In this document: in pieces, positions 1 through 64,000 of the stretch
How positions within the stretch are numbered: position 1 is the stretch's first letter
Layout of the letters: every line of letters starts with the position of its first letter
NCBI GenBank assembly: GCA_016204695.1
Contig: JACQKD010000008.1
Location: 33,178 to 97,177 of the forward strand
From: Candidatus Kaiserbacteria bacterium
GTDB taxonomy: Bacteria; Patescibacteriota; Minisyncoccia; Phycocordibacterales; UBA918
DNA length: 64,000 nucleotides
Direction of reading: 5' to 3'
Notes under the pieces: model-generated
The model's database searches: none
What the model saw: only the letters and a program-made list of their open reading frames with translations
What the model was told of the DNA's origin: nothing
Program-made: the position numbers and the translations under genes

Positions 1-515
1 TTTCGTTAGTGGAACTCATGGTCGTCATCGCGATTATGGCGGTGCTTTCCGCAGTCGTCCTTGCTCGTTACAAATCCTTCAATAGCACGATTCTTTTGCG
101 TAACCTCGCATACGAAATTGCCCTCTCGACCCGGGAGGCGCAGATGCTCGGCATAAGCGTGCAGGCGGCTCCGGCCGCAAGCAACCCTTTCGCCCACGCC
201 TATGGCGTACACTTCACTCCCGGTACGAGCTATACGCTCTTTCGCGATCTCGATGACGACAATCAATATGACACCGGTGAAGATGTGTCGGTATACCGGA
301 TCGGTCAGGGCAACTCGATCACAAGCGTATGTGCGGGGACAAATTGCGCCTTTGTTTCACTTGACGTGCTTTTCCGGCGGCCGGAACCAGACGCGCTCTT
401 TTATGTAAACGGCAGTCCTTTGAGTACAAGCTCGGTTCTGATACAAGCCGGCTCGCAGGACGGGAATATGCGCGCCGTGCGCATCTACCCGACCGGACAG
501 ATTGCTGTTGAGTGA
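1..515 (+). CDS. type IV pilin/pseudopilin-like protein (prepilin-type N-terminal domain), 5'-partial at window edge
   Basis: In frame 3 from nt 3 the translation reads SLVELMVVIAIMAVLSAVVL..., the hydrophobic helix that follows a G|F(S/T)LIE prepilin cleavage site; the cleavage site itself lies upstream of the window. C-terminal region is GspH/FimT-like. Stop at 513-515. Confidence 0.65.
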   Translation, partial: SLVELMVVIAIMAVLSAVVLARYKSFNSTILLRNLAYEIALSTREAQMLGISVQAAPAASNPFAHAYGVHFTPGTSYTLFRDLDDDNQYDTGEDVSVYRIGQGNSITSVCAGTNCAFVSLDVLFRRPEPDALFYVNGSPLSTSSVLIQAGSQDGNMRAVRIYPTGQIAVE

Positions 516-526
516 TATCCGATACT

Positions 527-1114
527 ATGAAATCGCAAACACGCAGACATCGTTCTCACACACACCTCCGGAGGGGCTTTTCGTTGATCGAGCTTTTGGT
601 TTCGGTCGCGCTCTTTGCGGTCGTTATGACGGCGAGCGTCGGTACGCTTCTGGCGCTCGTTGATGCCAACCAGAAGGCCCAAAGCCTCAAAGCGGTCATC
701 AATAATCTGCAGTTCGCTCTCGACAGTATGGCGCGTACGATCCGGACCGGACGTCTGTATCATTGTACCAATGCCGTTCCGCCGACCTTGCCGACCGGCA
801 CCAACGATTGTGCGGCGGGCGCCAGCGCAATTGTCTTGACCGACGACCATGGTAATCGGCTCGCGTACCGCTACAACAGCTCGACTCATGCGCTTGAGCG
901 TCGGGATATCAACAGCGGTTCCAGTTGGATTGCGCTCACGGCGCCGCAGGTGGTGGTCGAAGACGCAGTCTTTTACGTGACGGGGACACCGACGACAGAT
1001 GGTATACAACCGACCGCGACGATGCAGATTAAAGGATCCGCCGGTCCGAATCCGGATACCGATTCGGCCTTCAGTATAGAGGTGACTGTAACCCAGCGGG
1101 TACTCGATCAATAA
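527..1114 (+). CDS. type IV pilin/pseudopilin-like protein (prepilin N-terminal cleavage/methylation motif)
   Basis: MKSQTRRHRSHTHLRRGFSLIELLVSVALFAVVM...: positively charged leader, then G|FSLIE, then hydrophobic helix. ATG at 527 is in frame with ORF 512..1114. Confidence 0.8.
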   Translation: MKSQTRRHRSHTHLRRGFSLIELLVSVALFAVVMTASVGTLLALVDANQKAQSLKAVINNLQFALDSMARTIRTGRLYHCTNAVPPTLPTGTNDCAAGASAIVLTDDHGNRLAYRYNSSTHALERRDINSGSSWIALTAPQVVVEDAVFYVTGTPTTDGIQPTATMQIKGSAGPNPDTDSAFSIEVTVTQRVLDQ

Positions 1115-1158
1115 TATGAGGCATATGCTTAAAACCTTTCTGAAAAGAAATCCTCGCT

Positions 1159-1290
1159 CCTTACAGGAGCAGTACATCTTGCGGCTCTTTTATTTTGCTT
1201 CGCTCATAAAACAGCTCGCAAGATCTTCTGTAGCTCCAAGTATTCGCTTCAGAACCTCGCATCTGGAGCTTTTCAGAAAGGTTTTAAGGC
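1159..1290 (+). repeat. intergenic modular repeat: family A unit (1159-1250) joined to the right-end module of family B (1255-1290)
   Basis: ccttacaggagcagtacatcttgcggctcttttattttgcttcgctcataaaacagctcgcaagatcttc...gctccaagtattcgcttc matches the other A copies. The following cgcatctggagcttttcagaaaggtttt matches the right end of family B. Confidence 0.75.
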
Positions 1291-1307
1291 TGAAAAGGGA
1301 TCGTGGA

Positions 1308-1835
1308 GTGGGGTTGCAGGGCGGCTTCTCGTTGATCGAGGCGTTAGTCGCCATAAGTATCTTGCTCGTCGCCATCGCCGGCCCCATGACGATTGCCGCT
1401 CGCGGTCTGCAAACGGCGTTCTACGCCCGTGAGCAGGTCACCGGATTCTCTCTCGCACAGGAAGGAGTGGAATTGGTACGGGCGTGGCGTGACGGCAATG
1501 CGCTTCTCGGCGCACCATGGCTCGCCGGGCTTCCCGGGGTTTGCACATCGAACAGTCATGGTTGCGGTATAGATGCGCGTGCCAGCGGAGTCGTCAATTG
1601 CAATGTGCCCAACAACTGCAGACTCAATTATGACGAGGGAGATCGTGGTTTCTATACCCACGCCGCCGGCGCCCCCACGCCGTTTATTCGTCGTATTTGG
1701 ATAGATCCGGTGTCGGGGCCGGGTGGCAACGAAGCTGAAGTGGTCGTGGAGGTTTCGTGGGAAAGCGGATTTTTTGCGAGTGAAAGAAACGTAACGGTGC
1801 GATCTCGTATTTTCAACCAGTATGACAACATTTAA
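1308..1835 (+). CDS. type IV pilin/pseudopilin-like protein
   Basis: Contains GGFSLIEALVAISILLVAIAGPMTIAARG. The annotated ORF start at 1116 runs through an intergenic repeat (family A/B), so I chose the GTG at 1308 preceded by aaaaggga as start. The exact start is uncertain. Confidence 0.65.
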   Translation: MGLQGGFSLIEALVAISILLVAIAGPMTIAARGLQTAFYAREQVTGFSLAQEGVELVRAWRDGNALLGAPWLAGLPGVCTSNSHGCGIDARASGVVNCNVPNNCRLNYDEGDRGFYTHAAGAPTPFIRRIWIDPVSGPGGNEAEVVVEVSWESGFFASERNVTVRSRIFNQYDNI

Positions 1836-1881
1836 TACGCGAAAAAAAGTTCGTGACAATGAGGCAAACGCAGGCTTTGTC

Positions 1882-1980
1882 CCTTACAGGGACTGTACGC
1901 CTTGCGGCTGTTTTGTTTCGCGTTGCTCACAAAACAGCTCGCAAGGACCGACAAAGCCATCCCATGGCTTTGTCCTTTTG
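1882..1980 (+). repeat. family A intergenic repeat, copy 2
   Basis: ccttacagggactgtacgccttgcggctgttttgtttcgcgttgctcacaaaacagctcgcaagg..., ending in the perfect hairpin gacaaagccatcccatggctttgtc plus a T-run. Confidence 0.75.
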
Positions 1981-2451
1981 GTGACCATTCTCATTGTAGG
2001 CATTGTGCTTGCAATCGGCATTTCGATTCTGACGATTACGCTCAAAGAATATATCCTCTCGGGTATCGCGCGCGAGTCGACGATAGCGCTCAATGCGGCC
2101 GATGCGGGCATGGAGTGCGCGTTCTACTGGGACCGCTCCAGTCAGGGGAACAAGTTCGACGTGGGCGCGGGTGCGAATAGCATCACGTGCATGGGTCAGA
2201 CAAAAAATACGGGTGGCGGGGCGAGCGGCACCGCGCAGGAGTTTCAATTCGAATGGGGAAGTCCGCTCGTGTGCGCCAAGATCAGCGTGACGAAATACTT
2301 CAGTACGGCAGGCCCGGTCGATATGGGGGGCAACCGCATCTGCCCCATGGGTGTCGAATGTACGCGGACCGTATCGCTTGGCTATAACAGAGGATGCAAC
2401 CAGCTCTCCGATCCGCGCGCCGTCGAACGAGGTCTGCGCGCTCTCTATTAG
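1981..2451 (+). CDS. membrane-anchored hypothetical protein in the pilin cluster (possible minor pilin without a canonical Glu+5)
   Basis: N-terminal TM helix VTILIVGIVLAIGISILTITL, then a Cys-containing soluble domain. The ORF start at 1822 lies inside repeat A2, so I propose the GTG at 1981 (TTG at 1978 also possible). Confidence 0.45.
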   Translation: MTILIVGIVLAIGISILTITLKEYILSGIARESTIALNAADAGMECAFYWDRSSQGNKFDVGAGANSITCMGQTKNTGGGASGTAQEFQFEWGSPLVCAKISVTKYFSTAGPVDMGGNRICPMGVECTRTVSLGYNRGCNQLSDPRAVERGLRALY

Positions 2452-2477
2452 TGTTATGGAGTCGTCGGTGACTCCAC

Positions 2478-4761
<2,284 letters not shown>

Positions 4762-4796
4762 GATGCGCGAACAGTTGTTTGTGCTATGATGCGCGC

Positions 4797-5090
4797 ATGG
4801 AAATTTCCGAGATACAGCACCTTGCGGCGCTTGCCCGCATCCGGCTCACCGACGAGGAGGCCGGTGCGTTTGCGGCCGAGTGCGACAGTATTCTTGCGTA
4901 TGTTGCGCAGGTGAAGGAGATATCGACCGGCGGCTCCGCCGCGCCTTCGGCGGGAGCGCATAAAAACGTCTTGCGTGAGGACGTAGAGACCACTGAACCC
5001 GAAGCGTATGCGGAGGCGCTTCTTGCCGCCGCTCCCGATCGGGATGGTCGGTATCTGCGAGTGAAGAAGATCCTCGGAGAAACGCCCTAA
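4797..5090 (+). CDS. gatC: Asp/Glu-tRNA amidotransferase subunit C
   Basis: MEISEIQHLAALARIRLTDEEAGAFAAECDSILAYVAQV is a typical GatC N-terminus. It sits directly upstream of gatA. ATG at 4797 is in frame with ORF 4758..5090. Confidence 0.8.
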   Translation: MEISEIQHLAALARIRLTDEEAGAFAAECDSILAYVAQVKEISTGGSAAPSAGAHKNVLREDVETTEPEAYAEALLAAAPDRDGRYLRVKKILGETP

Positions 5091-5097
5091 CTTTGTC

Positions 5098-6534
5098 ATG
5101 TCTCCCCAAACAAGCAACAAGCCGCAGACTATCGTCGACCGTATCCGCGCGTATCGGCAAGGAGACACCCTGCCGAGCGTGGTGCTCGCCGCATATCTTG
5201 AGACGACGCGTTCTCGCGAGCCGGAAGTGCATGCGTACATCGATATCTTTGAAGATGTCGCCTCGCAAGCAGAACGCGCCGATGATCTCGTTAAAGAAGG
5301 CCGCTTCGAGGGTATGCCGCTTCTCGGCATACCCCTTGCGACCAAGAGCAACATTCTCATCAAAGGCAAGCGCGCAACCGCATGCTCGAAAATGCTCGAA
5401 AACTACATCGCGCCATACGATGCGACTGTCATTGAGCGTCTGCGAAAGGCGGGAGCGATATTTGTCGGCTCCACCAACATGGACGAGTTCGCGATGGGTT
5501 CTTCGACCGAAAAATCCTACTTCGGCCCGACACATAACCCTCACGATCTTGCGCGCGTTCCCGGCGGCACCTCCGGTGGCTCGGCCGCGGCGGTCGCAAT
5601 GGAGAGCGTGCCGGGAGCGATCGGTACCGACACCGGCGGCTCGGTGCGACAACCGGCGAGCTTCTGCGGCATCGTGGGACTGAAGCCCACCTACGGTGCG
5701 GTCTCACGGTATGGCGTTATCGCAATGGGTTCCTCGCTCGATCAGGTCGGACCGCTCGCGCATACCGTCGCGGATGCGGAAATACTCTACGATGTCATAC
5801 GTGGCGTCGATCCGTACGATTCGACCACATATCCGGATGGCGTGTATCCTGTCGTTGATACCAAGGATACATACCACATCGGCGTACCGCGTGATTTTCT
5901 TCGGAAGGGAATCGACCCGGACGTACTCGCGCGATTCGAAGCGTCGCTTGAAGCGCTTGCAAAGGCGGGTCATACGATCGTCGACATCTCTCTCCCGTAT
6001 ATGGAAAAAGGACTTGCCGCCTACTACATCACGGTGTTTGCCGAGATCTCGTCGAATCTCGCGCGATACGACGGCATGCGGTACGGTCTCCATGTGCCGG
6101 GAAAAGATCTGCTTTGCGATTATCTCGAAACGCGCCGGGAAGGATTCGGAAAAGAAGTCCGACGCCGTATCCTGCTTGGCGCCTACGTGCTTTCCTCCGG
6201 ATACTACGATGCCTATTATCGAAAAGCGGAGATTGTCCGCACTCTCATGCGGGAAGAGCTTGCCGCCGCATATCGCGATGTCGATATCATTGTTACTCCG
6301 ACTGTTCCGACTCCCGCGTACAAGATCGGTGAAAAAGAAGATCCGCTCTCGATGTATCTCGGCGACATATATACGGTGCCGGTAAATCTCACCGGCGTGC
6401 CCGCGCTTTCAGTCCCCATGGGGACGGTGGATCGCGACGGCAAATCGCTTCCGGTTGGTATACAATTCATAGGACCGCATGCCGGGGAAGCGCGTCTCTT
6501 TGATATCGGCAAGCGCTTCCAGGGGGAGCAATAG
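5098..6534 (+). CDS. gatA: Glu-tRNA(Gln)/Asp-tRNA(Asn) amidotransferase subunit A (amidase family)
   Basis: 478 aa. Amidase signature GGSSGGSAAAVA and the conserved Ser-cisSer-Lys context. Forms a gatC-gatA operon; gatB is not adjacent. Confidence 0.9.
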   Translation: MSPQTSNKPQTIVDRIRAYRQGDTLPSVVLAAYLETTRSREPEVHAYIDIFEDVASQAERADDLVKEGRFEGMPLLGIPLATKSNILIKGKRATACSKMLENYIAPYDATVIERLRKAGAIFVGSTNMDEFAMGSSTEKSYFGPTHNPHDLARVPGGTSGGSAAAVAMESVPGAIGTDTGGSVRQPASFCGIVGLKPTYGAVSRYGVIAMGSSLDQVGPLAHTVADAEILYDVIRGVDPYDSTTYPDGVYPVVDTKDTYHIGVPRDFLRKGIDPDVLARFEASLEALAKAGHTIVDISLPYMEKGLAAYYITVFAEISSNLARYDGMRYGLHVPGKDLLCDYLETRREGFGKEVRRRILLGAYVLSSGYYDAYYRKAEIVRTLMREELAAAYRDVDIIVTPTVPTPAYKIGEKEDPLSMYLGDIYTVPVNLTGVPALSVPMGTVDRDGKSLPVGIQFIGPHAGEARLFDIGKRFQGEQ

Positions 6535-6558
6535 AAGGAGTATTTTTCAAACATATTC

Positions 6559-7158
6559 ATGGCTCCACAGCACGACACGTCTTCATTTCTCCAGCTCAAT
6601 CTATTGGACTGGGTGGCAAAATTTCTTGACGGACTTTTCGGCAATACCAACGATCCGCAGTCGTTCTACCAGACGGCTTCCGATTGGTGGTACATCTTTT
6701 CCATAGCATCCTTTGCGTTCTCCGCGCTCCTGCTTCTCGGTATTGTCTATTCGATGATTCGTTTTTCCCAGCTTGCCGAAGATGAACAGGGGCTGTTGCG
6801 TGACGCCGAACACGCATACAGGACCGCTCATGCCGCCGCGAGCGACAATACCCAATGGCCGCAGATTCTCGCCCATGTCTCGTCGGACGATCCCAACAAC
6901 TGGCGTCTGGCTATCATCGAGGCGGATATCATGCTCGACGAACTGCTTGACCGCTTGGGCTACCAAGGCGCGTCGATCGGCGACAGGTTGAAGACCGTTG
7001 ACCCCCACTCATTCCATTCGATAGAAGATGCGTGGGAGGCGCATAAAATCCGCAACGCGATCGCGCATCGCGGCTCCGACTTCGTGCTCACCAAACGCGC
7101 CGCGCAGGAAGCGATCGCCCGCTACCAGCACGTCTTCGAAGAATTCAAATTTATATAG
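6559..7158 (+). CDS. hypothetical membrane protein with a C-terminal HEPN-like R-x4-H motif
   Basis: N-terminal TM helix (FSIASFAFSALLLLGIVYSMI). C-terminal helical domain contains HKIRNAIAHRG, i.e. an R-N-x3-H arrangement like the HEPN RNase motif. No close family recognised. Confidence 0.4.
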   Translation: MAPQHDTSSFLQLNLLDWVAKFLDGLFGNTNDPQSFYQTASDWWYIFSIASFAFSALLLLGIVYSMIRFSQLAEDEQGLLRDAEHAYRTAHAAASDNTQWPQILAHVSSDDPNNWRLAIIEADIMLDELLDRLGYQGASIGDRLKTVDPHSFHSIEDAWEAHKIRNAIAHRGSDFVLTKRAAQEAIARYQHVFEEFKFI

Positions 7159-7284
7159 AAACCGTCTAAAAATCCCATCTGCGTTGTTGCGTTCGTCGCT
7201 CGGAATCTCATCGCATGTTTATATATGCCTCGATTCCTCACCCCTCCGCGCCTAGCATCTGGAGCTTTTCAGACTGGTTTCTGG
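7158..7284 (+). repeat. family B MITE-like intergenic repeat, copy 1
   Basis: gaaaccgtctaaaaatcccatctgcgttgttgcg...ccgcgcctagcatctggagcttttcagactggtttc. The two ends are inverted repeats of each other (about 25 nt). Confidence 0.75.
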
Positions 7285-7345
7285 TTTCTTACGACATATC
7301 TTCTTGCGAAGAGGTTATTTTTGTCATACTATTTGCCCCATACGT

Positions 7346-7416
7346 AGCGGGGTGGAGGAGAGGTACCTCGGGAGGCTCATAACCTCCAGGCCCGGGTTCG
7401 ATTCCCGGCCCCGCAA
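7346..7416 (+). tRNA. tRNA-Met (anticodon CAU), initiator-like
   Basis: Manual cloverleaf: acceptor agcgggg/ccccgca, U8, D stem gagg/cctc, anticodon stem ggagg/cctcc with loop cuCAUaa, T arm ccggg-ttcgatt-cccgg. The 1:72 position is a mismatch (A:A) and there is an A11:U24 pair; both are hallmarks of bacterial initiator tRNA. CCA is not encoded. Confidence 0.7.
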
Positions 7417-7431
7417 CAAGGGAAAAGAAGC

Positions 7432-7476
7432 AAAATCACAAAGCCCCGGACGTAGTCCGGGGCTTTGTGATTTTGC
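7432..7476 (+). terminator. rho-independent terminator after tRNA-Met
   Basis: About 20-bp perfect stem aaaatcacaaagccccggac / gtccggggctttgtgatttt with loop gta, followed by a T-run. Confidence 0.7.
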
Positions 7477-7482
7477 ATACTC

Positions 7483-8055
7483 GTGCATATGAACAGAAAG
7501 ATAGTCCTCGCCTCGACATCGGCCCGGCGGAAAGAACTGCTTGAGAGGGTGGGTCTTGTGTTTGAGGTGGTTGGGAGCGACTACGAAGAGGACATGACGC
7601 TTGTTTTGTCCCCTGCGGAGCTTGCGAAATACCTCTCTCAAGGCAAGGCCGAAGCGGTGGCGCAGAAGTACCCGGATGCCATCGTGATTGCGGCCGACAC
7701 GTTCATCTGCTACGAAGGAAAAATACTTGGCAAGCCGTATACTCCTGAAAAAGCGCGAGAGACGCTTCATACCTTAAGCGGCAAAGCACACTCGGTCATT
7801 ACCGGCTTTACCATCGTCGAAACCAAAACCGGTGAATCGATTTCAGAGGCAGTTGAGACAAAAGTGTATTTCAGAGATTTGAGTGACCAAGAGATCGACG
7901 ACTATATTGCGACTGGCGAGCCGCTCGAGAGAGCAGGGGCCTACGCGATCCAAGGTATCGGCAAGGACCTCGTCGATCATGTTGAGGGTGACTACGACAA
8001 CGTAGTCGGACTTCCTGTTGCCGCCGTGCTACACGCGTTAAAAGATTTTGAGTAG
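7483..8055 (+). CDS. maf: Maf-like nucleoside triphosphate pyrophosphatase / septum formation protein
   Basis: 190 aa. N-terminus KIVLASTSARRKELLERVGLVFEV... and ...AYAIQG... are typical Maf family sequence. Confidence 0.8.
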   Translation: MHMNRKIVLASTSARRKELLERVGLVFEVVGSDYEEDMTLVLSPAELAKYLSQGKAEAVAQKYPDAIVIAADTFICYEGKILGKPYTPEKARETLHTLSGKAHSVITGFTIVETKTGESISEAVETKVYFRDLSDQEIDDYIATGEPLERAGAYAIQGIGKDLVDHVEGDYDNVVGLPVAAVLHALKDFE

Positions 8056-8175
8056 CATTTGAAGCAAGGTCATCAGAATGGTATTCTGACCCTGCATTTG
8101 TCGGCTGTAAGGGAACCTTGCGCCGACTGCGTTCGCAGATATGATGAAAGCGAGCTTTCATCATCCCGCTCACTT

Positions 8176-8249
8176 GTCGGCGTAGCTCAGCTGGTTAGAG
8201 CATCTCACTCATAAAGAGAAGGTCGGAGGTTCAAATCCTCCCGTCGACA
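8176..8249 (+). tRNA. tRNA with CAU anticodon (elongator tRNA-Met or lysidine tRNA-Ile2)
   Basis: Acceptor gtcggcg/cgtcgac (one G-U pair), D arm gctc-agctggtta-gagc, anticodon loop cuCAUaa, T arm ggagg-ttcaaat-cctcc. No CCA encoded; a T-run follows. Confidence 0.7.
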
Positions 8250-8331
8250 CACTGTTTTTGAACAGTTAACCGGTATACTCTGATTGGAGCCGTGGTACTT
8301 TCGCATATCAAAAGAGAAAGGGGTGTGAGTC

Positions 8332-9099
8332 GTGAATGTATGGATTGCTTCGTTACGTTTGCCTATCTGCCTATTGGCCAGCTTGCTGGCGATAGCCAGC
8401 TTCAGGACAGTCGGTTTTCGCATACCATGGGACGTAGTCGTAGCGGTATGTTGCATCGCCATAGCGGCCATGTTACAGAACGACTGGCGTGACCGGTATC
8501 ACGACATTCGCAAGCACAAAGTGGTGGCATCAGAACATCCGAGAGCGTTCTGTGGGTTAGTGCTTGCGTTTTGGGCTGGCTGCATTGTCCTGATTACTCT
8601 CGTTACGACCGGCAATACCAAAGCCGGTTTTGTACTTGCGGTACTTGCGCTGGCCGGTGCGCTCTATTCTGAAACACGCAAGATTTTGTTCATCCCAATC
8701 ACCTTGGTGTCTGCCGTGTCGGCAACCCCTGCACTTCTGCCAATGGCGTACGGCGCGACTCGGGGGAAACCGTTGCTACTGTTCTTGTCAGCCGCTTTGA
8801 TTATCTTCGGCAGAGAACTGACCAAGGATCTTGAGGATATGTATATCGACAAGGGATACAAGTTGACTATCCCGCTTGTGGCGGGGGAGCGGGAGTCGCG
8901 TGTTCTAGCCGCCGTAGCAATCGTCACAGGACTGATTGCCGGAGCAACAGTATCCTTATCTGTCGTGTTACCGGCCACTATTGTGCTTGTTGCGCTCATT
9001 CGGCTCCTCTCTGGCGAGGATCCGCGTAGGAGCAGGAAGCTACTTGACGGTGGAGTAGCATTTATTATCCTGATACTCATTATCACGGGAGGTGGATAA
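8332..9099 (+). CDS. UbiA-family polyprenyltransferase
   Basis: 255 aa polytopic membrane protein carrying the NDWRDRYHD (NDxxDxxxD) Asp-rich motif of UbiA prenyltransferases. GC content is somewhat below the neighbouring regions. Confidence 0.7.
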   Translation: MNVWIASLRLPICLLASLLAIASFRTVGFRIPWDVVVAVCCIAIAAMLQNDWRDRYHDIRKHKVVASEHPRAFCGLVLAFWAGCIVLITLVTTGNTKAGFVLAVLALAGALYSETRKILFIPITLVSAVSATPALLPMAYGATRGKPLLLFLSAALIIFGRELTKDLEDMYIDKGYKLTIPLVAGERESRVLAAVAIVTGLIAGATVSLSVVLPATIVLVALIRLLSGEDPRRSRKLLDGGVAFIILILIITGGG

Positions 9100-9130
9100 G
9101 GCCTTGTTGCACAAGGCCTTCTTCTTTGTA
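9100..9130 (+). terminator. rho-independent terminator
   Basis: Stem ggccttgt / acaaggcc around loop tgc, followed by ttcttcttt. Confidence 0.55.
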
Positions 9131-9261
9131 ACATTTCTATGCGGTATACTATGGAGACCATGGAAGGAAGTTCGGTGATATTTGTGCTCATATTTACATT
9201 CCTGATCGGTGCGGGGTTCGGCTTTTATTTGTGCACGATCTTCTGATCACCCGGTACTGCT

Positions 9262-9666
9262 ATGAAACAGGGATTTCTTGCCGAATTTAAGACGTTCGTT
9301 CTTCGGGGCAATGTCGTGGATCTCGCTGTGGCGGTCGTGATGGGGACCGCCTTCAACAAGATCGTCTCTTCGCTTGTCGAGACGGTCATCATGCCGGCAG
9401 TGAGTATGCTGTTCGGTATCGTCGATCTCTCGAGCTGGGCATTCGAGGCCGACGGAATATCCATTCGCTACGGCATCTTTTTGCAAAGCATTGTCGACTT
9501 CATACTTATCGCACTTGCCATATTCGTTGCGATCAAAGTGATGAACCGTCTCAAACACAGGCAAGAAAACGAACCGGAAACATTGCCGCCGCCACCCGAA
9601 GATATCCAGCTTTTGCGCGAAATCCGTGATATTCTCAACAAAAGGCCCGATAGTGATTTTTCTTGA
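9262..9666 (+). CDS. mscL: large-conductance mechanosensitive channel
   Basis: 134 aa. N-terminus MKQGFLAEFKTFVLRGNVVDLAVAVVMGTAF is near-canonical for MscL; second TM helix present. Confidence 0.85.
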   Translation: MKQGFLAEFKTFVLRGNVVDLAVAVVMGTAFNKIVSSLVETVIMPAVSMLFGIVDLSSWAFEADGISIRYGIFLQSIVDFILIALAIFVAIKVMNRLKHRQENEPETLPPPPEDIQLLREIRDILNKRPDSDFS

Positions 9667-10014
9667 CACTATTTTGACAATCTGCCCGAATTTCTTATCC
9701 ACAGTGGCGGTCCAAGAGAGTTGTGACATTTCTTTTCAGAAATCCGCGAAACGAGAACGCGATTCGGCACCTGGGAACGTACGCGGAAAGTTGCCCTCGC
9801 GTGCAATCGGCATATCTGTGGTAAAATCGATCTAACACACGAGCTTGTGGTGTGCTTGCGGGTCCGGTTCTTCTGCTTCCTATAGATACGTGCACCAAGA
9901 GAGTTGCATGGCTCTCTCTTCGACTCTCACCGCCTTAGTGTGAGACGGTCGACACTGAAGGGAATCCGGAGGGAGGGGGAGAATCGGGCATTTATATATC
10001 GTAATTGCGTCGGT

Positions 10015-12927
10015 ATGCTTCAACAAATTAAAAAAAGAAACGGGGATATCGTTCCGTTTGCGACGGAGAAGATCACTATCGCCATGAAAAAGGCTTTTGC
10101 GGCCGAGGGCGTGGCGGTAGATGATGCGGTGCTCGGGCAGATGACTGATCGAGTGACGGCAAAGCTTGATTCCATGATTGCGCCGGAGGTACTTCCGACT
10201 GTTGAGCATGTGCAAGATCTTGTCGAAGAGACGCTGATGGAGCGCGGGTATTTCCGCGTCGCAAAACACTATATTCTGTACCGGTTCGAGCACACCAAGG
10301 AGCGCAAGGAACAGGTCGCCAAAGAGATCAAAGAACACCGTCTGACGGTCGAAAAACGCGACGGTACGAGAGAACTGTTCTCGCCGGAGAAGGCGCGTGC
10401 GTCACTTGCCGCGTTTATCCGCGGTTACGAGCAGGACATCAATCTCGAAGAGATTGTCGGACAGATTGAGCTTGAAGTGTACGACGGGATTAAAACCGAC
10501 GAACTCGCGCGGCTGATAACGTCGGTACTGCGCTCGCGCATTGAGCGCGATCCGGCGTATTCGATCGTGGCGGCGCGCCAACTCTGTGCCCGTCTCTATA
10601 AGGAAGCGATAGGGAAAGACGCATTGTCGGAGCAGGAGTTTGCGGGGGCCTATCGCGAGGCGTTTGTGCGCAATATCAAAACCGCGGTCGCCGAGAAAAA
10701 GCTCGACGAGCGCCTACTCTCGTATGATCTTGAGAAAATGTCTGCGGCGCTTGTGCCGGAGCGCGACGATTTGCTTCGGTATCTCGGTATTGAGACGCTC
10801 AACGACCGCTATTTCATTCGCGACAAACAGAAACGCTCTCTTGAGACGCCGCAATATATGTGGATGCGCGTGGCCCTGGGTCTGGCGCTCAACGAAGCCG
10901 ACAAAGAGACCCGAGCGTTTGAATTCTACAATGTCATGTCGTCGCTCTCTTTCGTGCCGTCGACGCCGACTCTGTTCCATGCCGGCACACCGCATCCACA
11001 GCTTTCCTCCTGCTATCTCAATACGGTTGAAGACGATCTTAACCATATTTTCAAAGTATTCGGTGACAATGCCCAGCTCTCGAAATGGGCGGGCGGCGTC
11101 GGCACCGACTGGACCAATATCCGCGGCACGGGATCTCTCATTAAAAGCGCGGGTATCACGTCGCAGGGCGTGGTGCCGTTCTTAAAAATCGCCAATGACG
11201 TGACAGTCGCGATCAATCGCTCGGGTCGACGGCGCGGCGCGACCTGCGTCTACCTCGAAAATTGGCACTATGATTTTGAGGATTTCCTCGAGCTTCGCAA
11301 GAACACCGGCGACGAGCGCCGGCGAACGCACGATATGGATACCGCCTCATGGGTGTCGGACCTGTTTATGAAACGTGTGCGTGCGGACGGGGAGTGGACG
11401 CTGTTTTCGCCGGAAGAAGCGGAAGGTCTCCATGAGACGTACGGCAGGGAATTCGAAGCGCTCTATCGCAAGTACGAAGATATGGCGTCGCGAGGTGAGA
11501 TCAAACTGTTTAAAAAGACGAAGGCTCGTGACCTGTGGAAGAAGATGCTCGGCATGCTTTTCGAGACCGGGCATCCGTGGATCACCTGGAAGGATCCGTC
11601 GAACATCCGCTCGCCGCAGGATCACGTGGGTGTGGTGCACAACTCCAATCTGTGCACCGAGATTACGCTGAACACTTCCGCGGAGGAGACGGCCGTCTGC
11701 AATCTCGGCTCGATCAACTTCGCGCGGCACGTCACTGACGGCGCGTTTGACGAAACCAAGGTGAAGGCGACGGTGAAAACCGCCCTGCGCATGCTCGACA
11801 ATGTGATTGATCTCAATTTTTATCCGACCAAGGAAGCCGAGACGTCAAACATGCGCCATCGTCCCGTGGGGCTCGGTATCATGGGCTTTCACGACGCGCT
11901 CTATCAGCTCGGCATCAATTTCGCATCGCCCGCGGCCGTGGAATTTGCTGACAGTTCGACGGAAATCGTTTCGTATTACGCGATACTTTCCTCCTCCGAG
12001 CTCGCGGGCGAACGGGGCGCATATCGGAGCTTTAAAGGATCGAAATGGGACCGCGGGATACTTCCGGTCGATACGCTTAAACTCCTGGAGGAGGATCGCG
12101 GCATGCCGACCGGCATCGCCCGTACCGAGAGTCTCGACTGGTCGGTAGTGCGCGACTCGATCAGGCAATATGGCATGCGCAATTCGAACACCATGGCCAT
12201 CGCGCCGACCGCGACAATCGCGAACATCTCCGGGGTAGTGCCCGGCATTGAGCCGATCTATAAGAATATCTATGTGAAATCGAACATCTCCGGCGACTTC
12301 GTGATCATCAATCCATATCTCGTCATCGATCTCAAGGCGCGCGGGCTTTGGAACGAAGAGATGCTCAATACCATCAAATACAATGATGGCAGTATCCAAG
12401 ACATTCCGCAGATCGACCGAGATCTGAAAGAAAAATACCGCGAGACATTCGAAATCGACATGCGCTGGATCATTCGTGGCGCCGCCGCGCGCGGCAAATG
12501 GATCGATCAGTCGCAGTCGCTGAACATCTTTTTCAGCGGCACTTCGGGTGAAGAGCTTTCCGATCTCTATCTCTATGCGTGGGAGCTCGGCCTCAAGACC
12601 ACCTACTATCTCCGTTCGCTCGCCGCTTCGCAGGTCGAGAAGTCGACGGTGGGGGAGGCAGGCACGCATTTGCGTACGAGAGGCGACGGCTCCGTGGGAT
12701 CCTCCCAGCACATGGTCCAAAATGCCAGAGAAGACGGCGCGATCCCGTCTCCGATGTCGACGCTGTCTCCCATCACGAAAGAGGAGGTCGAGGCGGCAAA
12801 GGTCGCTGTAGCCGTCTCGACAAGCCAGATATCCGAGCAGATATATGAAGAGACACAGATCTCGGTACGCACGGGACAGTACCGATTGCATGTCGCGGAA
12901 GATGCGGTATGCGAGGCGTGTCAATAG
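10015..12927 (+). CDS. nrdA: ribonucleoside-diphosphate reductase alpha subunit (class Ia) with N-terminal ATP-cone
   Basis: ATP-cone at the proposed start (MLQQIKKRNGDIVPFATEKITIAM). Catalytic region includes NLCTEI and PTAT. C-terminal tail ends in a CxxC pair (CEAC) typical of class Ia. ATG at 10015 is in frame with ORF 9904..12927. Confidence 0.9.
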   Translation: MLQQIKKRNGDIVPFATEKITIAMKKAFAAEGVAVDDAVLGQMTDRVTAKLDSMIAPEVLPTVEHVQDLVEETLMERGYFRVAKHYILYRFEHTKERKEQVAKEIKEHRLTVEKRDGTRELFSPEKARASLAAFIRGYEQDINLEEIVGQIELEVYDGIKTDELARLITSVLRSRIERDPAYSIVAARQLCARLYKEAIGKDALSEQEFAGAYREAFVRNIKTAVAEKKLDERLLSYDLEKMSAALVPERDDLLRYLGIETLNDRYFIRDKQKRSLETPQYMWMRVALGLALNEADKETRAFEFYNVMSSLSFVPSTPTLFHAGTPHPQLSSCYLNTVEDDLNHIFKVFGDNAQLSKWAGGVGTDWTNIRGTGSLIKSAGITSQGVVPFLKIANDVTVAINRSGRRRGATCVYLENWHYDFEDFLELRKNTGDERRRTHDMDTASWVSDLFMKRVRADGEWTLFSPEEAEGLHETYGREFEALYRKYEDMASRGEIKLFKKTKARDLWKKMLGMLFETGHPWITWKDPSNIRSPQDHVGVVHNSNLCTEITLNTSAEETAVCNLGSINFARHVTDGAFDETKVKATVKTALRMLDNVIDLNFYPTKEAETSNMRHRPVGLGIMGFHDALYQLGINFASPAAVEFADSSTEIVSYYAILSSSELAGERGAYRSFKGSKWDRGILPVDTLKLLEEDRGMPTGIARTESLDWSVVRDSIRQYGMRNSNTMAIAPTATIANISGVVPGIEPIYKNIYVKSNISGDFVIINPYLVIDLKARGLWNEEMLNTIKYNDGSIQDIPQIDRDLKEKYRETFEIDMRWIIRGAAARGKWIDQSQSLNIFFSGTSGEELSDLYLYAWELGLKTTYYLRSLAASQVEKSTVGEAGTHLRTRGDGSVGSSQHMVQNAREDGAIPSPMSTLSPITKEEVEAAKVAVAVSTSQISEQIYEETQISVRTGQYRLHVAEDAVCEACQ

Positions 12928-12962
12928 TTGTAGGCAGAGTTACCAATTACTAAAGAGAAAGT

Positions 12963-13997
12963 ATGGCAATCCAGAAAGGAGCGGGGACAGTCGACATCAA
13001 CGCGCGTCGTGTCATCAACGGCAAGGATGCCGATGTGATCCAGCTCTATCCGATGAAGCACGAGTGGGCGTGGGAGTACTACAATGCGGCCAACGCCAAC
13101 CATTGGCTCCCCACTGAGATCTCCATGCAACTCGATATTGAGCAATGGAAATCGCCGACCGCGCTCACCGAACAAGAGCGCCATGCGTTTGAGACCGCGC
13201 TCGGCTTTTTTACGACCGCCGACTCGATCGCCGCCAATAATATCGTCATCGCGACCTATCGCCACATTACTTCGCCCGAGATCCGCATGTATCTTCTCCG
13301 GCAAGGCTACGAGGAAGCGATTCATACGCACGCGTACCAGTACATCGTCGAGTCTCTCGGCATGGATGAGGCCAAGATATTCAATATGTATCGCCAGAAC
13401 CAAGCGATCTACGATAAGGCCGACTTCATTCTGACCTTCAACGAAGGTATCTTCGACAAGTACTTCGAAACCGGCACGTTCGAGAACGATCAGAAGTTTC
13501 TCGAAAACATGTGCGTCTTCTCACTCATCCTTGAGGGTATCTTTTTCTATTCGTCGTTTGCGGTGATCTTTGGTTTCCAGCGCCAGCATAAGCTGACAGG
13601 AAGCGCCGAGCAGATCCAGTACATCATGCGCGACGAGTCCATGCACCTGAATTTCGGCATCAAGCTGATCAATACTATAAAGGAAGAAAATCCCGAGCTC
13701 TGGACGGCGGAGTTCCAATCGCGAATCGTCAATCTCGTTAAGAATGCCGCAAAGCTCGAATACGAGTATGCCGCCGAGGTGTTCCCCGAAGGCATCTTCG
13801 GGATGAATGCCGCGGGTTTCAAGCAATATATCGAGCATGTCGCCGACCGCCGGCTTGAGCGTGTCGGTCTGCCGATACAGTTTCATTCAGCAAACCCGTT
13901 CCCGTGGATGAGCGAGGCGGTTGATCTCTCAAAGGAGAAAAATTTCTTCGAAACGCGCGTCACCGAATACCGCACCGGCGGCGCACTGAAGTGGTAA
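12963..13997 (+). CDS. nrdB: ribonucleoside-diphosphate reductase beta subunit (class Ia)
   Basis: 344 aa. Di-iron ligand motifs (EEAIHTHAYQYI, ...ESMHLNF...) and the radical tyrosine context. Directly downstream of nrdA. Confidence 0.9.
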   Translation: MAIQKGAGTVDINARRVINGKDADVIQLYPMKHEWAWEYYNAANANHWLPTEISMQLDIEQWKSPTALTEQERHAFETALGFFTTADSIAANNIVIATYRHITSPEIRMYLLRQGYEEAIHTHAYQYIVESLGMDEAKIFNMYRQNQAIYDKADFILTFNEGIFDKYFETGTFENDQKFLENMCVFSLILEGIFFYSSFAVIFGFQRQHKLTGSAEQIQYIMRDESMHLNFGIKLINTIKEENPELWTAEFQSRIVNLVKNAAKLEYEYAAEVFPEGIFGMNAAGFKQYIEHVADRRLERVGLPIQFHSANPFPWMSEAVDLSKEKNFFETRVTEYRTGGALKW

Positions 13998-14462
13998 CGT
14001 AATCTAATCAATACCTTGGAAACGCCCCGCTAATAATCGGTCGGTTTTAATTTTGAGAGTCTTCTCAAACCTACGCCGTCCGCGGGCGGCCTTGAGGTGA
14101 ACATGGACCACCGGCCCTTGGTCCGTGTTCGCCTCGCTCTTTTTTGCCACTGGCTATTTTTCATAAAACGAGTAGGATGATGTTCATGAGCAACTCACTA
14201 TCTCCCGGGGCGGGACCCGTCACGGGAGATAGTGTATACATGCTCTACTGTCCTGCGGGGGTCCATAGTGGGCCTCCGCGTTAAAAAAGTACATGATCTT
14301 CTTTTTTCTATAGATTCGGCATCCCATCTGCAGATGGGATGCCCGGGGCGGTGAGGGGAGGATGCGCGCACCAGCATCCAACTCTCCCGCCCTCTTCGTT
14401 TTTATCCTTCCGACATGTTACAAGGTATTGTATAGTATCTGCATTACCCATCATTACTTACC

Positions 14463-15023
14463 ATGACCCTACTTTATATTTTGCTTGCTGTTCTCGTGAT
14501 ACTCGTTTTGTATGCGATTTTTGTGTACAACCGCTTCGTGTCGCTGGGGAAGCGCTCGGAGGAAGCGTGGGCGGACATTGATGTCCAGCTCAAGCGCCGG
14601 TATGACTTGATTCCCAATCTCGTCGAGACGGTGAAGGGTTACGCGGCGCACGAGCAGAAGACGCTCGCCGAGGTGACCGAGATGCGCACGCGCGCGATGA
14701 ACGCGACCGCCCCGCACGAAAAAGCCGAGGCGGAAAATATGCTCTCGGGTGCCTTGAAAACGCTCTTTGCGGTTTCGGAAAATTATCCCGACCTCAAGGC
14801 AAATCAGAACTTCCTCGAACTCCAGCGCGAGCTCACCGATACGGAGGACAAGATTCAGGCCGCTCGCCGTTTCTACAACGGCAACGTCCGCGACCTCGGC
14901 ATCGCGCTCCAGACGTTTCCATCGAATATCATCGCGGGCATGTTCGGCTTTTCGGGACGTGAATATTTCGAGCTTGGGGAAGGGGAGGGCGCCGCTCGCG
15001 AGCCGGTGAAAGTGTCGTTCTAA
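14463..15023 (+). CDS. lemA: LemA family protein
   Basis: 186 aa. N-terminal TM helix, then RFVSLGKRSEEAWADIDVQLKRRYDLIPNLVETVKGYAAHEQ, which is typical LemA. Confidence 0.85.
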   Translation: MTLLYILLAVLVILVLYAIFVYNRFVSLGKRSEEAWADIDVQLKRRYDLIPNLVETVKGYAAHEQKTLAEVTEMRTRAMNATAPHEKAEAENMLSGALKTLFAVSENYPDLKANQNFLELQRELTDTEDKIQAARRFYNGNVRDLGIALQTFPSNIIAGMFGFSGREYFELGEGEGAAREPVKVSF

Positions 15024-15049
15024 TCGTTCCGGCTGTTCTCTCATTTATC

Positions 15050-16756
15050 ATGCGCATACGGGGTGCATTGCTGTTGTGTTTGCCGGTGCTATGCGCCGTT
15101 TCCTTTTTTGTTCTGCCCGCGCTCGCATCCGCCGAGGAGATTGCTTCGTTCACCTCCATCCTCTCGCTGACCAAAGACAGCAGTATCACCGTTACCGAAG
15201 AGATCGTCTACGACTTCGGCGAGGAGGAGCGGCACGGCATCTTCCGCGACATTTCGCGGGAGCATCCCGAGATGGCATCTTCTTGGTATAAAGAGCGGTA
15301 TCTCGATATCGAAGTGATTTCCGCATGGATGGATGATGCCGAAGTGCCGTATGAGACCGATATCTCAAACGGGAACGTGCACATACAAATCGGCGATGCG
15401 GACAAGACGGTAACGGGTAAACATACCTATGCGCTCTCGTATCTCGTGCGCGGCGGGCTCACCTACACCCCGGAGACGGAGGTGTATTGGAATGCCACGG
15501 GAGACGAGTGGAAGGTCCCCATCAAAGCCGCGCGCGTGGTACTCACCGCGCCGAAGGGCACGCTCGGCGCCCTGCATTCGTGCTATGTGGGAGAGGACGG
15601 CAGTACGGAATCCTGCACCATACAAGGTCTCGGCGAGACCGTCACCTTCGAGAGCAGAGCGCTTTCGCCCGGCGAAGGATTGACGATTGCGCACGAGGTC
15701 GAGCCCGGCACGGTCGAGACGGTCGCGCTTGAACGCATTGCGTGGTTTTGGTTTTTTGCCGTTGCTGTCATTATGCTCGTGATCGCATTGTGTGTTGTCG
15801 TGTATCGGACGCACACGAAGCACAAGATCGACCGGCCGGTCGTCGCGCAGTACGAGCCATACGCGGGCGTCGAGCCGATGTACGCGGGCTTGCTCATCGA
15901 CAACCGTCTCGACCCGAAAGACATCACCGCCGCAGTTATATTTCTTGCGGAGCAGGGGTATCTCAAAATCACGAAGATAGACAAAAAATTTCTCTTTTTC
16001 GACATGAGCGATTATCGCGTCGAGCTTCTGCGGCGGCCGGGGCCGAATGTTGGCGCATTTCTGCCGCAGGCGCTCGCACTGCTCTTCGGAGCGGAAGCGG
16101 GGTCGGGCGCCTCCGTCACACTTTCCGAGATTCGCAAGAGCTTCTCGCGGCGCGTGCGCAATCACTCCATTCTCGAAGCGCTCCGGAGCGCATTGCGCGA
16201 AGACATGCGCGCGAAAGGATTTCTCGAAGAAACGCTCCAAGGATTTCCGAGCGCCCGGGTCTCGTGGATATCATGGACGGTGATTGTCGTCGGCGCCGGA
16301 TTGGTCTTTGTCGGTATCGGGTATGCGGCAATCTTTGTCATCATAGCCATTGCGGTGGTGACGCTCGGGATTGCGCACTGGATGCGCCGCACGCGCAAAG
16401 GGTACGAAGCGCAAAATCATCTCAAAGGATTCAAAGAATTCCTCTCCGTCACCGGCAAAGACCGCTTCACGTTTCATAACGCGCCGTCGAAGCGTCCCGA
16501 GCAGTTTCTCGAGTTTCTGCCGTATGCGATCGCGTTCGGCGTTGAGAAAGAATGGGCGACGGTATTTGCGGATGTCACCATTCCCAATCCCGCGTGGTAC
16601 GACGGCGGCGCGCACGGCGCGTTTTCGGCGGTTGCGTTTTCAAGCGATATGAGTGCGTTCTCTTCGTCGCTCGGAAGCGCATCCGGCGTCTCTGCGTCTT
16701 CCGGCGGCGGCTCATCCGGCGGAGGTGCCGGAGGCGGAGGCGGCGGGAGCTGGTGA
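15050..16756 (+). CDS. DUF2207 domain membrane protein (the usual partner of LemA)
   Basis: 568 aa with a signal peptide, a large extracytoplasmic domain, several TM helices and a Gly/Ser-rich C-terminal tail (SSGGGSSGGGAGGGGGGSW). The LemA-DUF2207 gene pairing is conserved across bacteria. Confidence 0.6.
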   Translation: MRIRGALLLCLPVLCAVSFFVLPALASAEEIASFTSILSLTKDSSITVTEEIVYDFGEEERHGIFRDISREHPEMASSWYKERYLDIEVISAWMDDAEVPYETDISNGNVHIQIGDADKTVTGKHTYALSYLVRGGLTYTPETEVYWNATGDEWKVPIKAARVVLTAPKGTLGALHSCYVGEDGSTESCTIQGLGETVTFESRALSPGEGLTIAHEVEPGTVETVALERIAWFWFFAVAVIMLVIALCVVVYRTHTKHKIDRPVVAQYEPYAGVEPMYAGLLIDNRLDPKDITAAVIFLAEQGYLKITKIDKKFLFFDMSDYRVELLRRPGPNVGAFLPQALALLFGAEAGSGASVTLSEIRKSFSRRVRNHSILEALRSALREDMRAKGFLEETLQGFPSARVSWISWTVIVVGAGLVFVGIGYAAIFVIIAIAVVTLGIAHWMRRTRKGYEAQNHLKGFKEFLSVTGKDRFTFHNAPSKRPEQFLEFLPYAIAFGVEKEWATVFADVTIPNPAWYDGGAHGAFSAVAFSSDMSAFSSSLGSASGVSASSGGGSSGGGAGGGGGGSW

Positions 16757-16850
16757 GAAGCGAATACTTGGAGCTTCGCAAGACCTTGCGTGCCTGTTTT
16801 GGGAGCGAAGCGAACCAAAAGAGCCGCAAGGTGTACAGCGCCTGTAAGGC
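16752..16850 (-). repeat. family A intergenic repeat, copy 4 (inverted orientation)
   Basis: The reverse complement reads ccttacaggcgctgtacaccttgcggctcttttggttcgcttcgctcccaaaacaggcacgcaaggtcttgcgaagctccaagtattcgcttctcacc. Confidence 0.75.
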
Positions 16851-16894
16851 GATTTTCACTCGGCGGATTGTTCCGAAGGGGGTAAAATAGAAAG

Positions 16895-17827
16895 ATGGCG
16901 ACACTCTATACCCACAAGGATGCCAACATTCGCAAGACGTGGCTTCTGATGGCGCTCTTTCTTGCGGTGATTATCGCGGTCGGGTGGTTTATTTCGCTCT
17001 ACCTAGGCGACCCGGCCATTCTCTATGTTGCGATTGTATTCGCGCTCGTCATGAATGTCGGCGCGTACTGGTTTTCCGACAAAATCGTGATTCAGATGAC
17101 CGGCGCGCGGCCCGTGACGAAGGCGCAAGCGCCGGAGTTGTACCGCATCGTCGAAAATCTCTCCATCACCGCCGGTCTGCCTCTGCCGAAGGTGTACGTC
17201 GTGGATGACCCTGCGCCGAACGCGTTTGCGACCGGCCGCAATCCCGAGCATGCCGCCGTCGCGGTGACGACGGGGCTTCTGCAAATACTTGAGAAAACAG
17301 AGCTTGAAGGCGTGCTCGCGCACGAGCTCTCGCACATCGGCAACCGCGACATGCTTGTCTCCACGGTCGCCGTGGTGCTCGCGGGATTTGTTGCCATCGT
17401 CGCGGACATATTCATGCGGACGAGTCTCTTCGGCGGCGGAAGAGACAACGATAACCGCATACATCCGATCGTGCTCGTGCTCGGCATCGTCGGCATCATT
17501 CTCGCCCCGCTTGCCGCACAGCTTCTGCGGCTTGCCGTCTCGCGCAAACGCGAGTATCTTGCAGATGCTTCGGGTGCGCTCCTGACGCGCTATCCCGAAG
17601 GCCTTGCTTCCGCGCTTGAAAAGATATCGTCGTACGCGCGGCCCCTGCAGAGAGCCAATCACGCCACCGCGCACCTCTTTATCTCCGACCCGTTCGGCGC
17701 CGGCGAGCGCAAGAGCGTGTGGAACAAAATAAGCAATCTCTTCGCGACACATCCGCCCATCCCCGACCGCGTCCGCGCGTTGCGCGGTTCGGATGCGCAG
17801 CAGCCGGGCGGGGGCGCAAATATATAG
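16895..17827 (+). CDS. htpX: M48 zinc metalloprotease HtpX
   Basis: 310 aa. HELSHI (HExxH) zinc motif, four TM segments and typical HtpX N-terminal topology. Confidence 0.85.
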   Translation: MATLYTHKDANIRKTWLLMALFLAVIIAVGWFISLYLGDPAILYVAIVFALVMNVGAYWFSDKIVIQMTGARPVTKAQAPELYRIVENLSITAGLPLPKVYVVDDPAPNAFATGRNPEHAAVAVTTGLLQILEKTELEGVLAHELSHIGNRDMLVSTVAVVLAGFVAIVADIFMRTSLFGGGRDNDNRIHPIVLVLGIVGIILAPLAAQLLRLAVSRKREYLADASGALLTRYPEGLASALEKISSYARPLQRANHATAHLFISDPFGAGERKSVWNKISNLFATHPPIPDRVRALRGSDAQQPGGGANI

Positions 17828-17840
17828 AAAATAAACACAC

Positions 17841-17927
17841 GGAGGGTTCGCATAGCGGTCGAGTGCGCGACCTTGGAAAGGTCGTATGGGGGAAACCCCA
17901 TCGAGGGTTCGAATCCCTCACCCTCCG
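17841..17927 (+). tRNA. tRNA-Ser (anticodon GGA)
   Basis: Acceptor ggagggt/accctcc with discriminator G, anticodon loop uuGGAaa, long variable arm tatgggggaaaccccatc, T arm gaggg-ttcgaat-ccctc. Confidence 0.8.
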
Positions 17928-18347
17928 CAACAGCAATTTCTGAACGCTTCTGCGTTCTGAAATTGCTGTCCGGCATGGGATGGTCGGGATTCGAAAAGCG
18001 GAAGAAAACAGTCTGGGAGACTGTTTTCTGAGCTGGGGTCGCGAGTCGTTATGAGCGGAGCGAATTACGAACTCGTGACCGAATCCCTCACCCTCCGCAA
18101 AACAAGGAGACAAAGGCGTAGCATTTGGCGACTATGTTTTTGCGAGAGGGTGAGGGATTTGAAGGACGGACTGGAGCGAAGCGGAAGGAGTCGGGGTCGC
18201 GGAATTTTTCTGAGGATACGAAGAAAAATATCCGTGACCGAATCCCTCACCGGCGGCGCGCTGAAGTGATAATCTTTAATATCTGTCGGACGGAATCTGG
18301 CGTGGTATGCTGTCTATAATTAGCAGTATATTCACTTGTGATTCCTC

Positions 18348-19247
18348 ATGATTACTTCGTTGCTCCAGACAGCGTTGACGCTCTTGCTTTTGGTACAGAG
18401 TAACCAACATATTGATCGTTCGCTTCGCGAGCAAGCGATTATAGTTTCCACACAGGCTATCGATGCCGCAGTGCGTCAAGGGGGAGGTGTTGTTTCAACT
18501 TCCTACCAATCTCTCGTGGACGAGGCGCGTCAGAAAGCCCGGGATGCGCGCAGAATTTCAGAGATTCACCAGCTCAGAGTGGCTCTCGAACTCTATTACG
18601 ACGTCCATGGTGGCTACCCCCATCTCCTCTCGGAATTGGACGGCTATATTTCAGTGGTACCGACGGATCCGCTTACTGGCGTCTCGTACGCATATGTCAC
18701 TCTTCCCAAGGGTTGTACCTCGCGGTGTACCGGATACCACATAGGGGCTTTGCTGGAGACGAACCATCGTGTTCTTATGTCCGATGCGGATCGTGATTCG
18801 ACTCCAGGGAAGGGCGGTTTTAATGGTGTCGACTCGAAAGGATGTAACGGGAAGCGTGGGTACTGTTTTGACATATACTCCGAACCGAGCGCTACGCTGA
18901 CCGTGCTGTCTCCTGGTGAGGGAGATTATTCGGACTCTCTCCCGCTCGATATTTCGTGGACATCATATGAAGGAGGCGATTTTGACTATTACTATGTCAT
19001 GCTCGGGAATACACTCTCCGGTAGCGAGGTAACATTGACTCCGGATACCCGTGTTTCCCAAAAGGTGACTTCTCTGCGGGTCGACGACATTGCCGGGACT
19101 GTCAGAGAAATGATTGCCAATAGTGGCGGCTTAACGGCCGATGAAATGGAGGACGCGTACTACGTTGCCGTTCTCGCAGTCAGTGATGACCGCGTGGGGG
19201 GCTCGACTGTTGCTCGCGCGGCGAGCGCCCAGTTTTCAATTCGATAA
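18348..19247 (+). CDS. pilin-like protein (GspG/type IV pilin-like core) with an atypical N-terminus
   Basis: ARQKARDARRISEIHQLRVALELYYDVHGGYP matches the conserved post-helix region of GspG/type IV pilins. No canonical G|F..IE cleavage site precedes it (MITSLLQTALTLLLLVQ...), so the N-terminus may be degenerate or mis-called. Confidence 0.45.
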   Translation: MITSLLQTALTLLLLVQSNQHIDRSLREQAIIVSTQAIDAAVRQGGGVVSTSYQSLVDEARQKARDARRISEIHQLRVALELYYDVHGGYPHLLSELDGYISVVPTDPLTGVSYAYVTLPKGCTSRCTGYHIGALLETNHRVLMSDADRDSTPGKGGFNGVDSKGCNGKRGYCFDIYSEPSATLTVLSPGEGDYSDSLPLDISWTSYEGGDFDYYYVMLGNTLSGSEVTLTPDTRVSQKVTSLRVDDIAGTVREMIANSGGLTADEMEDAYYVAVLAVSDDRVGGSTVARAASAQFSIR

Positions 19248-19289
19248 GAGCTGCGTAGTCGCGTTTGTGTAGCTCAAAAGAGTTCTTTT

Positions 19290-20204
19290 TTGTATAGTGT
19301 TTCTATGGTTCAAAAGGCGCAAAATATTTTTTCCGCAGTACTTCTGCTCGTGCTTCTTGGGGGAGCCGGGTACTGGTATCAACAGAAGACGGCGACCTGT
19401 CCGGTACCGCTTGCGTATGCGATCGGCTCGATTGACGAGCGGTTTGATCTCCCCGAAACGGAAGCGCGCGCCGCGGTGGAAGAGGCCGAGACCGTGTGGG
19501 AGGACGCTGTGGGCAAAGATCTTTTTATCTACGATCCCGACGCTACGGTGAGGGTCAATTTTGTCTTTGATGAGCGTCAGCAACTTACCCTCGAAGAACA
19601 CCGACTTCGGGAGATTCTCGATCGCAAGGAAGATATCAGCAGTACGATCCGCGAGGAGTACGAACGGATACTGTCCGAGTACGAGACTCTCGCGCATACA
19701 TACGACACGCGCCTTGCCGCATATGAGCGAGAGCTTGCGGCGCACAACGCCGAAGTTGCAAAATGGAACGATCAGGGCGGCGCGCCGAACGAGGTATACG
19801 AGCGCCTCGGCGCGGAGGAGCGCACGCTTGATACCGAAAGCGGGGCGCTCCGCCAGCTGGCCGACAAACTCGATCGTCTCGTGAGTCGGATGAATGCCCT
19901 CGGGGAGCGAGGCAACGAGACGATCGAAGACTATAACGAGAATGTTGCGCAGTATAATGATCGCTTCCATGGCGAGCGCGAGTTTACGCAGGGCGACTTT
20001 CGAGCGGGAGCCATCACTATCTACCAGTTTAAGGACCGCGATGAGTTGCGCATGGTGCTCACCCATGAGCTTGGGCACGCGCTGTCTCTCGACCACGTGG
20101 ACGATCCGGATGCAATAATGTACTACCTCATGAGCGGCCAGTCGGCGAACCTCGCTCTTACCCCCGCCGACCTTGCCGAATTCAAGCGGGTGTGTGAAGG
20201 ATGA
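19290..20204 (+). CDS. membrane-anchored metzincin/matrixin-like zinc metalloprotease
   Basis: N-terminal TM helix, a long coiled-coil-like acidic region, then HELGHALSLDH (HExxHxxxxxH) followed by a Met-turn (IMYY). Confidence 0.65.
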   Translation: MYSVSMVQKAQNIFSAVLLLVLLGGAGYWYQQKTATCPVPLAYAIGSIDERFDLPETEARAAVEEAETVWEDAVGKDLFIYDPDATVRVNFVFDERQQLTLEEHRLREILDRKEDISSTIREEYERILSEYETLAHTYDTRLAAYERELAAHNAEVAKWNDQGGAPNEVYERLGAEERTLDTESGALRQLADKLDRLVSRMNALGERGNETIEDYNENVAQYNDRFHGEREFTQGDFRAGAITIYQFKDRDELRMVLTHELGHALSLDHVDDPDAIMYYLMSGQSANLALTPADLAEFKRVCEG

Positions 20205-20348
20205 TCCGTGCGAGTGGTATATGGGATGATTTCGCGGTTGGCGGACTCGGTACAAGCTGGCGACGCAGGATTGATATGGTACGATATAGTATGAAGGACA
20301 TACGTAGTTAGCCGGCTTTTCTTGTTTACAACATAAAAACATATAAGC

Positions 20349-20879
20349 ATGAAACAACTTGATCCCAAGGCAGTCTGGCTATTCTTTTTCAGTTTCGTTT
20401 TACGTTCGTTTCTTCCGATTATCCTCTTGAGCTTCTGGGGCATGGCGTTCCTCGCCGATCTTGGCGAAAATATAGATACTGGAGAAATCTCGTTCGACTT
20501 TTTGAATTGGTTCTGGATCATTGCTCCGGCCTTCCTGATCTTGTGTTTTGTCTGGGCAAAGCTTACCTATCGCTTTTACCGCTACGAACTGACCGACGCG
20601 GGTTTTCGAAAAGAGCTTGGAGTCATATACAAGAAATACGTCACCATCCCGTATGATCGAATCCAAAACGTCGACATATACCGCGGTATCATAGCTCGGA
20701 TCCTCGGGTTGTCCGATCTCAATATCCAAACCGCCGGTATGAGCGCAACGGTCGGACAGTATGGTGTATTCGGCGGCGGTTCCGAGGGGCGGCTTCCGGC
20801 ACTCTCTCATGAAGATGCCGAGCGTCTCCGTGACGAGCTGATCCTACGCGCTCGTCAAACGCGGCAACAAGGACTCTGA
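20349..20879 (+). CDS. membrane protein with a bacterial PH (YdbS/YdbT-like, DUF304) domain
   Basis: Two N-terminal TM helices followed by FYRYELTDAGFRKELGVIYKKYVTIPYDRIQNVDIYRGIIARILGLSDLNIQTAG. Confidence 0.6.
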   Translation: MKQLDPKAVWLFFFSFVLRSFLPIILLSFWGMAFLADLGENIDTGEISFDFLNWFWIIAPAFLILCFVWAKLTYRFYRYELTDAGFRKELGVIYKKYVTIPYDRIQNVDIYRGIIARILGLSDLNIQTAGMSATVGQYGVFGGGSEGRLPALSHEDAERLRDELILRARQTRQQGL

Positions 20880-20958
20880 TCCGGTTTCCGTGTGGTTGTC
20901 GTCGGGATGCGACAATGTATATAATCAGATTATACTTACTCATTAAGCTACGTTCATT

Positions 20959-21786
20959 ATGCAACCTTCATTTCACGACTGGGCGGGGGACAAACGGCTG
21001 AAAGGCCTTGTCTTTGTCGTCCTTGCGCTCGGCGCGCTTGCGCTTGTCAGTTATGCCTATTACGCCTATAAATCCTCGCAATATATCTACACCGGCCCGA
21101 CGACGATTTCTGTACGCGGTGTTGGCGAGGTGACAAGGGTGCCGGACATCGCAATGTTTACTTTCAGTGTGCAGGCGGAAGCCGAAAATCCCGAAGCCGC
21201 GCAGAAGAAATCCGCGGATGCGGTGAACTTGATCACCGCATATCTCAAAGAGAACGGTGTCGCGGAAGCCGACTATAAGACGGTAAACTACAGCCTGTAT
21301 CCGCGCTATCGTGACATGCCTGTCGTCAGCTCGACCGCGCCCGGATTGCCGATGATGGAGATCATGCCACCCGGCTATGACTACACCGAAAGTACGGTTG
21401 TCGGCTACACCGCCGACCAGGCCATTGAGGTGAAGGTGCGCGATACCGCCAAGGCCGGCGCGCTGATCGCCGGTGTGGGCGAACGCGGCGCGACGAACGT
21501 CAGCGGTCTGCGATTTACTCTTGATGACGACAGCGATGCCAAAGCCGAGGCGCGCGCGGAGGCGGTCGCGGATGCGAAAAAGAAAGCCCTGCAACTTGCC
21601 GACACGCTCGGTGTTCGGCTCACCCGACTTTCCGGTTTTTGGGAAGAGGATGGGGGCGGGTATCCGATGTATGACCAGGCGTACGGCGCAGAAGCGAGCG
21701 CTCCCAAAGCCATGGCCGTACCCGACATCCCTCCGGGCGAAAATACCATTACCTCTGCGGTTAACCTTACCTACGAGATTCGATAA
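20959..21786 (+). CDS. SIMPL domain (DUF541, YggE-like) protein
   Basis: N-terminal TM/signal segment, then ISVRGVGEVTRVPDIAMFTFSVQAEAENPEAAQKK...TITSAVNLTYEI, typical of the SIMPL fold. Confidence 0.65.
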   Translation: MQPSFHDWAGDKRLKGLVFVVLALGALALVSYAYYAYKSSQYIYTGPTTISVRGVGEVTRVPDIAMFTFSVQAEAENPEAAQKKSADAVNLITAYLKENGVAEADYKTVNYSLYPRYRDMPVVSSTAPGLPMMEIMPPGYDYTESTVVGYTADQAIEVKVRDTAKAGALIAGVGERGATNVSGLRFTLDDDSDAKAEARAEAVADAKKKALQLADTLGVRLTRLSGFWEEDGGGYPMYDQAYGAEASAPKAMAVPDIPPGENTITSAVNLTYEIR

Positions 21787-21803
21787 GCGGTACATTGGGG
21801 AAT

Positions 21804-21850
21804 CGCGACACAAAACGCCTGCCGCTTTGCGGCAGGCGTTTTGTGTCGCC
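21804..21850 (+). terminator. rho-independent terminator
   Basis: About 45-nt palindrome gcgacacaaaacgcctgccgc-tttg-cggcaggcgttttgtgtcgc with U-rich 3' side. A second smaller hairpin plus T6 lies at 21893-21917. Confidence 0.7.
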
Positions 21851-21924
21851 CCCTGCTTGATTGCCGGACTTCTATCTGGTATAGTATGCATGTGATCGCC
21901 CTTCGGGGCGTTTTTTAGAGCGCA

Positions 21925-22113
21925 CTGGAACCTATCTCAAAAATAACCATGGAAACAAAAAGTAAAAACCATTTCGCTGCTGCGACCACGCCCGCCCTGC
22001 GAGCACTCGCGCTTCGACCTCATCGTAGCTCGCTACGATTCGGTCTCCAGCGTGTCGTGTCGCAACGGGCGGGCGTGGTCTCGTTACGCGATTATTTTTG
22101 AGATAGGTTCTAG
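21925..22113. repeat. about 190-bp imperfect nested palindrome upstream of secE
   Basis: ctggaacctatctcaaaaataa at 21925 pairs with ttatttttgagataggttctag at 22092. Nested inside, cgaccacgcccgccc pairs with gggcgggcgtggtc, and further inner complementary arms are present. Confidence 0.7.
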
Positions 22114-22137
22114 CACCACTTCCTGTATACTTTCACT

Positions 22138-22323
22138 ATGCAACAGTTGATCAATTATCTCAAAGATACCCGGGCGGAGTTCCGGCATGTCACCTGGCCC
22201 ACCCAAAAGCAAGCGGTGGTGTACACCGCGCTGATCATCGGCATCTCCATTGCTGTCGCACTTCTCCTCGGCGTATTCGATTATCTCTTCACGTGGATAC
22301 TCGACTGGTTTATCGGCGTATAG
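22138..22323 (+). CDS. secE: preprotein translocase subunit SecE
   Basis: 61 aa with a single C-terminal TM helix (VVYTALIIGISIAVALLLGVFDYLFTWIL), immediately upstream of nusG. Confidence 0.7.
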   Translation: MQQLINYLKDTRAEFRHVTWPTQKQAVVYTALIIGISIAVALLLGVFDYLFTWILDWFIGV

Positions 22324-22342
22324 CGGGACGGATTTTTATATT

Positions 22343-22888
22343 ATGGCAAAACAACTTGGCAACGAAGAACGGCATTGGTATGCGATTCACACGTACTCCG
22401 GCTACGAGAACGCGGTCGCCAGAAACCTGCGCCAGCGCATCGAGTCTCTGGGCATGCAAGACAAGATTTTTGAAGTGGTGGTACCGACCGAGAAGCGGAT
22501 CGTGGTCAAGGGCGGGAAAAGAGTGACGGAAGAGGAACGAATCTATCCCGGGTACGTACTCGTTGACATGATCGTCACCGATGATTCATGGTACGCGGTG
22601 CGCAACACCCCACGAGTGACCGGCTTTGTCGGTAGCGGGACTCAGCCGGTGCCGCTTGATCCGAAAGAGCTCTCCGAGCTCATGAGCCGTATGCAGACCG
22701 ATACCGTCAAGCACAAGATCGACTTTGCGGTCGACGACCAGGTCATCATCACCGACGGTCCCTTCCGAGAGCTTGAAGGCCGGATCGGGGAAGTCGACGA
22801 GAATCGCGGCAAGGTCAAGGTGCTCGTCTCGATGTTCGGCCGCGACACGCCGGTTGAACTCGATTTCTTACAAGTTAAAAAGTCCTAG
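22343..22888 (+). CDS. nusG: transcription termination/antitermination factor NusG
   Basis: NGN domain (WYAIHTYSGYENAVARNL) and C-terminal KOW (DDQVIITDGPFRELEGRIGEVDENRGKVKVLV). ATG at 22343. The stop codon overlaps the start of repeat B2. Confidence 0.85.
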   Translation: MAKQLGNEERHWYAIHTYSGYENAVARNLRQRIESLGMQDKIFEVVVPTEKRIVVKGGKRVTEEERIYPGYVLVDMIVTDDSWYAVRNTPRVTGFVGSGTQPVPLDPKELSELMSRMQTDTVKHKIDFAVDDQVIITDGPFRELEGRIGEVDENRGKVKVLVSMFGRDTPVELDFLQVKKS

Positions 22889-23012
22889 CGTACATCCCAA
22901 AATCTTCATCTGCGTTGTTGCGGGGTCCCCTGCGTCTCGGTCGCCGTATTGTCCATACGTCTTCCTCGCCGCTTTCCCCGCGCCTAGCAGCTGAAAGATT
23001 TTTGGACATACG
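22868..23012 (+). repeat. family B repeat, copy 2 (overlaps the nusG stop codon)
   Basis: aaaaagtcctagcgtacatcccaaaatcttcatctgcgttgttgcgg...gtcgccgtattgtccatacgtcttcctcgccgctttccccgcgcctagcagctgaaagatttttggacatacg. Confidence 0.7.
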
Positions 23013-23047
23013 CTATAGATGATGTATAGTGGGCTGGAAATTCACAT

Positions 23048-23470
23048 ATGGCAAAAAAAGTCGTTAAAACAATCAAGATACAGGCCGAGGGTGGCAAGGC
23101 GACGCCGGCGCCTCCTCTGGGCCCGGTGCTCGGTCAGGCCGGGATCAATATCGGCGAATTCGTCAAGCAATTCAACGACCAGACCCGCGACCAGATGGGC
23201 CAGATCGTGCCTGCGGTGATCACGGTCTACGATGATCGCAGTTTCGATTTCGTGCTCAAGGTCTCTCCCGCGTCGCGTCTCATTCTCAAAAAGCTCGGTA
23301 AGGACAAGGGTTCGGGGAAAAATGTCGCTTCGCGCATCGGTACGCTCACGAGCGCGCAAGTCCGCGAAATCGCCGAAACGAAGATGGCGGACCTCAACGC
23401 AAGCTCGGTAGAACAGGCGATGAAAACCATCGCGGGTACAGCCCGAAGCATGGGGGTGGAAGTGAAATAG
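23048..23470 (+). CDS. rplK: 50S ribosomal protein L11
   Basis: [44 protein letters not shown] is near-canonical L11. The expected rplA/rplJ/rplL do not follow it. Confidence 0.9.
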
Positions 23471-23481
23471 GAAAAACGATG

Positions 23482-23526
23482 CGCCCGCAATAAAACCGCT
23501 CCTCAAGAGCGGTTTTATTGCGGGCG
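23482..23526. terminator. strong bidirectional terminator hairpin
   Basis: cgcccgcaataaaaccgctc-ctcaa-gagcggttttattgcgggcg: a 20-bp perfect stem flanked by A/T runs on both sides. Confidence 0.7.
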
Positions 23527-23925
23527 TTACCACGGCCAGTATCTTCGCATGGCAGAAAAACTTCCCTCGTTTCTGTCTCCTTCTGTGAGAATGGTATGGA
23601 TCTCTTGGGGCGATAGCAGACCATTGTACAGTTTTCCATTTATATACGTATGATAGTACGGCACTGTCGGCCCGGCCGATATTTTGTAATGGTAGATGCT
23701 GACAGGATTTCCCTTAGATTCTCCGGTCAATATGTTAAATTTCTGATACGAGGCATCGGAGGATCGCCCCATTTCTTTTTTTAGGAAACTGAGGCTCATA
23801 CGCTGTGCATACTTTTTCATCCGATGACGTTTAATTAGGCGTGGTCCGAATGTACAAATAATGATAATGCCTAAAAAGAGCAGTCCTTCGACTGTAGCTG
23901 TAAGTAAAATGTCTATCGGGTACAT
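23527..23925 (-). CDS. hypothetical membrane-anchored protein (low-GC islet)
   Basis: 132 aa with an N-terminal TM helix, no recognisable family, and AT-rich codons unlike the flanking sequence. Confidence 0.35.
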   Translation of the reverse strand: MYPIDILLTATVEGLLFLGIIIICTFGPRLIKRHRMKKYAQRMSLSFLKKEMGRSSDASYQKFNILTGESKGNPVSIYHYKISAGPTVPYYHTYINGKLYNGLLSPQEIHTILTEGDRNEGSFSAMRRYWPW

Positions 23926-23929
23926 ATTC

Positions 23930-24454
23930 TTAAGGGCGTTCCAGCGTTAGCCACTCGTACTTCAGCCCATTATGCTCTCGCGTCTCGGATTTCTCCACAA
24001 CCTTCGCAAACTCGCTGTAATCGGGGAAAAAGGTATCCGCCTCCGGTTCGTCATCGACGATGGTGAGGTAGAGCCGGTCCACAAACGGTAATACTTGCGC
24101 ATAAATCTCGGAGCCGCCGCCGATGTGGATTTCTTCCGCGTCGAGTGCTCGCGCTTTTTCAAACGCTTCCTTGAGGGAGGAGACGACGATCGCGCCGTCG
24201 TGCGCGTACGTCTTGTCTCTGGTTACCACGATGTTCGTGCGCCCCGGCAATGGCTTGCCTCCCGAATAGCCGAGAATTGATTCAAACGTTTTACGCCCCA
24301 TGATGACCGGATGTTCCATCGTGAGCTGTTTGAAGCGTTTGAGGTCGTCGGGAATATACCAAAGCAGTTTTCCTCCATTCCCGATCGCACGTCGATTTTT
24401 GCTGATTTGTACCGTAATGTACACTTTTGGTTTTTTATTTGCTCCTTTTTGCAT
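23930..24454 (-). CDS. folA: dihydrofolate reductase
   Basis: IGNGGKLLWYIPDDLKRFKQLTMEHPVIMGRKTFESI ... NIVVTRD ... IGGGSEIY are typical DHFR motifs. Confidence 0.8.
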   Translation of the reverse strand: MQKGANKKPKVYITVQISKNRRAIGNGGKLLWYIPDDLKRFKQLTMEHPVIMGRKTFESILGYSGGKPLPGRTNIVVTRDKTYAHDGAIVVSSLKEAFEKARALDAEEIHIGGGSEIYAQVLPFVDRLYLTIVDDEPEADTFFPDYSEFAKVVEKSETREHNGLKYEWLTLERP

Positions 24455-24543
24455 AGTATGTAGCCTTGGTGCAAGATTTCCACAGCATTATTTATTGGGC
24501 AGATCTGATGGTATAGAGGATCAACGCGAGGGAACCTTGGTAA

Positions 24544-24969
24544 TTATGGCGATTTAGAATTCGTTACCAAAACATTCTCATGCTTGCGACAGATAAGGTA
24601 AGCTACAATTAATCCAACCGAAATGTTGATTATAACAAAAGCCGGTGCAGCTATAAATTCTGCGCCGCAATGGCTTTGAGAATTTTGACAACCATTGATA
24701 TCTAAGTGGTAAGTTAAACCGATAACGACGAAAGGAAAAAGTGCACATAGCCCGCCTATAAGTGGTAACAGCCAAAAGATTTTTTTGCCGATGTTCATTC
24801 TGTAAAACTGTACTGAAAAGTACCAAAACGGGATGAGCAATATGGCAAAAAATGAGACCGCTACTGATCCAAACACCACAATGTCTTCAGACTGGTTAGG
24901 AGAATACAGTGAGACAAGGAACATTATCAGTGCGAAAATAAAAAACAAAATTGGAATTGGTGGTTTCAT
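24544..24969 (-). CDS. hypothetical polytopic membrane protein (low-GC islet)
   Basis: 141 aa, 3-4 predicted TM helices, AT-rich, no recognisable family. Confidence 0.35.
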   Translation of the reverse strand: MKPPIPILFFIFALIMFLVSLYSPNQSEDIVVFGSVAVSFFAILLIPFWYFSVQFYRMNIGKKIFWLLPLIGGLCALFPFVVIGLTYHLDINGCQNSQSHCGAEFIAAPAFVIINISVGLIVAYLICRKHENVLVTNSKSP

Positions 24970-25032
24970 ACGGATAACCTTGATTGTACCATGGGCCGAA
25001 ACAGCACTCTTGAAACCTGATAAACTATAGAC

Positions 25033-25605
25033 ATGTTTTCAAACACTGTCTCTGTAGGTCGGGCGCTTGCGGTCGGCGGCGTGATTCTTGCGGTGCAGGG
25101 AGTCGTCCTCTATCTCTTCGGACAGCCGACGATGTGCGAGTGCGGATATGTGAAGCTGTGGGAAGGCGTGGTGCATAGCGTGGGCAATTCCCAGCATTTC
25201 TTCGATTGGTACACGCCGTCGCATGTCATTCATGGTCTCATTTTCTACGCGGCCCTGTGGTACTTCTTCCCGAAGATGCCTCTCTGGTGGCGACTCGCGC
25301 TTGCGATAGGTATTGAATCCGCATGGGAAATCGCCGAGAACACTCCGATGGTGATCAACCACTATCGCCAACAAGCGCTCGCGGCGGGCTATACCGGCGA
25401 CAGCATCCTCAATTCGCTCATGGACACGCTCGCGATGGTCGGCGGCTTCCTGCTTGCACGGCGCATTCCCGTATGGGCGGCCGTCGCGGTCGCCCTTGCT
25501 CTCGAGCTGTTCGTCGGCTATATGATTCGCGACAATTTGACCCTCAACGTCCTCGGCATGTTCTATGTTTTTCCATGGGTAACAGAGTGGCAGTCGGGAG
25601 GATAA
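25033..25605 (+). CDS. DUF2585-like inner membrane protein
   Basis: MCECGYVKLWEG...SQHFFDWYTPSHVIHG pattern and 4-5 TM helices. The antisense ORF 25039..25611 is rejected. Confidence 0.45.
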   Translation: MFSNTVSVGRALAVGGVILAVQGVVLYLFGQPTMCECGYVKLWEGVVHSVGNSQHFFDWYTPSHVIHGLIFYAALWYFFPKMPLWWRLALAIGIESAWEIAENTPMVINHYRQQALAAGYTGDSILNSLMDTLAMVGGFLLARRIPVWAAVAVALALELFVGYMIRDNLTLNVLGMFYVFPWVTEWQSGG

Positions 25606-25653
25606 GGACATTTTTCAGATACGGGTGCTAGGGAGTATACTGTTCCCACATTC

Positions 25654-26180
25654 TTGTATATGGCGATCAATGCGGGCATTTTCGGAGACGGCACTAGTTT
25701 CGAACATCGGTTCGTTCCCGATCTCGATCGCCTCGGCGAGATGGTGCAGTATTGGAAAAAGCTCGGTCTGCGCATTGTGCTTACCTCCGGCACGTTCGAC
25801 TTGTTCCATATCGGTCATGCGCAGTACCTTGAACGCGCGAAGGCGCTCGGCGACATACTGGTGATCGGAGTCGACAGCGACGAGAAGGTGCGTGCGCGCA
25901 AGGGGCCGACGCGTCCGGTTGTACCGGAAAACGAGCGGGTATTGATACTCGCGCATACGCGGCACGCCGACGTCATCACGCTCAAATACTCGCATCACCC
26001 CGGCAACCATCTCATCAAGCTCGTGTCGCCGGACGTACTGGTGCTCTCGAAGTCGACGAAGCATGACGACGCGGACATCGCGGAGAAGTCGAAGTACTGC
26101 GGAGAAGTCGTACTGCTTGAGCCGCAGGCGGAGACATCGACGAGCGCGAAGCTCCGACTCATCCAGATCAAAAGTTCTTA
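25654..26180 (+). CDS. cytidylyltransferase-like nucleotidyltransferase (RfaE domain II / TagD-like, HxGH family)
   Basis: LRIVLTSGTFDLFHIGHAQYLERAKALGDILVIGVDSDEKVRARKGPTRPVVPENERVLILAHTRHADVI is close to the consensus of HldE C-terminal domain / glycerol-3-phosphate cytidylyltransferase. The substrate cannot be assigned from sequence. Confidence 0.65.
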
Positions 26181-27053
26181 ATGCAAGACGCAAAGGTGAC
26201 AAACAACATAGCGGTCGCGTACATCCCCGTGCTTCATAAAGGATATGCGGATTTCCTGCAGGAGGCGGAAACGAGGGGAGCCGAGCGGCTGTACCTTATC
26301 GGAGACGATATTCTCGAAACGCACGAAGAGCTCGACTATATACACCGCAAAGACCGCATTCGTGCGATCGAAGCGGGGAAGATGGCCGAGGCGCTCGCAC
26401 CGCTCACCACGCTTGCCGTCTCAGTACTTACTGTTGAAAATGCCGTTGCACTTGGTGAAGAGAACGTGGGGGTGGTGACGCCTAGCGAAGACATTGGGAA
26501 AGTAGTGATACAAAAGTATTTCCCGAACAGCGAGGTGGAATATGTAAACATCTTCCTGCGCTTCAATCGGGAGAATGTCGACAAGGAAAGAAAAGGGGAC
26601 GCACCGAAGACAATCAAGGCATCAGAATTTCAAAAAAAGCTCTTTGGGGATGTGCTCGCCGAGGCGGACAAAAGCTTCGATTGGTGGAGGCAGGTCGGCG
26701 CCGCGCTGGTGAAGGGTGAGGACGTGCTTTTCATTACGCACAATGAGCATACGCCGGAGAAGCAACTGCCGAACATCATCGGCGATGCTCGCTCGCTCTT
26801 CAAGCGCGGTATCAATATCAACTACGTGACGACCGCGCATGCCGAAGCGGGCGCCATAGCAGAAGCCGCCAAGCGCGGCATCGCGACCGAAGGGGCGGAA
26901 CTGTACGTCACCGCCTTCCCGTGTCCGTACTGCGCGCGCATCATTGCAAAAAGTGGTATCAAAACAGTCTACTTCCTCACCGGCTACGCGGTCCTCGATG
27001 GCGACGAATTTTTCAAAGAAGAAGGCGTGGAAGTCATCCAAGTCGAACTCTAA
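26181..27053 (+). CDS. dCMP deaminase (CMP/dCMP deaminase zinc-binding domain) with an unassigned ~150-aa N-terminal domain
   Basis: C-terminal HAEAGAIAEAAKRG...ELYVTAFPCPYCARIIAKSGIKTVYF carries the H(A)E...PCxxC zinc-binding motif. N-terminal domain (IAVAYIPVLHKGYADFLQEA...) is unassigned. The ATG overlaps the preceding stop (taATG). Confidence 0.65.
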   Translation: MQDAKVTNNIAVAYIPVLHKGYADFLQEAETRGAERLYLIGDDILETHEELDYIHRKDRIRAIEAGKMAEALAPLTTLAVSVLTVENAVALGEENVGVVTPSEDIGKVVIQKYFPNSEVEYVNIFLRFNRENVDKERKGDAPKTIKASEFQKKLFGDVLAEADKSFDWWRQVGAALVKGEDVLFITHNEHTPEKQLPNIIGDARSLFKRGININYVTTAHAEAGAIAEAAKRGIATEGAELYVTAFPCPYCARIIAKSGIKTVYFLTGYAVLDGDEFFKEEGVEVIQVEL

Positions 27054-27062
27054 AATAGCAAT

Positions 27063-27086
27063 GGGGCGTCCTGTGATGGACGCCCC
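27063..27086. terminator. bidirectional terminator hairpin between convergent genes
   Basis: ggggcgtcc-tgtgatg-gacgcccc. Confidence 0.5.
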
Positions 27087-27091
27087 GTGGG

Positions 27092-27652
27092 CTAGGCCGG
27101 CACTTCGCCAGCCTCATAACGGGCGGCAAATCTCGCCGCCCGTTTCTGGTTCGCCTTTCGTTGGGCGGGATTTTTGTAGAGAGGGAATCTCACTTCTGCT
27201 CTCCTATTTGGCATGTAGATATTTATATGCCAGTGAGGAACTGTGCCGGCGTTGAGACTCATATCGCCGAAACGGTCAACAGTTGCCCCTCCTGCGAGAC
27301 GGTATCGCTTGGCAAGTCGCCTCTCGACCGTCCTCAGTGACCGCCATTCTGCCTCAGTTAGTTCCCATCGTGCTCGGATATGGCGTTTCGGAACGATCAA
27401 AAGTTGAAGCCTTAGACCCTTTCGTTTCAGTTCGGCGGGCACTTCCCATGCAAGGAAATATTTGGTCTCGGCTACAATTTTGTTGTAGTCCCGATCAACA
27501 TTACAGAATACGCAACGTCCTCTCTCAAAGTTTCGGCGCATTCGATAGTACTGTCGGTACTTGCGACAGTCCTCGAGACAGAACAATTCTTCCTCGCTCA
27601 ACTCACGTCTAAGCAAGTCTCCCGTACCTGGGAGAGGGATAGTCATCCCCAT
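27092..27652 (-). CDS. HIT-superfamily-like protein with a degenerate histidine triad
   Basis: Has the IVPKRHI motif and a Cys-rich start (CLEDC...CVFCN) like HIT proteins, but the triad reads HWHINIY (H-x-H-x-N), so the third His is replaced. Confidence 0.45.
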   Translation of the reverse strand: MGMTIPLPGTGDLLRRELSEEELFCLEDCRKYRQYYRMRRNFERGRCVFCNVDRDYNKIVAETKYFLAWEVPAELKRKGLRLQLLIVPKRHIRARWELTEAEWRSLRTVERRLAKRYRLAGGATVDRFGDMSLNAGTVPHWHINIYMPNRRAEVRFPLYKNPAQRKANQKRAARFAARYEAGEVPA

Positions 27653-27703
27653 GCAAGTCCCCTTTGCCTAAGATTTCTGGTCGGAAATCTACCAAGAACG
27701 CTT

Positions 27704-28174
27704 CTATGAAGCAACCTTCCATCCAAGCTTTACACGGATGGCGTCTTGAGATGACTCGTCCGTGTCGCCGACGATGAGGTGGGTATGGAGATGCTCCACA
27801 CTGCCACCGGTGTAATGGTGGTCGCCGAAACGCATGAAGAACGACCCTCCTTTGATGTCGTACTTCTCGACCGTCCAATTGATGAGGTCGAAGAGGTCGG
27901 CACGACTCTCCGGCGTGATCTCGGACGGGGAGATGACGTGCGCTTTTTTATATACAAACAGGAAGTGATATGTTGTCCCTTCATACGGACTCATGTTCGT
28001 CGTGAGAAACCATGAATCGGTTTCCTTGATGATCGGCTTCGGGTGGTATTTCTTGAAATGCTCGGCGCAGAACGGGCAGACGCCGTCTTGTTCAATCTGC
28101 GCCATCAGTTTTTTTTGCTCCTCCGTGCGCGCGTTTTCGTGGATAAGGCCGGTTTTTTTCGAAGGTTCGCTCAT
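27704..28174 (-). CDS. HIT family hydrolase
   Basis: Canonical histidine triad HLHTHLIVG and an N-terminal CPFCAEHF zinc-finger-like motif. Confidence 0.75.
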   Translation of the reverse strand: MSEPSKKTGLIHENARTEEQKKLMAQIEQDGVCPFCAEHFKKYHPKPIIKETDSWFLTTNMSPYEGTTYHFLFVYKKAHVISPSEITPESRADLFDLINWTVEKYDIKGGSFFMRFGDHHYTGGSVEHLHTHLIVGDTDESSQDAIRVKLGWKVAS

Positions 28175-28189
28175 ACAGTGATCACACCG

Positions 28190-29134
28190 TTACACCGCGA
28201 CCGGAATATCCCGCATTGCCTCTCCCGCCTCGTAGTCGGCAAGCTCGAAGTCCGTGTTGCGGAATGCGAAGAGGTCTTTGGTGGGATTGATTATCGTCAT
28301 TGTGGGGAAGGGCTTGGTCTCGCGCTTCAAAAGCTCTTCGACCAGAGGGACTTGATCGACATAGATATGCGCGTCGGAGAAGCTGTGGACGTATTCGTAT
28401 GCTTCGTACCCGGTCGCCTGTGCGATCATCATGGTCAGCGCCGCATACTCGATCATGTTCGACGGCAAGCCCACCGGTACATCGCAGGATCGCTGGAACA
28501 TATGGAGCGTGAGCTTACCGTTGATGACGCGGATATGAATCCATCCATGGCAAGGGCAGACCACGACCTTCTGCTGCTTTCCTTTGCCGCGGATTGTGTA
28601 CTGCGGCACCCACGGAGAAATAAAATGCGTGCGCAGATGCGGAAGCTCGTCTATTTGCTCGACGATGTTTTTGAACTGGTCGTACGACGCACCTTCTGCA
28701 GTGGGGAAGTCGTGGAATGCCGCGCCGTACGAGCCGGGGCCGAGGTCGCCCTCGGCGAGTCCGCGCTTCTCACACTTTTCTTTCGTAGCCCACGGCGTCC
28801 AAAATTTGCAACCGAACGATTCAAGCTCGGCGAGCGTTCGTGCGCCGTTGATAAATCCGATGATTTCGCCGACCGCCTGCTTCCAGAAACCCTTGACGCT
28901 CCGCTCGGTGATCATCGGAAAGCCGTTCTCAAGTTTGAAGTGGAGCGGTCGCGGGCCGATGAGTGTCAGCGCATCGGTCGAGAAGCCCACATCCTTGCTT
29001 TCGGCCCGCACGCCGTGCTCAAGGATGTCTCGCAGAAGATTTTTATACTGCTCGTCCGGCGTTCGCTCGCTGTATGGCCGCATCGTCATGATGCCATTAT
29101 AGTCGGTTTGTCCTGCATGCTCAAATCGGCTCAA
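28190..29134 (-). CDS. thyA: thymidylate synthase (ThyA family)
   Basis: VVVCPCHGWIHIRV and MFQRSCDVPVGLPSNMIEYAALTMMIAQATG align with E. coli ThyA LAPCHAFFQFYV / [27 protein letters not shown]. Catalytic Cys and the Asn of the dUMP-specificity position are present. The N-terminal ~20 aa may be over-called. The long antisense ORF 28043..29329 is rejected. Confidence 0.8.
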   Translation of the reverse strand: MSRFEHAGQTDYNGIMTMRPYSERTPDEQYKNLLRDILEHGVRAESKDVGFSTDALTLIGPRPLHFKLENGFPMITERSVKGFWKQAVGEIIGFINGARTLAELESFGCKFWTPWATKEKCEKRGLAEGDLGPGSYGAAFHDFPTAEGASYDQFKNIVEQIDELPHLRTHFISPWVPQYTIRGKGKQQKVVVCPCHGWIHIRVINGKLTLHMFQRSCDVPVGLPSNMIEYAALTMMIAQATGYEAYEYVHSFSDAHIYVDQVPLVEELLKRETKPFPTMTIINPTKDLFAFRNTDFELADYEAGEAMRDIPVAV

Positions 29135-29341
29135 ACTACCCGGTTGCGTCGCGCCACAGGATCGGATACTCTAGAGATACTACCATGCTCCACAATCACC
29201 GCGTCAAAACCTGGTCCGGGTTTATTCAGAACTTGCCTCCTGACCGATAGGGTGCGGGTTGCTTTGTGTGTCTCCTCCCGCCCTATCGGCGGGTTTTTGT
29301 TGTGTCTGATTTATTTCGCGCTCTCTTAAGCAATCATCACT

Positions 29342-30595
29342 ATGATCCAACTAACCGAATCGTCGTCCAAAAAACTGTTCATTGCGCTTGCCGTCTATCT
29401 CACCTCGCTTTTTGCGGCAAATACGTTGGGACTCAAAATCATGCCGTTTATCTTCGGTTCGCATCTCTCGGTTGCGGTGTTTTCCTTTCCCATCGTGTTT
29501 CTCACCACTGATGTCGTCGGGGAAGTGTACGGCAAACGCACGGCAAAGCTTTTTGTACTTGCCGGGTTTATCAGTACCGCGTTGTTTATCGCGTATTCAT
29601 TTCTGTCGCTCGTTATGCCATGGTCGACTGACGGCGAATGGGCAAAACAAGGGTACAACCAAATCTTCGGCGTCTCGCTTCGCATTGCCGTCGCGTCTCT
29701 GGCCGCATTCCTTATCGCCGAGTATCAAGATGTATTTGCCTTTTTCTTCTTCCGCGAAAAGCTGGGAGTGAAAATGTTCTGGGCACGCTCGCTTTTCTCG
29801 AATCTCTGGTCGCAACTCCTCGATACCGTCATCTTCATGACCATCGCGTTCGCCGGAGTGTATGAGACGCGTACGCTCATAAGCATCATCGTCTCGTGGT
29901 GGCTCTTCAAAGTAGCGATGGGTGCGCTCTATACGCCGCTCTCGTATCTCGGCCTTTATTTCTTACGAGACAAGAATGAGCAGACAATCCCCGCACCGGA
30001 AGCCCAAGAAGCCCGCGAGACCCTTTCCCCGACAGCGGACGTACGCAAAAAGGTGAGCATGTTGTTGCTGGCAGTTACAATCGGCGTGCTTGGGACGGGC
30101 GGTTTCTTTGTGCGCTCGCAGTTGAATCACGGAAAGGAGACTGCCATAGCCAATATGGTTTACGAGCATGCGCAGGCATGGGAAACGGGCAATGAGGCAT
30201 TACTCTCTTCTCTCCTCCATGAGGATGTCGTATTCGCGTACCCGGGACGAAGGTTAAACAAACGGCAAACCCTTGAAGACCTCCGCGACTTTCGAGATGC
30301 ATACGAAAACACCAAAGTATATATTCACAGTATCGTTATTGATGGTGACAACCTTGCGGTGGAGTGGCAGTTTGCCACCACAAAGAAGGAAACCGGCACG
30401 CGTGAGGTGGTAAGTGATGCTGTCATAGGTAGGGTGGAGGGTGGAAAGTTTATAGTATGGAAGGAATATCTGGACGGAAGAGTAAAAGCTCTTCAAGCGG
30501 AAGGCACTCTCTCACTTGAAGAAGGAGAAGAACCTTTTCCTTGGCCTAAGAAGACGCAGTCAACCAGTAGTCCAATTAACCACCAACAACCATGA
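29342..30595 (+). CDS. YhhQ/VUT-family (DUF165, queuosine-precursor transporter-like) membrane domain fused to a C-terminal SnoaL/NTF2-like domain
   Basis: N-terminal ~230 aa polytopic VUT/YhhQ-like membrane domain. C-terminal ~170 aa (MVYEHAQAWETGNEALLSSLLHEDVVFAYPG...VEGGKFIVWKEYLD) looks NTF2/SnoaL-like. Confidence 0.6.
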   Translation: MIQLTESSSKKLFIALAVYLTSLFAANTLGLKIMPFIFGSHLSVAVFSFPIVFLTTDVVGEVYGKRTAKLFVLAGFISTALFIAYSFLSLVMPWSTDGEWAKQGYNQIFGVSLRIAVASLAAFLIAEYQDVFAFFFFREKLGVKMFWARSLFSNLWSQLLDTVIFMTIAFAGVYETRTLISIIVSWWLFKVAMGALYTPLSYLGLYFLRDKNEQTIPAPEAQEARETLSPTADVRKKVSMLLLAVTIGVLGTGGFFVRSQLNHGKETAIANMVYEHAQAWETGNEALLSSLLHEDVVFAYPGRRLNKRQTLEDLRDFRDAYENTKVYIHSIVIDGDNLAVEWQFATTKKETGTREVVSDAVIGRVEGGKFIVWKEYLDGRVKALQAEGTLSLEEGEEPFPWPKKTQSTSSPINHQQP

Positions 30596-31332
30596 TTACC
30601 CGACCAATCAAAACCCGCGTTTTTGAGGAGGGCGAGGATTTGTTCGCGTTCGTCACGTGGTATCTGAAAAAAGTCCCCGAACGGCTCGTTCTCGTCGTGA
30701 CATCAAAAATCGTCGCGCTTGCCGAGGAACGGACGGCTGTTGCGGCGGACGAACACGCCAAAGAGAAGCTCATCCGTGAAGAAAGCGAATTTGCCCTAAA
30801 GACCAAATACGTTTGGCTTACGATCAAAGATGGCGCCGTGATGGCCTCGGCGGGCATCGACGAATCAAATGCGAACGGCAAACTGATACTTCTGCCGAAA
30901 GACAGCTTCAAGATTGCTCGAATACTGCGGAAAAAACTCCGACAACACTACAAGGTCAAAGAACTCGGCGTGCTCATCACCGACAGCCGCACCATCCCGC
31001 TTCGAGCGGGCGTTGGCGGTGTCGCGCTCGGATACGCGGGCTTTCGGGGTATTCGGGACTATCGCGGCACGCCGGATATTTTCGGCAGAATCCTTACTTT
31101 TTCCCGTACCGATGTTGCCGATAGTCTCGCGACGGCCGCAGTATTGGTCATGGGAGAGGGGAACGAACAGAGGCCGCTCGCGCTCATCACAAAGGCGCCG
31201 GTCGAGTTTCGTGATACTATTTCCCGCACGGAACTCCGTATAGACATCAAGGACGATATGTACCGGCCTCTTTTCTCAAAACTGCGACAATCTCAAAACA
31301 AACAACGCACACGACTTAGCAGACCTAAATGA
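30592..31332 (+). CDS. F420-0:gamma-glutamyl ligase (CofE)-like protein
   Basis: VLVVTSKIVALAEERTAVAADEHAKEK ... ELGVLITDSRTIPLRAGVGGVALGYAG match the CofE/FbiB ligase domain. Its role in an organism not known to make F420 is unclear. Confidence 0.55.
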   Translation: MITRPIKTRVFEEGEDLFAFVTWYLKKVPERLVLVVTSKIVALAEERTAVAADEHAKEKLIREESEFALKTKYVWLTIKDGAVMASAGIDESNANGKLILLPKDSFKIARILRKKLRQHYKVKELGVLITDSRTIPLRAGVGGVALGYAGFRGIRDYRGTPDIFGRILTFSRTDVADSLATAAVLVMGEGNEQRPLALITKAPVEFRDTISRTELRIDIKDDMYRPLFSKLRQSQNKQRTRLSRPK

Positions 31333-31339
31333 ACTCACT

Positions 31340-32617
31340 ATGATACGCGATACTGACTACAACTTCATACAAACGCAGGACGAGGAGGTGTACAAGGCGG
31401 TGATGGGGGAGGAGGAGCGACAGGCAAAAGGACTTGAGCTGATTCCGAGCGAGAACTATGTGTCGCGCGCGGTGCGGGAAGCCGTCGGCTCGGTGTTTAC
31501 GAACAAATATTCCGAGGGCTACCCGTTTAAGCGGTACTACGGCGGGCAGATGTATACGGATGTCGTTGAGACCATCGCTATTGAGCGTGCGAAAAAGCTT
31601 TTCAACGCGAAGTTTGTAAACGTTCAGCCGCTTTCCGGCGCTCCCGCGAATCTCGCCATCTATCATGCGCTCATGGCGCCGGGAGACACCATCCTCGGCA
31701 TGGACCTCTCCCATGGCGGACACCTCACGCACGGCAATCCGATGACGGTGCCGGCAAAAATCTTCAACTTCGTCCGGTACAAGATGAAAGACCCGGAAAC
31801 CGGCGAGATAGACTACGACGCGCTCCGTGAGACGGCGCTCCGCGAAAAGCCGAAAGTGATACTCGCGGGCTTCTCCGCATATTCGCGTGAGCTCGACTAC
31901 AAAAAATTCGTCGAGATTGCCCGCGAAGTCGGTGCAGTCACCGTCGCGGACATGGCGCACATTGCCGGGCTCATTGCCGGCGGCGTCGCCCGCAATCCCT
32001 TCGACGACGGCTTTGATGTCATTACGACGACGACGCACAAGACGCTCCGCGGTCCGCGCGGCGGCATGGTGCTCATCCGTGAAAATGAAGACATCGCGCA
32101 GAGGGTTGCAAAAGCCGTATTCCCCGGCCTTCAAGGAGGGCCGCACATGAACAACATCGCCGCAAAGGCCGTCGCCTTTGGCGAAGCACTGCACCCGAAT
32201 TTCAAAGTGTACGCCGGACAGATTCTCAAAAATGCAAAAGCGATGGAAGAAGTGTTTCTTCGCGAGAACGTCCGCATGATCGGCGGGGGAACTTCAAACC
32301 ATCTGTTGCTTGTAGACGCATTTACCTCCTTCGGCACGACCGGGCACGTTGCCGAAACAATACTCGACGAAGTCGGTCTGACGCTGAATAAAAACATGAT
32401 TGCCGACGACACGCGCAAACCATTTGACCCCTCCGGTATCCGTCTCGGCACTCCCGCCATGACGACGCGCAATATGAAAGAAAAAGAAGCGACCGAAGTC
32501 GCCGAGCTTCTTGTTGACACCTTGCGAAACAAAGACGACGCGGCAAAAAAAGCCGAAATCCACACTCGCGTCGAAGCTCTCTGCCTCGCCCACCCCATCC
32601 CCGAGTCGTTTATCTAA
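31340..32617 (+). CDS. glyA: serine hydroxymethyltransferase
   Basis: 425 aa. PLP-lysine context (TTTTHKTLRGPRGG) and overall SHMT sequence. Confidence 0.9.
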   Translation: MIRDTDYNFIQTQDEEVYKAVMGEEERQAKGLELIPSENYVSRAVREAVGSVFTNKYSEGYPFKRYYGGQMYTDVVETIAIERAKKLFNAKFVNVQPLSGAPANLAIYHALMAPGDTILGMDLSHGGHLTHGNPMTVPAKIFNFVRYKMKDPETGEIDYDALRETALREKPKVILAGFSAYSRELDYKKFVEIAREVGAVTVADMAHIAGLIAGGVARNPFDDGFDVITTTTHKTLRGPRGGMVLIRENEDIAQRVAKAVFPGLQGGPHMNNIAAKAVAFGEALHPNFKVYAGQILKNAKAMEEVFLRENVRMIGGGTSNHLLLVDAFTSFGTTGHVAETILDEVGLTLNKNMIADDTRKPFDPSGIRLGTPAMTTRNMKEKEATEVAELLVDTLRNKDDAAKKAEIHTRVEALCLAHPIPESFI

Positions 32618-32841
32618 GCCGCAGGTGTAAACAGCGCAGTAATAGGCAGGAGCGCGGGAGTATCCTTGCTGGTTCTTTTGCTAAAATTGAGTATGGTAAA
32701 TCCTCGCACGGCGCGTGTCTTCGGGTTGATTCGCAATACGACATCGCTATTCGTCTCCTGTACGATGTCTTTCGCGGACGGCTTTCCTTGCGAGAGGTAT
32801 GCGACGTCCGCTTCTTTGTCGTAGTAATAATAGAGTTTCAT
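32614..32841 (-). CDS. DUF2283 domain protein (putative antitoxin-like partner)
   Basis: MKLYYYYDKEADVAYLSQGKP... is the characteristic DUF2283 N-terminus. Overlaps the upstream DUF4258 gene by 4 nt. Confidence 0.6.
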   Translation of the reverse strand: MKLYYYYDKEADVAYLSQGKPSAKDIVQETNSDVVLRINPKTRAVRGFTILNFSKRTSKDTPALLPITALFTPAA

Positions 32842-33152
32842 GATTGTTGTATGTTGCGCGTAAGGTACGCGGTGAGAATAAAATTGCGATGATTTGTCTT
32901 TACCACGACCGCGAGGTACTTTCCTTGCGAAATCATGCGGTAGAGGATGAAGACCTTTGGGTCAAAGCGGGAGCGGCGGATGACTTCCGGCTCGGCAAGC
33001 GTCGCGTTCACATGCTTACGCTGACCACGCACCTCCGGATGGAACAACACGATGTGCTTTTCCCGTTCGGCAGTCAGCTCAATCGTACCGAAAGGGGAAA
33101 CAAACCGCTCCTTAATCCAATAGTATGGACAGTGAGTGTTGTTGTCAAACAC
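32838..33152 (-). CDS. DUF4258 domain protein (putative toxin-like partner)
   Basis: 104 aa. DUF4258/DUF2283 pairs are a recurrent two-gene toxin-antitoxin-like module; the assignment rests on the partner gene and size. Confidence 0.45.
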   Translation of the reverse strand: MFDNNTHCPYYWIKERFVSPFGTIELTAEREKHIVLFHPEVRGQRKHVNATLAEPEVIRRSRFDPKVFILYRMISQGKYLAVVVKTNHRNFILTAYLTRNIQQS

Positions 33153-33451
33153 TAGATGAGAAAGACTGCCAACCTAGGCTGTAGTAGAGCCGTATTTCCG
33201 TCGCTTCAAACCGGCGAGCTTGACAGACTGCTTTATCCATGCTACTCTCGCGACAGTTTTTGAGGGGTTCTTCAAAACCCAATCATTTTTCTTGCACTTC
33301 CTATTTCAGCGAGGCATTGAGTCCCGAATCATTTCGAGATTGAATGCCTTGCTGAAGAACAGGCAAGGAAACTATCCGGCGCAAACATGCGTACGGAGCG
33401 GCAGAGGACATCTTATGCCTCGCGCGAGGCGTGAGGGGTAAGGAGAAGCAG

Positions 33452-33931
33452 ATGGCTACGACAAAATCTTACACTTCGGTTGAAGATTTTTCCCACGCTG
33501 CTCCCGGGCAGCACGTTCATTGCCAGAACACCAAAACTGGGTCTTCTTTTACCGAAGATTCACACTCGATCCGCGAGCAAAGGAACATTTTTCTCATTCC
33601 TTCCGGGATGGCGTTGCCGTCACGGGTATGGCTGTACCTTTGTGATTGCGCGGAGGGTGATTCTCCACGCAGCCGAATCCTGTGGGAGGATGATGTGCCG
33701 CACAGCGGGCTGCATCCCGAACCACGAAGGGGATGCAGGCGCTGCGAGGAGATTTTTTTTGACGGGGATGGGCATCCGAAGTCAGAGGTGCTCGTGGCAT
33801 TCGCCGGCGGTGGCGATGCCAACGGGGACCCTCTTCCTGCGGAGATGAGTGCGGCCGTGAGGACGCACATCCGGCGGTGCGGAAAGTGCACCACGGAGTT
33901 TGCTGCCTTACAGGAAACTCCGGTAGACTAG
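33452..33931 (+). CDS. hypothetical Cys/His-rich protein (possible zinc ribbon HIRRCGKC at the C-terminus)
   Basis: aaggag SD 6 nt before the ATG at 33452. Has HVHCQ, CDC, GCRRC and H-x3-C-x2-C motifs. No family recognised. Confidence 0.35.
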   Translation: MATTKSYTSVEDFSHAAPGQHVHCQNTKTGSSFTEDSHSIREQRNIFLIPSGMALPSRVWLYLCDCAEGDSPRSRILWEDDVPHSGLHPEPRRGCRRCEEIFFDGDGHPKSEVLVAFAGGGDANGDPLPAEMSAAVRTHIRRCGKCTTEFAALQETPVD

Positions 33932-34261
33932 ATTTTCCAAGCAATCCTCGCGGCTAAAAGACGAGGCGATCTCGAGGTAACCTTGATCCTTGAGACTTGT
34001 ACGCAAAGGCATAGTTGTGGGTCACCTTTAAACCCTCTCTGTTTCGCGGATGTGTATCCGCGCTGATGACGCCGAAAGGCAGAAAGCAGAAAAGTTTTTC
34101 AAAACTGAATCACTTCCTATTTCAGCGAGGCATTGAGGGTATCAACTAGTTGGTATTTTCAATGTCTCGCTGAAGAGCGGACAAAGTCGAAACCGCCCCA
34201 ATCCTGGGGCATGGCGAGGATCCTCCCGGCGCATAGCGCGGGAGCAGCAAAGGAGAGAGAA

Positions 34262-34558
34262 GTGAAAACCAATCAATACTTGGAAGAAGTCATTTTTGGT
34301 CGGCCCAATCCCTCTTACGCCGGGAAGGTTCCGGCAATTCGTGAGGCGGTGGCAGAAGCCAGCCACCCCGGGGAACTCGCCGATATGCTGTCGGTGATTC
34401 TCGTCACCAACTCCTCGCCTGGGGCGAGTGAGCTGGCAATGGCGATCTCTAGCTCCATCGGCCAGTCCAACGGAATTGGAGTCCCTGAGGATTGGCCGCC
34501 GGAGTGGGACTCCCGGCGGGTGGAGTACCGCCGCCGCTACTTTCAGCGGCAAAAGTAG
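34262..34558 (+). CDS. hypothetical small protein
   Basis: GTG at 34262 is preceded by aaaggagag. An alternative ATG lies at 34211. No family recognised. Confidence 0.3.
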   Translation: MKTNQYLEEVIFGRPNPSYAGKVPAIREAVAEASHPGELADMLSVILVTNSSPGASELAMAISSSIGQSNGIGVPEDWPPEWDSRRVEYRRRYFQRQK

Positions 34559-34706
34559 TTTGGTAATTGCCCCAAGTCCTGCTTTGTTCCGAGCGTGTAC
34601 GCTCTCTCGTACACCGCGCAGGTCTGTATGATTGCGCGTTTTTTTATTTCATCTTTCACAAATCGATATCGGAAACCTCTTTCAGTAAGATACAATACTC
34701 ATACCT

Positions 34707-35834
34707 ATGGACTTCATTGAGCGGCTTTCCGCACGGTATCCGAGTTTGAGGCGTCTGCCCCTGCATCACGTGCAGAAGCATTGGCTCACCATCTCGTTCT
34801 TCTTCGGCGTCATCGTTGATAATCTCACTTTGAGCCGCGTCGATAAGGTGCTCGACAATGTCGCGCTCGCGTCGTACGTCATTCTCGCGATGGCGAGCCT
34901 GCTTATCATGTATGCGGCGACGGCGGGCAAATTGCCGCAAAAGATTCTGGAGAACTATCAACAGTTCGTGCGCGAATGGTCGGAGGTCGCTCTGCAGTTC
35001 GTCTTCGGCAATCTCTTAAGCGGCCTCCTGGTCTTCTATAGCCGGAGCGGTTCGTGGTGGGCGAGCTGGCCGTTTCTCCTTGTCATTCTCGGGGTCATGG
35101 TCGGCAACGAGCGGCTGACGCGCCGGGGGGAGCGTCTGCTCCTCAATCTCGCCATGCTTTTCGTCGGGCTTTTTTCATACGTGGCGCTCATCGTGCCGGT
35201 CGTCATGGGCAAGATGGGGGCATGGATATTTGTGCTCTCCGGAGTGATTGCACTTGTCGTGATGTACGGCTTCGTGCGTCTCTTGGCGCTCGTGGTGCCC
35301 AATTTCATGCGGGCGAATATGCGCATGGTCGCCTTTACGCTCATGCTGGCGTACGTCGTGCTCAATTTTCTCTATTTCACCAACATCATCCCGCCGATTC
35401 CGCTTTCACTCAAAGAGCTCGGCGCGTATCACAATGTCGAGAAGCTTGAGAACGGCAGTTACGCGCTCACCTACGAAAAAGGGAAATGGTACGAGCTGTG
35501 GAAAAATTCCGACACGACGTTTCATTATCAAACCGGCGACATGCTCTACTGCTTTGCATCGGTCTTTGCGCCGACGCGGCTTTCGGTCGAGATATTTCAC
35601 CGCTGGGAATACTATGTGCCGGAAGACCACGAGTGGCGCACGCACAGCCGGCTCTCCTATGGCATCGAGGGCGGCCGCGGCGAGGGCTACCGCGGATACA
35701 GCTGGGTGCGGCATCCGACCCCGGGCACATGGCGCTGTACGGTCGAGACCGACCGCAAGCAGGTGCTCGGCAGTGAGACGTTTGAGGTGGTGGAAGGACA
35801 GGTGCCAATAGGGCTCGTGACAGAGCTACGCTAG
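34707..35834 (+). CDS. hypothetical polytopic membrane protein with a C-terminal soluble beta-rich domain
   Basis: 375 aa, about 7 TM helices, then about 140 aa of hydrophilic Trp/Tyr-rich domain. The stop codon abuts repeat B3. Confidence 0.45.
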   Translation: MDFIERLSARYPSLRRLPLHHVQKHWLTISFFFGVIVDNLTLSRVDKVLDNVALASYVILAMASLLIMYAATAGKLPQKILENYQQFVREWSEVALQFVFGNLLSGLLVFYSRSGSWWASWPFLLVILGVMVGNERLTRRGERLLLNLAMLFVGLFSYVALIVPVVMGKMGAWIFVLSGVIALVVMYGFVRLLALVVPNFMRANMRMVAFTLMLAYVVLNFLYFTNIIPPIPLSLKELGAYHNVEKLENGSYALTYEKGKWYELWKNSDTTFHYQTGDMLYCFASVFAPTRLSVEIFHRWEYYVPEDHEWRTHSRLSYGIEGGRGEGYRGYSWVRHPTPGTWRCTVETDRKQVLGSETFEVVEGQVPIGLVTELR

Positions 35835-35968
35835 AAACCGCCTAAAAAGTCCATCTGCGTTGTTGCGGAGCCTCTGCGTCTCGGTCGCCGTATTATTCAT
35901 ACGTCTTCCTCACCGCTTTCTCCGCGCCCAGCATCTGGAGCTTTTAAGACGGTTTCTGATTTTGCTTT
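35834..35968 (+). repeat. family B repeat, copy 3
   Basis: gaaaccgcctaaaaagtccatctgcgttgttgcggagcctctgcgtctcggtcgccgtattattcatacgtcttcctcaccgctttctccgcgcccagcatctggagcttttaagacggtttctg. Confidence 0.75.
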
Positions 35969-36001
35969 TGGATATATTTTGCGTATGCTTTGGAAGTCGG
36001 T

Positions 36002-37717
36002 ATGCAAGAGCGGATTCGCAAGGCAATAACAGAGGCGCTGGAGACACTCGGGATGTCGGGTGTGGATTTTTCCGTGGAGCATCCGGGGGAGCTTGAGCAT
36101 GGGGATTATGCGAGCAATGTGGCGATGGTGGTAGCGAAGCAAGCAGGAGAGAATCCGCGAGAATGCGCTCTGCGCATTCTCGCGGAACTTGAGAAACACA
36201 AGCCCGCCGAAGTCGAAAAAGTGGAGATTGCCGGTCCGGGATTCATCAACTTTCATCTCTCGCGAACGTTTTTTTCCGACCAAGTCAAAGAGGTTTTGGA
36301 TAAGAGGGATGACTGGGGAAAGAACAACACGCTTGCCGGAAAACGAGTGATGGTGGAATACACCGACCCGAATCCGTTCAAGGTATTTCATATCGGACAT
36401 CTGATGACCAATATCATCGGCGAGTCAATCGCATGTCTGTCTGAATTTGGCGGCGCGGAAGTGAAGCGCGCCAACTACTATGGCGATGTCGGTATTCATA
36501 TCGCCAAGGCGATATGGGGTATGTTGGAGACGAAAAGTCAGATGCCGAAAGACGACGCGCCGCTTGCAGTGAAAACCAAATATCTCGGCGATGCCTACGC
36601 ACTCGGCTCAAAGCGCTTCGACGAAGACAAAGCAGTCGGGGAAGAGATCAAGACACTCAACAAGAAAATATACGAACGCTCCGACGAGGCGATAAACGCG
36701 CTCTATGATGCGGGAAAGCAATGGAGTCTTGATCATTTTGAAACGATTTACCAAACGCTTGGCACGCGCTTTGATTTTTATTTTCCCGAGAGTGAAGTCG
36801 GCGGGTTGGGACAAGAAGTGGTGAGAAAGAATCTGGGCCCGATCTTTGAAGAAAGCGACGGTGCAGTCGTCTTTCATGCGGAAAAACATGATGATAAGTT
36901 GCATACCCGCGTGTTTCTTAACTCACAAGGACTTCCGACATACGAAGCCAAAGAACTTGCGTTGGCGAAGATTAAGTACGACCATTATCCATACGATCTT
37001 TCCGTTATCGTTACCGCAAATGAGATAGAGGTGTATTTCAAGGTGCTGATCGCTGCCATGAATCTCGTCTTTCCCGAGCTCGCGCCGAAGACGCTCCATA
37101 AGCCACATGGCATGCTCCGGCTCCCGACCGGCAAAATGTCTTCGCGCACCGGAAATATCATCACCGGCGAATCGCTTCTGAATGACTCGATCGCGCTCGC
37201 CGAGTCGAAGATGCAGGAAGCGGGGAGGAATCTTGGGGACGAGAGAGAAAAGGTTGCAGTCACTGTCGGCGTGGGAGCGCTGAAGTATGCGATCCTCAAA
37301 CAGGCGATCGGCAAAAATATTATCTATGATGCCGAGAAATCGTTTTCATTCGAAGGCGATTCGGGACCCTATTTGCAATACACGCATGCACGCATCGCTT
37401 CGATACTTCGAAAAGCCGAGGCGGAAGGGGTCGTTCCGTCGGCTACCATCGCGCCCGGCGGTATCTCTACAGTTGAGCATGTGTTGAATCGATTTTCGTT
37501 TGCCATCAAACGGGCACAGACAGAATACGAGCCGCACTACGTCGTGACCTATCTCACCGAGCTTGCGGGCGCGTTCAATAGTTGGTACGCGCAGGAACAG
37601 ATCGTGAATAAGGAGGACAAATATTCTCCGTACAAAGTCGCTGTCGCGCAAGCGGTCGCACAAACCCTCAAAAACGGTCTCTGGTGCCTCGGCATCAAAG
37701 CTCCGGAGAAGATGTGA
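36002..37717 (+). CDS. argS: arginine--tRNA ligase
   Basis: HIGH motif (PFKVFHIGHL), KMSSRTG in the KMSKS position, and the N-terminal Add-1 and C-terminal DALR-like regions. Confidence 0.9.
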   Translation: MQERIRKAITEALETLGMSGVDFSVEHPGELEHGDYASNVAMVVAKQAGENPRECALRILAELEKHKPAEVEKVEIAGPGFINFHLSRTFFSDQVKEVLDKRDDWGKNNTLAGKRVMVEYTDPNPFKVFHIGHLMTNIIGESIACLSEFGGAEVKRANYYGDVGIHIAKAIWGMLETKSQMPKDDAPLAVKTKYLGDAYALGSKRFDEDKAVGEEIKTLNKKIYERSDEAINALYDAGKQWSLDHFETIYQTLGTRFDFYFPESEVGGLGQEVVRKNLGPIFEESDGAVVFHAEKHDDKLHTRVFLNSQGLPTYEAKELALAKIKYDHYPYDLSVIVTANEIEVYFKVLIAAMNLVFPELAPKTLHKPHGMLRLPTGKMSSRTGNIITGESLLNDSIALAESKMQEAGRNLGDEREKVAVTVGVGALKYAILKQAIGKNIIYDAEKSFSFEGDSGPYLQYTHARIASILRKAEAEGVVPSATIAPGGISTVEHVLNRFSFAIKRAQTEYEPHYVVTYLTELAGAFNSWYAQEQIVNKEDKYSPYKVAVAQAVAQTLKNGLWCLGIKAPEKM

Positions 37718-37765
37718 CGCTTTCGCGCCGTTATGAGAACACCCTGCTTTCCAAAGCAAGGTGTG

Positions 37766-38185
37766 TTAGGGGTCGCGTTCTTTCAGTCGGTCGTAAATCT
37801 CCCGCCATGTCACCGTCTCCATGGCTTCGGGCGGGAAGCCGAGCGTTATGGCGAGCGTTCTCCGGTTCGCCTCATCCCTGCACTGCAAGAGCCCGGCTTC
37901 AATGTCGAGCGAGCCGGGACAGTCCCGGACGAGCTCCTCGCGTGCTCGCTCGTACGTTGCGCCCGACTCTTTTCTCATCTCAGGAAGCGCGCGTTCAAGC
38001 AATTCCTTTCTACGACTGCGGAGCTCGTCCGACCCTACGATTATCCGCGGTGGTGGGACGAATTTCTCCATGTATGGCATCGCTTGCGGATGGTCGCCGG
38101 GATTGCTCCACCGCTCTCTTCCCACAAGGAAAATTGTAAGAAGCATCAACACTCCCGACAACACCGAGAACACCAATCCTTTCAT
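37766..38185 (-). CDS. hypothetical exported or membrane-anchored protein
   Basis: 139 aa with an N-terminal hydrophobic segment. No recognisable family. Confidence 0.3.
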   Translation of the reverse strand: MKGLVFSVLSGVLMLLTIFLVGRERWSNPGDHPQAMPYMEKFVPPPRIIVGSDELRSRRKELLERALPEMRKESGATYERAREELVRDCPGSLDIEAGLLQCRDEANRRTLAITLGFPPEAMETVTWREIYDRLKERDP

Positions 38186-38298
38186 GCCTCGTCTCCTTCT
38201 CTAAAGGCCAAGGAACTTGAGACAAGTGTTACCAAAGCACCACATCGTATCCTTGTCAATTGTGCGTGGACGGTCCTGTGACGTTTCTAAACATTCAA

Positions 38299-39009
38299 TC
38301 AGAATCCTGCAACCTGCAGGAAATTGCTGAAAAGCCGGCGGCCGACTCGGGTGTATTCGTCTTTGATTTCGGCAAAATCTGCCTCAAGTTGATTTCGCTT
38401 GAGCGCAAGGAGGTCGGGGTCTTCGTTCAGCCATGTTTGAAACATCTCCGGCGTCAATTCAAAGTGACATTGTATGCCATAGGCATTGGCGCCGACTCTG
38501 ACGATCTGATTGCGACAAAATTTTCCGGTTCCGAGGAGGGTCATGCCTTCGGCAAGCTCTACCGTCTCTCCGTGGAGGTGGAATACGTTGAATCTATCGC
38601 CGAGGTTTGCAAAGAGGGGATCTTTTTTGCCTTCTTCGGTACGTTCGACGGCGAATCGGTTATCATCGGGATCGCGGAAGCCGATTTCTCTGACTGCGTT
38701 TTTCACCACTGTTCCTCCCGATGCTTTCACCAGCGTCTGGAGGCCGAGGCAAATGCCGAGGTAGGGGGTGCCGGCGGCGATAATCTCGCCGATCCGTCGC
38801 AATTCCTTTTGCATTTTTTCAGTGTCGTCGTTGGCGCTATCCGGGCCACCGAGTACGACGACCGCCCCGTACTTTTCCGCGACGGGGAATTCCTCACCAC
38901 GGTCAAGGTCAACTGTCGTATAGTTAATCTCTTTTTCTTTCAATAACTCCTCAAGAAGCCCCGGTCCCTCCCGAGTGATGTTTTTTATAATGAGTATTTC
39001 TTTTTCCAT
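38299..39009 (-). CDS. class I glutamine amidotransferase (GMP synthase-like GATase1 domain, standalone)
   Basis: GICLGLQ nucleophile elbow with catalytic Cys, and a downstream His/Glu pair (IQCHFE). Confidence 0.75.
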   Translation of the reverse strand: MEKEILIIKNITREGPGLLEELLKEKEINYTTVDLDRGEEFPVAEKYGAVVVLGGPDSANDDTEKMQKELRRIGEIIAAGTPYLGICLGLQTLVKASGGTVVKNAVREIGFRDPDDNRFAVERTEEGKKDPLFANLGDRFNVFHLHGETVELAEGMTLLGTGKFCRNQIVRVGANAYGIQCHFELTPEMFQTWLNEDPDLLALKRNQLEADFAEIKDEYTRVGRRLFSNFLQVAGF

Positions 39010-39061
39010 GGCGGGATTGTATCACGACCTGATGCAAGCGCGGTAGGAACATAGCGTTCAT

Positions 39062-39107
39062 AAAAATACAAACGGTCTGGGAGCATTATTGCTTGATCCC
39101 AGACCGT
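39062..39107 (-). terminator. rho-independent terminator downstream of purD (minus strand)
   Basis: 12-bp stem aacggtctggga / tcccagaccgtt, followed on the minus strand by tgtattttta. Confidence 0.6.
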
Positions 39108-39136
39108 TGCCGTCGTGTCTCCCTCGTTTTGTCGGC

Positions 39137-40423
39137 TTATCGGCGCAGAGCGCGGTAGCCGATGTCGCGGCGATAGTGCGCGTTCGGCCAGTGGATATGC
39201 TCCACTGCTTCATATGCTCCCGCTACGGCTCCCGCAAGTGTGGGTGCACGCTTTGTCACGCCAAGTACGCGCCCTCCGTTTGTCACTAACTGGTCGCCTT
39301 CCATGGCAGTTCCGGAATGAAAGACCCAGGTATCCGCCAACCCCTCGGCATCTGCTACGCCGCTGATCGGCACCCCGCTCGACCCTCCCTCGGGGTAGTC
39401 GCCTGCGGCCATGACGACACATGCCGCCGCGTCATCATGATAGTCAGCTTGCAGGCCACCCAAATTTCCTCGTGCGGCACCTTCGAGCAAGGGCAACAAA
39501 TCATTGTGCAGTCGGACGAGTAAGGGCTGTGTTTCCGGGTCGCCAAAACGCGCGTTGAACTCTATGACGTATGGGCGCCCCTCGACGATCATCAGCCCGA
39601 CGTATAGGACACCACGATATGGCATGCCGCGTGCCGCCATGCCGCCGACTGTCGGTTCGACAATCTCGGACATGACGCGCTGATGCAGCGCAGGAGTGAT
39701 CACGGGTGCGGGCGAATAAGCGCCCATTCCGCCGGTGTTGGGACCATGGTCGCCGGTGTAGACGCGCTTATGATCTTGCGCTACCGCTAAGGGCAGCACT
39801 GTTTCTCCGTCGACGAGTACATGAAAGGATGCTTCCTCGCCAACGAGGTACTGTTCAAGTAGTACGCAATCTCCGGCAGGACCGAAGATGTGTTGTCTCA
39901 TCGCGCGGCTGATGGCTTGCTGCGTTTCCGTAAAGGTGCTACACACAGTCACACCCTTTCCTGCGGCCAGGCCGTCAACCTTCACTACAAGCGGACGCTC
40001 CTTGTAGTCATGCTCCCGCGCGAACTTTTCTGCGACATCAAAGTTGTAACAAATCTTTGCGTCTGCGGTTGGGATGTCTTCTTCCCACATAAACTTTTTG
40101 GCAAATGCCTTACTCGTCTCGAGTTGGGCGGCCGCCTGTGTGGGGCCGAAGACGGCCAGTGGAGGATCGCATGCGGCAAACGCATCAGCGATGCCGAGCG
40201 ACAGTGGCAACTCGGGACCGACGACCGTTAAATCAACCCGCTGTTCGAGCGCAAAACGCTGCAGACCGAGGATATTGTCTACCGCGATGGGCACGTTTTC
40301 CGCCTGCCGTCGGGTTCCGGGATTGCCCGGTGCACAATAGAGCTTGGTAATGTGGGGACTCTGGGCGAGTTTCGACACGAGCGCGTGCTCGCGCCCGCCG
40401 TTTCCGATGACGAGGACTTTCAT
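39137..40423 (-). CDS. purD: phosphoribosylamine--glycine ligase
   Basis: MKVLVIGNGGREHALVSKLAQSP is a canonical PurD start, followed by an ATP-grasp domain. Confidence 0.9.
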   Translation of the reverse strand: MKVLVIGNGGREHALVSKLAQSPHITKLYCAPGNPGTRRQAENVPIAVDNILGLQRFALEQRVDLTVVGPELPLSLGIADAFAACDPPLAVFGPTQAAAQLETSKAFAKKFMWEEDIPTADAKICYNFDVAEKFAREHDYKERPLVVKVDGLAAGKGVTVCSTFTETQQAISRAMRQHIFGPAGDCVLLEQYLVGEEASFHVLVDGETVLPLAVAQDHKRVYTGDHGPNTGGMGAYSPAPVITPALHQRVMSEIVEPTVGGMAARGMPYRGVLYVGLMIVEGRPYVIEFNARFGDPETQPLLVRLHNDLLPLLEGAARGNLGGLQADYHDDAAACVVMAAGDYPEGGSSGVPISGVADAEGLADTWVFHSGTAMEGDQLVTNGGRVLGVTKRAPTLAGAVAGAYEAVEHIHWPNAHYRRDIGYRALRR

Positions 40424-40520
40424 ATGAGACTCCTCCTATGAGGTGGATGCCGAAGTGCCTTCTGCTCGCATACTAGCACAGTCGAACGCGGAAGAGACGA
40501 AAGTGGTCTAAAGTGTTAGA

Positions 40521-43500
40521 ATGGGCGATATTTTGAGTATGCAAGAAGGGAGAGAGATAAAAAAGACGCCAAGCGGGGAGAAAACCGACACTGCGAAGCG
40601 GGAGGAGGAAGTTTTGCAATTCTGGAAGGAGAACGGGATTTTTGAGAAGTCGCTTGCGAAAGAGGCGCCGAACGGAGAGTTTGTATTTTATGACGGGCCG
40701 CCGTTTGCGACGGGGCTTCCACACTATGGCCATGTGCTTGGCAGTACGGTCAAGGACGTTATTCCTCGGTATAAGACTATGTGTGGCTTCCATGTGCGGC
40801 GCGTCTGGGGCTGGGACTGCCACGGCCTGCCGATTGAGAACATGATCGAGAAGGAGCTCGGTCTGAAGTCGAAGAAGGACATTCTTGAAATGGGTATCGA
40901 CACATTCAACGAGGCCTGTCGTGCGGCGGTGATGCGGTTTGCCGACGAGTGGGAGAAATATGTGGATCGTATCGGAAGATGGGTGGAATTTCGCGGAGCG
41001 TATAAGACGATGGACAATTCGTACATCGAGTCCACATGGTGGGCTCTGAAGCAGATATACGAGAAAGGACTCCTCTATGAAGGTCGCAAGGTGCTCTTGT
41101 ACTGTCCGCACTGCGAGACCCCACTCTCGAAAGCCGAAATCGCGATGGATAATTCGTACAAGGAAGATCTAACGCAAGCAGTAACGGTAAAATTTAAAAT
41201 AGAAAATCCTGAAAAGCTTGGCCTCCAGGGAGACACATATCTTCTTGCTTGGACTACAACTCCGTGGACGCTTCCCGGGAATGTTGCCCTTGCTGTTAGA
41301 CCAGATATTAAGTATGTTCTCGTATGCACTCTGAATGTTTCAAAGCGTGCCAAAGAAGGTCTGGTTGAGTATGAGAATGTGATTATCGCCGAGGATATAT
41401 TTGAGAATCTTTATTCAGAAAAAAACACAGATCCTAAAAAACTTGGCTTTGGGTTAGTGTATGCACACCACCAGAAGGAGGGAGAGGAGCCGATTAAGGG
41501 GCCGGAGTCGGTAAAAACCTTTTTGGGGTCTGATCTAGAAGGTCTTTCTTATCGTCCGCTTTTCGATATCCCGAAAGTCGTTGCTCAACAAAAAGAGAAA
41601 GCGTTCACAGTTCTACCTGCGGACTTTGTCACGACAACAGAAGGTACTGGTATCGTGCATACTGCAGTGATATACGGCGAGGACGACTATCAGCTCGGAC
41701 TTGCAAACGATTTGCCGATGGTGCCGCTTCTCGACGCGAGTGGAAATTTCAACGACGACGCTCCTTCAGAAATTCGAAGACAGTATTTTAAAAAGGCCGA
41801 GAAAACAATAATAGAATATTTAGATAGCAAGAATCTAATCTTTACGGAAGAATACACACACAGCTATCCGCATTGCCATCGGTGCGGCACGGCGCTCATC
41901 TATAATGCGCTGGTTTCGTGGTTCATCAATATCCAAAAGGTCAAAGACCGGATGCTTGCGACGAACGAAGATATCAACTGGGTGCCGAGTCACCTGAAAG
42001 AAGGTCGGTACAAAAACATCGTGGAGAACGCGCCCGATTGGACCATTTCGCGCAATCGCTTTTGGGCATCGCCCATGCCGATTTGGAAAAATGCGGAAAC
42101 CGGCGCACTCACCGTCATCGGCTCGTTTGAGGAACTGGAAAAACACACAAAGCGTTCGGGCAATACGTACTTCCTGATGCGCCATGGGGAAGCACTTTCA
42201 AATACCACCAACACACATAATCACGATCTGTCGGTCAAAAATCCGCTTACCGAAAAAGGCAAACAAGAAGTCGAGCGTACGGCCGAAATGTTGAAAGACA
42301 AAAATATTCAGTACATTTATACGTCTCCGATGGAGCGTGCGCGGGAGACTGCGGCTATGCTTGCGAACACACTCGGTCTTTCCGCAGACCGCATCGTTGT
42401 CCACAACGGCCTGACCGAAGTGAACGGAGGAATCTTTGAGGGAAAGCCGATATCCGACTACCATGCGTATTTCGCAACACGAACGGAACGCCTCACGAAG
42501 ACGCCGGAGGACGGGGAAAATTGGATGGATACGAAACGTAACATCACGTCGGTCTTGTATGAAATCGAGGAGAAGCATGCGGGGGCGGGTGTCGTACTCG
42601 TGTCTCATAACGGCCCCCTCCAGATGCTACAGGCGGGCGCAAAGGGATTGGATACAGCAGAGACGGCGAAGATAATGGAAGACAAAGCGTACTTCGTTGA
42701 ACCGGGAGATGTCCGTGAGTTTGACTTTACGCCGCTTCCGCATAACAAAGACTACGAGCTTGATTTTCATCGGCCGTATATCGACGGTGTCACGCTCGTT
42801 GACGAAAGCGGTGCGGAGCTTGCGCGCGCGCCGGAGGTGATAGACGGGTGGGTGGAATCCGGCTCGATGCCGTTTGCGGAGCGACACTATCCGTTTGAGA
42901 GTACGGACGAGTTTGAGCCGAAAGAGAACAAGGCATATCCCGCTGATTTCATCGCCGAATACATCGCGCAAACGCGCACATGGTTTTACTACATGCACGC
43001 GGTTTCGGTGCTTCTTTTTGATAAGCCGAGTTTCAAGAATGTGGTGACTACCGGTACGATTCTCGCGGCTGACGGCTCGAAGATGAGCAAATCGAAGAAG
43101 AACTTTACCGACCCACTATTGGTTGTAGATCAATTTGGCGCTGATGCGCTCCGCTATTACCTTATGTCGAGCGTCGTGATGCAGGCGGAAGATATGAACT
43201 TCCGAGACGAGGAACTGCGCGAAGCGCACAATCGAGTCGTGCAGATGCTGTGGAATACGTACACATTCTATGACATGTACAAGGGCGACAGTCTTTCGGA
43301 GAAATTGCCGGACGAAAGCTCGTCGGTGCTCGATAGATGGATACTCGCGCGGCTCAATCAGCTGGTTGCGGAGACAACCGACGCTTTCGAAATATACGAC
43401 ATGCCCCGAGCGACGAGGCCGATACGCGAGTTCGTCGAAGATTTTTCCACGTGGTATATCCGCCGCTCGCGAGATCGGTTCAAGAGCGAGGATGCAAAAG

Positions 43501-44156
43501 ACCGCGCGTATGCTGTTGCGACGACGCGGTATGTGCTCTTGACGCTCTCGAAGCTCATCGCGCCCGTGATGCCGTTCATCGCCGAGAGTATTTATAAAGG
43601 AGCCGGCGGCGAGAAAGAAAGCGTGCATCTTGAGACATGGCCGGAGGCGGGGCAAGTTGACACAAAACTCATTGAAGATATGTCAGACGTTCGAAATATC
43701 GTATCTCTTGCATTGGAGGCACGAAGCAAAGCAGGTATCAAAGTGCGCCAGCCATTGGCGGGGGTTATTGTGCGTGTCGACTCGGTCATTTTTGAAAATC
43801 AGGCGCTCATCGAACTCGTCAAGGACGAGATCAATGTAAAGGAGGTGGTGTCTACGAGGACATGGTCCGAGTCGGTTGTGCTCGACACAACAATCACCGA
43901 ATCTCTCAAGCAAGAAGGCATGGCGCGAGAGCTTATGCGGGCGATCCAGGAGCTTCGCAAGACGGAGGGACTGGCGCCGAGCGACCGTATTGCACTCATC
44001 ATAAAAGCGCCGGAAGAGGGGAAGACAATGATTGAAACGCACAGGGCTGACATCATGCGCACGACGGGAGCGGACGTGCTTCTCCTTGCAGATACCGAGG
44101 GCACTCCGGTCACCATTGATGGCGCGCAGTACGTTGTTCGTGTGGAGAAGAAATAA
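40521..44156 (+). CDS. ileS: isoleucine--tRNA ligase carrying an inserted histidine-phosphatase (PGAM-like) domain
   Basis: HIGH (PHYGHV), CP1 editing region, KMSKS (KMSKSKKN) and anticodon-binding domain are all present. At 1211 aa it is long for IleS. Between WTISRNRFWASPMPIW and WVESGSMPFA sit about 190 aa with RHG, SPMERARETA and VSHNGPL motifs of the histidine phosphatase superfamily. Confidence 0.85.
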   Translation: MGDILSMQEGREIKKTPSGEKTDTAKREEEVLQFWKENGIFEKSLAKEAPNGEFVFYDGPPFATGLPHYGHVLGSTVKDVIPRYKTMCGFHVRRVWGWDCHGLPIENMIEKELGLKSKKDILEMGIDTFNEACRAAVMRFADEWEKYVDRIGRWVEFRGAYKTMDNSYIESTWWALKQIYEKGLLYEGRKVLLYCPHCETPLSKAEIAMDNSYKEDLTQAVTVKFKIENPEKLGLQGDTYLLAWTTTPWTLPGNVALAVRPDIKYVLVCTLNVSKRAKEGLVEYENVIIAEDIFENLYSEKNTDPKKLGFGLVYAHHQKEGEEPIKGPESVKTFLGSDLEGLSYRPLFDIPKVVAQQKEKAFTVLPADFVTTTEGTGIVHTAVIYGEDDYQLGLANDLPMVPLLDASGNFNDDAPSEIRRQYFKKAEKTIIEYLDSKNLIFTEEYTHSYPHCHRCGTALIYNALVSWFINIQKVKDRMLATNEDINWVPSHLKEGRYKNIVENAPDWTISRNRFWASPMPIWKNAETGALTVIGSFEELEKHTKRSGNTYFLMRHGEALSNTTNTHNHDLSVKNPLTEKGKQEVERTAEMLKDKNIQYIYTSPMERARETAAMLANTLGLSADRIVVHNGLTEVNGGIFEGKPISDYHAYFATRTERLTKTPEDGENWMDTKRNITSVLYEIEEKHAGAGVVLVSHNGPLQMLQAGAKGLDTAETAKIMEDKAYFVEPGDVREFDFTPLPHNKDYELDFHRPYIDGVTLVDESGAELARAPEVIDGWVESGSMPFAERHYPFESTDEFEPKENKAYPADFIAEYIAQTRTWFYYMHAVSVLLFDKPSFKNVVTTGTILAADGSKMSKSKKNFTDPLLVVDQFGADALRYYLMSSVVMQAEDMNFRDEELREAHNRVVQMLWNTYTFYDMYKGDSLSEKLPDESSSVLDRWILARLNQLVAETTDAFEIYDMPRATRPIREFVEDFSTWYIRRSRDRFKSEDAKDRAYAVATTRYVLLTLSKLIAPVMPFIAESIYKGAGGEKESVHLETWPEAGQVDTKLIEDMSDVRNIVSLALEARSKAGIKVRQPLAGVIVRVDSVIFENQALIELVKDEINVKEVVSTRTWSESVVLDTTITESLKQEGMARELMRAIQELRKTEGLAPSDRIALIIKAPEEGKTMIETHRADIMRTTGADVLLLADTEGTPVTIDGAQYVVRVEKK

Positions 44157-44175
44157 CTAACGGAGAAAGAGAGCA

Positions 44176-44763
44176 ATGGCCTATCAGACATACACGACGG
44201 ACGCGCTCGTCATCGGCAGTGCCGACCATCTCACCGCCGATCGCTGGATCGCGCTTTTCACCCGCGACGCGGGGCTCGTCCATGCGCGGGCGATAAGCGT
44301 GCGGAAAGAACAGTCGAAACTCCGGTACGGCTTGCAAGATTTTTCGTTGGCGCGCGTGTCGCTCGTCCGCGGGAAAAGCGGCTGGCGCATCATCGGCGCG
44401 GAGCGTGCGCACAACTTGTATTTCGCCACCCCCGACCGGGAGGTTCGGGCCGCGATGTTGCGTATCGTTCGGTTTCTCCGTCGTCTCGTGCAGGGCGAAG
44501 AAACGAACGTGCCGCTCTACGACATGCTTATCGACGGTCTTGTGGTACTTGCTTCCTCCCCGGGAGACGAGATTGTTCGAGTCGAGCGTGTACTGACCCT
44601 TCGGGTCTTATCCGCACTCGGCTATGTCGCGCCGCATAGCGATTATCGGCATATGCTCTCCGTCCCCTCGCTTGGAGAAGCGCTTTCTGTCACCGGAAAA
44701 GAAACGGAAGAGCAGAGCATACAATCGGCAATCGACGAAGCGCTCGCCGTAAGCCAGCTCTGA
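44176..44763 (+). CDS. recO: DNA repair protein RecO (short form)
   Basis: N-terminal OB-fold (TDALVIGSADHLTADRWIALFTRDAGLVHARA) and a helical C-terminal region. Confidence 0.6.
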   Translation: MAYQTYTTDALVIGSADHLTADRWIALFTRDAGLVHARAISVRKEQSKLRYGLQDFSLARVSLVRGKSGWRIIGAERAHNLYFATPDREVRAAMLRIVRFLRRLVQGEETNVPLYDMLIDGLVVLASSPGDEIVRVERVLTLRVLSALGYVAPHSDYRHMLSVPSLGEALSVTGKETEEQSIQSAIDEALAVSQL

Positions 44764-44801
44764 CACGTCCGGTTTTTGATTCTAATGCTATACTGGGCCA
44801 T

Positions 44802-46925
44802 ATGGCGGACGATCGGCGTATGCGCCAAAAAACAGAGCAAGAAAAGACATCAGAGAAGTCGGTTGTCGATTCGCCTCTCCGCAAAGAGGCGGGGCGCGAA
44901 GAAGAGTTGAAGAGTATGCGGGACCGGCTCTATTCCCGCACGCAACAACCCGAGCGATGGGAGCGTCACGCTCTTTCGGATGTTCCGGTTGTTGCAAGGA
45001 ATTCTTCAAAAAACCCTTCGAGCATGCAGGATATAGCGCCGCCGATTTCTCCCCGAAGGATTGACAAACCGCTCGAACGTCCAAACGGCGGACACTGGCC
45101 TCCGAGACCGATGCGTGAGACGCCCGATACCGAGTCGGTGTCGGCCGTATCGGAGCCGGAAAGCATATCGTCTATGTCGCAACAACCCAAGAAGATAGCG
45201 CTTAAAGGGTATCGCATAAAGATCGTCGCGATCGCGGCACTCTTTTTTGTCGTCGCGCTGGTGCTCTCAAGCTCTTTTTTATTTTTCGGACAGAATACTA
45301 TTTCCGGCGACAATATCGCTATCGCCGTCGAGGCGCCGTTTGCGGTCGGCGGCGGCGAGGAGCTGGCGCTTACCGCCTCGATCACCAACAAGAATGCCGT
45401 CCCTGTCGAGTCGGCGACGCTGATTGTGGAGTATCCGCCCGGTACCCAGGAAACCGCGACGCCCGGCAAGGAACTCTTCCGCGAGCGCATTCCGCTCGGT
45501 AACATCAAGCAGGGCGAAGTGCTCACGATCCCCGTAAAGGCGAAGCTTTTTGGCGAGGAAAACGAAGAGAAGACAATCATCGTCTCCGTGGAATATCGGG
45601 TGGAAGGATCGAATGCTACTTTTTTCAAAGAGGCGGATCCGATTGTGGTGAAGATCAGCTCTTCACCGGTGGTGCTTTCGATTGACGGCGTGTCGGAGAT
45701 CTCGTCGGGACAGGAGGTGACGCTTACGCTCACCGTCGCGTCGAACTCTCCCTCCGCGATTGAGAACCTTCTGGTGCAAGCGGAATATCCGTTCGGTTTT
45801 GATTTCAGCGAGTCGGAGCCGCGGCCTGCAAAAGGCCAAAATGTGTGGGCCATCGGTACGCTCGCGCCGGGGGCGCAGACAAAAATCACGGTCAAGGGCG
45901 TCATGGTCGGAGGAAAATCCGAAGAACGTTCTTTCAAATTCTCCGCCGGCTTGCCGAACGAACGAGATCGCTTCGCTCTCGCGTCCGCACTCACGAGCAT
46001 ATCCACCGATATCGGCCTTACCGATCCGTTCGTCGGACTCGCGGTCACGCTCAACGGGAAAACAGACAAAACAATCTCGGTCGCGCAAGACGACAATGTC
46101 ATGGCAACAATCGTGTTCACGAACACGCTTTCCGATACAATCTATGACGGCACGATCAAAGTCACCCTTTCGGGGAACGGGCTGGATTCGAGTACCATAC
46201 AGGTCACGCAAGGATTTTATGACTCTTCGTCGCGCACCATCGTCTGGGATAGAAATAACACCTCCGGTCTTGCGGCACTTGAGCCGGGGGAGGAACAAAG
46301 AGTCGATTTCAGTATCGGCGGTGTCAATCTTGCCGCCGAGCGTACGCCGCAGGTGTCCTTCGATGTGTCGGTAGCCGGACGGCGCGTCTCGGAGGAACGG
46401 GTGCCGCAGGGACTCACCAACATAGAGTCGCGTACCGTGCGATTCGAAAGTGTGACGGCGCTGTCTTCCTACGGGCTGTATTCGAGCGGCCCGTTCACCA
46501 ATGCCGGCCCCATGCCGCCGCGCGCCGAGTCTCCGACTCAATACACGATCATGGTCGGCGCCAAAAACGGCAGTAACGAGCTCTCCGACGCCACGGTGAC
46601 TATGGCGCTTCCGGCATATGTAACGTGGCAGAATGTCGTCTCGGGCGGCGATACGATGACGTACAATCCAAACACGCGCGAAGTGGCGTGGACCATCGGC
46701 GGACTTGGAGCGAACGGATCCGCCGAAGGGTCTTTTCAGGTAACCTTCTTGCCGAGCGTCTCGCAAGTTGGTACCGTACCGGTGCTCGTGGGTGAGCAAC
46801 GCCTGCGCGCGACCGACCGCTTCACCGGCAGTGTGGTGCGCGCGACCGCCTCGGCTGTGACGACGTATATTCCCCAAGACCCCAATCCGGAAGCGCAGAC
46901 CGGGCGGGTGCTTCCCAAACAGTAA
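44802..46925 (+). CDS. large membrane-anchored protein with repeated extracellular beta-sandwich-like domains
   Basis: About 140 aa of Pro/Ser-rich cytoplasmic N-terminus, one TM helix (IVAIAALFFVVALVLSSSFLFF), then about 540 aa of Thr/Val/Gly-rich repeated beta-type segments. The antisense ORFs 44966..46126 and 45663..46877 are rejected. Confidence 0.55.
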   Translation: MADDRRMRQKTEQEKTSEKSVVDSPLRKEAGREEELKSMRDRLYSRTQQPERWERHALSDVPVVARNSSKNPSSMQDIAPPISPRRIDKPLERPNGGHWPPRPMRETPDTESVSAVSEPESISSMSQQPKKIALKGYRIKIVAIAALFFVVALVLSSSFLFFGQNTISGDNIAIAVEAPFAVGGGEELALTASITNKNAVPVESATLIVEYPPGTQETATPGKELFRERIPLGNIKQGEVLTIPVKAKLFGEENEEKTIIVSVEYRVEGSNATFFKEADPIVVKISSSPVVLSIDGVSEISSGQEVTLTLTVASNSPSAIENLLVQAEYPFGFDFSESEPRPAKGQNVWAIGTLAPGAQTKITVKGVMVGGKSEERSFKFSAGLPNERDRFALASALTSISTDIGLTDPFVGLAVTLNGKTDKTISVAQDDNVMATIVFTNTLSDTIYDGTIKVTLSGNGLDSSTIQVTQGFYDSSSRTIVWDRNNTSGLAALEPGEEQRVDFSIGGVNLAAERTPQVSFDVSVAGRRVSEERVPQGLTNIESRTVRFESVTALSSYGLYSSGPFTNAGPMPPRAESPTQYTIMVGAKNGSNELSDATVTMALPAYVTWQNVVSGGDTMTYNPNTREVAWTIGGLGANGSAEGSFQVTFLPSVSQVGTVPVLVGEQRLRATDRFTGSVVRATASAVTTYIPQDPNPEAQTGRVLPKQ

Positions 46926-46942
46926 TTTCTACGACATTCCTT

Positions 46943-48328
46943 ATGGCCGAACATAAAGAGGGTACAACCATGGAAAAAATCGTCTCGCTGTGCAAGCGAC
47001 GCGGCTTCGTCTACCAAGGTTCCGAAATCTACGGCGGCCTTGCCGGCACATGGGACTACGGCCCGCTTGGTGTCGCACTGAATGAGAACATCAAACGCTA
47101 TTGGTGGAAAAAGTTTGCGGAAGAACGCGATGATATCTATCCGATAGACGCCTCTATCCTTATGCACCCGCGGGTGTGGGAAGCGTCCGGGCATACCGAA
47201 GGATTTACCGACCCGCTCGTTGAGGACAAGGTAACACATAAGCGATATCGCGCCGACCACATCCTCGAGGATGCCGGCGTCGATGTGAAAAACATGTCGG
47301 TCGCCGACATGGGCGAGAAAATGCGCGAGCTCAAACTTACGAGTCCCGACGGTCATCCGCTCACCGAGCCGAAAGTATTCAATCTTCTCGTCGAGGCGGG
47401 CATCGGCGCCGTGGAAGGGGAGAAGGAAAAAGTCTATCTGCGGGGCGAGATCACCCAAGGGGTGCATGTAAATTTTAAAAATGTCGTTGATTCCGTGCAC
47501 CCCAAGCTCCCGTTCGGCATCGCGCAGGTCGGCAAGGCCTTCCGCAACGAGATTGTGCCGGGCAACTTTCTTTTCCGCGTTCGCGAGTTTGAGCAGATGG
47601 AATTGCAATACTACATTCGGCCGGAAGATGCCGAAGGCAAGAAACAATACGAGTATTGGAAAGAGTTCAGTATGGAGTGGTACAAAGGGCTTGGTATTCG
47701 TCCGGAGAATCTTCGCTTTCGCCAACATGAGGAACACGAACGCGCGCACTATGCGCAGGATGCGTGGGATATCGAATTCAATACGCCGTTCGGGTGGAAA
47801 GAAGCGTGGGGCATCCATCATCGCGGCGACTGGGATATCCGCCGGCACAAAGAGTATTCCGGCCAGTCGCTTGAGTATGTTGATGAAAATGGCGAAAAGA
47901 TTGTCCCGTGGATTATCGAAACGTCCGGAGGTGCAGGGAGGGCATTCCTCTTTGTCTTGCTTGATGCCTACCGCGAGGATGAGCTAGGAGGAGAACTGCG
48001 TGCGTATCTTGCACTTGACCCGAAGATTGCGCCGATTCGCGCGGCGGTATTTCCGCTGTTGAAGAACAAACCGGAGCTTGTGGAGAAGGCGAAAGAAGTG
48101 CGGGCGCTGCTCCGCAAGACGATTCCGAATATCGCGTGGGACGACAACGGCAACATCGGCAAGCGCTACCGCCGCCAAGACGAGATCGGCACGCCGCACT
48201 GCATCACCATCGACTTCGACACGCTTGAAGGCGACCAAAAAGACACCGTCACCGTCCGCGACCGCGACACCGGCTCACAAAAGCGTGTCGCGATCGCCGA
48301 CCTTGCTTCGGCTGTTATGGAAGCGTAA
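46943..48328 (+). CDS. glyQS: glycine--tRNA ligase (alpha2 dimeric type)
   Basis: Class II motifs (...FRNEI..., GGAGRAFL...) and the N-terminal KRRGFVYQGSEIYGGLAGTWDYGPLG typical of GlyQS. Confidence 0.85.
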   Translation: MAEHKEGTTMEKIVSLCKRRGFVYQGSEIYGGLAGTWDYGPLGVALNENIKRYWWKKFAEERDDIYPIDASILMHPRVWEASGHTEGFTDPLVEDKVTHKRYRADHILEDAGVDVKNMSVADMGEKMRELKLTSPDGHPLTEPKVFNLLVEAGIGAVEGEKEKVYLRGEITQGVHVNFKNVVDSVHPKLPFGIAQVGKAFRNEIVPGNFLFRVREFEQMELQYYIRPEDAEGKKQYEYWKEFSMEWYKGLGIRPENLRFRQHEEHERAHYAQDAWDIEFNTPFGWKEAWGIHHRGDWDIRRHKEYSGQSLEYVDENGEKIVPWIIETSGGAGRAFLFVLLDAYREDELGGELRAYLALDPKIAPIRAAVFPLLKNKPELVEKAKEVRALLRKTIPNIAWDDNGNIGKRYRRQDEIGTPHCITIDFDTLEGDQKDTVTVRDRDTGSQKRVAIADLASAVMEA

Positions 48329-48332
48329 GGTG

Positions 48333-49787
48333 ATGGCTATGCAAGAGAAAGCTGGAGGGGGGAAATTTTATATCACCACGACACTGCCGTATGTGAACGC
48401 AAAGCCGCATATCGGCTTTGCGCTGGAAATAGTCCAGGCGGACGTCATCGCTCGATACAAGAAGCTCATGGGCTATGAGGTGTTTTTCAATACCGGCACC
48501 GACGAGCACGGACAGAAGATATACGACAAGGCGCTTGAAGAGGGGAAAGATCCGCAGGCGTATACCGACGAATATGCCGAAAAGTTTCGAGTGCTGAAAG
48601 ACGCACTTGGTCTTGACGGCGAGACGCTTCATTTTATCCGCACCACCGACCCGCATCACAAACACGCGGCGCAGGTTTTTTGGCAGAGGTGTGCGGAAAA
48701 TGGCGATATCTATAAAAAGCTGTACAAAATCAAATACTGCGTCGGTTGCGAGCTTGAAAAAACCGACTCGGAGCTTGAAGACGGACACTGCCCGCTCCAT
48801 CCTTCGCAGGAGCTGCAGGTTCGCGAAGAGGAAAATTACTTCTTCAGATTCTCGAAGTACCAACAGGCGTTGCTCGACCTGTATGCGTCTCGTCCGGACT
48901 TCGTGGTTCCGGATTTCAGACAGAACGAAATCAAACTGTTTGTCGAACGAGGACTTGAGGACTTCAGCATCTCGCGGCTGAAAGAAAAAATGCCGTGGGG
49001 CGTACCGGTGCCCGGAGACGATGAACATGTCATGTATGTGTGGTTTGACGCGCTTATCAACTACATCTCGACGCTCGGCTGGCCGGAGAAAGAAGATTTC
49101 GGCGGCTTTTGGCCCGGCGTCCAGCTCGCGGGGAAGGACAATCTCCGCCAGCAGACGGCGATGTGGCAGGCGATGCTCATGTCGGCAAAGCTCCCAAACT
49201 CGGCACAGATAAAAGTCGGCGGATTCATTACCTCCGGCGGACAAAAGATGTCGAAGTCGCTCGGCAATGTCATCGATCCGCTTGAGCTTGTCGCGGAATA
49301 TGGCACGGAAGCGGTGCGCTATTATCTCATGCGCCACGTGCATCCGTTTGAGGACAGTGACTTTACGATGGAGCGTTTCAAGGAGGCATACAACGCCAAT
49401 CTCGCCAATGGCATCGGCAATCAAGTCGCGCGCGTTATGATGCTTGCACAGACACATCTTGATGCGCCGGTGGAAGTCGAAGAAAGAGGTATCGAAGGTG
49501 CCGTGGGCGAGAAAGTGGAGCGGTACGCGTTTAACGAAGCCATGGACATCATCTTTGAGCATATCCAGAAAGGCGATCTGTATATGCAGGAGCATGAGCC
49601 ATACAAAGCGATCAAGTCAGATGACGTGGCGGTGCGTGCAAAAGCCCAAGAAGACATCATAAAAATGGTACGGCACATTTACCATATCGCCTCTGCGCTC
49701 GAGCCCTTCATGCCCGAAACCGCGGAGAAAATAAAAGCAACCGTCCGCGCAAACGAAAAACCCGAGACATTGTTTGTGCGGAAGTAG
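48333..49787 (+). CDS. metG: methionine--tRNA ligase (core, no C-terminal extension)
   Basis: TLPYVNAKPHIGFALEIVQADVIARY aligns with the MetRS HIGH region but reads H-I-G-F. KMSKS is present (GGQKMSKSLGN). ATG at 48333 lies 4 nt after the glyQS stop. Confidence 0.85.
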   Translation: MAMQEKAGGGKFYITTTLPYVNAKPHIGFALEIVQADVIARYKKLMGYEVFFNTGTDEHGQKIYDKALEEGKDPQAYTDEYAEKFRVLKDALGLDGETLHFIRTTDPHHKHAAQVFWQRCAENGDIYKKLYKIKYCVGCELEKTDSELEDGHCPLHPSQELQVREEENYFFRFSKYQQALLDLYASRPDFVVPDFRQNEIKLFVERGLEDFSISRLKEKMPWGVPVPGDDEHVMYVWFDALINYISTLGWPEKEDFGGFWPGVQLAGKDNLRQQTAMWQAMLMSAKLPNSAQIKVGGFITSGGQKMSKSLGNVIDPLELVAEYGTEAVRYYLMRHVHPFEDSDFTMERFKEAYNANLANGIGNQVARVMMLAQTHLDAPVEVEERGIEGAVGEKVERYAFNEAMDIIFEHIQKGDLYMQEHEPYKAIKSDDVAVRAKAQEDIIKMVRHIYHIASALEPFMPETAEKIKATVRANEKPETLFVRK

Positions 49788-49801
49788 CTGTTTCATATAG
49801 T

Positions 49802-50650
49802 ATGAGGAACTTTGAGTATGTAGATGTTCATACGCATGTCAATTTGGCGGCGTTTAAGGATGACCAGGATGCGGTGACACGGCGCGCGCTTTCTGCGGGA
49901 GTGACGCATATCAATGTGGGAACGCAGAGAGATACGTCGCAAGCGGCGGTTGCGCTCGCGGAAAAGTACGAGGAGGGTGTGTATGCGGCGATTGGTTTGC
50001 ATCCCGTGCATACGTCAAAAAGCTTTCACGACGTGCAGGAGCTTGACTCCGAGCCGACTGCGGATACGAAAGGATTCAACTCTCGCGGCGAAGTCTTCGA
50101 CCAGGATTTTTATAAAAAACTCGCAGGGCATCCGAAAGTGGTCGCAATCGGCGAGTGCGGACTCGACTATTACCGCCTTGAGGAGAATACATCTGCCGTA
50201 CAAAAAGAAGCGTTTGTTTCGCAGATAGAACTTGCAAACGAGGTGGGGAAGCCGCTCATGCTCCATATTCGCTCCGGCTCGGGCGCGAATGCGTATCGCG
50301 ATGCGTACGAGCTTCTCAAGGCGCATGCCAAAGTGCTCGGCAATGTCCATTTTTTCGCCGGTTCCATAGAAGACGCAAAGCGGTTTCTCGATATGGGATA
50401 CACCGTTTCATTCACGGGTGTCATCACATTTACCCATGACTACGACGAGGTCGTCGCATACGCCCCGCTTGATATGCTTCACGCCGAGACCGATGCGCCG
50501 TATGTCACGCCAGTGCCACTGCGCGGAGAGCGCAACGAGCCGTTCAATGTCCAAGAAGTCGTCAAAAAAATCGCCGAAATAAAAAAGATGGATTTTGAAA
50601 GAGTGCGGACGCAACTTCGAAAAAATGCAAAAAGGATATTTAGCATATAG
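49802..50650 (+). CDS. tatD: TatD family metal-dependent hydrolase/DNase
   Basis: VDVHTHVN..., ...GECGLDY..., ...HIRS... and ...HFFAGS... metal-ligand motifs. It follows metG, as in many bacteria. Confidence 0.8.
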   Translation: MRNFEYVDVHTHVNLAAFKDDQDAVTRRALSAGVTHINVGTQRDTSQAAVALAEKYEEGVYAAIGLHPVHTSKSFHDVQELDSEPTADTKGFNSRGEVFDQDFYKKLAGHPKVVAIGECGLDYYRLEENTSAVQKEAFVSQIELANEVGKPLMLHIRSGSGANAYRDAYELLKAHAKVLGNVHFFAGSIEDAKRFLDMGYTVSFTGVITFTHDYDEVVAYAPLDMLHAETDAPYVTPVPLRGERNEPFNVQEVVKKIAEIKKMDFERVRTQLRKNAKRIFSI

Positions 50651-50724
50651 GTCCGGTCGTTACTGTGAAATGAGTAGAGGCAGATCTGGGGGATCTGCCT
50701 CTGGTGACGCGAGGGTGGCGGCAA

Positions 50725-51021
50725 CTACGCTATCCTGCACGAGCACGTCAGATGGGCAAGCACCCCTCCGACTTTTTGTTCGACGACTTTCGCGGTTTCA
50801 ATCCTGTCATGCCATGCTCGCCGACTATCAGACAGTTGTATCCAAACATCGCCTCCTCGGCTATGGAGTGCAGGTATGATCACCAAGTCGGTTTCGGTTT
50901 TTGGTACTCCCGTCACTTCTGTGACAATATCGCTGATGACATCGTCAACGCGAGCGCACGTTCCCTCTAATGCCCTCTGTGCCCTTGGGGACAACAGCAC
51001 TACGATGCTAATCTGTGGCAT
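50725..51021 (-). CDS. 4-oxalocrotonate tautomerase-family-like small protein
   Basis: Starts MPQISIVVLLSPRAQRALEGT...VTEVTGVPKTETDLVIIPAL...GG: Pro-1 after Met, an alternating hydrophobic beta strand, and a V-x-V-x-I second strand. Confidence 0.4.
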   Translation of the reverse strand: MPQISIVVLLSPRAQRALEGTCARVDDVISDIVTEVTGVPKTETDLVIIPALHSRGGDVWIQLSDSRRAWHDRIETAKVVEQKVGGVLAHLTCSCRIA

Positions 51022-51101
51022 GGGCGCGATCTCCTTATGGTCTGTTGAGACTCCACGGTTAGGCAAACTGACTGCGGGGGACTATACACGATATTTGTCC
51101 C

Positions 51102-52004
51102 CTAATCAAAAATCGAGATGAGATATTCGTCGAGGGTGCGCTGGTCGAGGTCATAGAAGTATTGTTCGTCTTCGTGGAGGTCTTTTGCCAAGTCGGTGCC
51201 GACGAAACGCCAGTGCCAGGGTTCAAAAATGTAGTAGGTGTTGTCTTCGGGATAGGAGAGTACAAAGCCGTACTTGTGGGCGTTGCCTTTGAGCCACTCG
51301 TATGCGGGAGTGGTATCGAAGCCCGAGAGCCCGCCGTCGAGATTTTTGGTGGTGAAGTCAATGGTGGTGCCAAGCTGGTGTTCGGAGTACCCTTGGTCGG
51401 CGGAGAAGGTATTTGCGCCCGAGCCGTAGGTGACGCTGTAGGCGGACTTCAAACCTTGTTGCGTTTCAAACGAACGGTATGCGGATACGACCCAGAGGTC
51501 GATATCGTCCTCTTTTGCTTCTGCGATCATATCCTCAAAGAAAGGTACAATCTCGCGCGCGAGGTAAAACTCTTTACTCTCGTCGTACCCGTATGCTTTT
51601 TCGAGCAGGACGAGCTTCTGCGGAGTATAGTGTTCGTTGAGGAAATACACCTTTGAATATTTTTTCAACAGCTCCGGGTCTGTTTTTGAGAGCTTGTCGA
51701 GTTTGCCCACCGTGCCGGTGATTTTTTCGATCTGTCCCGCAAAGGATTCATTCTTCTCTTTTTCGGCGTGGAGCGCTTCCGAGAGCGTATCGCGTTCTTT
51801 GGTCAACGATTCGACCGCTTCGGCAAGACGCTTGTTCTCGTCATGCGCCCCGTGCAACTCGGTGTCTCTGACATCGATCGTATACGTCAGCTCTTGTATG
51901 CTCCTGTATTGGCGATAGGTACCATAGCCGGCGGCAACAAGCGCGAGCCCAAGGAGTATCGACAGCAGGACGACGGGCCGGATATACGAGCGAAACAGTG
52001 CCAT
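51102..52004 (-). CDS. M15B (VanY-like) D-alanyl-D-alanine carboxypeptidase family protein, membrane-anchored
   Basis: N-terminal TM helix and coiled coil, then SAYRSFETQ, SEHQLGTTIDF and EPWHWRFVG, which are typical VanY/M15B zinc-binding motifs. Confidence 0.75.
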   Translation of the reverse strand: MALFRSYIRPVVLLSILLGLALVAAGYGTYRQYRSIQELTYTIDVRDTELHGAHDENKRLAEAVESLTKERDTLSEALHAEKEKNESFAGQIEKITGTVGKLDKLSKTDPELLKKYSKVYFLNEHYTPQKLVLLEKAYGYDESKEFYLAREIVPFFEDMIAEAKEDDIDLWVVSAYRSFETQQGLKSAYSVTYGSGANTFSADQGYSEHQLGTTIDFTTKNLDGGLSGFDTTPAYEWLKGNAHKYGFVLSYPEDNTYYIFEPWHWRFVGTDLAKDLHEDEQYFYDLDQRTLDEYLISIFD

Positions 52005-52093
52005 AACACCTCCAGTCTAGCATGGCCCGCGACTTCCCAACGGTCGGGTTCTATGGTACGGTACTCCCACTTATTAGCAGATAAGATATACAG

Positions 52094-52624
52094 ATGGACG
52101 AAGAAAATATACCGGCAACCGAGGCACAGGGAGATGAGCAAGCCGATGAGGCCGCTCACTACGAATGTGCTTTCCACATACTTCCAACGGTTGCCGATGG
52201 GGAAGTTTCCGTCGTGGTGGATGCGTTAAAGGCCATCGTGACCCATGCGGGCGGCACGGTGACCCACGACGAAATAGTGCCGCGTTATGATCTTGCGTAT
52301 GAGATTATAAAGTCGGTTGACGGTGTCAGCCGGCGCTTCAATGCGGCGCATTTCGGATGGATGCGTTTTACAGTTGCGCCTGCGGCGCTTCCGGGTATTA
52401 CCGAAGAATATGCGCGCCGGCCGGAAATCCTGCGGCACCTTGTCATAAAACTTACGCGGGAAGAGGTCGAAAAGCCTTTTTCTCTCGTGGATCTGCATAA
52501 ACCCGAGGGGGAGCCGGCGGGGGATGGAACATCGGGACATGAGGATGCGGAAGCGGTCGTCGTGTCTACGGAAGGAACATCGGAAGAGTCACGAGAGAAA
52601 GTTCAAGGGGAAGATGTTGCCTAG
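52094..52624 (+). CDS. rpsF: 30S ribosomal protein S6 with an acidic C-terminal extension
   Basis: YECAFHILPTV...RYDLAYEI...AHFGWMRF core. The start codon is uncertain. It begins the rpsF-ssb-rpsR block. Confidence 0.7.
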   Translation: MDEENIPATEAQGDEQADEAAHYECAFHILPTVADGEVSVVVDALKAIVTHAGGTVTHDEIVPRYDLAYEIIKSVDGVSRRFNAAHFGWMRFTVAPAALPGITEEYARRPEILRHLVIKLTREEVEKPFSLVDLHKPEGEPAGDGTSGHEDAEAVVVSTEGTSEESREKVQGEDVA

Positions 52625-52694
52625 CGCGCCCCAATGTATACTATGGGGTATAGTATAAGGATACGTTGTTTATACACCTCACTCATCACACGCT

Positions 52695-53153
52695 ATGTAT
52701 CTGAACAAAGTGCTTATTTACGGCAATCTTACCCGCGATCCTGAAGTGAAGTCGCTTCCGAGCGGCACGCAGGTCTGCTCGTTCTCGCTTGCGACCAATC
52801 GCGTATATAAGGACAAAGATGGGCAAAAACAGGAGGCGGTCGAGTATCACAATGTCGTCGCGTTTGCCCGCCCGGCCGAGCTTATCGGTCAATACATGAA
52901 GAAGGGTCGCCCGCTCTTTGTCGAAGGACGGCTTCAAACTCGCTCGTGGGACAAGGACGGCCAGAAGCAGTACCGCACCGAAATTGTCGTGGACAACTTC
53001 CAGTTTGGCGATGGCGGCTCCGGCCGCGGCGGTGCGACGGGGGGCGATAGCGCTCCTCGTACGAGCGAGAAAGAGAATGCGGGCGCTCCCGCCGACGGCG
53101 GCCCGGTGGACTATCCTGAAGAAGAGATAAACCCTGACGATATCCCGTTCTAG
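52695..53153 (+). CDS. ssb: single-stranded DNA-binding protein
   Basis: OB-fold (MYLNKVLIYGNLTRDPEVKSLPSGTQVCSFSLATNR), a Gly-rich linker and an acidic DDIPF tail. Confidence 0.85.
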   Translation: MYLNKVLIYGNLTRDPEVKSLPSGTQVCSFSLATNRVYKDKDGQKQEAVEYHNVVAFARPAELIGQYMKKGRPLFVEGRLQTRSWDKDGQKQYRTEIVVDNFQFGDGGSGRGGATGGDSAPRTSEKENAGAPADGGPVDYPEEEINPDDIPF

Positions 53154-53157
53154 GAGA

Positions 53158-53409
53158 ATGATAAAAATTTCATTAGACAGACACATGGCAACAGAAAAAG
53201 AAAATCAGAATAAAGAAACGAAAAGCAACATGCGCGGCGAACTTCATTTCGACTACAAGAATGTCGTTCTGCTTGAGGAATACATCAATCCGCATGCGCG
53301 AATCCTCTCGCGTCGGCGTACACAGCTCTCGGCGCGCAAACAGCGCGAATTGGCGACCGCCATCAAACGCGCCCGCTTCATGGCGCTCATGCCGTATAGC
53401 GCACGATAG
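53158..53409 (+). CDS. rpsR: 30S ribosomal protein S18
   Basis: FDYKNVVLLEEYINPHARILSRRRTQLSARKQRELATAIKRARFMALMPY. Confidence 0.8.
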   Translation: MIKISLDRHMATEKENQNKETKSNMRGELHFDYKNVVLLEEYINPHARILSRRRTQLSARKQRELATAIKRARFMALMPYSAR

Positions 53410-53426
53410 AGGTCGAGGAAGATACG

Positions 53427-53460
53427 AAAACAGGCGCGGCGAAAGCCGCGCCTGTTTTTA
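53427..53460 (+). terminator. rho-independent terminator after rpsR
   Basis: aaaacaggcgcggc-gaaa-gccgcgcctgtttt, then ta. Confidence 0.7.
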
Positions 53461-53484
53461 GATTCTCAATCCGGTTCTTTCAAT

Positions 53485-54060
53485 CTAACTCTTCGATATG
53501 CGCTCGGTATATTCGTCAGTCTCGGTATTGATGCGGATGACGTCGCCTTGATTGATGAACATGGGGACCATGATCGTGGCGCCGGTTTCGAGCACAACTT
53601 CCTTTGTGGCGCCCTGGGCGGTGTTGCCCTTGGTCGCAGGGTCGGCTTCCGTGACCATAAGCTCCATCTTGATCGGTAGTGTTACGCCGATAATCTCGTC
53701 ATTGTAGACGATTGCGGTCACTTCGCTTTTCGGCTTCAAATACTTGCCGGCGGGGCCGACGAGATCTTCGGCAAGAGAAAATCGTTTTGACGGGTCGTCC
53801 GGTTCGCAGAAAAAGTACTCGCCGCGGTTTCCGTAGAGGAAGGTGATGGGGCGGTCGGAGATATCCGCTTCCCGCACGCTCTCATTCTGATGAAATGTCT
53901 GCTCGATGAATTTGCCCGATTTCAGGCCCTTGAGCTTTGTCTGATTGACCGGTTTGCGCTGTTGTTTGCGGAAGACGTGCGCGGACACCACGACAAAAGG
54001 TTCGTCATTGTGGATAATAACTTTCTTCGGGAGTATTTCGTTGTATGCGAGCATGGCCAT
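53485..54060 (-). CDS. efp: elongation factor P
   Basis: 191 aa with three OB-like domains and the KxGKG-type loop region (LKSGKF...). Confidence 0.85.
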   Translation of the reverse strand: MAMLAYNEILPKKVIIHNDEPFVVVSAHVFRKQQRKPVNQTKLKGLKSGKFIEQTFHQNESVREADISDRPITFLYGNRGEYFFCEPDDPSKRFSLAEDLVGPAGKYLKPKSEVTAIVYNDEIIGVTLPIKMELMVTEADPATKGNTAQGATKEVVLETGATIMVPMFINQGDVIRINTETDEYTERISKS

Positions 54061-54099
54061 GGGAATATTTTTACACAGAAAGACACACTATCACATTCC

Positions 54100-54192
54100 G
54101 CTGAAAATCGCGATCCGCGTTGTTGCGGAGCCTTGGTCGCCGTATTATTCATGCGTCTTCCGCGCCTAGCGGCCCATCGGTTTTCATCGGGG
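54100..54192 (+). repeat. family B repeat, copy 4 (shorter)
   Basis: gctgaaaatcgcgatccgcgttgttgcggagccttggtcgccgtattattcatgcgtcttccgcgcctagcggcccatcggttttcatcgg: the core is conserved and the ends are again mutually complementary. Confidence 0.65.
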
Positions 54193-54201
54193 GTGTCGCC
54201 G

Positions 54202-55257
54202 CTACTCTTTTTTCAGCTCTACTCGGATTTCTTTCAAAAGTTGGTCGCCGACTTTCTTGTTCTCGCGGAGATAGGTGCGCGCGGCATCGTATCCGCGGCC
54301 GAGTTTGTGTTCGCCGTAGTTGTAGGACGATCCTGATTTGCCGACCAACTTGAATTTTTCGCCGAGTGCGAGGAGCTCGCCTTCGCGGCTGATGCCTTCG
54401 TTGTAGATGAGGTCAAACTCGGTGGATTGGAATGGCGCGGCGACTTTGTTTTTTACCACTTTCACGCGGTGCCGCCCGCCGACCACCTCATCGCCTTTTT
54501 TGATCTGCGCGATGCGACGGATGTCGAGACGCACCGATGTGTAAAATTTGAGCGCCTTGCCGCCCGGCGTGGTCTCGGGATTGCCGAACATCACGCCGAT
54601 CTGCATGCGGATCTGATTGATGAAAATAACGACTGTCTTTGTTTTGGATACGATCGCCGTGAGCTTGCGTAACGCTTGCGACATAAGCCGCGCCTGCTTG
54701 CCGACATGGTGCGCGCCCATTTCGCCTTCGATTTCGTCTTTCGGGGTAAGCGCGGCGACCGAGTCGATGACGACGACATCGACCTTGCCCGATCGCACGA
54801 GTGACTCGACGATTTCAAGCGCCTGCTCGCCGGTGTCCGGCTGTGAGATCAAAAGTTCCTCGATTTTCACTCCGATTTTTTTCGCGTATTCCGGGTCGAG
54901 CGCATGCTCGGCGTCGATAAACGCGCAGATGCCTCCGGCGCGCTGGGCCTCCGCGATCACGTGGAGGGTGAGCGTGGTTTTCCCCGACGCTTCCGGTCCG
55001 AATATCTCGATGACGCGCCCGCGGGGAAGTCCGCCGATGCCGAGTGCGTCATCAAGACCGATCGAACCGGTAGGGATCGCATCGACGTCCACCTTCTGCT
55101 GATCGCCGAGCATCATCATTGCTTCGTCGCCGAATTTCGTCTTGATGCTCCGCAGGGTTTCCGCGATGTCCGCGATACTGCGTCTCGGTTCAGAGACACC
55201 CTCTGCATTCGCAACAACGGGGTCTTTTGGTTTCGGCATGGTTTTTTTCGGTGCCAT
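54202..55257 (-). CDS. recA: recombinase RecA
   Basis: Walker [11 protein letters not shown], the L1/L2 loop regions, and high similarity throughout. Confidence 0.95.
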
Positions 55258-55277
55258 AGAAGTACTGTTAGAGATGA

Positions 55278-55658
55278 TTAACGCTCGTCCGCGCTACTGT
55301 ATGCCGGTGCATACACGAGTGCCTGTTCAAGTGTTTTTTTGCGGCCATAGCGGTCCTTTGCGCGCAACGTCAGTATAGTATACCCGTTTTCGAGCACCAA
55401 CGCTTCTTGAAAATGGCCCTCGTCGTCGGTAAATATCGGTCGATCGTTGAGGGTGATCGTCGTCACGTTGCGGGCCGTGCCGCTCACGGTCGTCACGCGG
55501 CCGCTTTGCGCAACCGGCATGGGATCAAGGGTGAGTGCGGGACCGGTGATCAACGGCCATGCCTGGAAGACGATGTACCACCCGAGCGCGGCTGTCGCGG
55601 CCGCGCCGGCAAGCCACTTCAAGAGGCGTCCGAGTGTGTACGAACGGTATGTACTCAT
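55278..55658 (-). CDS. hypothetical membrane-anchored protein with an Ig/carboxypeptidase-regulatory-like beta domain
   Basis: N-terminal TM helix followed by a beta-rich domain. Overlaps the ftsK stop by 4 nt and is probably co-transcribed. Confidence 0.35.
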
Positions 55659-57784
55659 ACGGTGTTTCCCGCGTCGTCCTCACCCGGGGCCCGCAGGACT
55701 TCCCTCGGTCGTCCGCCGTCGGCCGGCCCGATCACGCCTCGTTCTTCGAGGAGGTCGACGAGTCGTGCCGCGCGCGAGTAGCCGATCCGCAGACGGCGCT
55801 GGAGGTAGGATGTCGAGGCCTTCCCGGCTTCGGTAACGAGACCTTTCGCTTCTTCGTACAGGTCGTCATCATCGTCATCGGCGACCGACGAGAAAAACGC
55901 ATCCGCCTCCACAGGATCTTTGCCGGCGCCCGAGAGATCAATCGCGTCGAGCTCCTGGGCGTCGTGCTGTTTGCGCAGGTACTCCGTGACTTTCTTGACT
56001 TCTCCTTCGGAAAGAAAGGCTGATTGGATACGCTTGGGCTTCGACATCTCGCCGGAGAGGTACAGCATGTCGCCCGCCCCCAGCAGTTTTTCCGCGCCCG
56101 TTTGATCGAGAATCGTGCGGGAGTCGATCTGCGATGCGACCTGCAGTGCGAGCCGAGTGGGGATATTGGCCTTGATCAGGCCGGTGATGACATTGACCGA
56201 TGGGCGTTGTGTCGAGAGCATGAGATGTATGCCGACCGCGCGGCTCATCTGTGCGAGCCGGACGACACATGCTTCAAGTTCGCGCGGATACGCTTGCATG
56301 ATATCGGCGAGTTCGTCGATGATAATGACGATGTACGGCAGGGGCTCGGGCATGTCCTCCGGCCCCTGCCCCTTCCGCGTCGCGTCGCGCGCGGGAAAAT
56401 AGACCGTCTCATGGTACGAGGCGAGATCGCGCACCCGTTCCGACTGGAGGATGTCGTATCGCCGTTCCATTTCTTTTGCCGCCCATTTGAGCGCGAGGAT
56501 GGTCTTCTTGGCATCGGTGATCACGGGGGTGAGAAGATGCGGGATGCCGTTGTAGAGCGTAAGCTCGACTCGCTTCGGGTCGACCATAATGAAGCGCAGT
56601 TGTTCGGGAGAATTGCGAAAGAGGAGCGAGGTTACGAGTGAGTGGATGGTCACCGACTTTCCGGACCCGGTGGTACCGGCGATGAGGATATGCGGCATCT
56701 GTGCGACATTTGCGAAGATGGCGCTCCCGGCGATGTCTTTGCCGAGCGCGACAAGGAGCGGCTTGGGCGAGTCCGTATATTCCGGAGAAGACAGGAGGGA
56801 CGCGAGACCCACCATCGACTTGGTCGTATTCGGCACTTCGATGCCGACGAGCGATTTTCCCGGTATCGGCGCTTCGATACGGACGGGGTGCGCCGCGAGC
56901 GCAAGCTCAAGGTTGTTTTGCAGGCCGACGATCTTTGAGATACGGACGCCCTCGGCGGGCTTCAGGGCATAACGGGTAACGGACGGTCCGATAGAGACCT
57001 CGTCCATCTCCACTTCGATATTGAAATTTTGGAGGGTGCGCTTGATGATGTTGGCGCTCGCTTTGACGTCGCCCACCCGCGCCGTACCTTTGTCTTTTTC
57101 AAGCAGGGAGAGAGGGGGAGGATCGTACGGACCGTAAAAATGGGACACCGCGAATGCGCCGCGCTTCCGTGATGCCGTATCAACCGCTTCCGGGATGTTT
57201 CCCCGTTGTTCGGGCGCTTCTTCCTCCGACGAGGGTATCGCCTGGTGAATGATCGGCTCGTCTATGATTGTCGGAGGCGCGGCCGGTTCATCTGTTTTTT
57301 CTTTTATGCCGAAACGGGGGACGGTAATGCCGATATTGAATGTAAGGAAGAGGCCGATGAGGGCGAGAGCGGAAAGGATAACGCTTGACGCGAGCGGACC
57401 GAGGAGGAAAGAAAAAGGCTTCGCGAAGATCATGCCGCCGATGCCGCCGGCGTGCGCGTCATAGAGACTCAACAAGCCGAGTAAGGCGAAGAACAGTAGG
57501 GCGACTCCCGCGATCTTTGCAATACCGACCTGCTCTTCCTCACGCGGATGCAGGAGTATGAACACATAGAGTGCGCAGGCTACCGGTGCGAGGAAAAATC
57601 CGACACCAAAAAGGTATCGCAGGGCGGTGTGAGCCATTTCTCCGGCGACTCCGGCGAGATCGAACGACGAGAGTATAAAAAAGATGCCAAGTACCACGAA
57701 CACGACGGCGGCTATCGCTTGTCGTGCGGCGGGCGCCACATCCTCAAAATAATTTTTTCGATACTGCTTCTTTCGGCGCGCCAT
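55655..57784 (-). CDS. ftsK: DNA translocase FtsK/SpoIIIE
   Basis: Four N-terminal TM helices, a linker, then an AAA+ motor with Walker A GTTGSGKS and a C-terminal gamma (winged-helix) domain. Confidence 0.9.
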   Translation of the reverse strand: MARRKKQYRKNYFEDVAPAARQAIAAVVFVVLGIFFILSSFDLAGVAGEMAHTALRYLFGVGFFLAPVACALYVFILLHPREEEQVGIAKIAGVALLFFALLGLLSLYDAHAGGIGGMIFAKPFSFLLGPLASSVILSALALIGLFLTFNIGITVPRFGIKEKTDEPAAPPTIIDEPIIHQAIPSSEEEAPEQRGNIPEAVDTASRKRGAFAVSHFYGPYDPPPLSLLEKDKGTARVGDVKASANIIKRTLQNFNIEVEMDEVSIGPSVTRYALKPAEGVRISKIVGLQNNLELALAAHPVRIEAPIPGKSLVGIEVPNTTKSMVGLASLLSSPEYTDSPKPLLVALGKDIAGSAIFANVAQMPHILIAGTTGSGKSVTIHSLVTSLLFRNSPEQLRFIMVDPKRVELTLYNGIPHLLTPVITDAKKTILALKWAAKEMERRYDILQSERVRDLASYHETVYFPARDATRKGQGPEDMPEPLPYIVIIIDELADIMQAYPRELEACVVRLAQMSRAVGIHLMLSTQRPSVNVITGLIKANIPTRLALQVASQIDSRTILDQTGAEKLLGAGDMLYLSGEMSKPKRIQSAFLSEGEVKKVTEYLRKQHDAQELDAIDLSGAGKDPVEADAFFSSVADDDDDDLYEEAKGLVTEAGKASTSYLQRRLRIGYSRAARLVDLLEERGVIGPADGGRPREVLRAPGEDDAGNTV

Positions 57785-57911
57785 GCGTGTGTAATATACA
57801 GGACAATACTAGCATGCCGTTCGATGGCGCGTCCCATAAAAATTCACAATGTACAGAAACACCTTCGAGGAGTATAGTACACGGAATAATGTCTTTTAGA
57901 CTAAAGGACGT

Positions 57912-58694
57912 ATGGATATAAAAAGAGGAATCAGCTTTTATAAATCGGACAACCTGTTGCTTTCAGACAGTGCCTATTATAAATATATTTTCAAAAAGAC
58001 AGAAAAAATAGTTTGTACTGTCTTTTATATTGTTGAACACTCCGATAAAGGACAAGATAATACTGCGTCAGTGTCCTTTATAGAATCGGCCAAGCGAACG
58101 CTTGATGCGGTGTTGAAGACGCTTTCGATCTCATCGTTTTCCGCCTATCAAGACCTCTACGCCTTTCTTCATGCGCTGGTGTCGCTTGAAAGCGCCACAA
58201 GAGTGGCACAGGCTACCGGGGTGCTGTCTGCAGAGATTGCGGACCTCCTGTCGCTTGAGATAAGCACGGTCGCCCGCGCAGTGCGACAGTATATCGCTCT
58301 CGAACGGAGCGACGCTCCCGGCATTGATTCATTTGGCGGTCTGGCCGCGGAGCCGGCGTCGACGATTGTCGGACGACCGGAGCGCGATCGCGCGAGAAGC
58401 GCGCAAGAACGCATGTACGATACTTCTCGCACACCCTCGATGACGTCGGTACAGAAGGGTCCGACTCCAAAAGAACAGACTTCATATAAAGGACAACATC
58501 TGGAACGGCGCAATGCCATAAAGGACATCTTGGCGTCTAAAGGACAATCAACTATAAAGGACATATGCGAAAAAATGCCTGAATATAAAGAAAAAACGAT
58601 ACAGAGGGAAGTTATATCCATGATAAAGGACGGTTTGATTGTAAAGGACGGAGATCGTCGATGGAGCAGGTATTCTCTCGCTCCCGGTGTGTAA
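57912..58694 (+). CDS. hypothetical protein with a C-terminal winged-helix-like DNA-binding domain (AT-rich islet)
   Basis: 260 aa. C-terminal ~70 aa (RRNAIKDILASKGQSTIKDICEKMPEYKEKTIQREVISMIKDGLIVKDGDRRWSRYSL) looks like a wHTH. The gene carries an array of TAAAGGAC motifs (see findings). Confidence 0.4.
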   Translation: MDIKRGISFYKSDNLLLSDSAYYKYIFKKTEKIVCTVFYIVEHSDKGQDNTASVSFIESAKRTLDAVLKTLSISSFSAYQDLYAFLHALVSLESATRVAQATGVLSAEIADLLSLEISTVARAVRQYIALERSDAPGIDSFGGLAAEPASTIVGRPERDRARSAQERMYDTSRTPSMTSVQKGPTPKEQTSYKGQHLERRNAIKDILASKGQSTIKDICEKMPEYKEKTIQREVISMIKDGLIVKDGDRRWSRYSLAPGV

Positions 58695-59309
58695 GCGAAA
58701 CTCTATAGTTGGCGGATGCCCTGACACGCATTCTTGCGCGTCTTTCAAACATGTGTGGTAATTGTGTCTTGATGTAAGGGGGGATTGAGGGGTGCGTCCC
58801 CATACCGTAGGGAGCGAGCTGTCCGGAGTGTGCGTGAACATCTCTCGACGGAGCGCTTTGTACAAAGGATATTCCCATGAGACCTTGATTGACAGGTGAC
58901 GATTCGTACCGTATTCTCGCCGCGTGTGCATAGGGTCGGTTTCCGGCCGTAGAAAGCCGGGGGTTGGGCCAACTATCCACAACCATAGGCAGTGAATACG
59001 GCGACGAGGGGAATATACTATTGTGAATCGCTCTTTGAAAATTACATAGAAGAACGAACGGAACGGGCGTCTTCGTGACGTCATACCGCATGACCTTTTC
59101 CTGTGCCGGATGCACTGACAGACACTCAGTCTCATATTTCGCAGCTAATCCGCCTGTGGCGTGTCGATACATAAACCACTCGCGGAATAGTGATGTAGTG
59201 ACTGGTCCCCGTATGTGCGGGGATACCTGTCGCTAATGTGAATTAATTCATATTATCAGTTCTTCATTAATAGTAATTGCCCGATGTACATCGGGTAATA
59301 GATATAGTT

Positions 59310-61361
59310 ATGACTATTACAAACAAAGTTGCAGGAAAGCTCGTAGTGGCTTTTGTTGCAGCAACAATGCTCTTCACGCTTGCGTTTGCGCCGATGGCGC
59401 GCGCGGCGACCAATGAAGAGCTTGAGGCGCAGATTGCGAAACTCCTCGCGGATATCGCGGCGCTTCAGGGACAGACTTCGAGCTCAAGCTCGCAGTCGTA
59501 CACCTTCACCAGCGACCTCACGGTCGGTTCAACCGGTGAAAGCGTAAAGCAGTTGCAGATGTACCTCAACAACAAGGGGTACGCTGTTGCTTCGACAGGA
59601 GTCGGTTCAAAGGGCATGGAGTCAATGTACTTCGGCATGTTGACGAAAGCTGCTCTTGCCAGGTACCAGGCCGCGATGGGCATCAGCCCGGCTGTCGGCT
59701 ACTTCGGCCCGATTACTCGCGCGAAAGTCAACGCGGACATGGTAGTCGTTGTAACGCCGCCATCGGATGATGACGATGATGACGATGATGACACCGCAAA
59801 TGACGATGATGACGATGATGACGACGATGATCTCTCGGGAGATTCCGGTTCGATCGATTCGTACGAGCTCTCATCCGGCTACAGCAACGAGGAAGTCGGC
59901 GAGGATGAGGAAGATGTCATCGTAGCCGGTCTCGATATCGAGAACAGCGACGGTTCGGACATCGAGATCACGGCGGTACGCCTCGTCTTTGACGAAGGAA
60001 CGGCAAACCGCGACTTCGACAAATATGCAAGCGAGGTATCGATCTGGCTTGATGACGAAGAGGTTGGTCGGGTAGACGCCGATGCGTTCACCGACGACAA
60101 CAACTGGACCAAGACCATCACGCTTGATGGCGCGATACTTGACATGGAGGAGACGGGTTCATTGTTTGCAGCCGTCTCGGGCGTATCGAGTCTCGATACG
60201 AACGATGCAGGTGAGACATGGACTATCGACTTCACGTCGGTACGCTTCCGGGATGCGGAAGGTTCTACCATTTCGGAAGACCCGACCGTAGGAGCGACGA
60301 CCTTCTCGTTTGAGACGTTCGCGGCTTCGGCTAACACCGAATTGCACATTACCGAGGGTGATGACGACGCAGAGGAGATCAACGACGCGCACATCATCAA
60401 TGTGCACGCGACCGACGATACCGATGATGTGGAGGTGCTTGCCTTCAACATCGAGATCGAAGGAGATTCCGATGTAAACATCGACGCTCTGCCGATCACT
60501 ATCACCACAGCGGAGGCGGCCAACGGCACCTTCGATGACCCGGATGATGTGATCGACTCTGTCGATCTCTACGCCGATGGCGAAAAGATCGGCTCGGAAG
60601 TACTTTCCACCGCTGACGCAAACGGCGACACGGAGGTAGTACTCTTCGATGATCTCGACTTCGATATCGAGGCGGGAAGCGACGTCGACTTTGTAGTCAA
60701 GGCCGATGTCGTAGATCTTGCTGATGATCTTGATGTCGGCGACACGATTCAGGTTACCTTCGGAGAGACGGAAACCGACCTCGCAACATTCGAGGCCGAG
60801 GATGAGTCCGGCGAGGAGCTCGTGGACGCCGACAAGATCGGCACGATCACTGGAGGCACGCACGAAGTTCGCGACGTCTTCCCGCAGATCGCCCTTGTTG
60901 GAACTCCGACGGCGGTCAAGACTTCGGGTGATTCTGGCGCTACCGCAAACGCGAGAAGCGATATCGGTACGTTCACGATTACCTTTGACGTAACCGGCGT
61001 TGACGGAGACGTCTTCATCGACGAGTCGGCACCGGCTGAAGGCGCTGGTACGGACGAGACCGACCTCAACATCGACGGTGTTGCCACATTCACGAACTCG
61101 ATCACAAGCATTGCCGGAGGTGCGAACGGTCTGGCTGAAGATGTCACCAACTCATTCCGAGTTGATGAGGACGAGACCAACCGCTTCCAGATCGTCGTGG
61201 ACATTCGCGACACTGCTGGTACGGACATGGTTGACGGATTCTTCGACGTGTCCATCGTCAGCATCCTGTATGCTTTGACCGATGTGGACGGCGACCTTCT
61301 GTACACTTCAGATATGGATCGCTTCCAGACGCCTGCGGTCTACCTGGATGACCTCGACTAG
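59310..61361 (+). CDS. secreted acidic surface protein: signal peptide, coiled coil, peptidoglycan-binding (PG_binding_1-like) domain, poly-Asp linker, acidic repeats
   Basis: Signal peptide (MTITNKVAGKLVVAFVAATMLFTLAFAPMARA), coiled coil (NEELEAQIAKLLADIAALQG), PG-binding-like segment (TGESVKQLQMYLNNKGYAV...GYFGPITRAKV), D9 and D10 runs, then about 450 aa of D/E/T/G-rich repeats. Confidence 0.65.
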   Translation: MTITNKVAGKLVVAFVAATMLFTLAFAPMARAATNEELEAQIAKLLADIAALQGQTSSSSSQSYTFTSDLTVGSTGESVKQLQMYLNNKGYAVASTGVGSKGMESMYFGMLTKAALARYQAAMGISPAVGYFGPITRAKVNADMVVVVTPPSDDDDDDDDDTANDDDDDDDDDDLSGDSGSIDSYELSSGYSNEEVGEDEEDVIVAGLDIENSDGSDIEITAVRLVFDEGTANRDFDKYASEVSIWLDDEEVGRVDADAFTDDNNWTKTITLDGAILDMEETGSLFAAVSGVSSLDTNDAGETWTIDFTSVRFRDAEGSTISEDPTVGATTFSFETFAASANTELHITEGDDDAEEINDAHIINVHATDDTDDVEVLAFNIEIEGDSDVNIDALPITITTAEAANGTFDDPDDVIDSVDLYADGEKIGSEVLSTADANGDTEVVLFDDLDFDIEAGSDVDFVVKADVVDLADDLDVGDTIQVTFGETETDLATFEAEDESGEELVDADKIGTITGGTHEVRDVFPQIALVGTPTAVKTSGDSGATANARSDIGTFTITFDVTGVDGDVFIDESAPAEGAGTDETDLNIDGVATFTNSITSIAGGANGLAEDVTNSFRVDEDETNRFQIVVDIRDTAGTDMVDGFFDVSIVSILYALTDVDGDLLYTSDMDRFQTPAVYLDDLD

Positions 61362-61413
61362 CATCTAGCTAATCTCGGTCTTTCATCTGAACTGACAGGT
61401 CGACGAAACAACA

Positions 61414-61445
61414 AAAACCGCCCCCTCATTAGGGGCGGTTTTTGT
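61414..61445 (+). terminator. rho-independent terminator
   Basis: aaaaaccgcccc-ctcatt-aggggcggttttt. Confidence 0.75.
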
Positions 61446-61540
61446 TGAGAAGCGAAGACTTGGGGCTTCTCAAGATCTTGCGAGCTGTTTTGTGAGTTTT
61501 GCGAAACAAAAGAGCCGCAAGGTGTACTGAATCTGTAAGA
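61445..61540 (-). repeat. family A intergenic repeat, copy 5 (inverted orientation)
   Basis: The reverse complement reads cttacagattcagtacaccttgcggctcttttgtttcgcaaaactcacaaaacagctcgcaagatcttgagaagccccaagtcttcgcttctcaa. Confidence 0.75.
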
Positions 61541-61604
61541 TTGTGTCGGGGCCGCATCTGCGCTATGATTGCAACCGTATTTAGAGTAAATAGAAAAAAT
61601 ATCC

Positions 61605-62036
61605 ATGAATATACTGTATAGTCGTACTGCGAAAATCATCGGGGCTGTATTGGCCGTCATCGTATTGGCCGTCATATATTTCTTCATTTTCATCCGGCAG
61701 AGTTCGGAGTATTCGATCGTGTATCTCTCGACCGGAGACACCTATGTCGGACATCTATCGACCTTCCCTCGGCTCACATTGACAGACGGGTATATTCTCC
61801 AGTTTATCAAGCACTCCGACGATCCTTCGAAAGATGCCTACCAACTGACACCCCTGAAGGACCTCGTATGGGCGCCGGAATATCTGTATCTCAATGGGGA
61901 CCAAGTGCTTTTCTCCGGACCATTCTCTGATACGAGCAAGGTCCTGCAGACGATAAACAACCCGACTCCCCCTACTCCGGTGGCCGGTGTCCTTCCGCCT
62001 CCTTCCGCCAAGCCGGCGACGACAACGGAACAATAA
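61605..62036 (+). CDS. hypothetical membrane-anchored protein
   Basis: 143 aa. N-terminal TM helix and a Pro/Thr-rich C-terminus. A terminator follows at 62042-62078. Confidence 0.35.
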   Translation: MNILYSRTAKIIGAVLAVIVLAVIYFFIFIRQSSEYSIVYLSTGDTYVGHLSTFPRLTLTDGYILQFIKHSDDPSKDAYQLTPLKDLVWAPEYLYLNGDQVLFSGPFSDTSKVLQTINNPTPPTPVAGVLPPPSAKPATTTEQ

Positions 62037-62291
62037 GAATCAAAAAAACCGCAGACCTTTCATCCTGCGGTTTTTTTGATTTCCTCTTATCCACAGTCAA
62101 TACTGCGATTTCCTTGCCGTTCATCGTACACTTGTACTATGCAATAAATGCGCGTTGCGCATTGTGTTGTGAAGAACTATGGAGGTAGATTCTATTTTCA
62201 TAGTGCTCATCGAAGATTTTTGCATGGCGCAAACAGCGCGAGGGCACGGATCCTGATGAGGTTATAAACATTATTTATAATTTACACATAA

Positions 62292-63692
62292 ATGAGTACG
62301 ATAATTCAGAGGACAGAAGTCGGAAGGATTGCCCTCGCGTTACTGCTTGTGCTCGCGCTGTGTTTCAGCATAGGCGCGCAGTCGGCGCAGGCGGACGTGA
62401 CGGTTGCCGCAACGTCTGTCGTAAGTGACGGGGCGCTTACGCTCAATGCGGCCGCGGCTTCAAACACCGTGGTTGCAGGCGCGCAAGTTGCCGGAACGGT
62501 GGCTATCGGCGGCGCGGCGGGGACCGGGGCTATCACCCTCGGCTCTTCGACTGCGGCGCAGACAGTGAACATCGCAAACGGCGTCAATGCTGACGCGCAG
62601 GTGGTAAATATCGGAGACGGTGCGACCGCCGCCGCCATGGATATTGACATCTTGACCGGCACGGGTACGGCGGGAGCCAGCACGCTTAACATGGCTGACA
62701 ACCCGCGGGTAACAGCAGTGACACTTGCCAACGGCGCAAATGCCGCAGCCATGACTGTGGACATTGCATCGGCTGCAGCGGCTGCAAACCGCACGGTGAC
62801 GATCTCCGGCGGTGTGCCGACGGCGGGTACGGACACGTTGAACCTCGCGACCGGCAACTACGCCAAGGCGGTAAACATCGCCACCGGTACGCTTGGGAAC
62901 GCGGTGAGCATCTTGACCGGCGTTAACACGGCGGCCCAGACGCTTGATATCGCTGACGGCGCAACTGCCGCAAACATGGATATTGATATCATGACCGGCA
63001 CGGGTACCGCAGGTGCGGGAACTCTCAACATGGCTGACAATCCGCGAGTCACGGCAGTGACGCTCGCCAACGGTGCAAACGCCGCGGCAATGACGGTGGA
63101 TATCGCATCCGGGGCGGCCGCAGCGAACAGGACTGTTACAATCGGCGGTGGTACAGCTACTGCGGGCACAGACACCCTTAACTTGGGTACCGGCGGGGCA
63201 AAGACTATCGTGATTGGTAACGAAACCGGTGCAACAGCAGTCACGATTGACTCTGGTACCGGTGCTATCAACATCGGTGATGCTATCGCAAAGACAATCA
63301 CTGTCGGTAACACCACGGGTGCAACGAGAGTGAACATTAATGCAGGTACGGGACGCATTCACCTTGGAGGCCATCTCGTTTCTGAGGGAGCTGATCCGGT
63401 TGGTGCTCAGACTGGTGCTGGTACGGCTACACTGACGGCTGGTTCTACCGACACGGCAGGTCAGATTGCTTCTGACGCCAATGCCGGTGCGACCGGACTC
63501 ACAGTGACGTTTGCCGCTACCTATACAGCGGCACCGATCTGTCTCGTATCTCCGGCTGATACCGGGGCTTCGGACGCATTCGGCGCGGCTGACGGCGTTA
63601 TTGCAAGCGCTACTGCGACGGTCTTGACCATTACCTTCACTTCACAGAGTGAAGTGACGACATTCAATTATCTCTGTATTAAGAATGAGTAG
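62292..63692 (+). CDS. secreted repetitive Ala/Thr/Gly-rich protein (beta-helix-like repeats), probable surface fibre/adhesin
   Basis: Signal peptide (ALCFSIGAQSAQA). Repeated units of the form GDGATAAAMDIDI(L/M)TGTGTAG..TLNMADNPRVTAVTLANGANAAAMTVDIAS.AAAANRTVTI.GG, including an internal ~340-bp tandem DNA duplication. Confidence 0.6.
   Translation: MSTIIQRTEVGRIALALLLVLALCFSIGAQSAQADVTVAATSVVSDGALTLNAAAASNTVVAGAQVAGTVAIGGAAGTGAITLGSSTAAQTVNIANGVNADAQVVNIGDGATAAAMDIDILTGTGTAGASTLNMADNPRVTAVTLANGANAAAMTVDIASAAAAANRTVTISGGVPTAGTDTLNLATGNYAKAVNIATGTLGNAVSILTGVNTAAQTLDIADGATAANMDIDIMTGTGTAGAGTLNMADNPRVTAVTLANGANAAAMTVDIASGAAAANRTVTIGGGTATAGTDTLNLGTGGAKTIVIGNETGATAVTIDSGTGAINIGDAIAKTITVGNTTGATRVNINAGTGRIHLGGHLVSEGADPVGAQTGAGTATLTAGSTDTAGQIASDANAGATGLTVTFAATYTAAPICLVSPADTGASDAFGAADGVIASATATVLTITFTSQSEVTTFNYLCIKNE
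62600..63220 (+). repeat. tandem ~340-bp duplication inside the repetitive surface protein gene
   Basis: Unit 1 (about 62617-62955) and unit 2 (about 62955-63215) align nearly base-for-base (gacgg[tc]gc[ga]ac[ct]gccgc...atggatattga[ct]atc[tc]tgaccggcacgggtac...). Confidence 0.7.
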
Positions 63693-63780
63693 TCATTCTG
63701 TTCTTAAGTGCTTGATTAGAAACACAACGCGAGATTACACATTTGGTCGAATCTCGCAGGCATAAATCTTAAAAACACAA

Positions 63781-64000
63781 ATGATTACACAGAAAATAGA
63801 ACTGCAGTCAGGATTGCGACTTGGATTGCTGGCGGTACTGTTCGTAGCGGCAGCGCTCGCACTCGGCTGGGCTCCGCAGGCGCATGCGCAGGCGGTCAGC
63901 TACACGGCTGATTCGAGTGTCACGGTCAACGGCTCGGACTACAAGATCGTGAGTGGCTCGGCGGCCACCTCGGTGGTGGTCGGCGCGACGACGGTCACCG
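63781..64000 (+). CDS. secreted protein, 3'-partial at window end
   Basis: ATG at 63781, then a signal-peptide-like LGLLAVLFVAAALALGWAPQAHAQA and a Ser/Thr/Val-rich sequence. The ORF runs off the window. Confidence 0.4.
   Translation, partial: MITQKIELQSGLRLGLLAVLFVAAALALGWAPQAHAQAVSYTADSSVTVNGSDYKIVSGSAATSVVVGATTVT

Follow-up and report, generated by a model that had tools for sequence, protein, structure and literature searches.

MITEs derived from IS200/IS605 (PATEs) have a left-end and a right-end subterminal hairpin, separate from each other but on one strand, and their orientation is biased with respect to replication; they use a specific target of 4–5 nt 5′ of the left end, make no duplication and rely on a TnpA Y1 gene in the genome. 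TIGR-Tas arrays consist of guide units of ~36 nt beside a Tas gene, and the repeats of the window—the whole 64,000-nt stretch of DNA that was analysed—are unlike these. REPs are 20–40 nt long, with a conserved GTAG or GTGG head 0–2 nt 5′ of the stem and a bulge of at most 1–3 nt (PMC6006769). The repeats described here resemble the REP/REPIN-RAYT system in being short gene-less intergenic palindromes, present in many copies and, on the reading favoured here, read as folded single strands, and in occurring both singly and as inverted doublets (see the proteobacterial composite described below); a mobilising gene located elsewhere in the genome, in single copy and usually with repeats on its flanks, is a further REP feature. 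At 95–170 nt and with a conserved internal loop of 6+5 nt, however, the element lies outside both the size range and the small-bulge limit of REPs, and its core is identical across phyla, whereas REP sequences are lineage-specific. No GTAG or GTGG (or CGTC) head is present 0–2 nt 5′ of the hairpin foot on either strand; the arms start with TAGAAACC, TAGCGTAC, CAGGCTG, AGAGG and others. A Y1 (RAYT) gene was seen neither in the 64-kb window nor in the 8-kb loci of other genomes.

Likeness to the IS200/IS605-derived PATEs lies in the presumed strand-specific recognition of a hairpin, in the lack of an ORF, and in one subfamily that inserts directly 3′ of TAA, TAG or TGA without duplication; the present element is, in contrast, one hairpin, has no detected replication bias, and in some copies has TA on both flanks. 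With Correia elements and other IS630/Tc1 MITEs it shares a size of 100–160 bp, inverted-repeat ends, a TA at the insertion site of some copies, the absence of a transposase inside, a position adjacent to genes, and a capacity to contribute promoter parts, but those elements are genus-restricted and end-conserved and are not known to show the G·U/G·A strand asymmetry reported below. Conserved termini matching an autonomous IS, which characterise the IS630 type, were not found, and no autonomous partner is present at any locus.

Integron attC sites are likewise imperfect hairpins with an unpaired spacer between helices, one functional strand, structure preserved over sequence, and a position 3′ of genes. 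The loop sequence is conserved here whereas it is variable in attC, and neither cassette arrays nor IntI accompany the element. The attC signature RYYYAAC/GTTRRRY is also absent: the core reads GCGTTGTTGCG on the 5′ side and CCGCGCCTAGC on the 3′ side, there is no AAC...GTT foot, and the neighbours are housekeeping genes. The hairpin repeats of organelle genomes (double-hairpin elements and repetitive hairpin-forming elements; compare PMC2800124) are also small, mobile and non-coding, some of them double, and without a known enzyme; they differ in belonging to eukaryotic organelles and in their unrelated sequence, and are not known to have a loop motif common to hosts. Resemblance to the K-turn, loop-E, GNRA-receptor, S8-site and boxA motifs, judged by eye, was considered and none of these fits.

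In its working the element is closest to REP/REPIN or IS200/IS605-derived elements, yet it has neither the GTAG head and size of the former nor the two hairpins of the latter, and only the generic definition of a MITE describes it. It belongs to a known kind, the non-autonomous hairpin repeats, and there is a real chance that the system underlying it is new.

Repeats of the window

Four full copies and one fragment, reported in the initial annotation, are present on the + strand as judged by direct reading, by core counts and by a covariance model. NusG of the window is 100% identical to an NCBI cluster named Candidatus Kaiserbacteria, to which the window is therefore assigned. The full copies are imperfect palindromes of 95–130 nt built around the core 5′-GC GUUGUU GCGG...CCGC GCCUA GC-3′, with flanking arms that vary among copies yet stay complementary. 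On the + strand each full copy reads 5′ arm, ..ATCT GC GTTGTT GCGG, variable interior, CCGC GCCTA GC AKCT.., and complementary 3′ arm; the fold strand given below for each full copy is its best-folding polarity. A 16-mer core has five matches in the window against 0.71 expected, and a 27-mer core has three against 0 expected. The covariance model recovers exactly four copies, all on the + strand, scoring 93 bits for copy 3, 83 for copy 1, 82 for copy 2 and 51 for copy 4, and the next-best matches, at 19 bits or fewer, are generic hairpins that match both strands.

Copy 1 (7156–7283, fold strand −) is a full hairpin of 128 nt following a gene of 199 aa. Its 5′ arm (7156–7180) opens with the TAG stop of that gene and is followed by the 5′ core GCGTTGTTGCG (7181–7191), an apical domain of the divergent type D2 (7192–7245), the 3′ core CCGCGCCTAGC (7246–7256) and the 3′ arm (7257–7283); the arms are of type A1, as in copy 3. 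The copy is unchanged in two further assemblies of the same organism. Copy 2 (22886–23014, fold strand −) lies between nusG and rplK and combines A2 arms with a D1 apical domain; the TAG stop of nusG (22886–22888) forms the start of its 5′ arm, and its 5′ and 3′ cores are at 22912–22922 and 22978–22988. Copy 3 (35832–35960, fold strand −), between a DUF2914 gene and argS, has A1 arms and a D1 apical domain; it too starts with a TAG stop (35832–35834), and its cores are at 35857–35867 (5′) and 35922–35932 (3′, CCGCGCCCAGC). Copy 4 (54098–54193, fold strand −) is a short form of 96 nt with A3 arms, a 5′ core at 54117–54127 and a 3′ core at 54160–54170, and one helical segment of its apical domain is absent from both sides. 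It is located between recA (54202–55257, −) and efp (53485–54060, −), so that its sense is opposite to that of both neighbours. A solo 3′ half-copy (CCTcGCATCTGGAGCTTTTCAGAaaGGTTTtaagg; ~1248–1290, strand not assigned) starts within the 3′ core, carries an A1-type arm and has no 5′ core partner.

The copy limits first assigned were refined; a start of 22868 for copy 2 falls 18 nt inside nusG and was moved to 22886. Other parts of the initial description hold with qualification. All window copies do share one orientation on the + strand, but orientation relative to flanking genes is mixed across genomes. Copies 1–3 follow + strand genes, and copy 4 is in the opposite sense to recA and efp. The overlap with the nusG stop codon is correct for copy 2 without being unique to it, since each of copies 1, 2 and 3 begins on the TAG that closes the preceding + strand gene (the 199-aa ORF, nusG and the DUF2914 gene, respectively). 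Termini that differ between copies are the general case, but copies 1 and 3 have arms in common.

Distribution, covariation and fold polarity

One genome per species was scanned with the pattern GCGTTGTTGCG-N30-60-CCGCGCCYAGC, which gave at least 119 loci; chance matches within coding sequence, mostly of the CCCAGC form, were set aside. Among the matches listed, the same 11+11 nt core is found in more than 100 species of some ten phyla. Carriers include Patescibacteria (Kaiserbacteria and Saccharibacteria), Dormibacterota, Clostridia, Negativicutes (Phascolarctobacterium), Elusimicrobia (Endomicrobium), Verrucomicrobia, Planctomycetota, Nitrospirota, Bacteroidota (a Chitinophaga MAG), and many Alpha-, Beta- and Gammaproteobacteria, and several genomes yield more than one contig with the element. 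Cultured strains are among the carriers: Phascolarctobacterium succinatutens YIT 12067, Polaromonas sp. P2-4, Aquipseudomonas alcaligenes RU36E, Comamonas kerstersii CCUG 15333 and Ramlibacter cellulosilyticus USB13. The rhizobial form is represented by one plasmid only, from Agrobacterium sp. MA01. No copy was found in a viral contig collection. The comparison with known RNA families that had been recommended at the outset gave no match in Rfam 15, either at the gathering score in the window and in 18 loci from other phyla, or at E≤10 in a 200-nt slice containing one copy. A literature search, of incomplete coverage, met only primers when made by sequence and no matching element when made by description.

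Across the family, elements span 95–170 nt and share one plan. An outer stem of 20–55 bp, variable in sequence, leads to a G-C/C-G clamp and an invariant asymmetric internal loop (5′ side GUUGUU, 3′ side GCCUA); beyond the loop are a GCGG/CCGC helix and a variable apical domain, and further internal loops occur beside that of 6+5 nt. The termini are the least conserved part of the element, and the centre is conserved across phyla. Because the genome search demanded an exact 22-nt core, the invariance of the core in those copies is a product of construction and is inflated; even so, ~14 copies recovered independently, through the model or a search that tolerated mismatches, retain [G/U]C-GUYGUU-GCG and CGC-GCCUN-G[C/A]. 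The clamp has changed from G-C to U-A, on both sides, in three lineages. The arms reach ~54 nt in Dormibacterota, where the outer 16–25 nt vary between copies even in one MAG and pair within each copy.

In a model-based alignment of 115 members, 80.9% of stem cells are paired, versus 54.1% after shuffling and 30–44% when the partner column is slid. Both-sided changes occupy 713 cells where 262 are expected, and the covariation score is 0.52 versus 0.12; none of 500 shuffles reaches the observed values. Strong covariation, in the outer stem as well as in the helix beyond the loop, is seen both here and in a hand-checked alignment of 33 diverse copies. These data bear out the initial proposals that the termini are complementary within each copy and different between copies, and that compensatory change reflects selection on a stem: covariation is statistically supported once 115 copies are aligned, and conservation of the unpaired core goes beyond neutral decay. 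The stem is under selection, and the arms are free to evolve provided that pairing is kept.

The two strands do not fold equally well. Of 105 elements, 88 fold more stably as the reverse complement, with a mean difference of 8 kcal/mol, and the advantage is also seen in the outer stems alone and in the interiors alone. Folding energies on the + and − strands are −38.0 and −48.4 kcal/mol for copy 1, −49.1 and −55.5 for copy 2, and −46.4 and −55.1 for copy 3; measured against shuffles, hairpin stability gives z-scores of −3.3 to −6.1. In the fixed model register, non-Watson-Crick stem cells on the given strand comprise 167 C·A/A·C and 239 C·U/U·C, versus 27 G·U/U·G and 27 G·A/A·G, with 87 elements leaning to the reverse strand and seven to the given strand; these counts include kin copies (~25 from Dormibacterota), so that the effective sample is below 115. 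Read from the opposite side, the C·A and C·U mismatches of the + strand turn into G·U and G·A, so that it is the reverse strand that folds. On it the loop sides read UAGGC and AACAAC, and in the common ATCT lineages a tandem G·A lies beside the clamp. Nearly all independent lineages with the single-hairpin type show the polarity bias. Asymmetry of this kind marks a molecule that is single-stranded and has a defined polarity, and both RNA and ssDNA fit. Mutation bias was considered as the main cause and rejected, orientation being consistently tied neither to GC skew nor to transcription; deamination of the coding or leading strand would be expected to give an asymmetry of the opposite sign.

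Relative to flanking genes, (+,+) and (−,−) configurations number 20 and 14 across genomes. In the single-hairpin type the well-folding strand is antisense to the abutting gene in 26 cases versus 11, a modest bias that is absent from the low-GC subset, and orientation relative to replication or GC skew (27 versus 19) is not significantly biased.

Empty sites and insertion points

Relatives with NusG 94, 92 and 86% identical to that of the window have the same gene order. The nusG–rplK spacer is 159 nt in the window versus 22–25 nt in the relatives L122, L123 and L125, and the DUF2914–argS spacer is 155 nt versus 37 nt in L122, the sole relative measured; the element is absent from the latter junction in L123 and L124, and from the site after the 199-aa gene in L122. 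No core string whatever occurs in the 20-kb syntenic loci of the relatives. Empty sites are therefore found at all three testable loci, which is the outcome of the comparison of orthologous loci that the initial annotation had suggested. At all three insertions the last residue of the protein is the orthologous one, and the inserted sequence starts from the native stop codon. Copies 1–3 are insertions, and the element is mobile and MITE-like: small, non-coding, multi-copy and polymorphic in insertion between relatives. The earlier view that the repeats do not represent simple decay of a MITE stands in so far as they are not simple TIR decay, but 'not a MITE' is wrong, as relatives have empty sites. 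A palindrome already present at these positions and serving as a target was also considered, and was rejected because the arms are missing from the empty sites.

The association with stop codons extends to the family, and in 24 of 59 cases a given-strand gene has a stop whose end lies 20–25 nt ahead of the 5′ core. TA is present on both flanks of copy 2 and of the copies at loci L090, L066, L023 and L028. Copies 1 and 3 have flanks TA..TG and no second TA, and the CAGGCTGCTG subfamily has no TA..TA flanks. For L090 the empty site was reconstructed as GGCTAGCC, a sequence in which the stop codons of two convergent genes are restored and overlap. As the element starts with G, insertion after TA rebuilds TAG. 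A metagenomic subfamily with CAG...CTG ends has TAA, TAG or TGA directly 5′ in eight of ten copies, an arbitrary 3′ flank and no visible duplication. Automatic end-finding for target duplications was too noisy for use.

Modes of movement

The reading that we favour, at somewhat less than an even chance, is that the element is non-autonomous and is moved in trans, as a single-stranded hairpin, by way of its invariant internal loop. The hairpin moved would be of minus polarity (ssDNA or cDNA). The gene for a putative enzyme would lie elsewhere in the genome; this enzyme would read the invariant loop and the helix on either side of it, and cutting or joining would probably take place there or at the stem foot, following a logic like that of REP/REPIN-RAYT, the IS200/IS605 'peel and paste' elements, or attC hairpins. 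The arms would then be a structural scaffold only, which would explain their covariation. The suggestion in the initial annotation of a hairpin or cruciform read by a recombinase is compatible with the data and is the direction favoured here, though no such enzyme was found among the window ORFs or within ±2.5 kb of ~100 loci. It is possible, but in our judgement rather doubtful, that the invariant 6+5 nt loop and its helices on the reverse strand form the recognition and cleavage site of a phylum-spanning enzyme system that moves or copies gene-less single-stranded hairpins and places them at stop codons, in which case the element would represent a novel class of mobile element, defined by structure and not derived from any catalogued IS family.

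If mobilisation in trans is correct, a single small module with a defined structure has reached ten or more phyla, the Patescibacteria with their reduced genomes among them, and the freedom of the stems while 22 unpaired and clamp bases are kept would imply a conserved, unnamed trans-acting partner. Identifying that partner could reveal a new activity, the insertion of DNA (or cDNA) guided by structure, at a target as short as a stop codon or TA. Rebuilt stop codons, split operons (nusG–rplK) and promoter parts would affect annotation and expression in many MAGs, the element offers a ready marker of strain-level insertion polymorphism, and its presence in cultured strains makes the question directly testable.

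A partner gene was sought around the copies. The element contains no ORF, and clustering of the ORFs within ±2.5 kb of ~100 loci revealed no shared protein family; the clusters obtained were ORFs running through the repeat itself and common families (ABC ATPase, GGDEF, response regulators). Among ~38 window ORFs scanned with Pfam, there is no transposase, recombinase or reverse transcriptase, and these ORFs are housekeeping or of no recognised function. A pair of cores 3.5 kb apart at locus L116 was examined as a candidate autonomous copy and set aside, as it encloses ordinary genes only (aldolase, MBL-fold, GNAT and oxidoreductase-like ORFs, on visual inspection of their translations).

Several observations speak against a hairpin mobilised in trans. 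No candidate enzyme was found in the window or beside the copies, and the central step is one that we infer. TA on both flanks, in the copies named above, is a mark of IS630/Tc1-type double-stranded cut-and-paste and not of HUH enzymes. The well-folding strand is mostly antisense to the abutting gene, and the replication bias expected for IS608-like elements is not seen.

The TA pairs lead to an alternative that we regard as unlikely, namely a double-stranded MITE moved by a DDE transposase of the IS630/Tc1-mariner type, inserting at TA (preferably CTAG) with duplication. The conserved centre would then be cargo or would bind a protein internally, and the palindrome would amount to nothing more than two long terminal inverted repeats. 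It accounts for the copies with TA on both sides (copy 2, L090, L066, L023 and L028) and for the empty site GGCTAGCC at L090, for the G at the element start with which TA remakes TAG, and for a size of 95–170 bp with no ORF and with insertion polymorphism; the proteobacterial copies, in which two inverted core-bearing units lie within an outer inverted repeat, are also like two transposon ends. The ends, however, are the expected target of such a transposase and are the most variable part, while the centre is invariant across phyla; the second TA is absent in copies 1 and 3 and in the CAGGCTGCTG subfamily; no transposase is present near any copy; and the G·U/G·A strand asymmetry would serve no purpose if the element moved as double-stranded DNA.

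That asymmetry also bears on a cis-acting RNA in mRNA 3′ ends—a processing site, stabiliser, terminator or translation-termination signal that was spread by transposition and kept as useful—which we consider improbable. The element does abut stop codons, at the distance and in the proportion of cases given above, three of the four window copies are sense-oriented inside operons, and the hairpin is stable relative to shuffles; its conserved asymmetric internal loop may also be comparable to RNase III or protein-binding sites. The mRNA strand, however, is the one that bears the C·A and C·U mismatches, and the good fold is antisense, so that the initial notion of an RNA acting in 3′ UTRs does not fit the + strand stems (167+239 versus 27+27 cells; 87 versus 7 elements). 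Both gene orientations occur in the (+,+) and (−,−) configurations, an Rfam match is lacking even at E≤10, and close relatives live without the element. Scans around three copies for intrinsic terminators (a G+C-rich stem, a loop of 3–8 nt and a T-run directly after) do not call the element, and copy 2 lies in the nusG–rplK operon with no T-run after it.

The orientation after genes in the sense direction (26 versus 11) could be reconciled with a fold on the reverse strand by a retro-element without a reverse transcriptase of its own, in which copies transcribed with the gene before them would be converted by a host enzyme to a cDNA hairpin of minus polarity and then integrated. The shuffling of modules at conserved blocks described below would also resemble copy-choice template switching. 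We consider this very improbable: no reverse transcriptase was found in the window or beside any copy, a poly-A or other mark of retro-insertion is absent, the orientation bias is modest and does not extend to the low-GC subset, and the route is throughout one that we infer.

Exchange between copies is evident in the window. Copies 1 and 3 are 88 and 87% identical in their arms and 60% in their interiors, and copies 2 and 3 are 87% identical in their interiors and 65 and 58% in their arms; arms and apical domains have been exchanged between copies at the core. Partial copies also break inside the core, as seen in the half-copy of the window, in the last, truncated unit of a tandem array of the element in Phascolarctobacterium, and at L065, where the 3′ half is duplicated. 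A folded single-strand site for a tyrosine recombinase, like an integron attC or the CTX-phage attP hairpin, would suit this exchange and these breakpoints at the core, the tandem array, the hairpin of two helices around an unpaired centre and the good folding of one strand alone, but we give it hardly any credence because the attC signature (RYYYAAC 5′, GTTRRRY 3′) does not occur in that arrangement (GTT is 5′, without an AAC/GTT foot), cassettes or an integrase are not nearby, and attC×attC recombination would be lethal for copies placed in one orientation among essential genes.

In Beta- and Gammaproteobacteria the unit is a composite, consisting of an outer inverted repeat, a reverse-core hairpin, a CCC-NNN-GGG mini hairpin and a forward-core hairpin. 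As the composite holds both core orientations, either strand carries one hairpin of each polarity.

Modular organization of the element

Among the window copies of the element, a gene-less mobile hairpin with a conserved core, the type of the arms varies independently of the type of the apical domain (compare 7192–7245 with 35868–35921 and 22923–22977), and the switch points of this mosaic coincide with the invariant core. Two metagenome contigs carry variants in which the 5' core and the outer arms are retained; in one (L148, about 500–650) the interior is replaced and there is no 3' core, and in the other (L130, 1060–1270) the interior contains a nested extra segment. A further copy (L042, 5635–5771) is near-identical to the Dormibacterota form. 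The contig that carries it was assigned to the archaeon Candidatus Nitrosopolaris, probably through misbinning and not because an archaeon carries the element.

Tandem and composite forms

In Phascolarctobacterium-type genomes the element is present as a tandem array (L046, 5544–6005; also L005, L025 and L096), which is located between an MgtC-family gene and the following gene and is composed of four 107-nt units plus a truncated fifth that ends at GCGTTG. The two middle units have CCGCCCTGGC in place of CCGCGCCTAGC. Copies from proteobacteria (L090, 7650–7920; L066, 2770–3040) are composite and consist of two hairpins with oppositely oriented cores linked by a CCC-NNN-GGG mini hairpin, the whole surrounded by an outer inverted repeat with TA flanks. 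In L090, two TAG stop codons converge on the composite, which sits precisely between them.

The copy upstream of rplK

A promoter-like site with 10/12 matches, TGGACA plus TATAGT, precedes rplK (23003–23030). The TATAGT is native, conserved sequence, and the combination is missing from the empty sites of relatives, the orthologous junctions that lack the element. The TGGACA derives from the 3' arm of the nusG/rplK copy and lies 16 nt upstream of TATAGT.

Other hairpins and a tRNA-Met insertion

Near-perfect palindromic hairpins at 7428–7478, 17924–17975, 21802–21852, 23476–23532 and 53419–53466 are matched weakly, on both strands, by the covariance model built from family copies. They lie directly 3' of tRNA-Met, tRNA-Ser, rplK and other genes, and the one at 7430–7476 combines a 20-bp stem with a T-rich tail; these hairpins do not belong to the element family and are probably bidirectional terminators. 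The tRNA-Met gene (7346–7417) has an orthologue in the close relative L122 (about 2180–2300) that is split by an insertion longer than 100 nt. The insertion point is just 3' of the anticodon-loop CTC, and the insertion, which is missing from the window gene, looks like an intron.

Follow-up and report, generated by a model that had tools for sequence, protein, structure and literature searches.

A histidine-phosphatase domain nested in the CP3 region of the type-2 isoleucyl-tRNA synthetase of Candidatus Kaiserbacteria

Aminoacyl-tRNA synthetases are very well studied, and their extra domains have repeatedly exposed new biology (e.g., editing and signalling). The CP1 editing domain, the INS domain of ProRS and the YbaK/AlaX proteins are hydrolytic modules that occur in or beside a synthetase and are also known in free-standing form. 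An IleRS with an additional catalytic domain has a precedent in the family ileS_w_GNAT (NF040702, [quoted passage not shown]), and the mycobacterial RNase H/acid phosphatase (Rv2228c type, NF005567) combines a nucleic-acid enzyme with a CobC-like branch-1 phosphatase. Among the free-standing histidine phosphatases, the PhoE-type enzymes have a broad specificity for nucleotides and sugar phosphates. Our literature search yielded no description of a fusion between a synthetase and a histidine phosphatase, nor of the related case in ValRS of Gracilibacteria that is discussed below. Here we describe a phosphatase domain with an intact catalytic set inside the catalytic body of an essential IleRS, an arrangement found throughout one class of the Candidate Phyla Radiation (CPR).

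The gene lies in a stretch of 64,000 nucleotides from a Candidatus Kaiserbacteria genome (the window), where an open reading frame at positions 40521–44156 of the forward strand, on which all features mentioned below are located, encodes an IleS of 1211 aa, the length given in an earlier note on this DNA. The NCBI copy (P0001) is 100% identical, starts at Met7 (1205 aa) and is named [quoted passage not shown], a label that leaves the bifunctional nature of the protein invisible in current annotation. The whole protein scores 837.7 bits against the ileS equivalog TIGR00392 (cut-off 621.4), and Pfam recognizes tRNA-synt_1 (E 3e-124) in two stretches, as well as Anticodon_1 and DUF5915. As read from its sequence, the synthetase part keeps the HIGH signature (HYGH, aa 68–71, 40722–40733; H57 and G59 invariant in alignment A3), the KMSKS signature (aa 854–858, 43080–43094; K843, K846 and S847 invariant in the same alignment) and the CP1 editing motifs WTTTPWTLPGN (aa 243–253) and GTGIVH (aa 375), which are invariant in 72 sequences. 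The anticodon-binding domain PF08264 (aa 938–1080) and the type-2 C-terminal DUF5915 (aa 1118–1210), which stands where type-1 enzymes have a zinc-binding C-terminus, follow at 43332–44150. The best matches among solved structures are the IleRS of Thermus thermophilus (1ILE/1JZQ, E 7e-206) and IleRS2 of Priestia megaterium (8C8U, E 5e-201), compared with 2e-91 for the type-1 enzyme 1FFY, and the order of domains (Rossmann fold, CP core, CP1 editing, CP2, CP3, anticodon-binding and C-terminal) is that of these mupirocin-insensitive type-2 (eukaryote/MupA-like) enzymes. The acquired mupirocin-resistance synthetases MupA and MupB (NF000257 and NF000258) were rejected as assignments, with 661 and 680 bits against an “exception” cut-off of 1900, and so was ileS_w_GNAT (328.6 bits, cut-off 1999; no GNAT domain detected by Pfam in the window protein), the inserted enzyme and chemistry of which are unlike those found here. 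The gene is thus the housekeeping type-2 IleRS of a Kaiserbacteria bacterium (CPR/Patescibacteria, class Paceibacteria), with two enzymes in one protein. The other synthetases encoded in the window, ArgRS and MetRS, do not carry a histidine-phosphatase domain.

A departure from the T. thermophilus enzyme is found in CP3, where an 8-residue surface loop (residues 480–487) is replaced by a cassette of ~204 residues (aa 543–746, 42147–42758) that contains His_Phos_1 (PF00300, aa 551–718) with an E value of 1.5e-30 and a score of 106.8 bits (cut-off 21.7). The earlier note had placed such a domain at 42150–42760, in close agreement with these borders. In the alignment with 1ILE, aa 471–542 correspond to residues 412–479 and aa 747–810 to residues 488–547. 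The cassette is bordered by the conserved junction motifs SGN (aa 546–548) and PLPHN (aa 738–742). It is preceded by the CP2–CP3 linker motif WTISRNRFWASPMPIW (aa 507–522) and the N-terminal half of CP3 (aa 523–542; together 42039–42146), and followed by the C-terminal half of CP3 (LDFHRPYID...), which continues into the Rossmann fold with its adenosine-binding WVESGS strand (aa 747–782, 42759–42866). The hallmark motifs listed earlier were all recovered, i.e., WTISRNR (aa 507), RHG (aa 554–556), SPMER (aa 602), TEVNGG (aa 632), SHNG (aa 695) and WVESGS (aa 777). The distance between the conserved flanking blocks, previously put at about 270 residues, is 254, and the suitable comparator for the length of the insert is a type-2 IleRS rather than E. 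coli. A full, whole-gene-sized branch-1 histidine phosphatase has therefore been grafted into the middle of CP3 via conserved junctions. The zinc knuckle of CP3 in T. thermophilus (CxxC...CxC) is missing in the window protein and kept in some of its insert-bearing relatives. In yeast IleRS, the equivalent of the CP2–CP3 linker lines the pocket for tRNA A76 and reveromycin (PMC7955072, PMC7191050), and it is this linker that directly precedes the insert. Our search of the literature on published IleRS–tRNA structures gave no specific contacts between CP3 and the tRNA.

Catalytic residues were counted in an alignment of 72 sequences, in which they are already invariant or nearly so, and subsequently in 236 IleS-embedded copies. 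The RHG motif with R554, the nucleophile H555 and G556 (42180–42188) is invariant in alignment A1 and occurs in 229 of 229 IleS copies with coverage there. The phosphate-pocket residue R606 (SPMERARETA, 42336–42338) occurs in 236 of 236, and the second catalytic histidine, H696 (VSHNG, 42606–42608), in 233 of 234. The general acid/base E633 (LTEVNGG, 42417–42419) is Glu in 226 and Asp in nine of the 236 copies. The pentad R-H-R-E/D-H is complete in 226 of the 227 copies in which all five positions are covered, and the dN/dS of the insert (0.081) falls within the range of the synthetase core (0.03–0.12). Judged from these alignments, the phosphatase keeps its full R-H-R-E-H set under strong purifying selection, and the fact that nucleophile, acid/base and both arginines are so strictly conserved implies that turnover is selected for in the IleS family. 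Outside the phosphate pocket the alignments contain no conserved residues in the phosphatase domain. AlphaFold (AF2) modelled aa 501–790 with a pLDDT of 89 and a pTM of 0.85 (junctions >90, domain 95–99) and the full-length protein with a pLDDT of 89.3 and a pTM of 0.82 (insert 92–97). In these models the insert is a discrete, confidently predicted alpha/beta histidine-phosphatase fold, and the best Foldseek matches (TM 0.70–0.76, target-normalised) are PspA (4IJ5/4IJ6), PhoE (1H2E/1EBB), CobC (6E4B/6NRU) and GpgP (4PZ9), with a probability of 1.00 for 4IJ5, 1H2E, 6E4B and 4PZ9. The domain proposed in the earlier note to sit in the catalytic core of IleS is thus borne out by Pfam, by its intact and invariant catalytic residues, by its predicted fold and by its presence in all close homologues, and it is apparently an active, putative phosphatase.

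Its closest relatives by sequence (E about 1e-9) as well as by fold are the phosphatase-type branch-1 enzymes PhoE/YhfR (1EBB, 1H2E), the phosphoserine phosphatase PspA (4IJ5/4IJ6) and the alpha-ribazole phosphatase CobC (6E4B, 6NRU), with which it shares the RHG...R...E...H set and the small cap that characterizes phosphatases, although the identity is only 19–27% and the domain is nested in another enzyme or, as discussed below, encoded directly upstream of ileS. The earlier description of the domain as PGAM-like holds for the superfamily and fails for the mutase: the best phosphoglycerate mutase (dPGM) model scores 79 bits (cut-off 225), E633 is followed by V-N-G rather than R-H-Y, and the neighbours by fold are phosphatases. 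It also remains below the cut-offs of the equivalogs of PspA (53.7 against 350 bits), CobC (67.9 against 162.9) and SixA (39.9 against 74.5). The phosphatase half of NF005567 is matched with 77 bits, under the family cut-off of 326, and in the Rv2228c type RNase H and phosphatase are joined end to end, whereas the domain described here is nested within a synthetase.

The insert is present, with the same junctions, in 120 of the 120 closest homologues (from NCBI, JGI, ENA and Logan assemblies); there is also a syntenic orthologue with 76% identity. In the species genomes of GTDB, 460 loci within the Paceibacteria (Parcubacteria) were confirmed, of which the best 80 span aa 501–790 fully. The nested design is standard throughout one CPR class, where hundreds of species have it; the architecture is unusual, as the earlier note supposed, relative to model organisms and not within this class. 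In five of the five deeply divergent free-standing relatives with genomic context, the gene order is ArgRS-HisPhos-IleS-RecO, with an IleS of 931–976 aa that lacks the insert (in one case with an intact CP3 Zn-knuckle) and with the phosphatase gene 1–9 nt upstream of ileS or overlapping it. The ArgRS-IleS-RecO neighbourhood is common to the split and nested forms, the ends of the free-standing phosphatases (for example, one of 190 aa) coincide exactly with the borders of the insert, and the split-form IleS genes, which are 35–55% identical, are interleaved with nested-form lineages. The genomes thus show the phosphatase to be tied to ileS as its dedicated partner, and in the Kaiserbacteria lineage it has moved inside the gene. 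The split and nested forms parallel those of the editing modules mentioned above; the latter, however, are aminoacyl-ester hydrolases acting on mischarged tRNA, whereas the insert is of the phosphoryl-transfer type, which has no known role in editing.

The phylogeny of the insert is incongruent with that of its host at one fixed site, the cassette has been swapped between IleS hosts with cores that are only ~52% identical, and its diversification has been fast and episodic. The cassette thus moves horizontally between distant IleS genes while occupying the same site. The distribution over hosts was surveyed with the best 150 of 9242 representatives of this His_Phos subfamily at E <= 1e-3. The domain is found at three sites in IleRS, and a related domain occupies CP3-equivalent and CP2 sites in the ValRS of Gracilibacteria/Peregrinibacteria (~70 of 120 matches), sometimes in two to four copies. 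The identity between IleS and ValS inserts is only 0.25, and the related cassettes in ValRS and in other loops of IleRS stem from independent insertions. Of 57 single-copy ValRS hosts, 20 lack the catalytic Glu and some of these also the second His, with R-H-R kept, indicating that catalysis is not always required in ValRS. One IleRS relative (P0232) bears a GNAT domain at the post-HYPF loop site besides its CP3 phosphatase and a Y1 transposase in CP1, and two ValRS (P0299 and P0334) carry an in-frame PF04480. The TsaC protein in CPR has been fused to Ogt, TruB, 2H phosphoesterase, MPG, NUDIX, GNAT and His_Phos domains; fusions in this group are evidently promiscuous and a fusion by itself is, consequently, weak evidence of functional coupling. 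For the same reason, i.e., the many unrelated fusion partners of TsaC, we discounted a TsaC-His_Phos fusion (P0200) as a link to adenylate-forming enzymes.

Taken together, the nested arrangement, the operon and the parallel in ValRS are the genomic mark of a genuine functional link. The best explanation overall, which we offer tentatively, is that of a two-enzyme IleRS in which the phosphatase removes, in cis, a phosphate group that would prevent or undo the charging of tRNA, and the substrate we favour for such a phosphomonoesterase is of the nucleotide type, either the phosphorylated 3′ end of a tRNA or AMP/PPi. The earlier note had guessed at a substrate related to nucleotides or aminoacyl-adenylates, or at a moonlighting role, and these guesses coincide with the candidates considered here. 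The domain would act as a metal-independent phosphomonoesterase via a phospho-His555 intermediate, with E633 as acid/base, and, since conservation is limited to the phosphate pocket, its substrate would be presented by the synthetase scaffold rather than recognized by the phosphatase domain. The first candidate would be the 2′/3′-phosphorylated or pyrophosphorylated A76 of the bound tRNA, which has to be free for aminoacylation; the nucleotide by-products AMP and PPi would be the second. In each lineage, one class Ia synthetase (IleRS in the present case and ValRS in Gracilibacteria) may act as the carrier that brings the activity to the site of tRNA and adenylate chemistry. We know of no branch-1 histidine phosphatase that acts on RNA 3′-phosphate ends or on PPi, and the literature searched describes no link of this kind between phosphoryl transfer and tRNA charging. 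The varied insertion sites and the free exchange of cassettes argue against a finely tuned geometry, and the ArgRS and MetRS without the domain, as well as the ValRS copies without the catalytic Glu, also count against a coupled function. One Parcubacterium has been drawn with an H+-PPase (PMC5220378), which is not decisive for the removal of PPi, and a preprint places Patescibacteria among the lineages with canonical CCA-adding enzymes, without mention of a loss of the HD domain.

A bolder form of this proposal, which we regard as doubtful on the whole, is that the phosphatase represents an integral and previously unrecognized step of tRNA charging in CPR, in which a synthetase-borne phosphohydrolase would clear the blocking phosphate, whether an A76 2′/3′-phosphate, a cyclic phosphate opened by another enzyme, a toxin-installed pyrophosphate, or PPi/AMP. 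If true, this would represent a new synthetase-linked quality-control or repair activity that is convergent in IleRS and ValRS, with its diversity maintained by the exchange of cassettes, which might reflect an arms race against toxins that target tRNA. The answer could explain how ultra-small symbionts sustain translation with minimal repair and nucleotide metabolism.

Other explanations have to be weighed against this two-enzyme IleRS. The cassette may be an autonomous metabolic phosphatase of broad specificity that was an operon neighbour of ileS, was then captured in a permissive loop at the surface and has no part in aminoacylation, its activity being selected as the cell's own copy of that enzyme. 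We consider this somewhat unlikely. It would fit the readiness with which CPR genomes join unrelated small enzymes to translation genes, conservation that is confined to generic phosphate-pocket residues, a cassette that can be swapped between hosts with ~52% identical cores, and the variable insertion sites and copy number; moreover, ribF-ileS-lspA of E. coli is a conserved operon of functionally unrelated genes around ileS. It accounts less well for a linkage to ileS that lasts, in split and nested form, down to 35% IleS identity, for the independent entry of the same kind of domain into ValRS and other IleRS loops, and for junction motifs that are conserved and rigid in the models, and the retention of multiple or catalytically altered copies in ValRS would be odd for a simple housekeeping enzyme. 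It is quite improbable that the insert is a regulatory module, either a protein phosphatase (SixA/PGAM5/Sts-like) or a sensor of a phospho-metabolite with a phospho-His state that adjusts the activity of IleRS; it might, for example, reverse an inhibitory phosphorylation on the synthetase or a partner. A stoichiometric phosphatase inside its own substrate would be unusual, no kinase partner turned up among the genes around ileS, and the nearest folds are those of small-molecule phosphatases. This is to be set against the small branch-1 members such as SixA that are protein phosphohistidine phosphatases, the weak SixA-like match (TIGR00249, 39.9 bits, below the cut-off), the fast episodic diversification typical of conflict or regulatory interfaces, and the kinase toxins HipA and HipT, which phosphorylate the synthetases GltX and TrpS, respectively.

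The ValRS hosts without the catalytic Glu (20 of 57), some without the second His and all with R-H-R, would suit a non-catalytic module, the fold of which would serve only to bind phosphate or to contact the tRNA. For the IleS family such a module is very improbable in view of the pentad in 226 of 227 fully covered copies and the dN/dS of 0.08. The incongruence between insert and host phylogenies at a fixed site, together with the mobile-type domains in CPR synthetases (the Y1 transposase of P0232 and PF04480 in the ValRS P0299 and P0334), would be expected of a selfish in-frame element (intein-like or homing) that is tolerated or removed post-translationally. The window protein, however, has no Pfam match to Hint/intein, endonuclease or transposase families, Rfam detected no intron-like RNA, and the insert has no border repeats; the residue directly after PLPHN is K or D (K in the window protein) rather than C, S or T, and the catalytic residues are under a purifying selection that a selfish spacer would not need. 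We therefore regard a selfish element as extremely improbable. A phosphatase gene joined to ileS by a chimeric assembly or an artefactual frameshift is, for metagenome assemblies, only an a priori possibility, of negligible probability here: the junctions are identical in 120 of 120 homologues and in the best 80 of 460 GTDB loci, the syntenic orthologue is 76% identical, and the reading frame is uninterrupted with a dN/dS of 0.08. The presence of the insert in all close homologues rules out a mis-assembly.

The same gene contains a second anomaly, in the CP1 editing-domain region (aa 201–450, 41121–41870, with TTTPWT at aa 245 and GTGIVH at aa 375), which the earlier note had correctly described as AT-richer than other parts of the gene. 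The GC content dips to 0.40–0.42 at 41150–41600, and GC3 is 0.416 for aa 201–450 against 0.64 for the remainder of ileS; such a low value is reached in only 0.6% of the 100-codon windows in the other genes of the 64,000 nucleotides, and the anomaly exceeds that of 77 orthologues. A mosaic origin had been suggested for this region and is partly supported, and intragenic recombination is the likeliest cause. Recent horizontal transfer was rejected as its source, since the dip is shared with the sister lineage represented by the syntenic orthologue and the anomaly is, consequently, not recent. Compared with the IleRS of T. thermophilus and P. megaterium, the window protein also has an extra variable segment inside CP1 (aa ~271–331, 41331–41513), which is rich in K, E and N, lineage-specific, unalignable to relatives and poorly modelled (pLDDT 47–73). 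Its identity to any homologue is at most 0.35 at aa 284–330, and the homologue matches are interrupted at positions ~283 and 330 of the query.

The 1211-aa IleS (ORF 40521-44156, + strand) lies in a typical small-genome CPR segment that also encodes LigA, GatA, class I RNR, SHMT, ArgRS, PurD, RecO, MetRS, RecA, and FtsK. An NCBI protein of "Candidatus Kaiserbacteria bacterium" with 100% identity to it is annotated solely as 'class I tRNA ligase family protein'; our longest ORF starts at the ATG at 40521 (MGDILSM...), the 1205-aa NCBI protein at the second Met (nt 40539). Its identity as an isoleucyl-tRNA synthetase follows from NCBIfam TIGR00392 (837.7 bits vs. a cut-off of 621.4), and its nearest sub-families and solved structures are of type 2, i.e., MupA/MupB-like by sequence, Thermus thermophilus 1ILE (E 7e-206), and P. 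megaterium IleRS2 8C8U. The HIGH (HYGH, aa 68) and KMSKS (aa 854) motifs are preserved, as are TTTPWT and GTGIVH for editing. Two tRNA-synt_1 stretches flank a PF00300 (His_Phos_1) match at aa 551-718 (E = 1.5e-30). The earlier note had proposed an embedded, apparently intact histidine phosphatase at 42150-42760; this agrees with the insert as delimited here (aa 543-746, nt 42147-42758), and every motif it quoted was found at its place in the protein.

Conservation, a census of embedded copies, dN/dS, and an AlphaFold2 model all indicate that this insert is a real and probably functional domain. In an alignment of 72 homologues, R554, H555, G580, S602, R606, E633, E666, and H696 are invariant and N561 and R674 are at least 90% conserved, while the mean identity of the remainder of the insert is only ~38%. 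Among 236 IleS-embedded copies, R554 and H555 (the nucleophile) occur in all 229 that cover the position, R606 in 236/236, E or D at position 633 in 235/236, and H696 in 233/234. Against the syntenic orthologue L001 (gene order purD-ileS-recO; protein 76% identical), the insert has a dN/dS of 0.081 at dS 0.95, within the 0.03-0.12 range of the synthetase core. The AlphaFold2 model of aa 501-790, made with the family alignment, has a pLDDT of 89 and a pTM of 0.85, with 95-99 for the domain and >90 for both junctions; in a near-full-length model (pLDDT 89.3, pTM 0.82) the insert reaches 92-97. Foldseek against the PDB placed PspA (4IJ5/6), PhoE (1H2E/1EBB), CobC (6E4B/6NRU), GpgP (4PZ9), and TIGAR ahead of true mutases, the catalytic Glu is followed by V-N-G rather than the R-H-Y of cofactor-dependent phosphoglycerate mutase (dPGM), and equivalog scores for dPGM, PspA, CobC, and SixA are all far below cut-off. 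The domain is, therefore, a phosphatase-type branch-1 member belonging to no characterised subfamily.

The insert is located in CP3. Query residues 471-542 align with residues 412-479 of T. thermophilus IleRS and 747-810 with 488-547, so that ~204 residues stand in place of an 8-residue loop. The alignment breaks at residue 492 of yeast IleRS and residue 501 of Candida IleRS, both in the middle of CP3 according to the crystal-structure papers (459-526 in Sc, PMC7955072; 473-534 in Ca, PMC7191050). CP3 begins directly after the CP2-CP3 linker (WTISRNRFWASPMPIW), which in yeast IleRS borders the pocket where the A76 end of the tRNA and reveromycin bind (PMC7955072). Unlike T. thermophilus IleRS, which has a zinc knuckle in CP3, the window protein lacks the knuckle cysteines in both CP3 halves (42087-42146 and 42759-42848; WKNAETGAL... 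/ ...VDESGAEL); they are also kept in split-form relatives, where the phosphatase is a separate gene, and in some nested-form relatives, there on both sides of the insert. Members of the family share two conserved motifs at the junctions, SGN (aa 546-548) and PLPHN (aa 738-742), neither of which was seen when the IleRS of T. thermophilus and of P. megaterium were aligned to the window protein.

The same insertion is widespread among relatives. PF00300 is present in 120/120 best homologues (51-100% identity; NCBI, JGI, ENA, and Logan assemblies) from Kaiserbacteria, Paceibacterota, Parcubacteria, and Patescibacteria, and a region-restricted scan of GTDB species genomes confirmed 460 loci, of which the best 80 (Kaiserbacteria, Nomurabacteria, Adlerbacteria, Zambryskiibacteriota, Paceibacterota, and others) all span aa 501-790 end to end. 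These 120 homologues and best 80 loci rule out an assembly chimera. Splicing or transposition of the insert also finds no support, since neither border repeats around it nor an Rfam element at it were found.

With only the insert as query, exhaustive phmmer searching recovered 9242 representatives at E <= 1e-3; the number falls to 573 at <= 1e-10 and to 21 at <= 1e-30. The best 150 of the 9242 include, in addition to IleS proteins and their fragments, free-standing proteins of ~190-210 aa with 31-39% identity. Flanking DNA was sufficient for five of them (P0171, P0242, P0244, P0225, and P0182), each a separate cluster at <= 50% identity, and all five show the order ArgRS, His_Phos, IleS (931-976 aa, without PF00300), a small ORF, and RecO, with 1-9 nt or an overlap between the phosphatase stop and the ileS start. 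The IleS of locus L085 has an ordinary CP3 with a zinc knuckle and no insert. The ileS neighbourhood in the window (ArgRS ... IleS, RecO, DUF11 protein) is the same. Both termini of the free-standing proteins (M..NN.YF..RHG and ..GELRKL) coincide exactly with those of the insert (SGN.YF.MRHG and AEVREL.F), and the insert thus corresponds to the product of an entire gene. This is read most simply as the relocation of an ileS operon partner into CP3. Split-form IleS share only 35-55% identity among themselves and with nested-form genes, and interleave with different nested-form lineages. Whichever the direction, the phosphatase is a dedicated ileS partner, and the linkage has been retained across very deep divergence.

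The identity of the insert does not follow that of its host: at 85-90% core identity, inserts range from 0.35 (the saturation floor) to 0.86. The core of P0004 is 88% identical to that of the window protein and 53% to that of P0140, but its insert is 36% identical to the former's and 59% to the latter's. P0005 and P0006 are similarly incongruent relative to P0123; P0025 and P0087 have cores 91% and inserts 35% identical, against 77% and 71% for P0087 and P0043. The cassette has, therefore, been replaced horizontally at a fixed site with preservation of the catalytic core. Between the window gene (40521-44156) and L001:8001-11627, pS is 0.68-0.69 before the insert (aa 30-542) and 0.52-0.54 for the insert and downstream (aa 548-930), which suggests intragenic recombination with a breakpoint close to the insert's N-terminal edge.

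The AT-rich CP1 reported in the earlier note is real and resides at synonymous sites, with a GC3 of 0.416 at aa 201-450 (nt 41121-41870) vs. 0.64 elsewhere in the gene. In 100-codon windows of the other genes, GC3 averages 0.651 +/- 0.075 and only 0.6% are at or below 0.42; the CP1-minus-core difference is -0.224, compared with -0.033 +/- 0.048 (minimum -0.15) in 77 orthologues. The sister lineage L001 also has the dip (about -0.18), which must thus predate the window/L001 split. At aa 201-283 the nearest relatives are no longer closer than distant ones, and a K/E/N-rich segment (aa ~271-331, nt 41331-41513; pLDDT 47-73) is unique, aa 284-330 being unalignable to any homologue. Part of the dip goes together with low constraint. 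The mosaic origin that had been suggested does not hold as a recent event, as the dip is common to L001, but an older recombinational replacement of the CP1 segment is plausible given how far the dip lies outside the orthologue range, the change in which relatives are closest, and the uneven pS.

Phosphatase domains also occur at other sites. In the P0250 IleS lineage (six cluster members, contigs up to 1.06 Mb) CP3 is intact, and the domains follow the WFESGSMPYA/HYPF loop and stand where the anticodon-binding domain begins; P0255 contains one copy late in CP3, a second after HYPF, and the start of a third, and P0243 a CP3 and an anticodon-domain copy. P0131 is a ValRS with four copies, and PF00300 is found in ~70/120 of its best ValRS homologues (Gracilibacteria, Peregrinibacteria; 1030-1626 aa), mainly at a CP3-equivalent site just after GHRIPVWY (62 instances), with some copies in CP2. 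IleS and ValS inserts share only 0.25 identity, vs. 0.33-0.37 within each host group, and P0250-type inserts are ~0.30 identical to either, which points to several independent acquisitions by synthetases. In contrast to IleS, single-copy ValRS hosts have lost the Glu in 20/57 cases, some also lacking the second His. A sizeable minority of ValRS-embedded domains (P0278-P0393) keeps R-H-R but has G/A/S in place of the Glu and, in some cases, Asn in place of the second His. Signatures such as RHRSN recur across several clusters, a pattern suggestive of pseudo-phosphatases or a changed chemistry there.

These comparisons show the window IleS to be a putatively bifunctional polypeptide, its phosphatase active site intact, under selection, and genomically tied to ileS. 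Only phosphate-pocket residues are conserved, and recognition of the remainder of the substrate is therefore probably loose or supplied by the synthetase scaffold. One class Ia synthetase carries the domain per lineage (IleRS here, ValRS in Gracilibacteria), and ArgRS and MetRS of the window lack it; the activity could, therefore, serve tRNA charging in general rather than be isoleucine-specific. We tentatively prefer a cis-acting phosphomonoesterase that would clear phosphate interfering with charging, the first candidate substrate being a phosphorylated A76 end of the bound tRNA and the second AMP/PPi. Somewhat less probable is an autonomous housekeeping phosphatase merely travelling with ileS, a reading strengthened by the promiscuous fusion habit of CPR genomes: in Patescibacteria, TsaC/Sua5 (threonylcarbamoyl-AMP synthase; P0395-P0511) is fused to Ogt methyltransferase (commonest), TruB, 2H phosphoesterase (cyclic phosphodiesterase), MPG (methylpurine glycosylase), NUDIX, GNAT, and His_Phos domains. 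Because TsaC has so many different partners, we discounted the TsaC-phosphatase fusion P0200. A regulatory module, a purely structural role, a selfish element, and an artefact are all less probable.

The architecture is abundant in public databases under uninformative names. Full-text searches of papers readable without subscription turned up no account of a synthetase fused to a histidine phosphatase; extra domains as such are familiar in synthetases (e.g., the NCBIfam IleS-with-GNAT family). New here are the nested, catalytically intact phosphatase, its split-operon counterpart, the cassette exchange, and the seemingly parallel acquisition in ValRS.

In CPR, class Ia synthetases seem particularly prone to in-frame insertion of domains. 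The IleS P0232 (JGI, 1066 aa, contig of 11293 bp) has an IS200-like Y1 transposase domain in-frame in CP1 (aa 340-461), the phosphatase in CP3, and, in the loop after HYPF, a GNAT acetyltransferase. PF04480 (DUF559, endonuclease-like) or PF00216 (HU-like) domains are likewise present in some CPR ValRS (among P0299, P0334, and P0308). The window further holds two CAT-anticodon tRNA genes (7346-7417 and 8176-8250, ~760 nt between them), one of which could be the lysidine-converted tRNA-Ile2, a minor substrate of IleRS, and a tRNA-Ser(GGA) at 17841-17928. Two short - strand ORFs (23527-23925 and 24544-24969) with an unusually low GC3 (0.46 and 0.38 vs. a window mean of ~0.65) may be foreign DNA or non-genes.

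Follow-up and report, generated by a model that had tools for sequence, protein, structure and literature searches.

An array of a short DNA motif, maintained at the nucleotide level inside and around the gene of a winged-helix (wHTH) protein, was found in the window (the whole 64-kb stretch of DNA analysed) and in homologous loci of Patescibacteria. The copies form two clusters, one over the promoter and the 5′ end of the gene and one over its 3′ end, and, within the coding sequence, make use of all three codon phases. These arrays probably represent double-stranded DNA sites for the encoded protein, which would serve autorepression and the local control of the flanking promoters.

Octamer copies in the window

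The octamer TAAAGGAC was counted nine times in the window, always within 57902–58649 (≈750 bp) and never elsewhere in the 64 kb. Eight copies are on the + strand (57902, 58046, 58487, 58519, 58538, 58555, 58624 and 58642) and a single one is on the − strand (58073). Eight are located in the 260-aa ORF 57912..58694 and the ninth lies 3 nt ahead of the start codon. When the whole window was shuffled with dinucleotide frequencies preserved, the mean was 1.16 copies and the maximum 5. The coding sequence was also resampled 20,000 times with synonymous codons, keeping the same protein and taking codon usage from the window itself: 0.35 copies were expected against the 8 observed, the highest count was 4 and 0/20,000 runs reached 8.

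Within the ORF the octamer is read either as xxT-AAA-GGA-CAx, coding for K-G-Q, or as ATA/GTA-AAG-GAC, coding for I/V-K-D, while the third phase is used by the variant AAAAAGACA at 57994. A looser family motif, A[AT]A[AG]GAC, was found 12 times in 57891–58650 and 24 times in the remaining 63 kb. A motif-like group at 40561–41064, in the IleRS gene, is made of scattered, ordinary K-D/K-T codons and was attributed to chance. All nine positions of the original prediction were thus reproduced exactly, and the two reading phases it described are real, with the variant at 57994 adding a third. Its suggestion that selection acts on the nucleic acid, rather than on amino acid repetition, is supported by the codon resampling together with the fixed synonymous codons reported below, and the motif frequency, which it had asked to be checked, is low elsewhere in the genome sample (≈105 kb of three genomes).

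The original prediction also described an AT-rich region against a background of roughly 60% GC. This holds for the two gene ends, where GC drops to 29–37% (57.85–58.1 kb) and 33–45% (58.45–58.65 kb), but neither for the middle of the gene (58–67%) nor for the ≈600-bp non-coding stretch that follows it (46–57%), and the background of the window is ≈54%. GC3 follows the same course along the gene, with 0.33 at the 5′ end, 0.62 in the middle and 0.40 at the 3′ end, compared with 0.64 for the ORFs of the window. The AT-richness of the gene ends is that of the motif clusters themselves.

Motif clusters in homologous loci

In a family sample of 79 homologous loci from Patescibacteria the motif extends to 9 bp, T-W-A-A-R-G-A-C-A, of which the window octamer is the local form. 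WARGACA was 20 times denser in the locus (9.24/kb) than in the flanks (0.46/kb). The 5′ cluster, which takes in the promoter, the 5′UTR and the initial 200 nt of the gene, holds on average 4.8 copies, and the 3′ cluster, from the last 200 nt to ≈100 nt past the stop codon, holds 4.4, against a mean of 0.13 in the middle of the gene. Each locus has ≈10–13 copies, or 7–21 when a loose 6-mer is counted. In ≈105 kb from three genomes the two clusters at the regulator gene were the only ones, and no second target locus was found. The presence of the array in homologues, which the original prediction had taken as decisive, was therefore observed in the family loci, L081–L085 included.

A copy lies ≤25 nt upstream of the ATG in 62/79 loci and, likewise in 62/79, one lies ≤160 nt after the stop codon. 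More precisely, a forward copy is placed 6–10 nt before the ATG in 37/79 loci, while a reverse copy directly follows the −10 box, the two being typically 29–31 nt apart. Both orientations occur in non-coding DNA: of the 187 upstream copies 129 are forward and 58 reverse, of the 120 downstream copies 66 are forward and 54 reverse, and some of them pair as palindromes, e.g. GTCCTTTA-TAAAGGAC. A strong strand bias is seen in the coding sequence (424 forward, 90 reverse). Overall, spacing is irregular and orientation mixed, with no preferred spacing beyond what coding imposes.

Where the motif overlies codons, the synonymous choice is nearly fixed (Table 1). A further case is GAA, present in 61/62 genes, and the strongest p values reach 1e-27, while codons between motif sites vary freely. 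The motif is read as K-D, K-G-Q, K-R-Q/H, K-K-T and E-K-T, that is in all three phases, and the amino acid changes G→R and K→R track its degeneracy R = A/G. In locus L084, where the FKKTEK copy is gone, six new ones are found around the ATG, as if by site turnover. Because the motif is embedded in the gene in every phase, codon choice is fixed, and some apparently conserved residues (FKKTEK and the linker peptide YKGQ) find in this their explanation.

Table 1. Features of the regulator locus (window coordinates) and their conservation in the family
Feature	Position	Strand	Basis or encoded residues	Further observations
AGGACA half-site TATACAGGACA	57800..57805	+	Direct reading and pattern match; in the 127-bp divergent region shared with ftsK	Reads TGTCCT, ahead of ftsK by 16–21 nt (start codon at 57784, − strand)
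Promoter-like site TGTACA-N17-TATAGT of the regulator gene	57850..57878	+	Promoter scan, 9/12 match; −10 box TATAGT at 57873–57878	Family upstream regions repeat the layout TTGCAA..N17..(g)TATAtAGT then TGTCYT
Palindromic pair TGTCTTTTA-gac-TAAAGGAC	57890..57909	.	Putative autorepression operator; occupies the ≈25-nt 5′UTR from −10 box to ATG (57912)	Tight palindromes also at the 5′UTR position in L001, L081 and L083
CDS, 260 aa	57912..58694	+	Identical to NCBI hypothetical protein HY416_02555, Candidatus Kaiserbacteria	
Motif copy AAAAAGACAG	57993..58002	+	K28-K29-T30-E31 of invariant FKKTEK; G of GACA at codon position 3	AAA 79/79, AAG 76/76, ACA 77/79 (52%, 48% and 40% expected); independently fetched loci L081, L082, L083 and L085 agree
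Inverted motif copy CTGTCTTTTA	58019..58028	−	T36-V37-F38-Y39; inverted repeat I1	GTC 59/67, TAT 64/75; bases separating it from the copy at 57993..58002 vary freely at synonymous sites
Motif copy ATAAAGGACA	58045..58054	+	D-K-G-Q in a helix-bundle loop; repeat I4	DKGQ retained in the closest relatives and in L081
Inverted motif copy TGTCCTTTAT	58072..58081	−	V-S-F-I; repeat I4	100% complementary to 58045–58054, 17 nt apart
Motif copy TATAAAGGACA	58485..58495	+	Y-K-G-Q in the otherwise unconserved disordered linker; repeat D1	YKGQ is the sole linker peptide kept in homologues at 22–28% identity, encoded again by TATAAAGGACA
Motif copy CATAAAGGACA	58517..58527	+	A-I-K-D-I	IKD sites family-wide: GAC 88/91; at the K204 column only AAG (38/46) flagged
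Motif copy TCTAAAGGACA	58536..58546	+	S-K-G-Q	TATAAAAGACA (Y-K-R-Q) at the equivalent position in L081: amino acid altered, motif kept
Motif copy TATAAAGGACA	58553..58563	+	T-I-K-D-I; winged helix, at its first strand and helix 2	D217: GAC in 79/79 genes (59% expected)
Motif copy GATAAAGGAC	58622..58631	+	M-I-K-D-G	I238: ATA 55/78 (33% expected); D240: GAC 43/46
Motif copy TGTAAAGGAC	58640..58649	+	V-K-D-G	Most homologues have gtT-AAA-AGA-CAa (V-K-R-Q), the motif in a different phase; R245: AGA 47/71 (20% expected); V243: GTT 31/57
First conserved promoter-like block past the stop codon, TTGCGC-N17-GGTAAT	58734..58770	+	Family alignment of the downstream intergenic region; putative promoter	TGTCTT at 58765–58770; 3′ motif cluster directly upstream

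Structure of the putative transcript

In the 5′ cluster of the window three inverted pairs of copies fold as hairpins (z −2.2), the first spanning the region just before the AUG, while the 3′ cluster contains direct copies only and shows no RNA structure (z = +0.7). At the R/Y position of paired copies, C-A combinations were found in 10/41 cases (12.7 expected) and in 21/93 (25.5 expected), with no preference for complementarity. Because of this, and of the unstructured 3′ cluster of direct copies, double-stranded DNA sites are favoured over hairpins.

Other RNA-level signals were considered as well. Rfam searches of the whole window retrieved only three tRNAs, all elsewhere than the locus, and the interval 57700–59400 gave two chance-level matches at E ≤ 10; with no match at the gathering threshold and no R/Y complementarity in the paired copies, a structured cis-regulatory RNA or riboswitch is not supported. 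No consensus RNA structure was found for a downstream GTAAGA-N15-CGTC element. Reading AAGGA as a Shine-Dalgarno-like or ribosome-pausing signal was rejected, the majority variant of the family being AAGACA. A frameshift site at A-AAA-AAG of FKK was also dismissed, since the −1 frame runs into a stop ≈14 codons on and the invariant codons are accounted for by the motif.

The encoded protein

The AF2 model of the protein consists of a four-helix bundle (aa 20–133), a flexible, disordered linker of ≈55 residues (aa 137–191) and a confidently modelled winged helix (aa 193–256) whose structural neighbours are generic DNA-binding wHTH domains. The N-terminal bundle is likely an oligomerisation or sensor module. 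SEKT(I/L)QRE, the peptide of the recognition helix, hardly varies, although only Q231, R232 and E233 are strictly invariant, and the helix remains essentially unchanged even among the most distant members, as would be expected of a counterpart to the invariant GACA core of the motif.

Sequence and profile searches in Pfam, NCBIfam, PADLOC and PDB did not assign the protein to any family. No Pfam HTH family (MarR, ArsR, IclR, DeoR and GntR included) matched even at E ≤ 10; NCBIfam matches to ArsR, ArgR and Csa3 had E values of 0.01–0.1, far below the cut-offs, and PADLOC matches to CARF-wHTH proteins (E 1e-4 to 0.03) involved the wHTH part only. The Avd/23S-rRNA-IVS family PF05635 was not listed by hmmscan at E ≤ 10 and its profile gave no PDB sequence match. 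Signatures of Rep, Rep_3, ParB/ParBc and KorB were absent (Pfam at E ≤ 10, NCBIfam). The family comprises 4,250 clusters at 50% identity, and a pattern search matches 443 species genomes. The protein is uncharacterised and specific to Patescibacteria.

Genomic context

The gene is transcribed divergently from ftsK and is followed, after ≈600–1200 bp, by a PG_binding_1 gene in the same direction. The first neighbour is present at 75/80 loci and the second at 71/80, and this grouping of gene, arrays and neighbours persists among homologues with as little as 22% protein identity; throughout the class, the conserved synteny includes ftsK and recA. No homologue was found among 72,556 plasmids and 50,697 phages. 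Horizontal transfer, which the original prediction had suggested from the AT-richness and the non-coding stretch, and a plasmid or phage origin were rejected on the strength of the conserved synteny and these empty searches.

GC skew does not change sign at the locus: it is +0.027 for both + and − strand genes of the window and, in 51 loci, 0.031 on the left and 0.034 on the right. With respect to the leading strand, the locus always has one and the same orientation. One DnaA-box-like word, TWTCCACA, is located 200–400 nt after the stop codon in ≈52/79 loci, always on one strand. A replication origin or terminus was rejected on account of the skew and the single DnaA-like box. Iterons or a replication site, also put forward in the original prediction, are contradicted as well by irregular spacing, mixed orientation and the absence of a Rep signature. 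A partition site, another option of the original prediction, is considered unlikely: neither a partner NTPase (ParA, ParM or TubZ type) nor a ParB CTPase domain was seen at the locus, and a regex search of the window for ParA/ParB signatures was empty.

Discussion

Two features of autoregulated wHTH factors were found here: a wHTH DNA-binding domain and, in the window as in the family, putative sites at the gene's own promoter and translation start. An operator array for the encoded protein was the option of the original prediction that best fits the data. From the co-localisation and co-conservation of gene and motif we infer that the encoded protein binds the sites, and the effects of binding are likewise proposed. 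Several winged-helix domains, tethered by their linkers to one oligomer, could bind irregularly spaced sites of mixed orientation cooperatively. The 5′ cluster would take in the transcription start and the entire short 5′UTR and reach ≈200 nt into the gene; its occupancy would repress transcription of the regulator gene itself and also affect the divergent ftsK promoter in the shared 127-bp intergenic region. For the 3′ cluster the target would be the first conserved promoter in the long leader that precedes the peptidoglycan-binding envelope gene downstream, and a loop may form by bridging of the two clusters, which are separated by ≈600 bp. Four observations sit uneasily with this autoregulatory reading: at least 10 sites far exceed the need of a normal autoregulatory operator, it is unusual for a transcription factor to have no sites beyond its own locus, as in the ≈105 kb scanned, the forward bias in the coding sequence (424 vs 90) is also predicted by an RNA-level signal, and the inverted pairs of the 5′ cluster in the window fold as hairpins.

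The sites could also be genuine double-stranded DNA sites read by another protein, such as a global regulator, a nucleoid protein of Paceibacteria or the winged helix of FtsK gamma. The link between protein and motif is made by inference, ftsK is the conserved divergent neighbour (75/80 loci), and FtsK carries a wHTH domain that reads DNA motifs, FtsK_gamma, found in L081–L083; moreover, TraB, an FtsK-like protein of Streptomyces plasmids, recognises 8-bp repeats arranged in arrays. However, sites occur only at this gene in ≈105 kb, whereas a global factor or a KOPS-like signal should show scattered sites, the arrays stay with the gene even where single positions turn over, and a layout around the −10 box and start codon of the gene itself is classic for autoregulation, so that another binder appears rather unlikely. 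Should the encoded protein be the binder, its role could still be architectural: a class-wide cis-acting chromosomal element, lying within the coding sequence of its own reader, whose bridged clusters would form beside ftsK a centromere-like landmark for chromosome organisation or segregation or a loading site for the translocase, as in parS/ParB, tubC/TubR and clt/TraB. The number of sites in two clusters (7–21 per locus by the loose 6-mer) is nearer to centromeres and to flanking arrays of P1/F type than to operators, a single locus is present per genome sample, and linkage to a DNA translocase gene is strict, with constant orientation versus the leading strand. We regard this role as unlikely, given that the locus lacks a partner NTPase and a ParB CTPase domain, that the ParA/ParB regex is empty in the window and that site positions are tied to promoters and start codon. 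Such a landmark would be specific to Paceibacteria/Parcubacteria, with an oligomeric four-helix-bundle/winged-helix protein bridging two clusters of ≈5 sites into a nucleoprotein complex or loop, and with the DNA code setting some invariant residues, the linker island included.

Alternatively, the motif may act in the mRNA, either through hairpins that hide the translation start or as UAAARGACA words recognised by an RNA-binding factor, which might be the encoded protein, resulting in translational autoregulation or control of mRNA stability. In line with this are the forward bias in the coding sequence, the copy 6–10 nt before the AUG in 37/79 loci and the three hairpins of inverted copies in the 5′ part of the window array. 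On the contrary, compensatory covariation is missing, with C-A combinations at chance frequency and inter-arm bases unconserved, the 3′ cluster is unstructured, reverse copies are common in non-coding DNA and are found even upstream of the −35 box, where they would not be transcribed, and the Shine-Dalgarno-like AAGGA core is missing from the majority variant AAGACA. RNA hairpins are therefore disfavoured and an action in the mRNA is held to be quite improbable. Still less credit is given to iterons of a replicon or chromosomal origin with a Rep-like initiator, or to recently acquired foreign DNA. Two clusters flanking the gene do recall P1 incC-repA-incA, the gene ends are AT-rich and the TWTCCACA word is conserved in ≈52/79 loci, but GC skew is positive on both sides, the single DnaA-like box is on one strand, spacing is irregular, neither Rep_3 or ParB matches nor plasmid or phage homologues were found, and synteny with ftsK and recA is class-wide; this reading is largely refuted. 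Finally, most copies overlie conserved peptides (KGQ, IKD, FKKTEK), as they would if they were a mere by-product of amino acid repeats or codon-pair bias. This is refuted by the codon resampling (0.35 expected, 8 observed), the fixed synonymous sites, the non-coding copies and the use of three phases.

Known systems share some traits with the autoregulatory array proposed here. Operators inside coding DNA are known in E. coli (PurR, lac O2, gal OI). Autoregulated wHTH repressors of MarR/ArsR/IclR/Csa3 type resemble the present protein in their wHTH domain, with weak profile similarity to Csa3/ArsR types, in a palindromic pair between the −10 box and their own ATG and in having some sites in coding sequence. 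The present protein, unlike them, has no sequence membership in these families and carries its wHTH at the C-terminus, preceded by a four-helix bundle and a linker of 55 residues. Its putative sites, ≈10–13 in two clusters, contrast with the 1–3 operators of wHTH repressors and coding operators; most are in the regulator's own ORF, conserved class-wide in three phases, and the unit is a 9-bp monomer-type word in any orientation and spacing, whereas theirs is a fixed dyad. Proteins of the Avd/‘23S rRNA intervening-sequence’ type, which are four-helix-bundle proteins (PDB 8ub7_B, 4dwl_A, 2rld_A, 2gsc_A), are among the closest known systems.

Repeat clusters on both sides of rep characterise the iteron replicons P1 (incC-repA-incA) and F (incB-repE-incC), where, as here, two clusters of presumed sites flank the gene of a DNA-binding protein and the upstream one overlaps its promoter, an arrangement that would lead to autorepression. 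The present locus is instead a chromosomal core locus without a GC-skew switch, its protein has a single wHTH and no WH1-WH2 Rep fold, and its irregular 9-bp words lie within the ORF, unlike iterons of 17–22 bp in helical register. A parS site lies inside the B. subtilis spo0J (parB) gene, and in ParB-parS, TubR-tubC and TraB-clt short words for HTH/wHTH proteins are clustered at or in the binder's gene; the likeness to clt/TraB extends to the adjoining DNA-translocase gene. Here, however, the ParB N-terminal domain and a partner ATPase/GTPase are absent and the sites lie on promoters and start codon. One locus with two clusters of an asymmetric 9-bp word (≈10–13 copies, no skew switch) differs from dispersed, origin-proximal parS sites, each a 16-bp palindrome in few copies. 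MraZ, an oligomeric regulator acting on a short direct-repeat array before the division/cell-wall cluster, offers a similar concept, a small conserved regulator heading division/envelope genes whose oligomer reads several short repeats, but the folds are unrelated (MraZ/AbrB-like swapped hairpin versus four-helix bundle and wHTH), and the repeats read by MraZ, few in number and evenly spaced, lie outside coding sequence, unlike the arrays described here. A literature search on the motif words and on Patescibacteria regulators found nothing relevant.

To our knowledge, known sites exist for almost no transcription factors of uncultivated ultra-small bacteria, and a large family of uncharacterised regulators now gains a concrete candidate recognition motif together with a target set. 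The locus is also a clean natural case of dual coding, in which a dense array of putative binding sites has persisted over a very long period within an ORF, in all three phases. As the array creates apparently conserved residues (FKKTEK, linker YKGQ), caution is needed when functional residues are deduced from conservation. If the arrays were architectural, they would represent a new element of chromosome organisation. Regulator, ftsK and a major peptidoglycan-binding envelope gene share one locus, a possible regulatory link that makes it an entry point to the control of division and envelope genes in Patescibacteria.

The octamer array and its family-wide conservation

All nine copies of the octamer TAAAGGAC named in the original prediction were confirmed, and none was found elsewhere in the 64 kb. 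Eight lie within ORF 57912..58694 (+), encoding a 260-aa presumed regulator with a winged helix-turn-helix (wHTH), and one sits 3 nt 5' of its ATG; the looser motif A[AT]A[AG]GAC gives 12 copies in 57891-58650. Window shuffles retrieved a mean of 1.16 copies (maximum 5) against nine observed, and redrawing synonymous codons from the window codon usage with the protein sequence fixed (20,000 draws) led to 0.35 expected copies in the coding sequence (maximum 4 per draw) against eight. These counts indicate that the array is real and far from random, and that the amino acid sequence does not account for it, in line with the original prediction. The AT-richness claimed against a ~60% GC background was found at the two ends of the gene (GC3 0.33 and 0.40) and not in its middle (0.62); the background itself is lower, the window having ~54% GC and its ORFs a GC3 of 0.64.

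Among 80 related loci, exact copies of the octamer are almost confined to the gene or to within ~100 nt of it, and k-mer enrichment together with a position matrix generalised it to T-W-A-A-R-G-A-C-A. With loci aggregated, A[AT]A[AG]GAC reaches 11-16 per kb at -100 to +200 and +500 to +800 from the start codon, and drops to 0.2 per kb mid-gene and ~0.4 per kb across the 3-kb flanks. WARGACA density is 9.24 per kb at the locus vs 0.46 in the flanks, with on average 4.8 copies in the 5' cluster (promoter, 5'UTR and first 200 nt), 4.4 in the 3' cluster (last 200 nt and ~100 nt past the stop) and 0.13 in the gene middle. A copy occurs ≤25 nt upstream of the ATG in 62/79 loci, and ≤160 nt past the stop likewise in 62/79. 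Both refuting conditions of the original prediction came out in favour of the array: the motif is not common in the genomes sampled, where clusters of at least four sites per 150 bp in ~105 kb from three genomes were only the two at the gene's ends, nor do homologues lack the array, which is kept across the related loci.

Features of the window
Feature	Position	Strand	Remarks
tRNA-Met (CAT), two genes	7346-7417; 8176-8250		~800 bp apart
tRNA-Ser (GGA)	17841-17928
AGGACA near ftsK	57800-57805		16-21 nt from ftsK start; read from sequence
Promoter-like TGTACA-N17-TATAGT	57850-57878		promoter scan
Palindromic pair TGTCTTTTA-gac-TAAAGGAC	57890-57909		between promoter-like site and ATG at 57912
TAAAGGAC	57902, 58046, 58487, 58519, 58538, 58555, 58624, 58642	+	window sequence count
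TAAAGGAC, inverted	58073	-	window sequence count
Promoter-like TTGCNA-N17-TANNNT	in 58695-59309		first element of the non-coding stretch
GTAAG(A)-N15/16-CGTC	58774-58798		invariant, fixed spacing; after TTGCNA-N17-TANNNT
Strong TTGACA-N17-TATTCT	58889-58917		after GTAAG(A)-N15/16-CGTC
DnaA-box-like CTATCCACA	58973-58981	+
Palindrome core GAATTAATTC within AATGTGAATTAATTCATATTA	59240-59249		~60 nt before ATG at 59310
PG_binding_1 gene	59310-61361		~690 aa; N-terminal signal or anchor sequence, coiled coil, PG_binding_1 domain

Selection on the nucleotide sequence

Over 79 genes aligned by codon, synonymous usage is almost fixed precisely at the motif positions, and the codons separating the two N-terminal half-sites vary freely. 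K28, K29 and T30 fall in the peptide used for fishing the loci, the other tabulated positions being outside the fishing patterns; AAA-AAG-ACA is also present in the window and in four loci fetched by exact-protein look-up. Selection acts on the nucleotides.

Synonymous codon choice at motif positions
Residue	Codon	Observed	Expected
K28	AAA	79/79	52%
K29	AAG	76/76	48%
T30	ACA	77/79	40%
V37	GTC	59/67	32%
D217	GAC	79/79	59%
E227	GAA	61/62	53%
K228	AAG	72/79	48%
I238	ATA	55/78	33%
R245	AGA	47/71	20%

The motif is encoded in three phases, the G of GACA being at codon position 1 in K-D, 2 in K-G-Q and K-R-Q/H, and 3 in K-K-T and E-K-T. Amino acid replacements track the motif degeneracy: SKGQ in the window corresponds to YKRQ in L081, a relative with 55% protein identity (GGA to AGA), and one gene with AAA-AGG-ACA (K-R-T) again remains within it. 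YKGQ (TAT-AAA-GGA-CAR) is the sole disordered-linker peptide retained in distant members. L084, the most divergent member, has lost the FKKTEK copy, but six copies surround its ATG and its linker holds a palindromic trio, a pattern that looks like binding-site turnover.

The protein family and its genomic context

The ORF product is identical to a hypothetical protein from a Candidatus Kaiserbacteria MAG. No family membership was retrieved in Pfam, NCBIfam, PADLOC or PDB; the C-terminal ~60 residues alone showed sub-threshold ArsR/Csa3-type wHTH similarities. The AF2 model (pLDDT 80) has three parts: a four-helix bundle predicted with confidence (residues 20-133) and a winged helix (193-256), joined by a disordered linker (137-191). 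Full-length homologues reach down to ~22% identity; a profile search gave 4,250 related cluster representatives, and a pattern scan of species-representative genomes 443 relatives, all with Patescibacteria-type MAG labels save a few probably mis-binned records. Three loci with the Patescibacteria-specific gene and the synteny (L011, L048, L061) carry the MAG labels Azotimanducaceae, Acidimicrobiales and Patiriisocius, their contigs being probably mis-binned.

Synteny is held family-wide, down to 22% identity. One strand carries recA, then a small gene, then ftsK; the other carries the regulator gene followed, past 600-1200 bp of non-coding DNA, by the gene of a ~700-aa PG_binding_1 protein. 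The window ftsK (709 aa) is without intein; that of L081 (6344-9826, 1160 aa) has one, which bears a LAGLIDADG endonuclease (Pfam Intein_splicing, LAGLIDADG_3). Elsewhere in the window, the isoleucyl-tRNA synthetase ORF (40521-44156) is unusually long (1211 aa), with an apparent inserted segment whose RHGE motif (FLMRHGEALSN...) is characteristic of histidine-phosphatase/phosphoglycerate-mutase-like domains.

The non-coding stretch past the gene (58695-59309; 600-1200 bp in L001-L085) is conserved family-wide and appears to be built from stacked regulatory elements; it gave no Rfam match and no consensus RNA structure. We tentatively read the GTAAGA..CGTC element as akin to an ECF-sigma-type promoter. 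A terminator-like gcaCGCttTTTTT was found in many loci. A single DnaA-box-like word, always on the + strand, lies 200-400 nt past the stop in ~52/79 loci (perfect TTATCCACA in L083, L084 and L085), with a -10-like TATAAT/TATACT ~30 nt further downstream; being one box with no skew switch, it is not an origin, and could be a DnaA-regulated promoter of the envelope-protein leader. A near-perfect ~21-bp palindrome just upstream of the PG_binding_1 gene, kept in 50/52 intergenic regions, is probably another regulator's operator or a 5'UTR hairpin. The PG_binding_1 protein contains an extreme run of aspartates, DDDDDDDDDTANDDDDDDDDDD (about 59760-59830), and is otherwise very acidic; it is a candidate for a major surface or S-layer-like protein of these cells.

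Nature of the signal

Non-coding copies occur on both strands, upstream (129 forward, 58 reverse) and downstream (66 and 54), also as palindromes such as GTCCTTTA-TAAAGGAC and GTCCTTTA-ttt-TAAAGGAC. The conserved upstream order is -35, -10 ((g)TATAtAGT), TGTCYT and ARGACA 6-10 nt before the ATG, with TGTCYT and ARGACA typically 29-31 nt apart. A role in RNA for the 5' copies, a minor rival, would agree with the folding of the window 5' part as three hairpins (z = -2.2); however, the 3' part showed no comparable folding (z = +0.7), and the complementary R/Y positions that RNA or cruciform stems predict between inverted copies were found neither in the 5'UTR pair (C-A combinations 10/41 vs 12.7 expected) nor in close pairs (21/93 vs 25.5, e.g. 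GTCCTTTATAAAAGAC). Because of the two-stranded non-coding copies, the non-complementary R/Y and the unfolded 3' part, we favour a double-stranded DNA word read by a protein tolerating A or G at one position.

An iteron or replication site, as first suggested, is at odds with the irregular site spacing and the lack of a skew switch. Indeed, top-strand GC skew in the window is +0.027 for both + and - genes, and over 51 loci both flanks of the locus have positive values (0.031 and 0.034), placing no origin or terminus there; with one DnaA-box-like word on one strand, a replication origin was ruled out. The plasmid and phage collections yielded no homologue of the 260-aa protein, which also speaks against the iteron proposal and, together with the family-wide synteny, rules out the suggested horizontal acquisition.

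A candidate autoregulatory mechanism

We propose that the wHTH binds the 9-bp word, that the four-helix bundle oligomerises, and that the long linker would allow several wHTH domains onto irregularly placed sites. The 5' cluster spans the transcription start, 5'UTR and early gene, and has the 127-bp divergent region in common with ftsK; its occupation would repress the gene itself and possibly also control ftsK. The 3' cluster directly precedes the first promoter-like block conserved in the downstream leader and would control the envelope-protein transcription unit, and the two clusters could be bridged.

In function the locus is like an autoregulated wHTH repressor, and in layout of site clusters like iteron replicons (P1, F) and centromere and clt arrays; it falls short on the defining features of Rep/iteron and ParB/parS systems, and the protein on those of the named wHTH sequence families. 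What is unusual here is that the sites are so dense, that they lie within the ORF of the regulator itself, in three phases, that they are conserved throughout a whole bacterial class and that they leave an imprint on the protein sequence.
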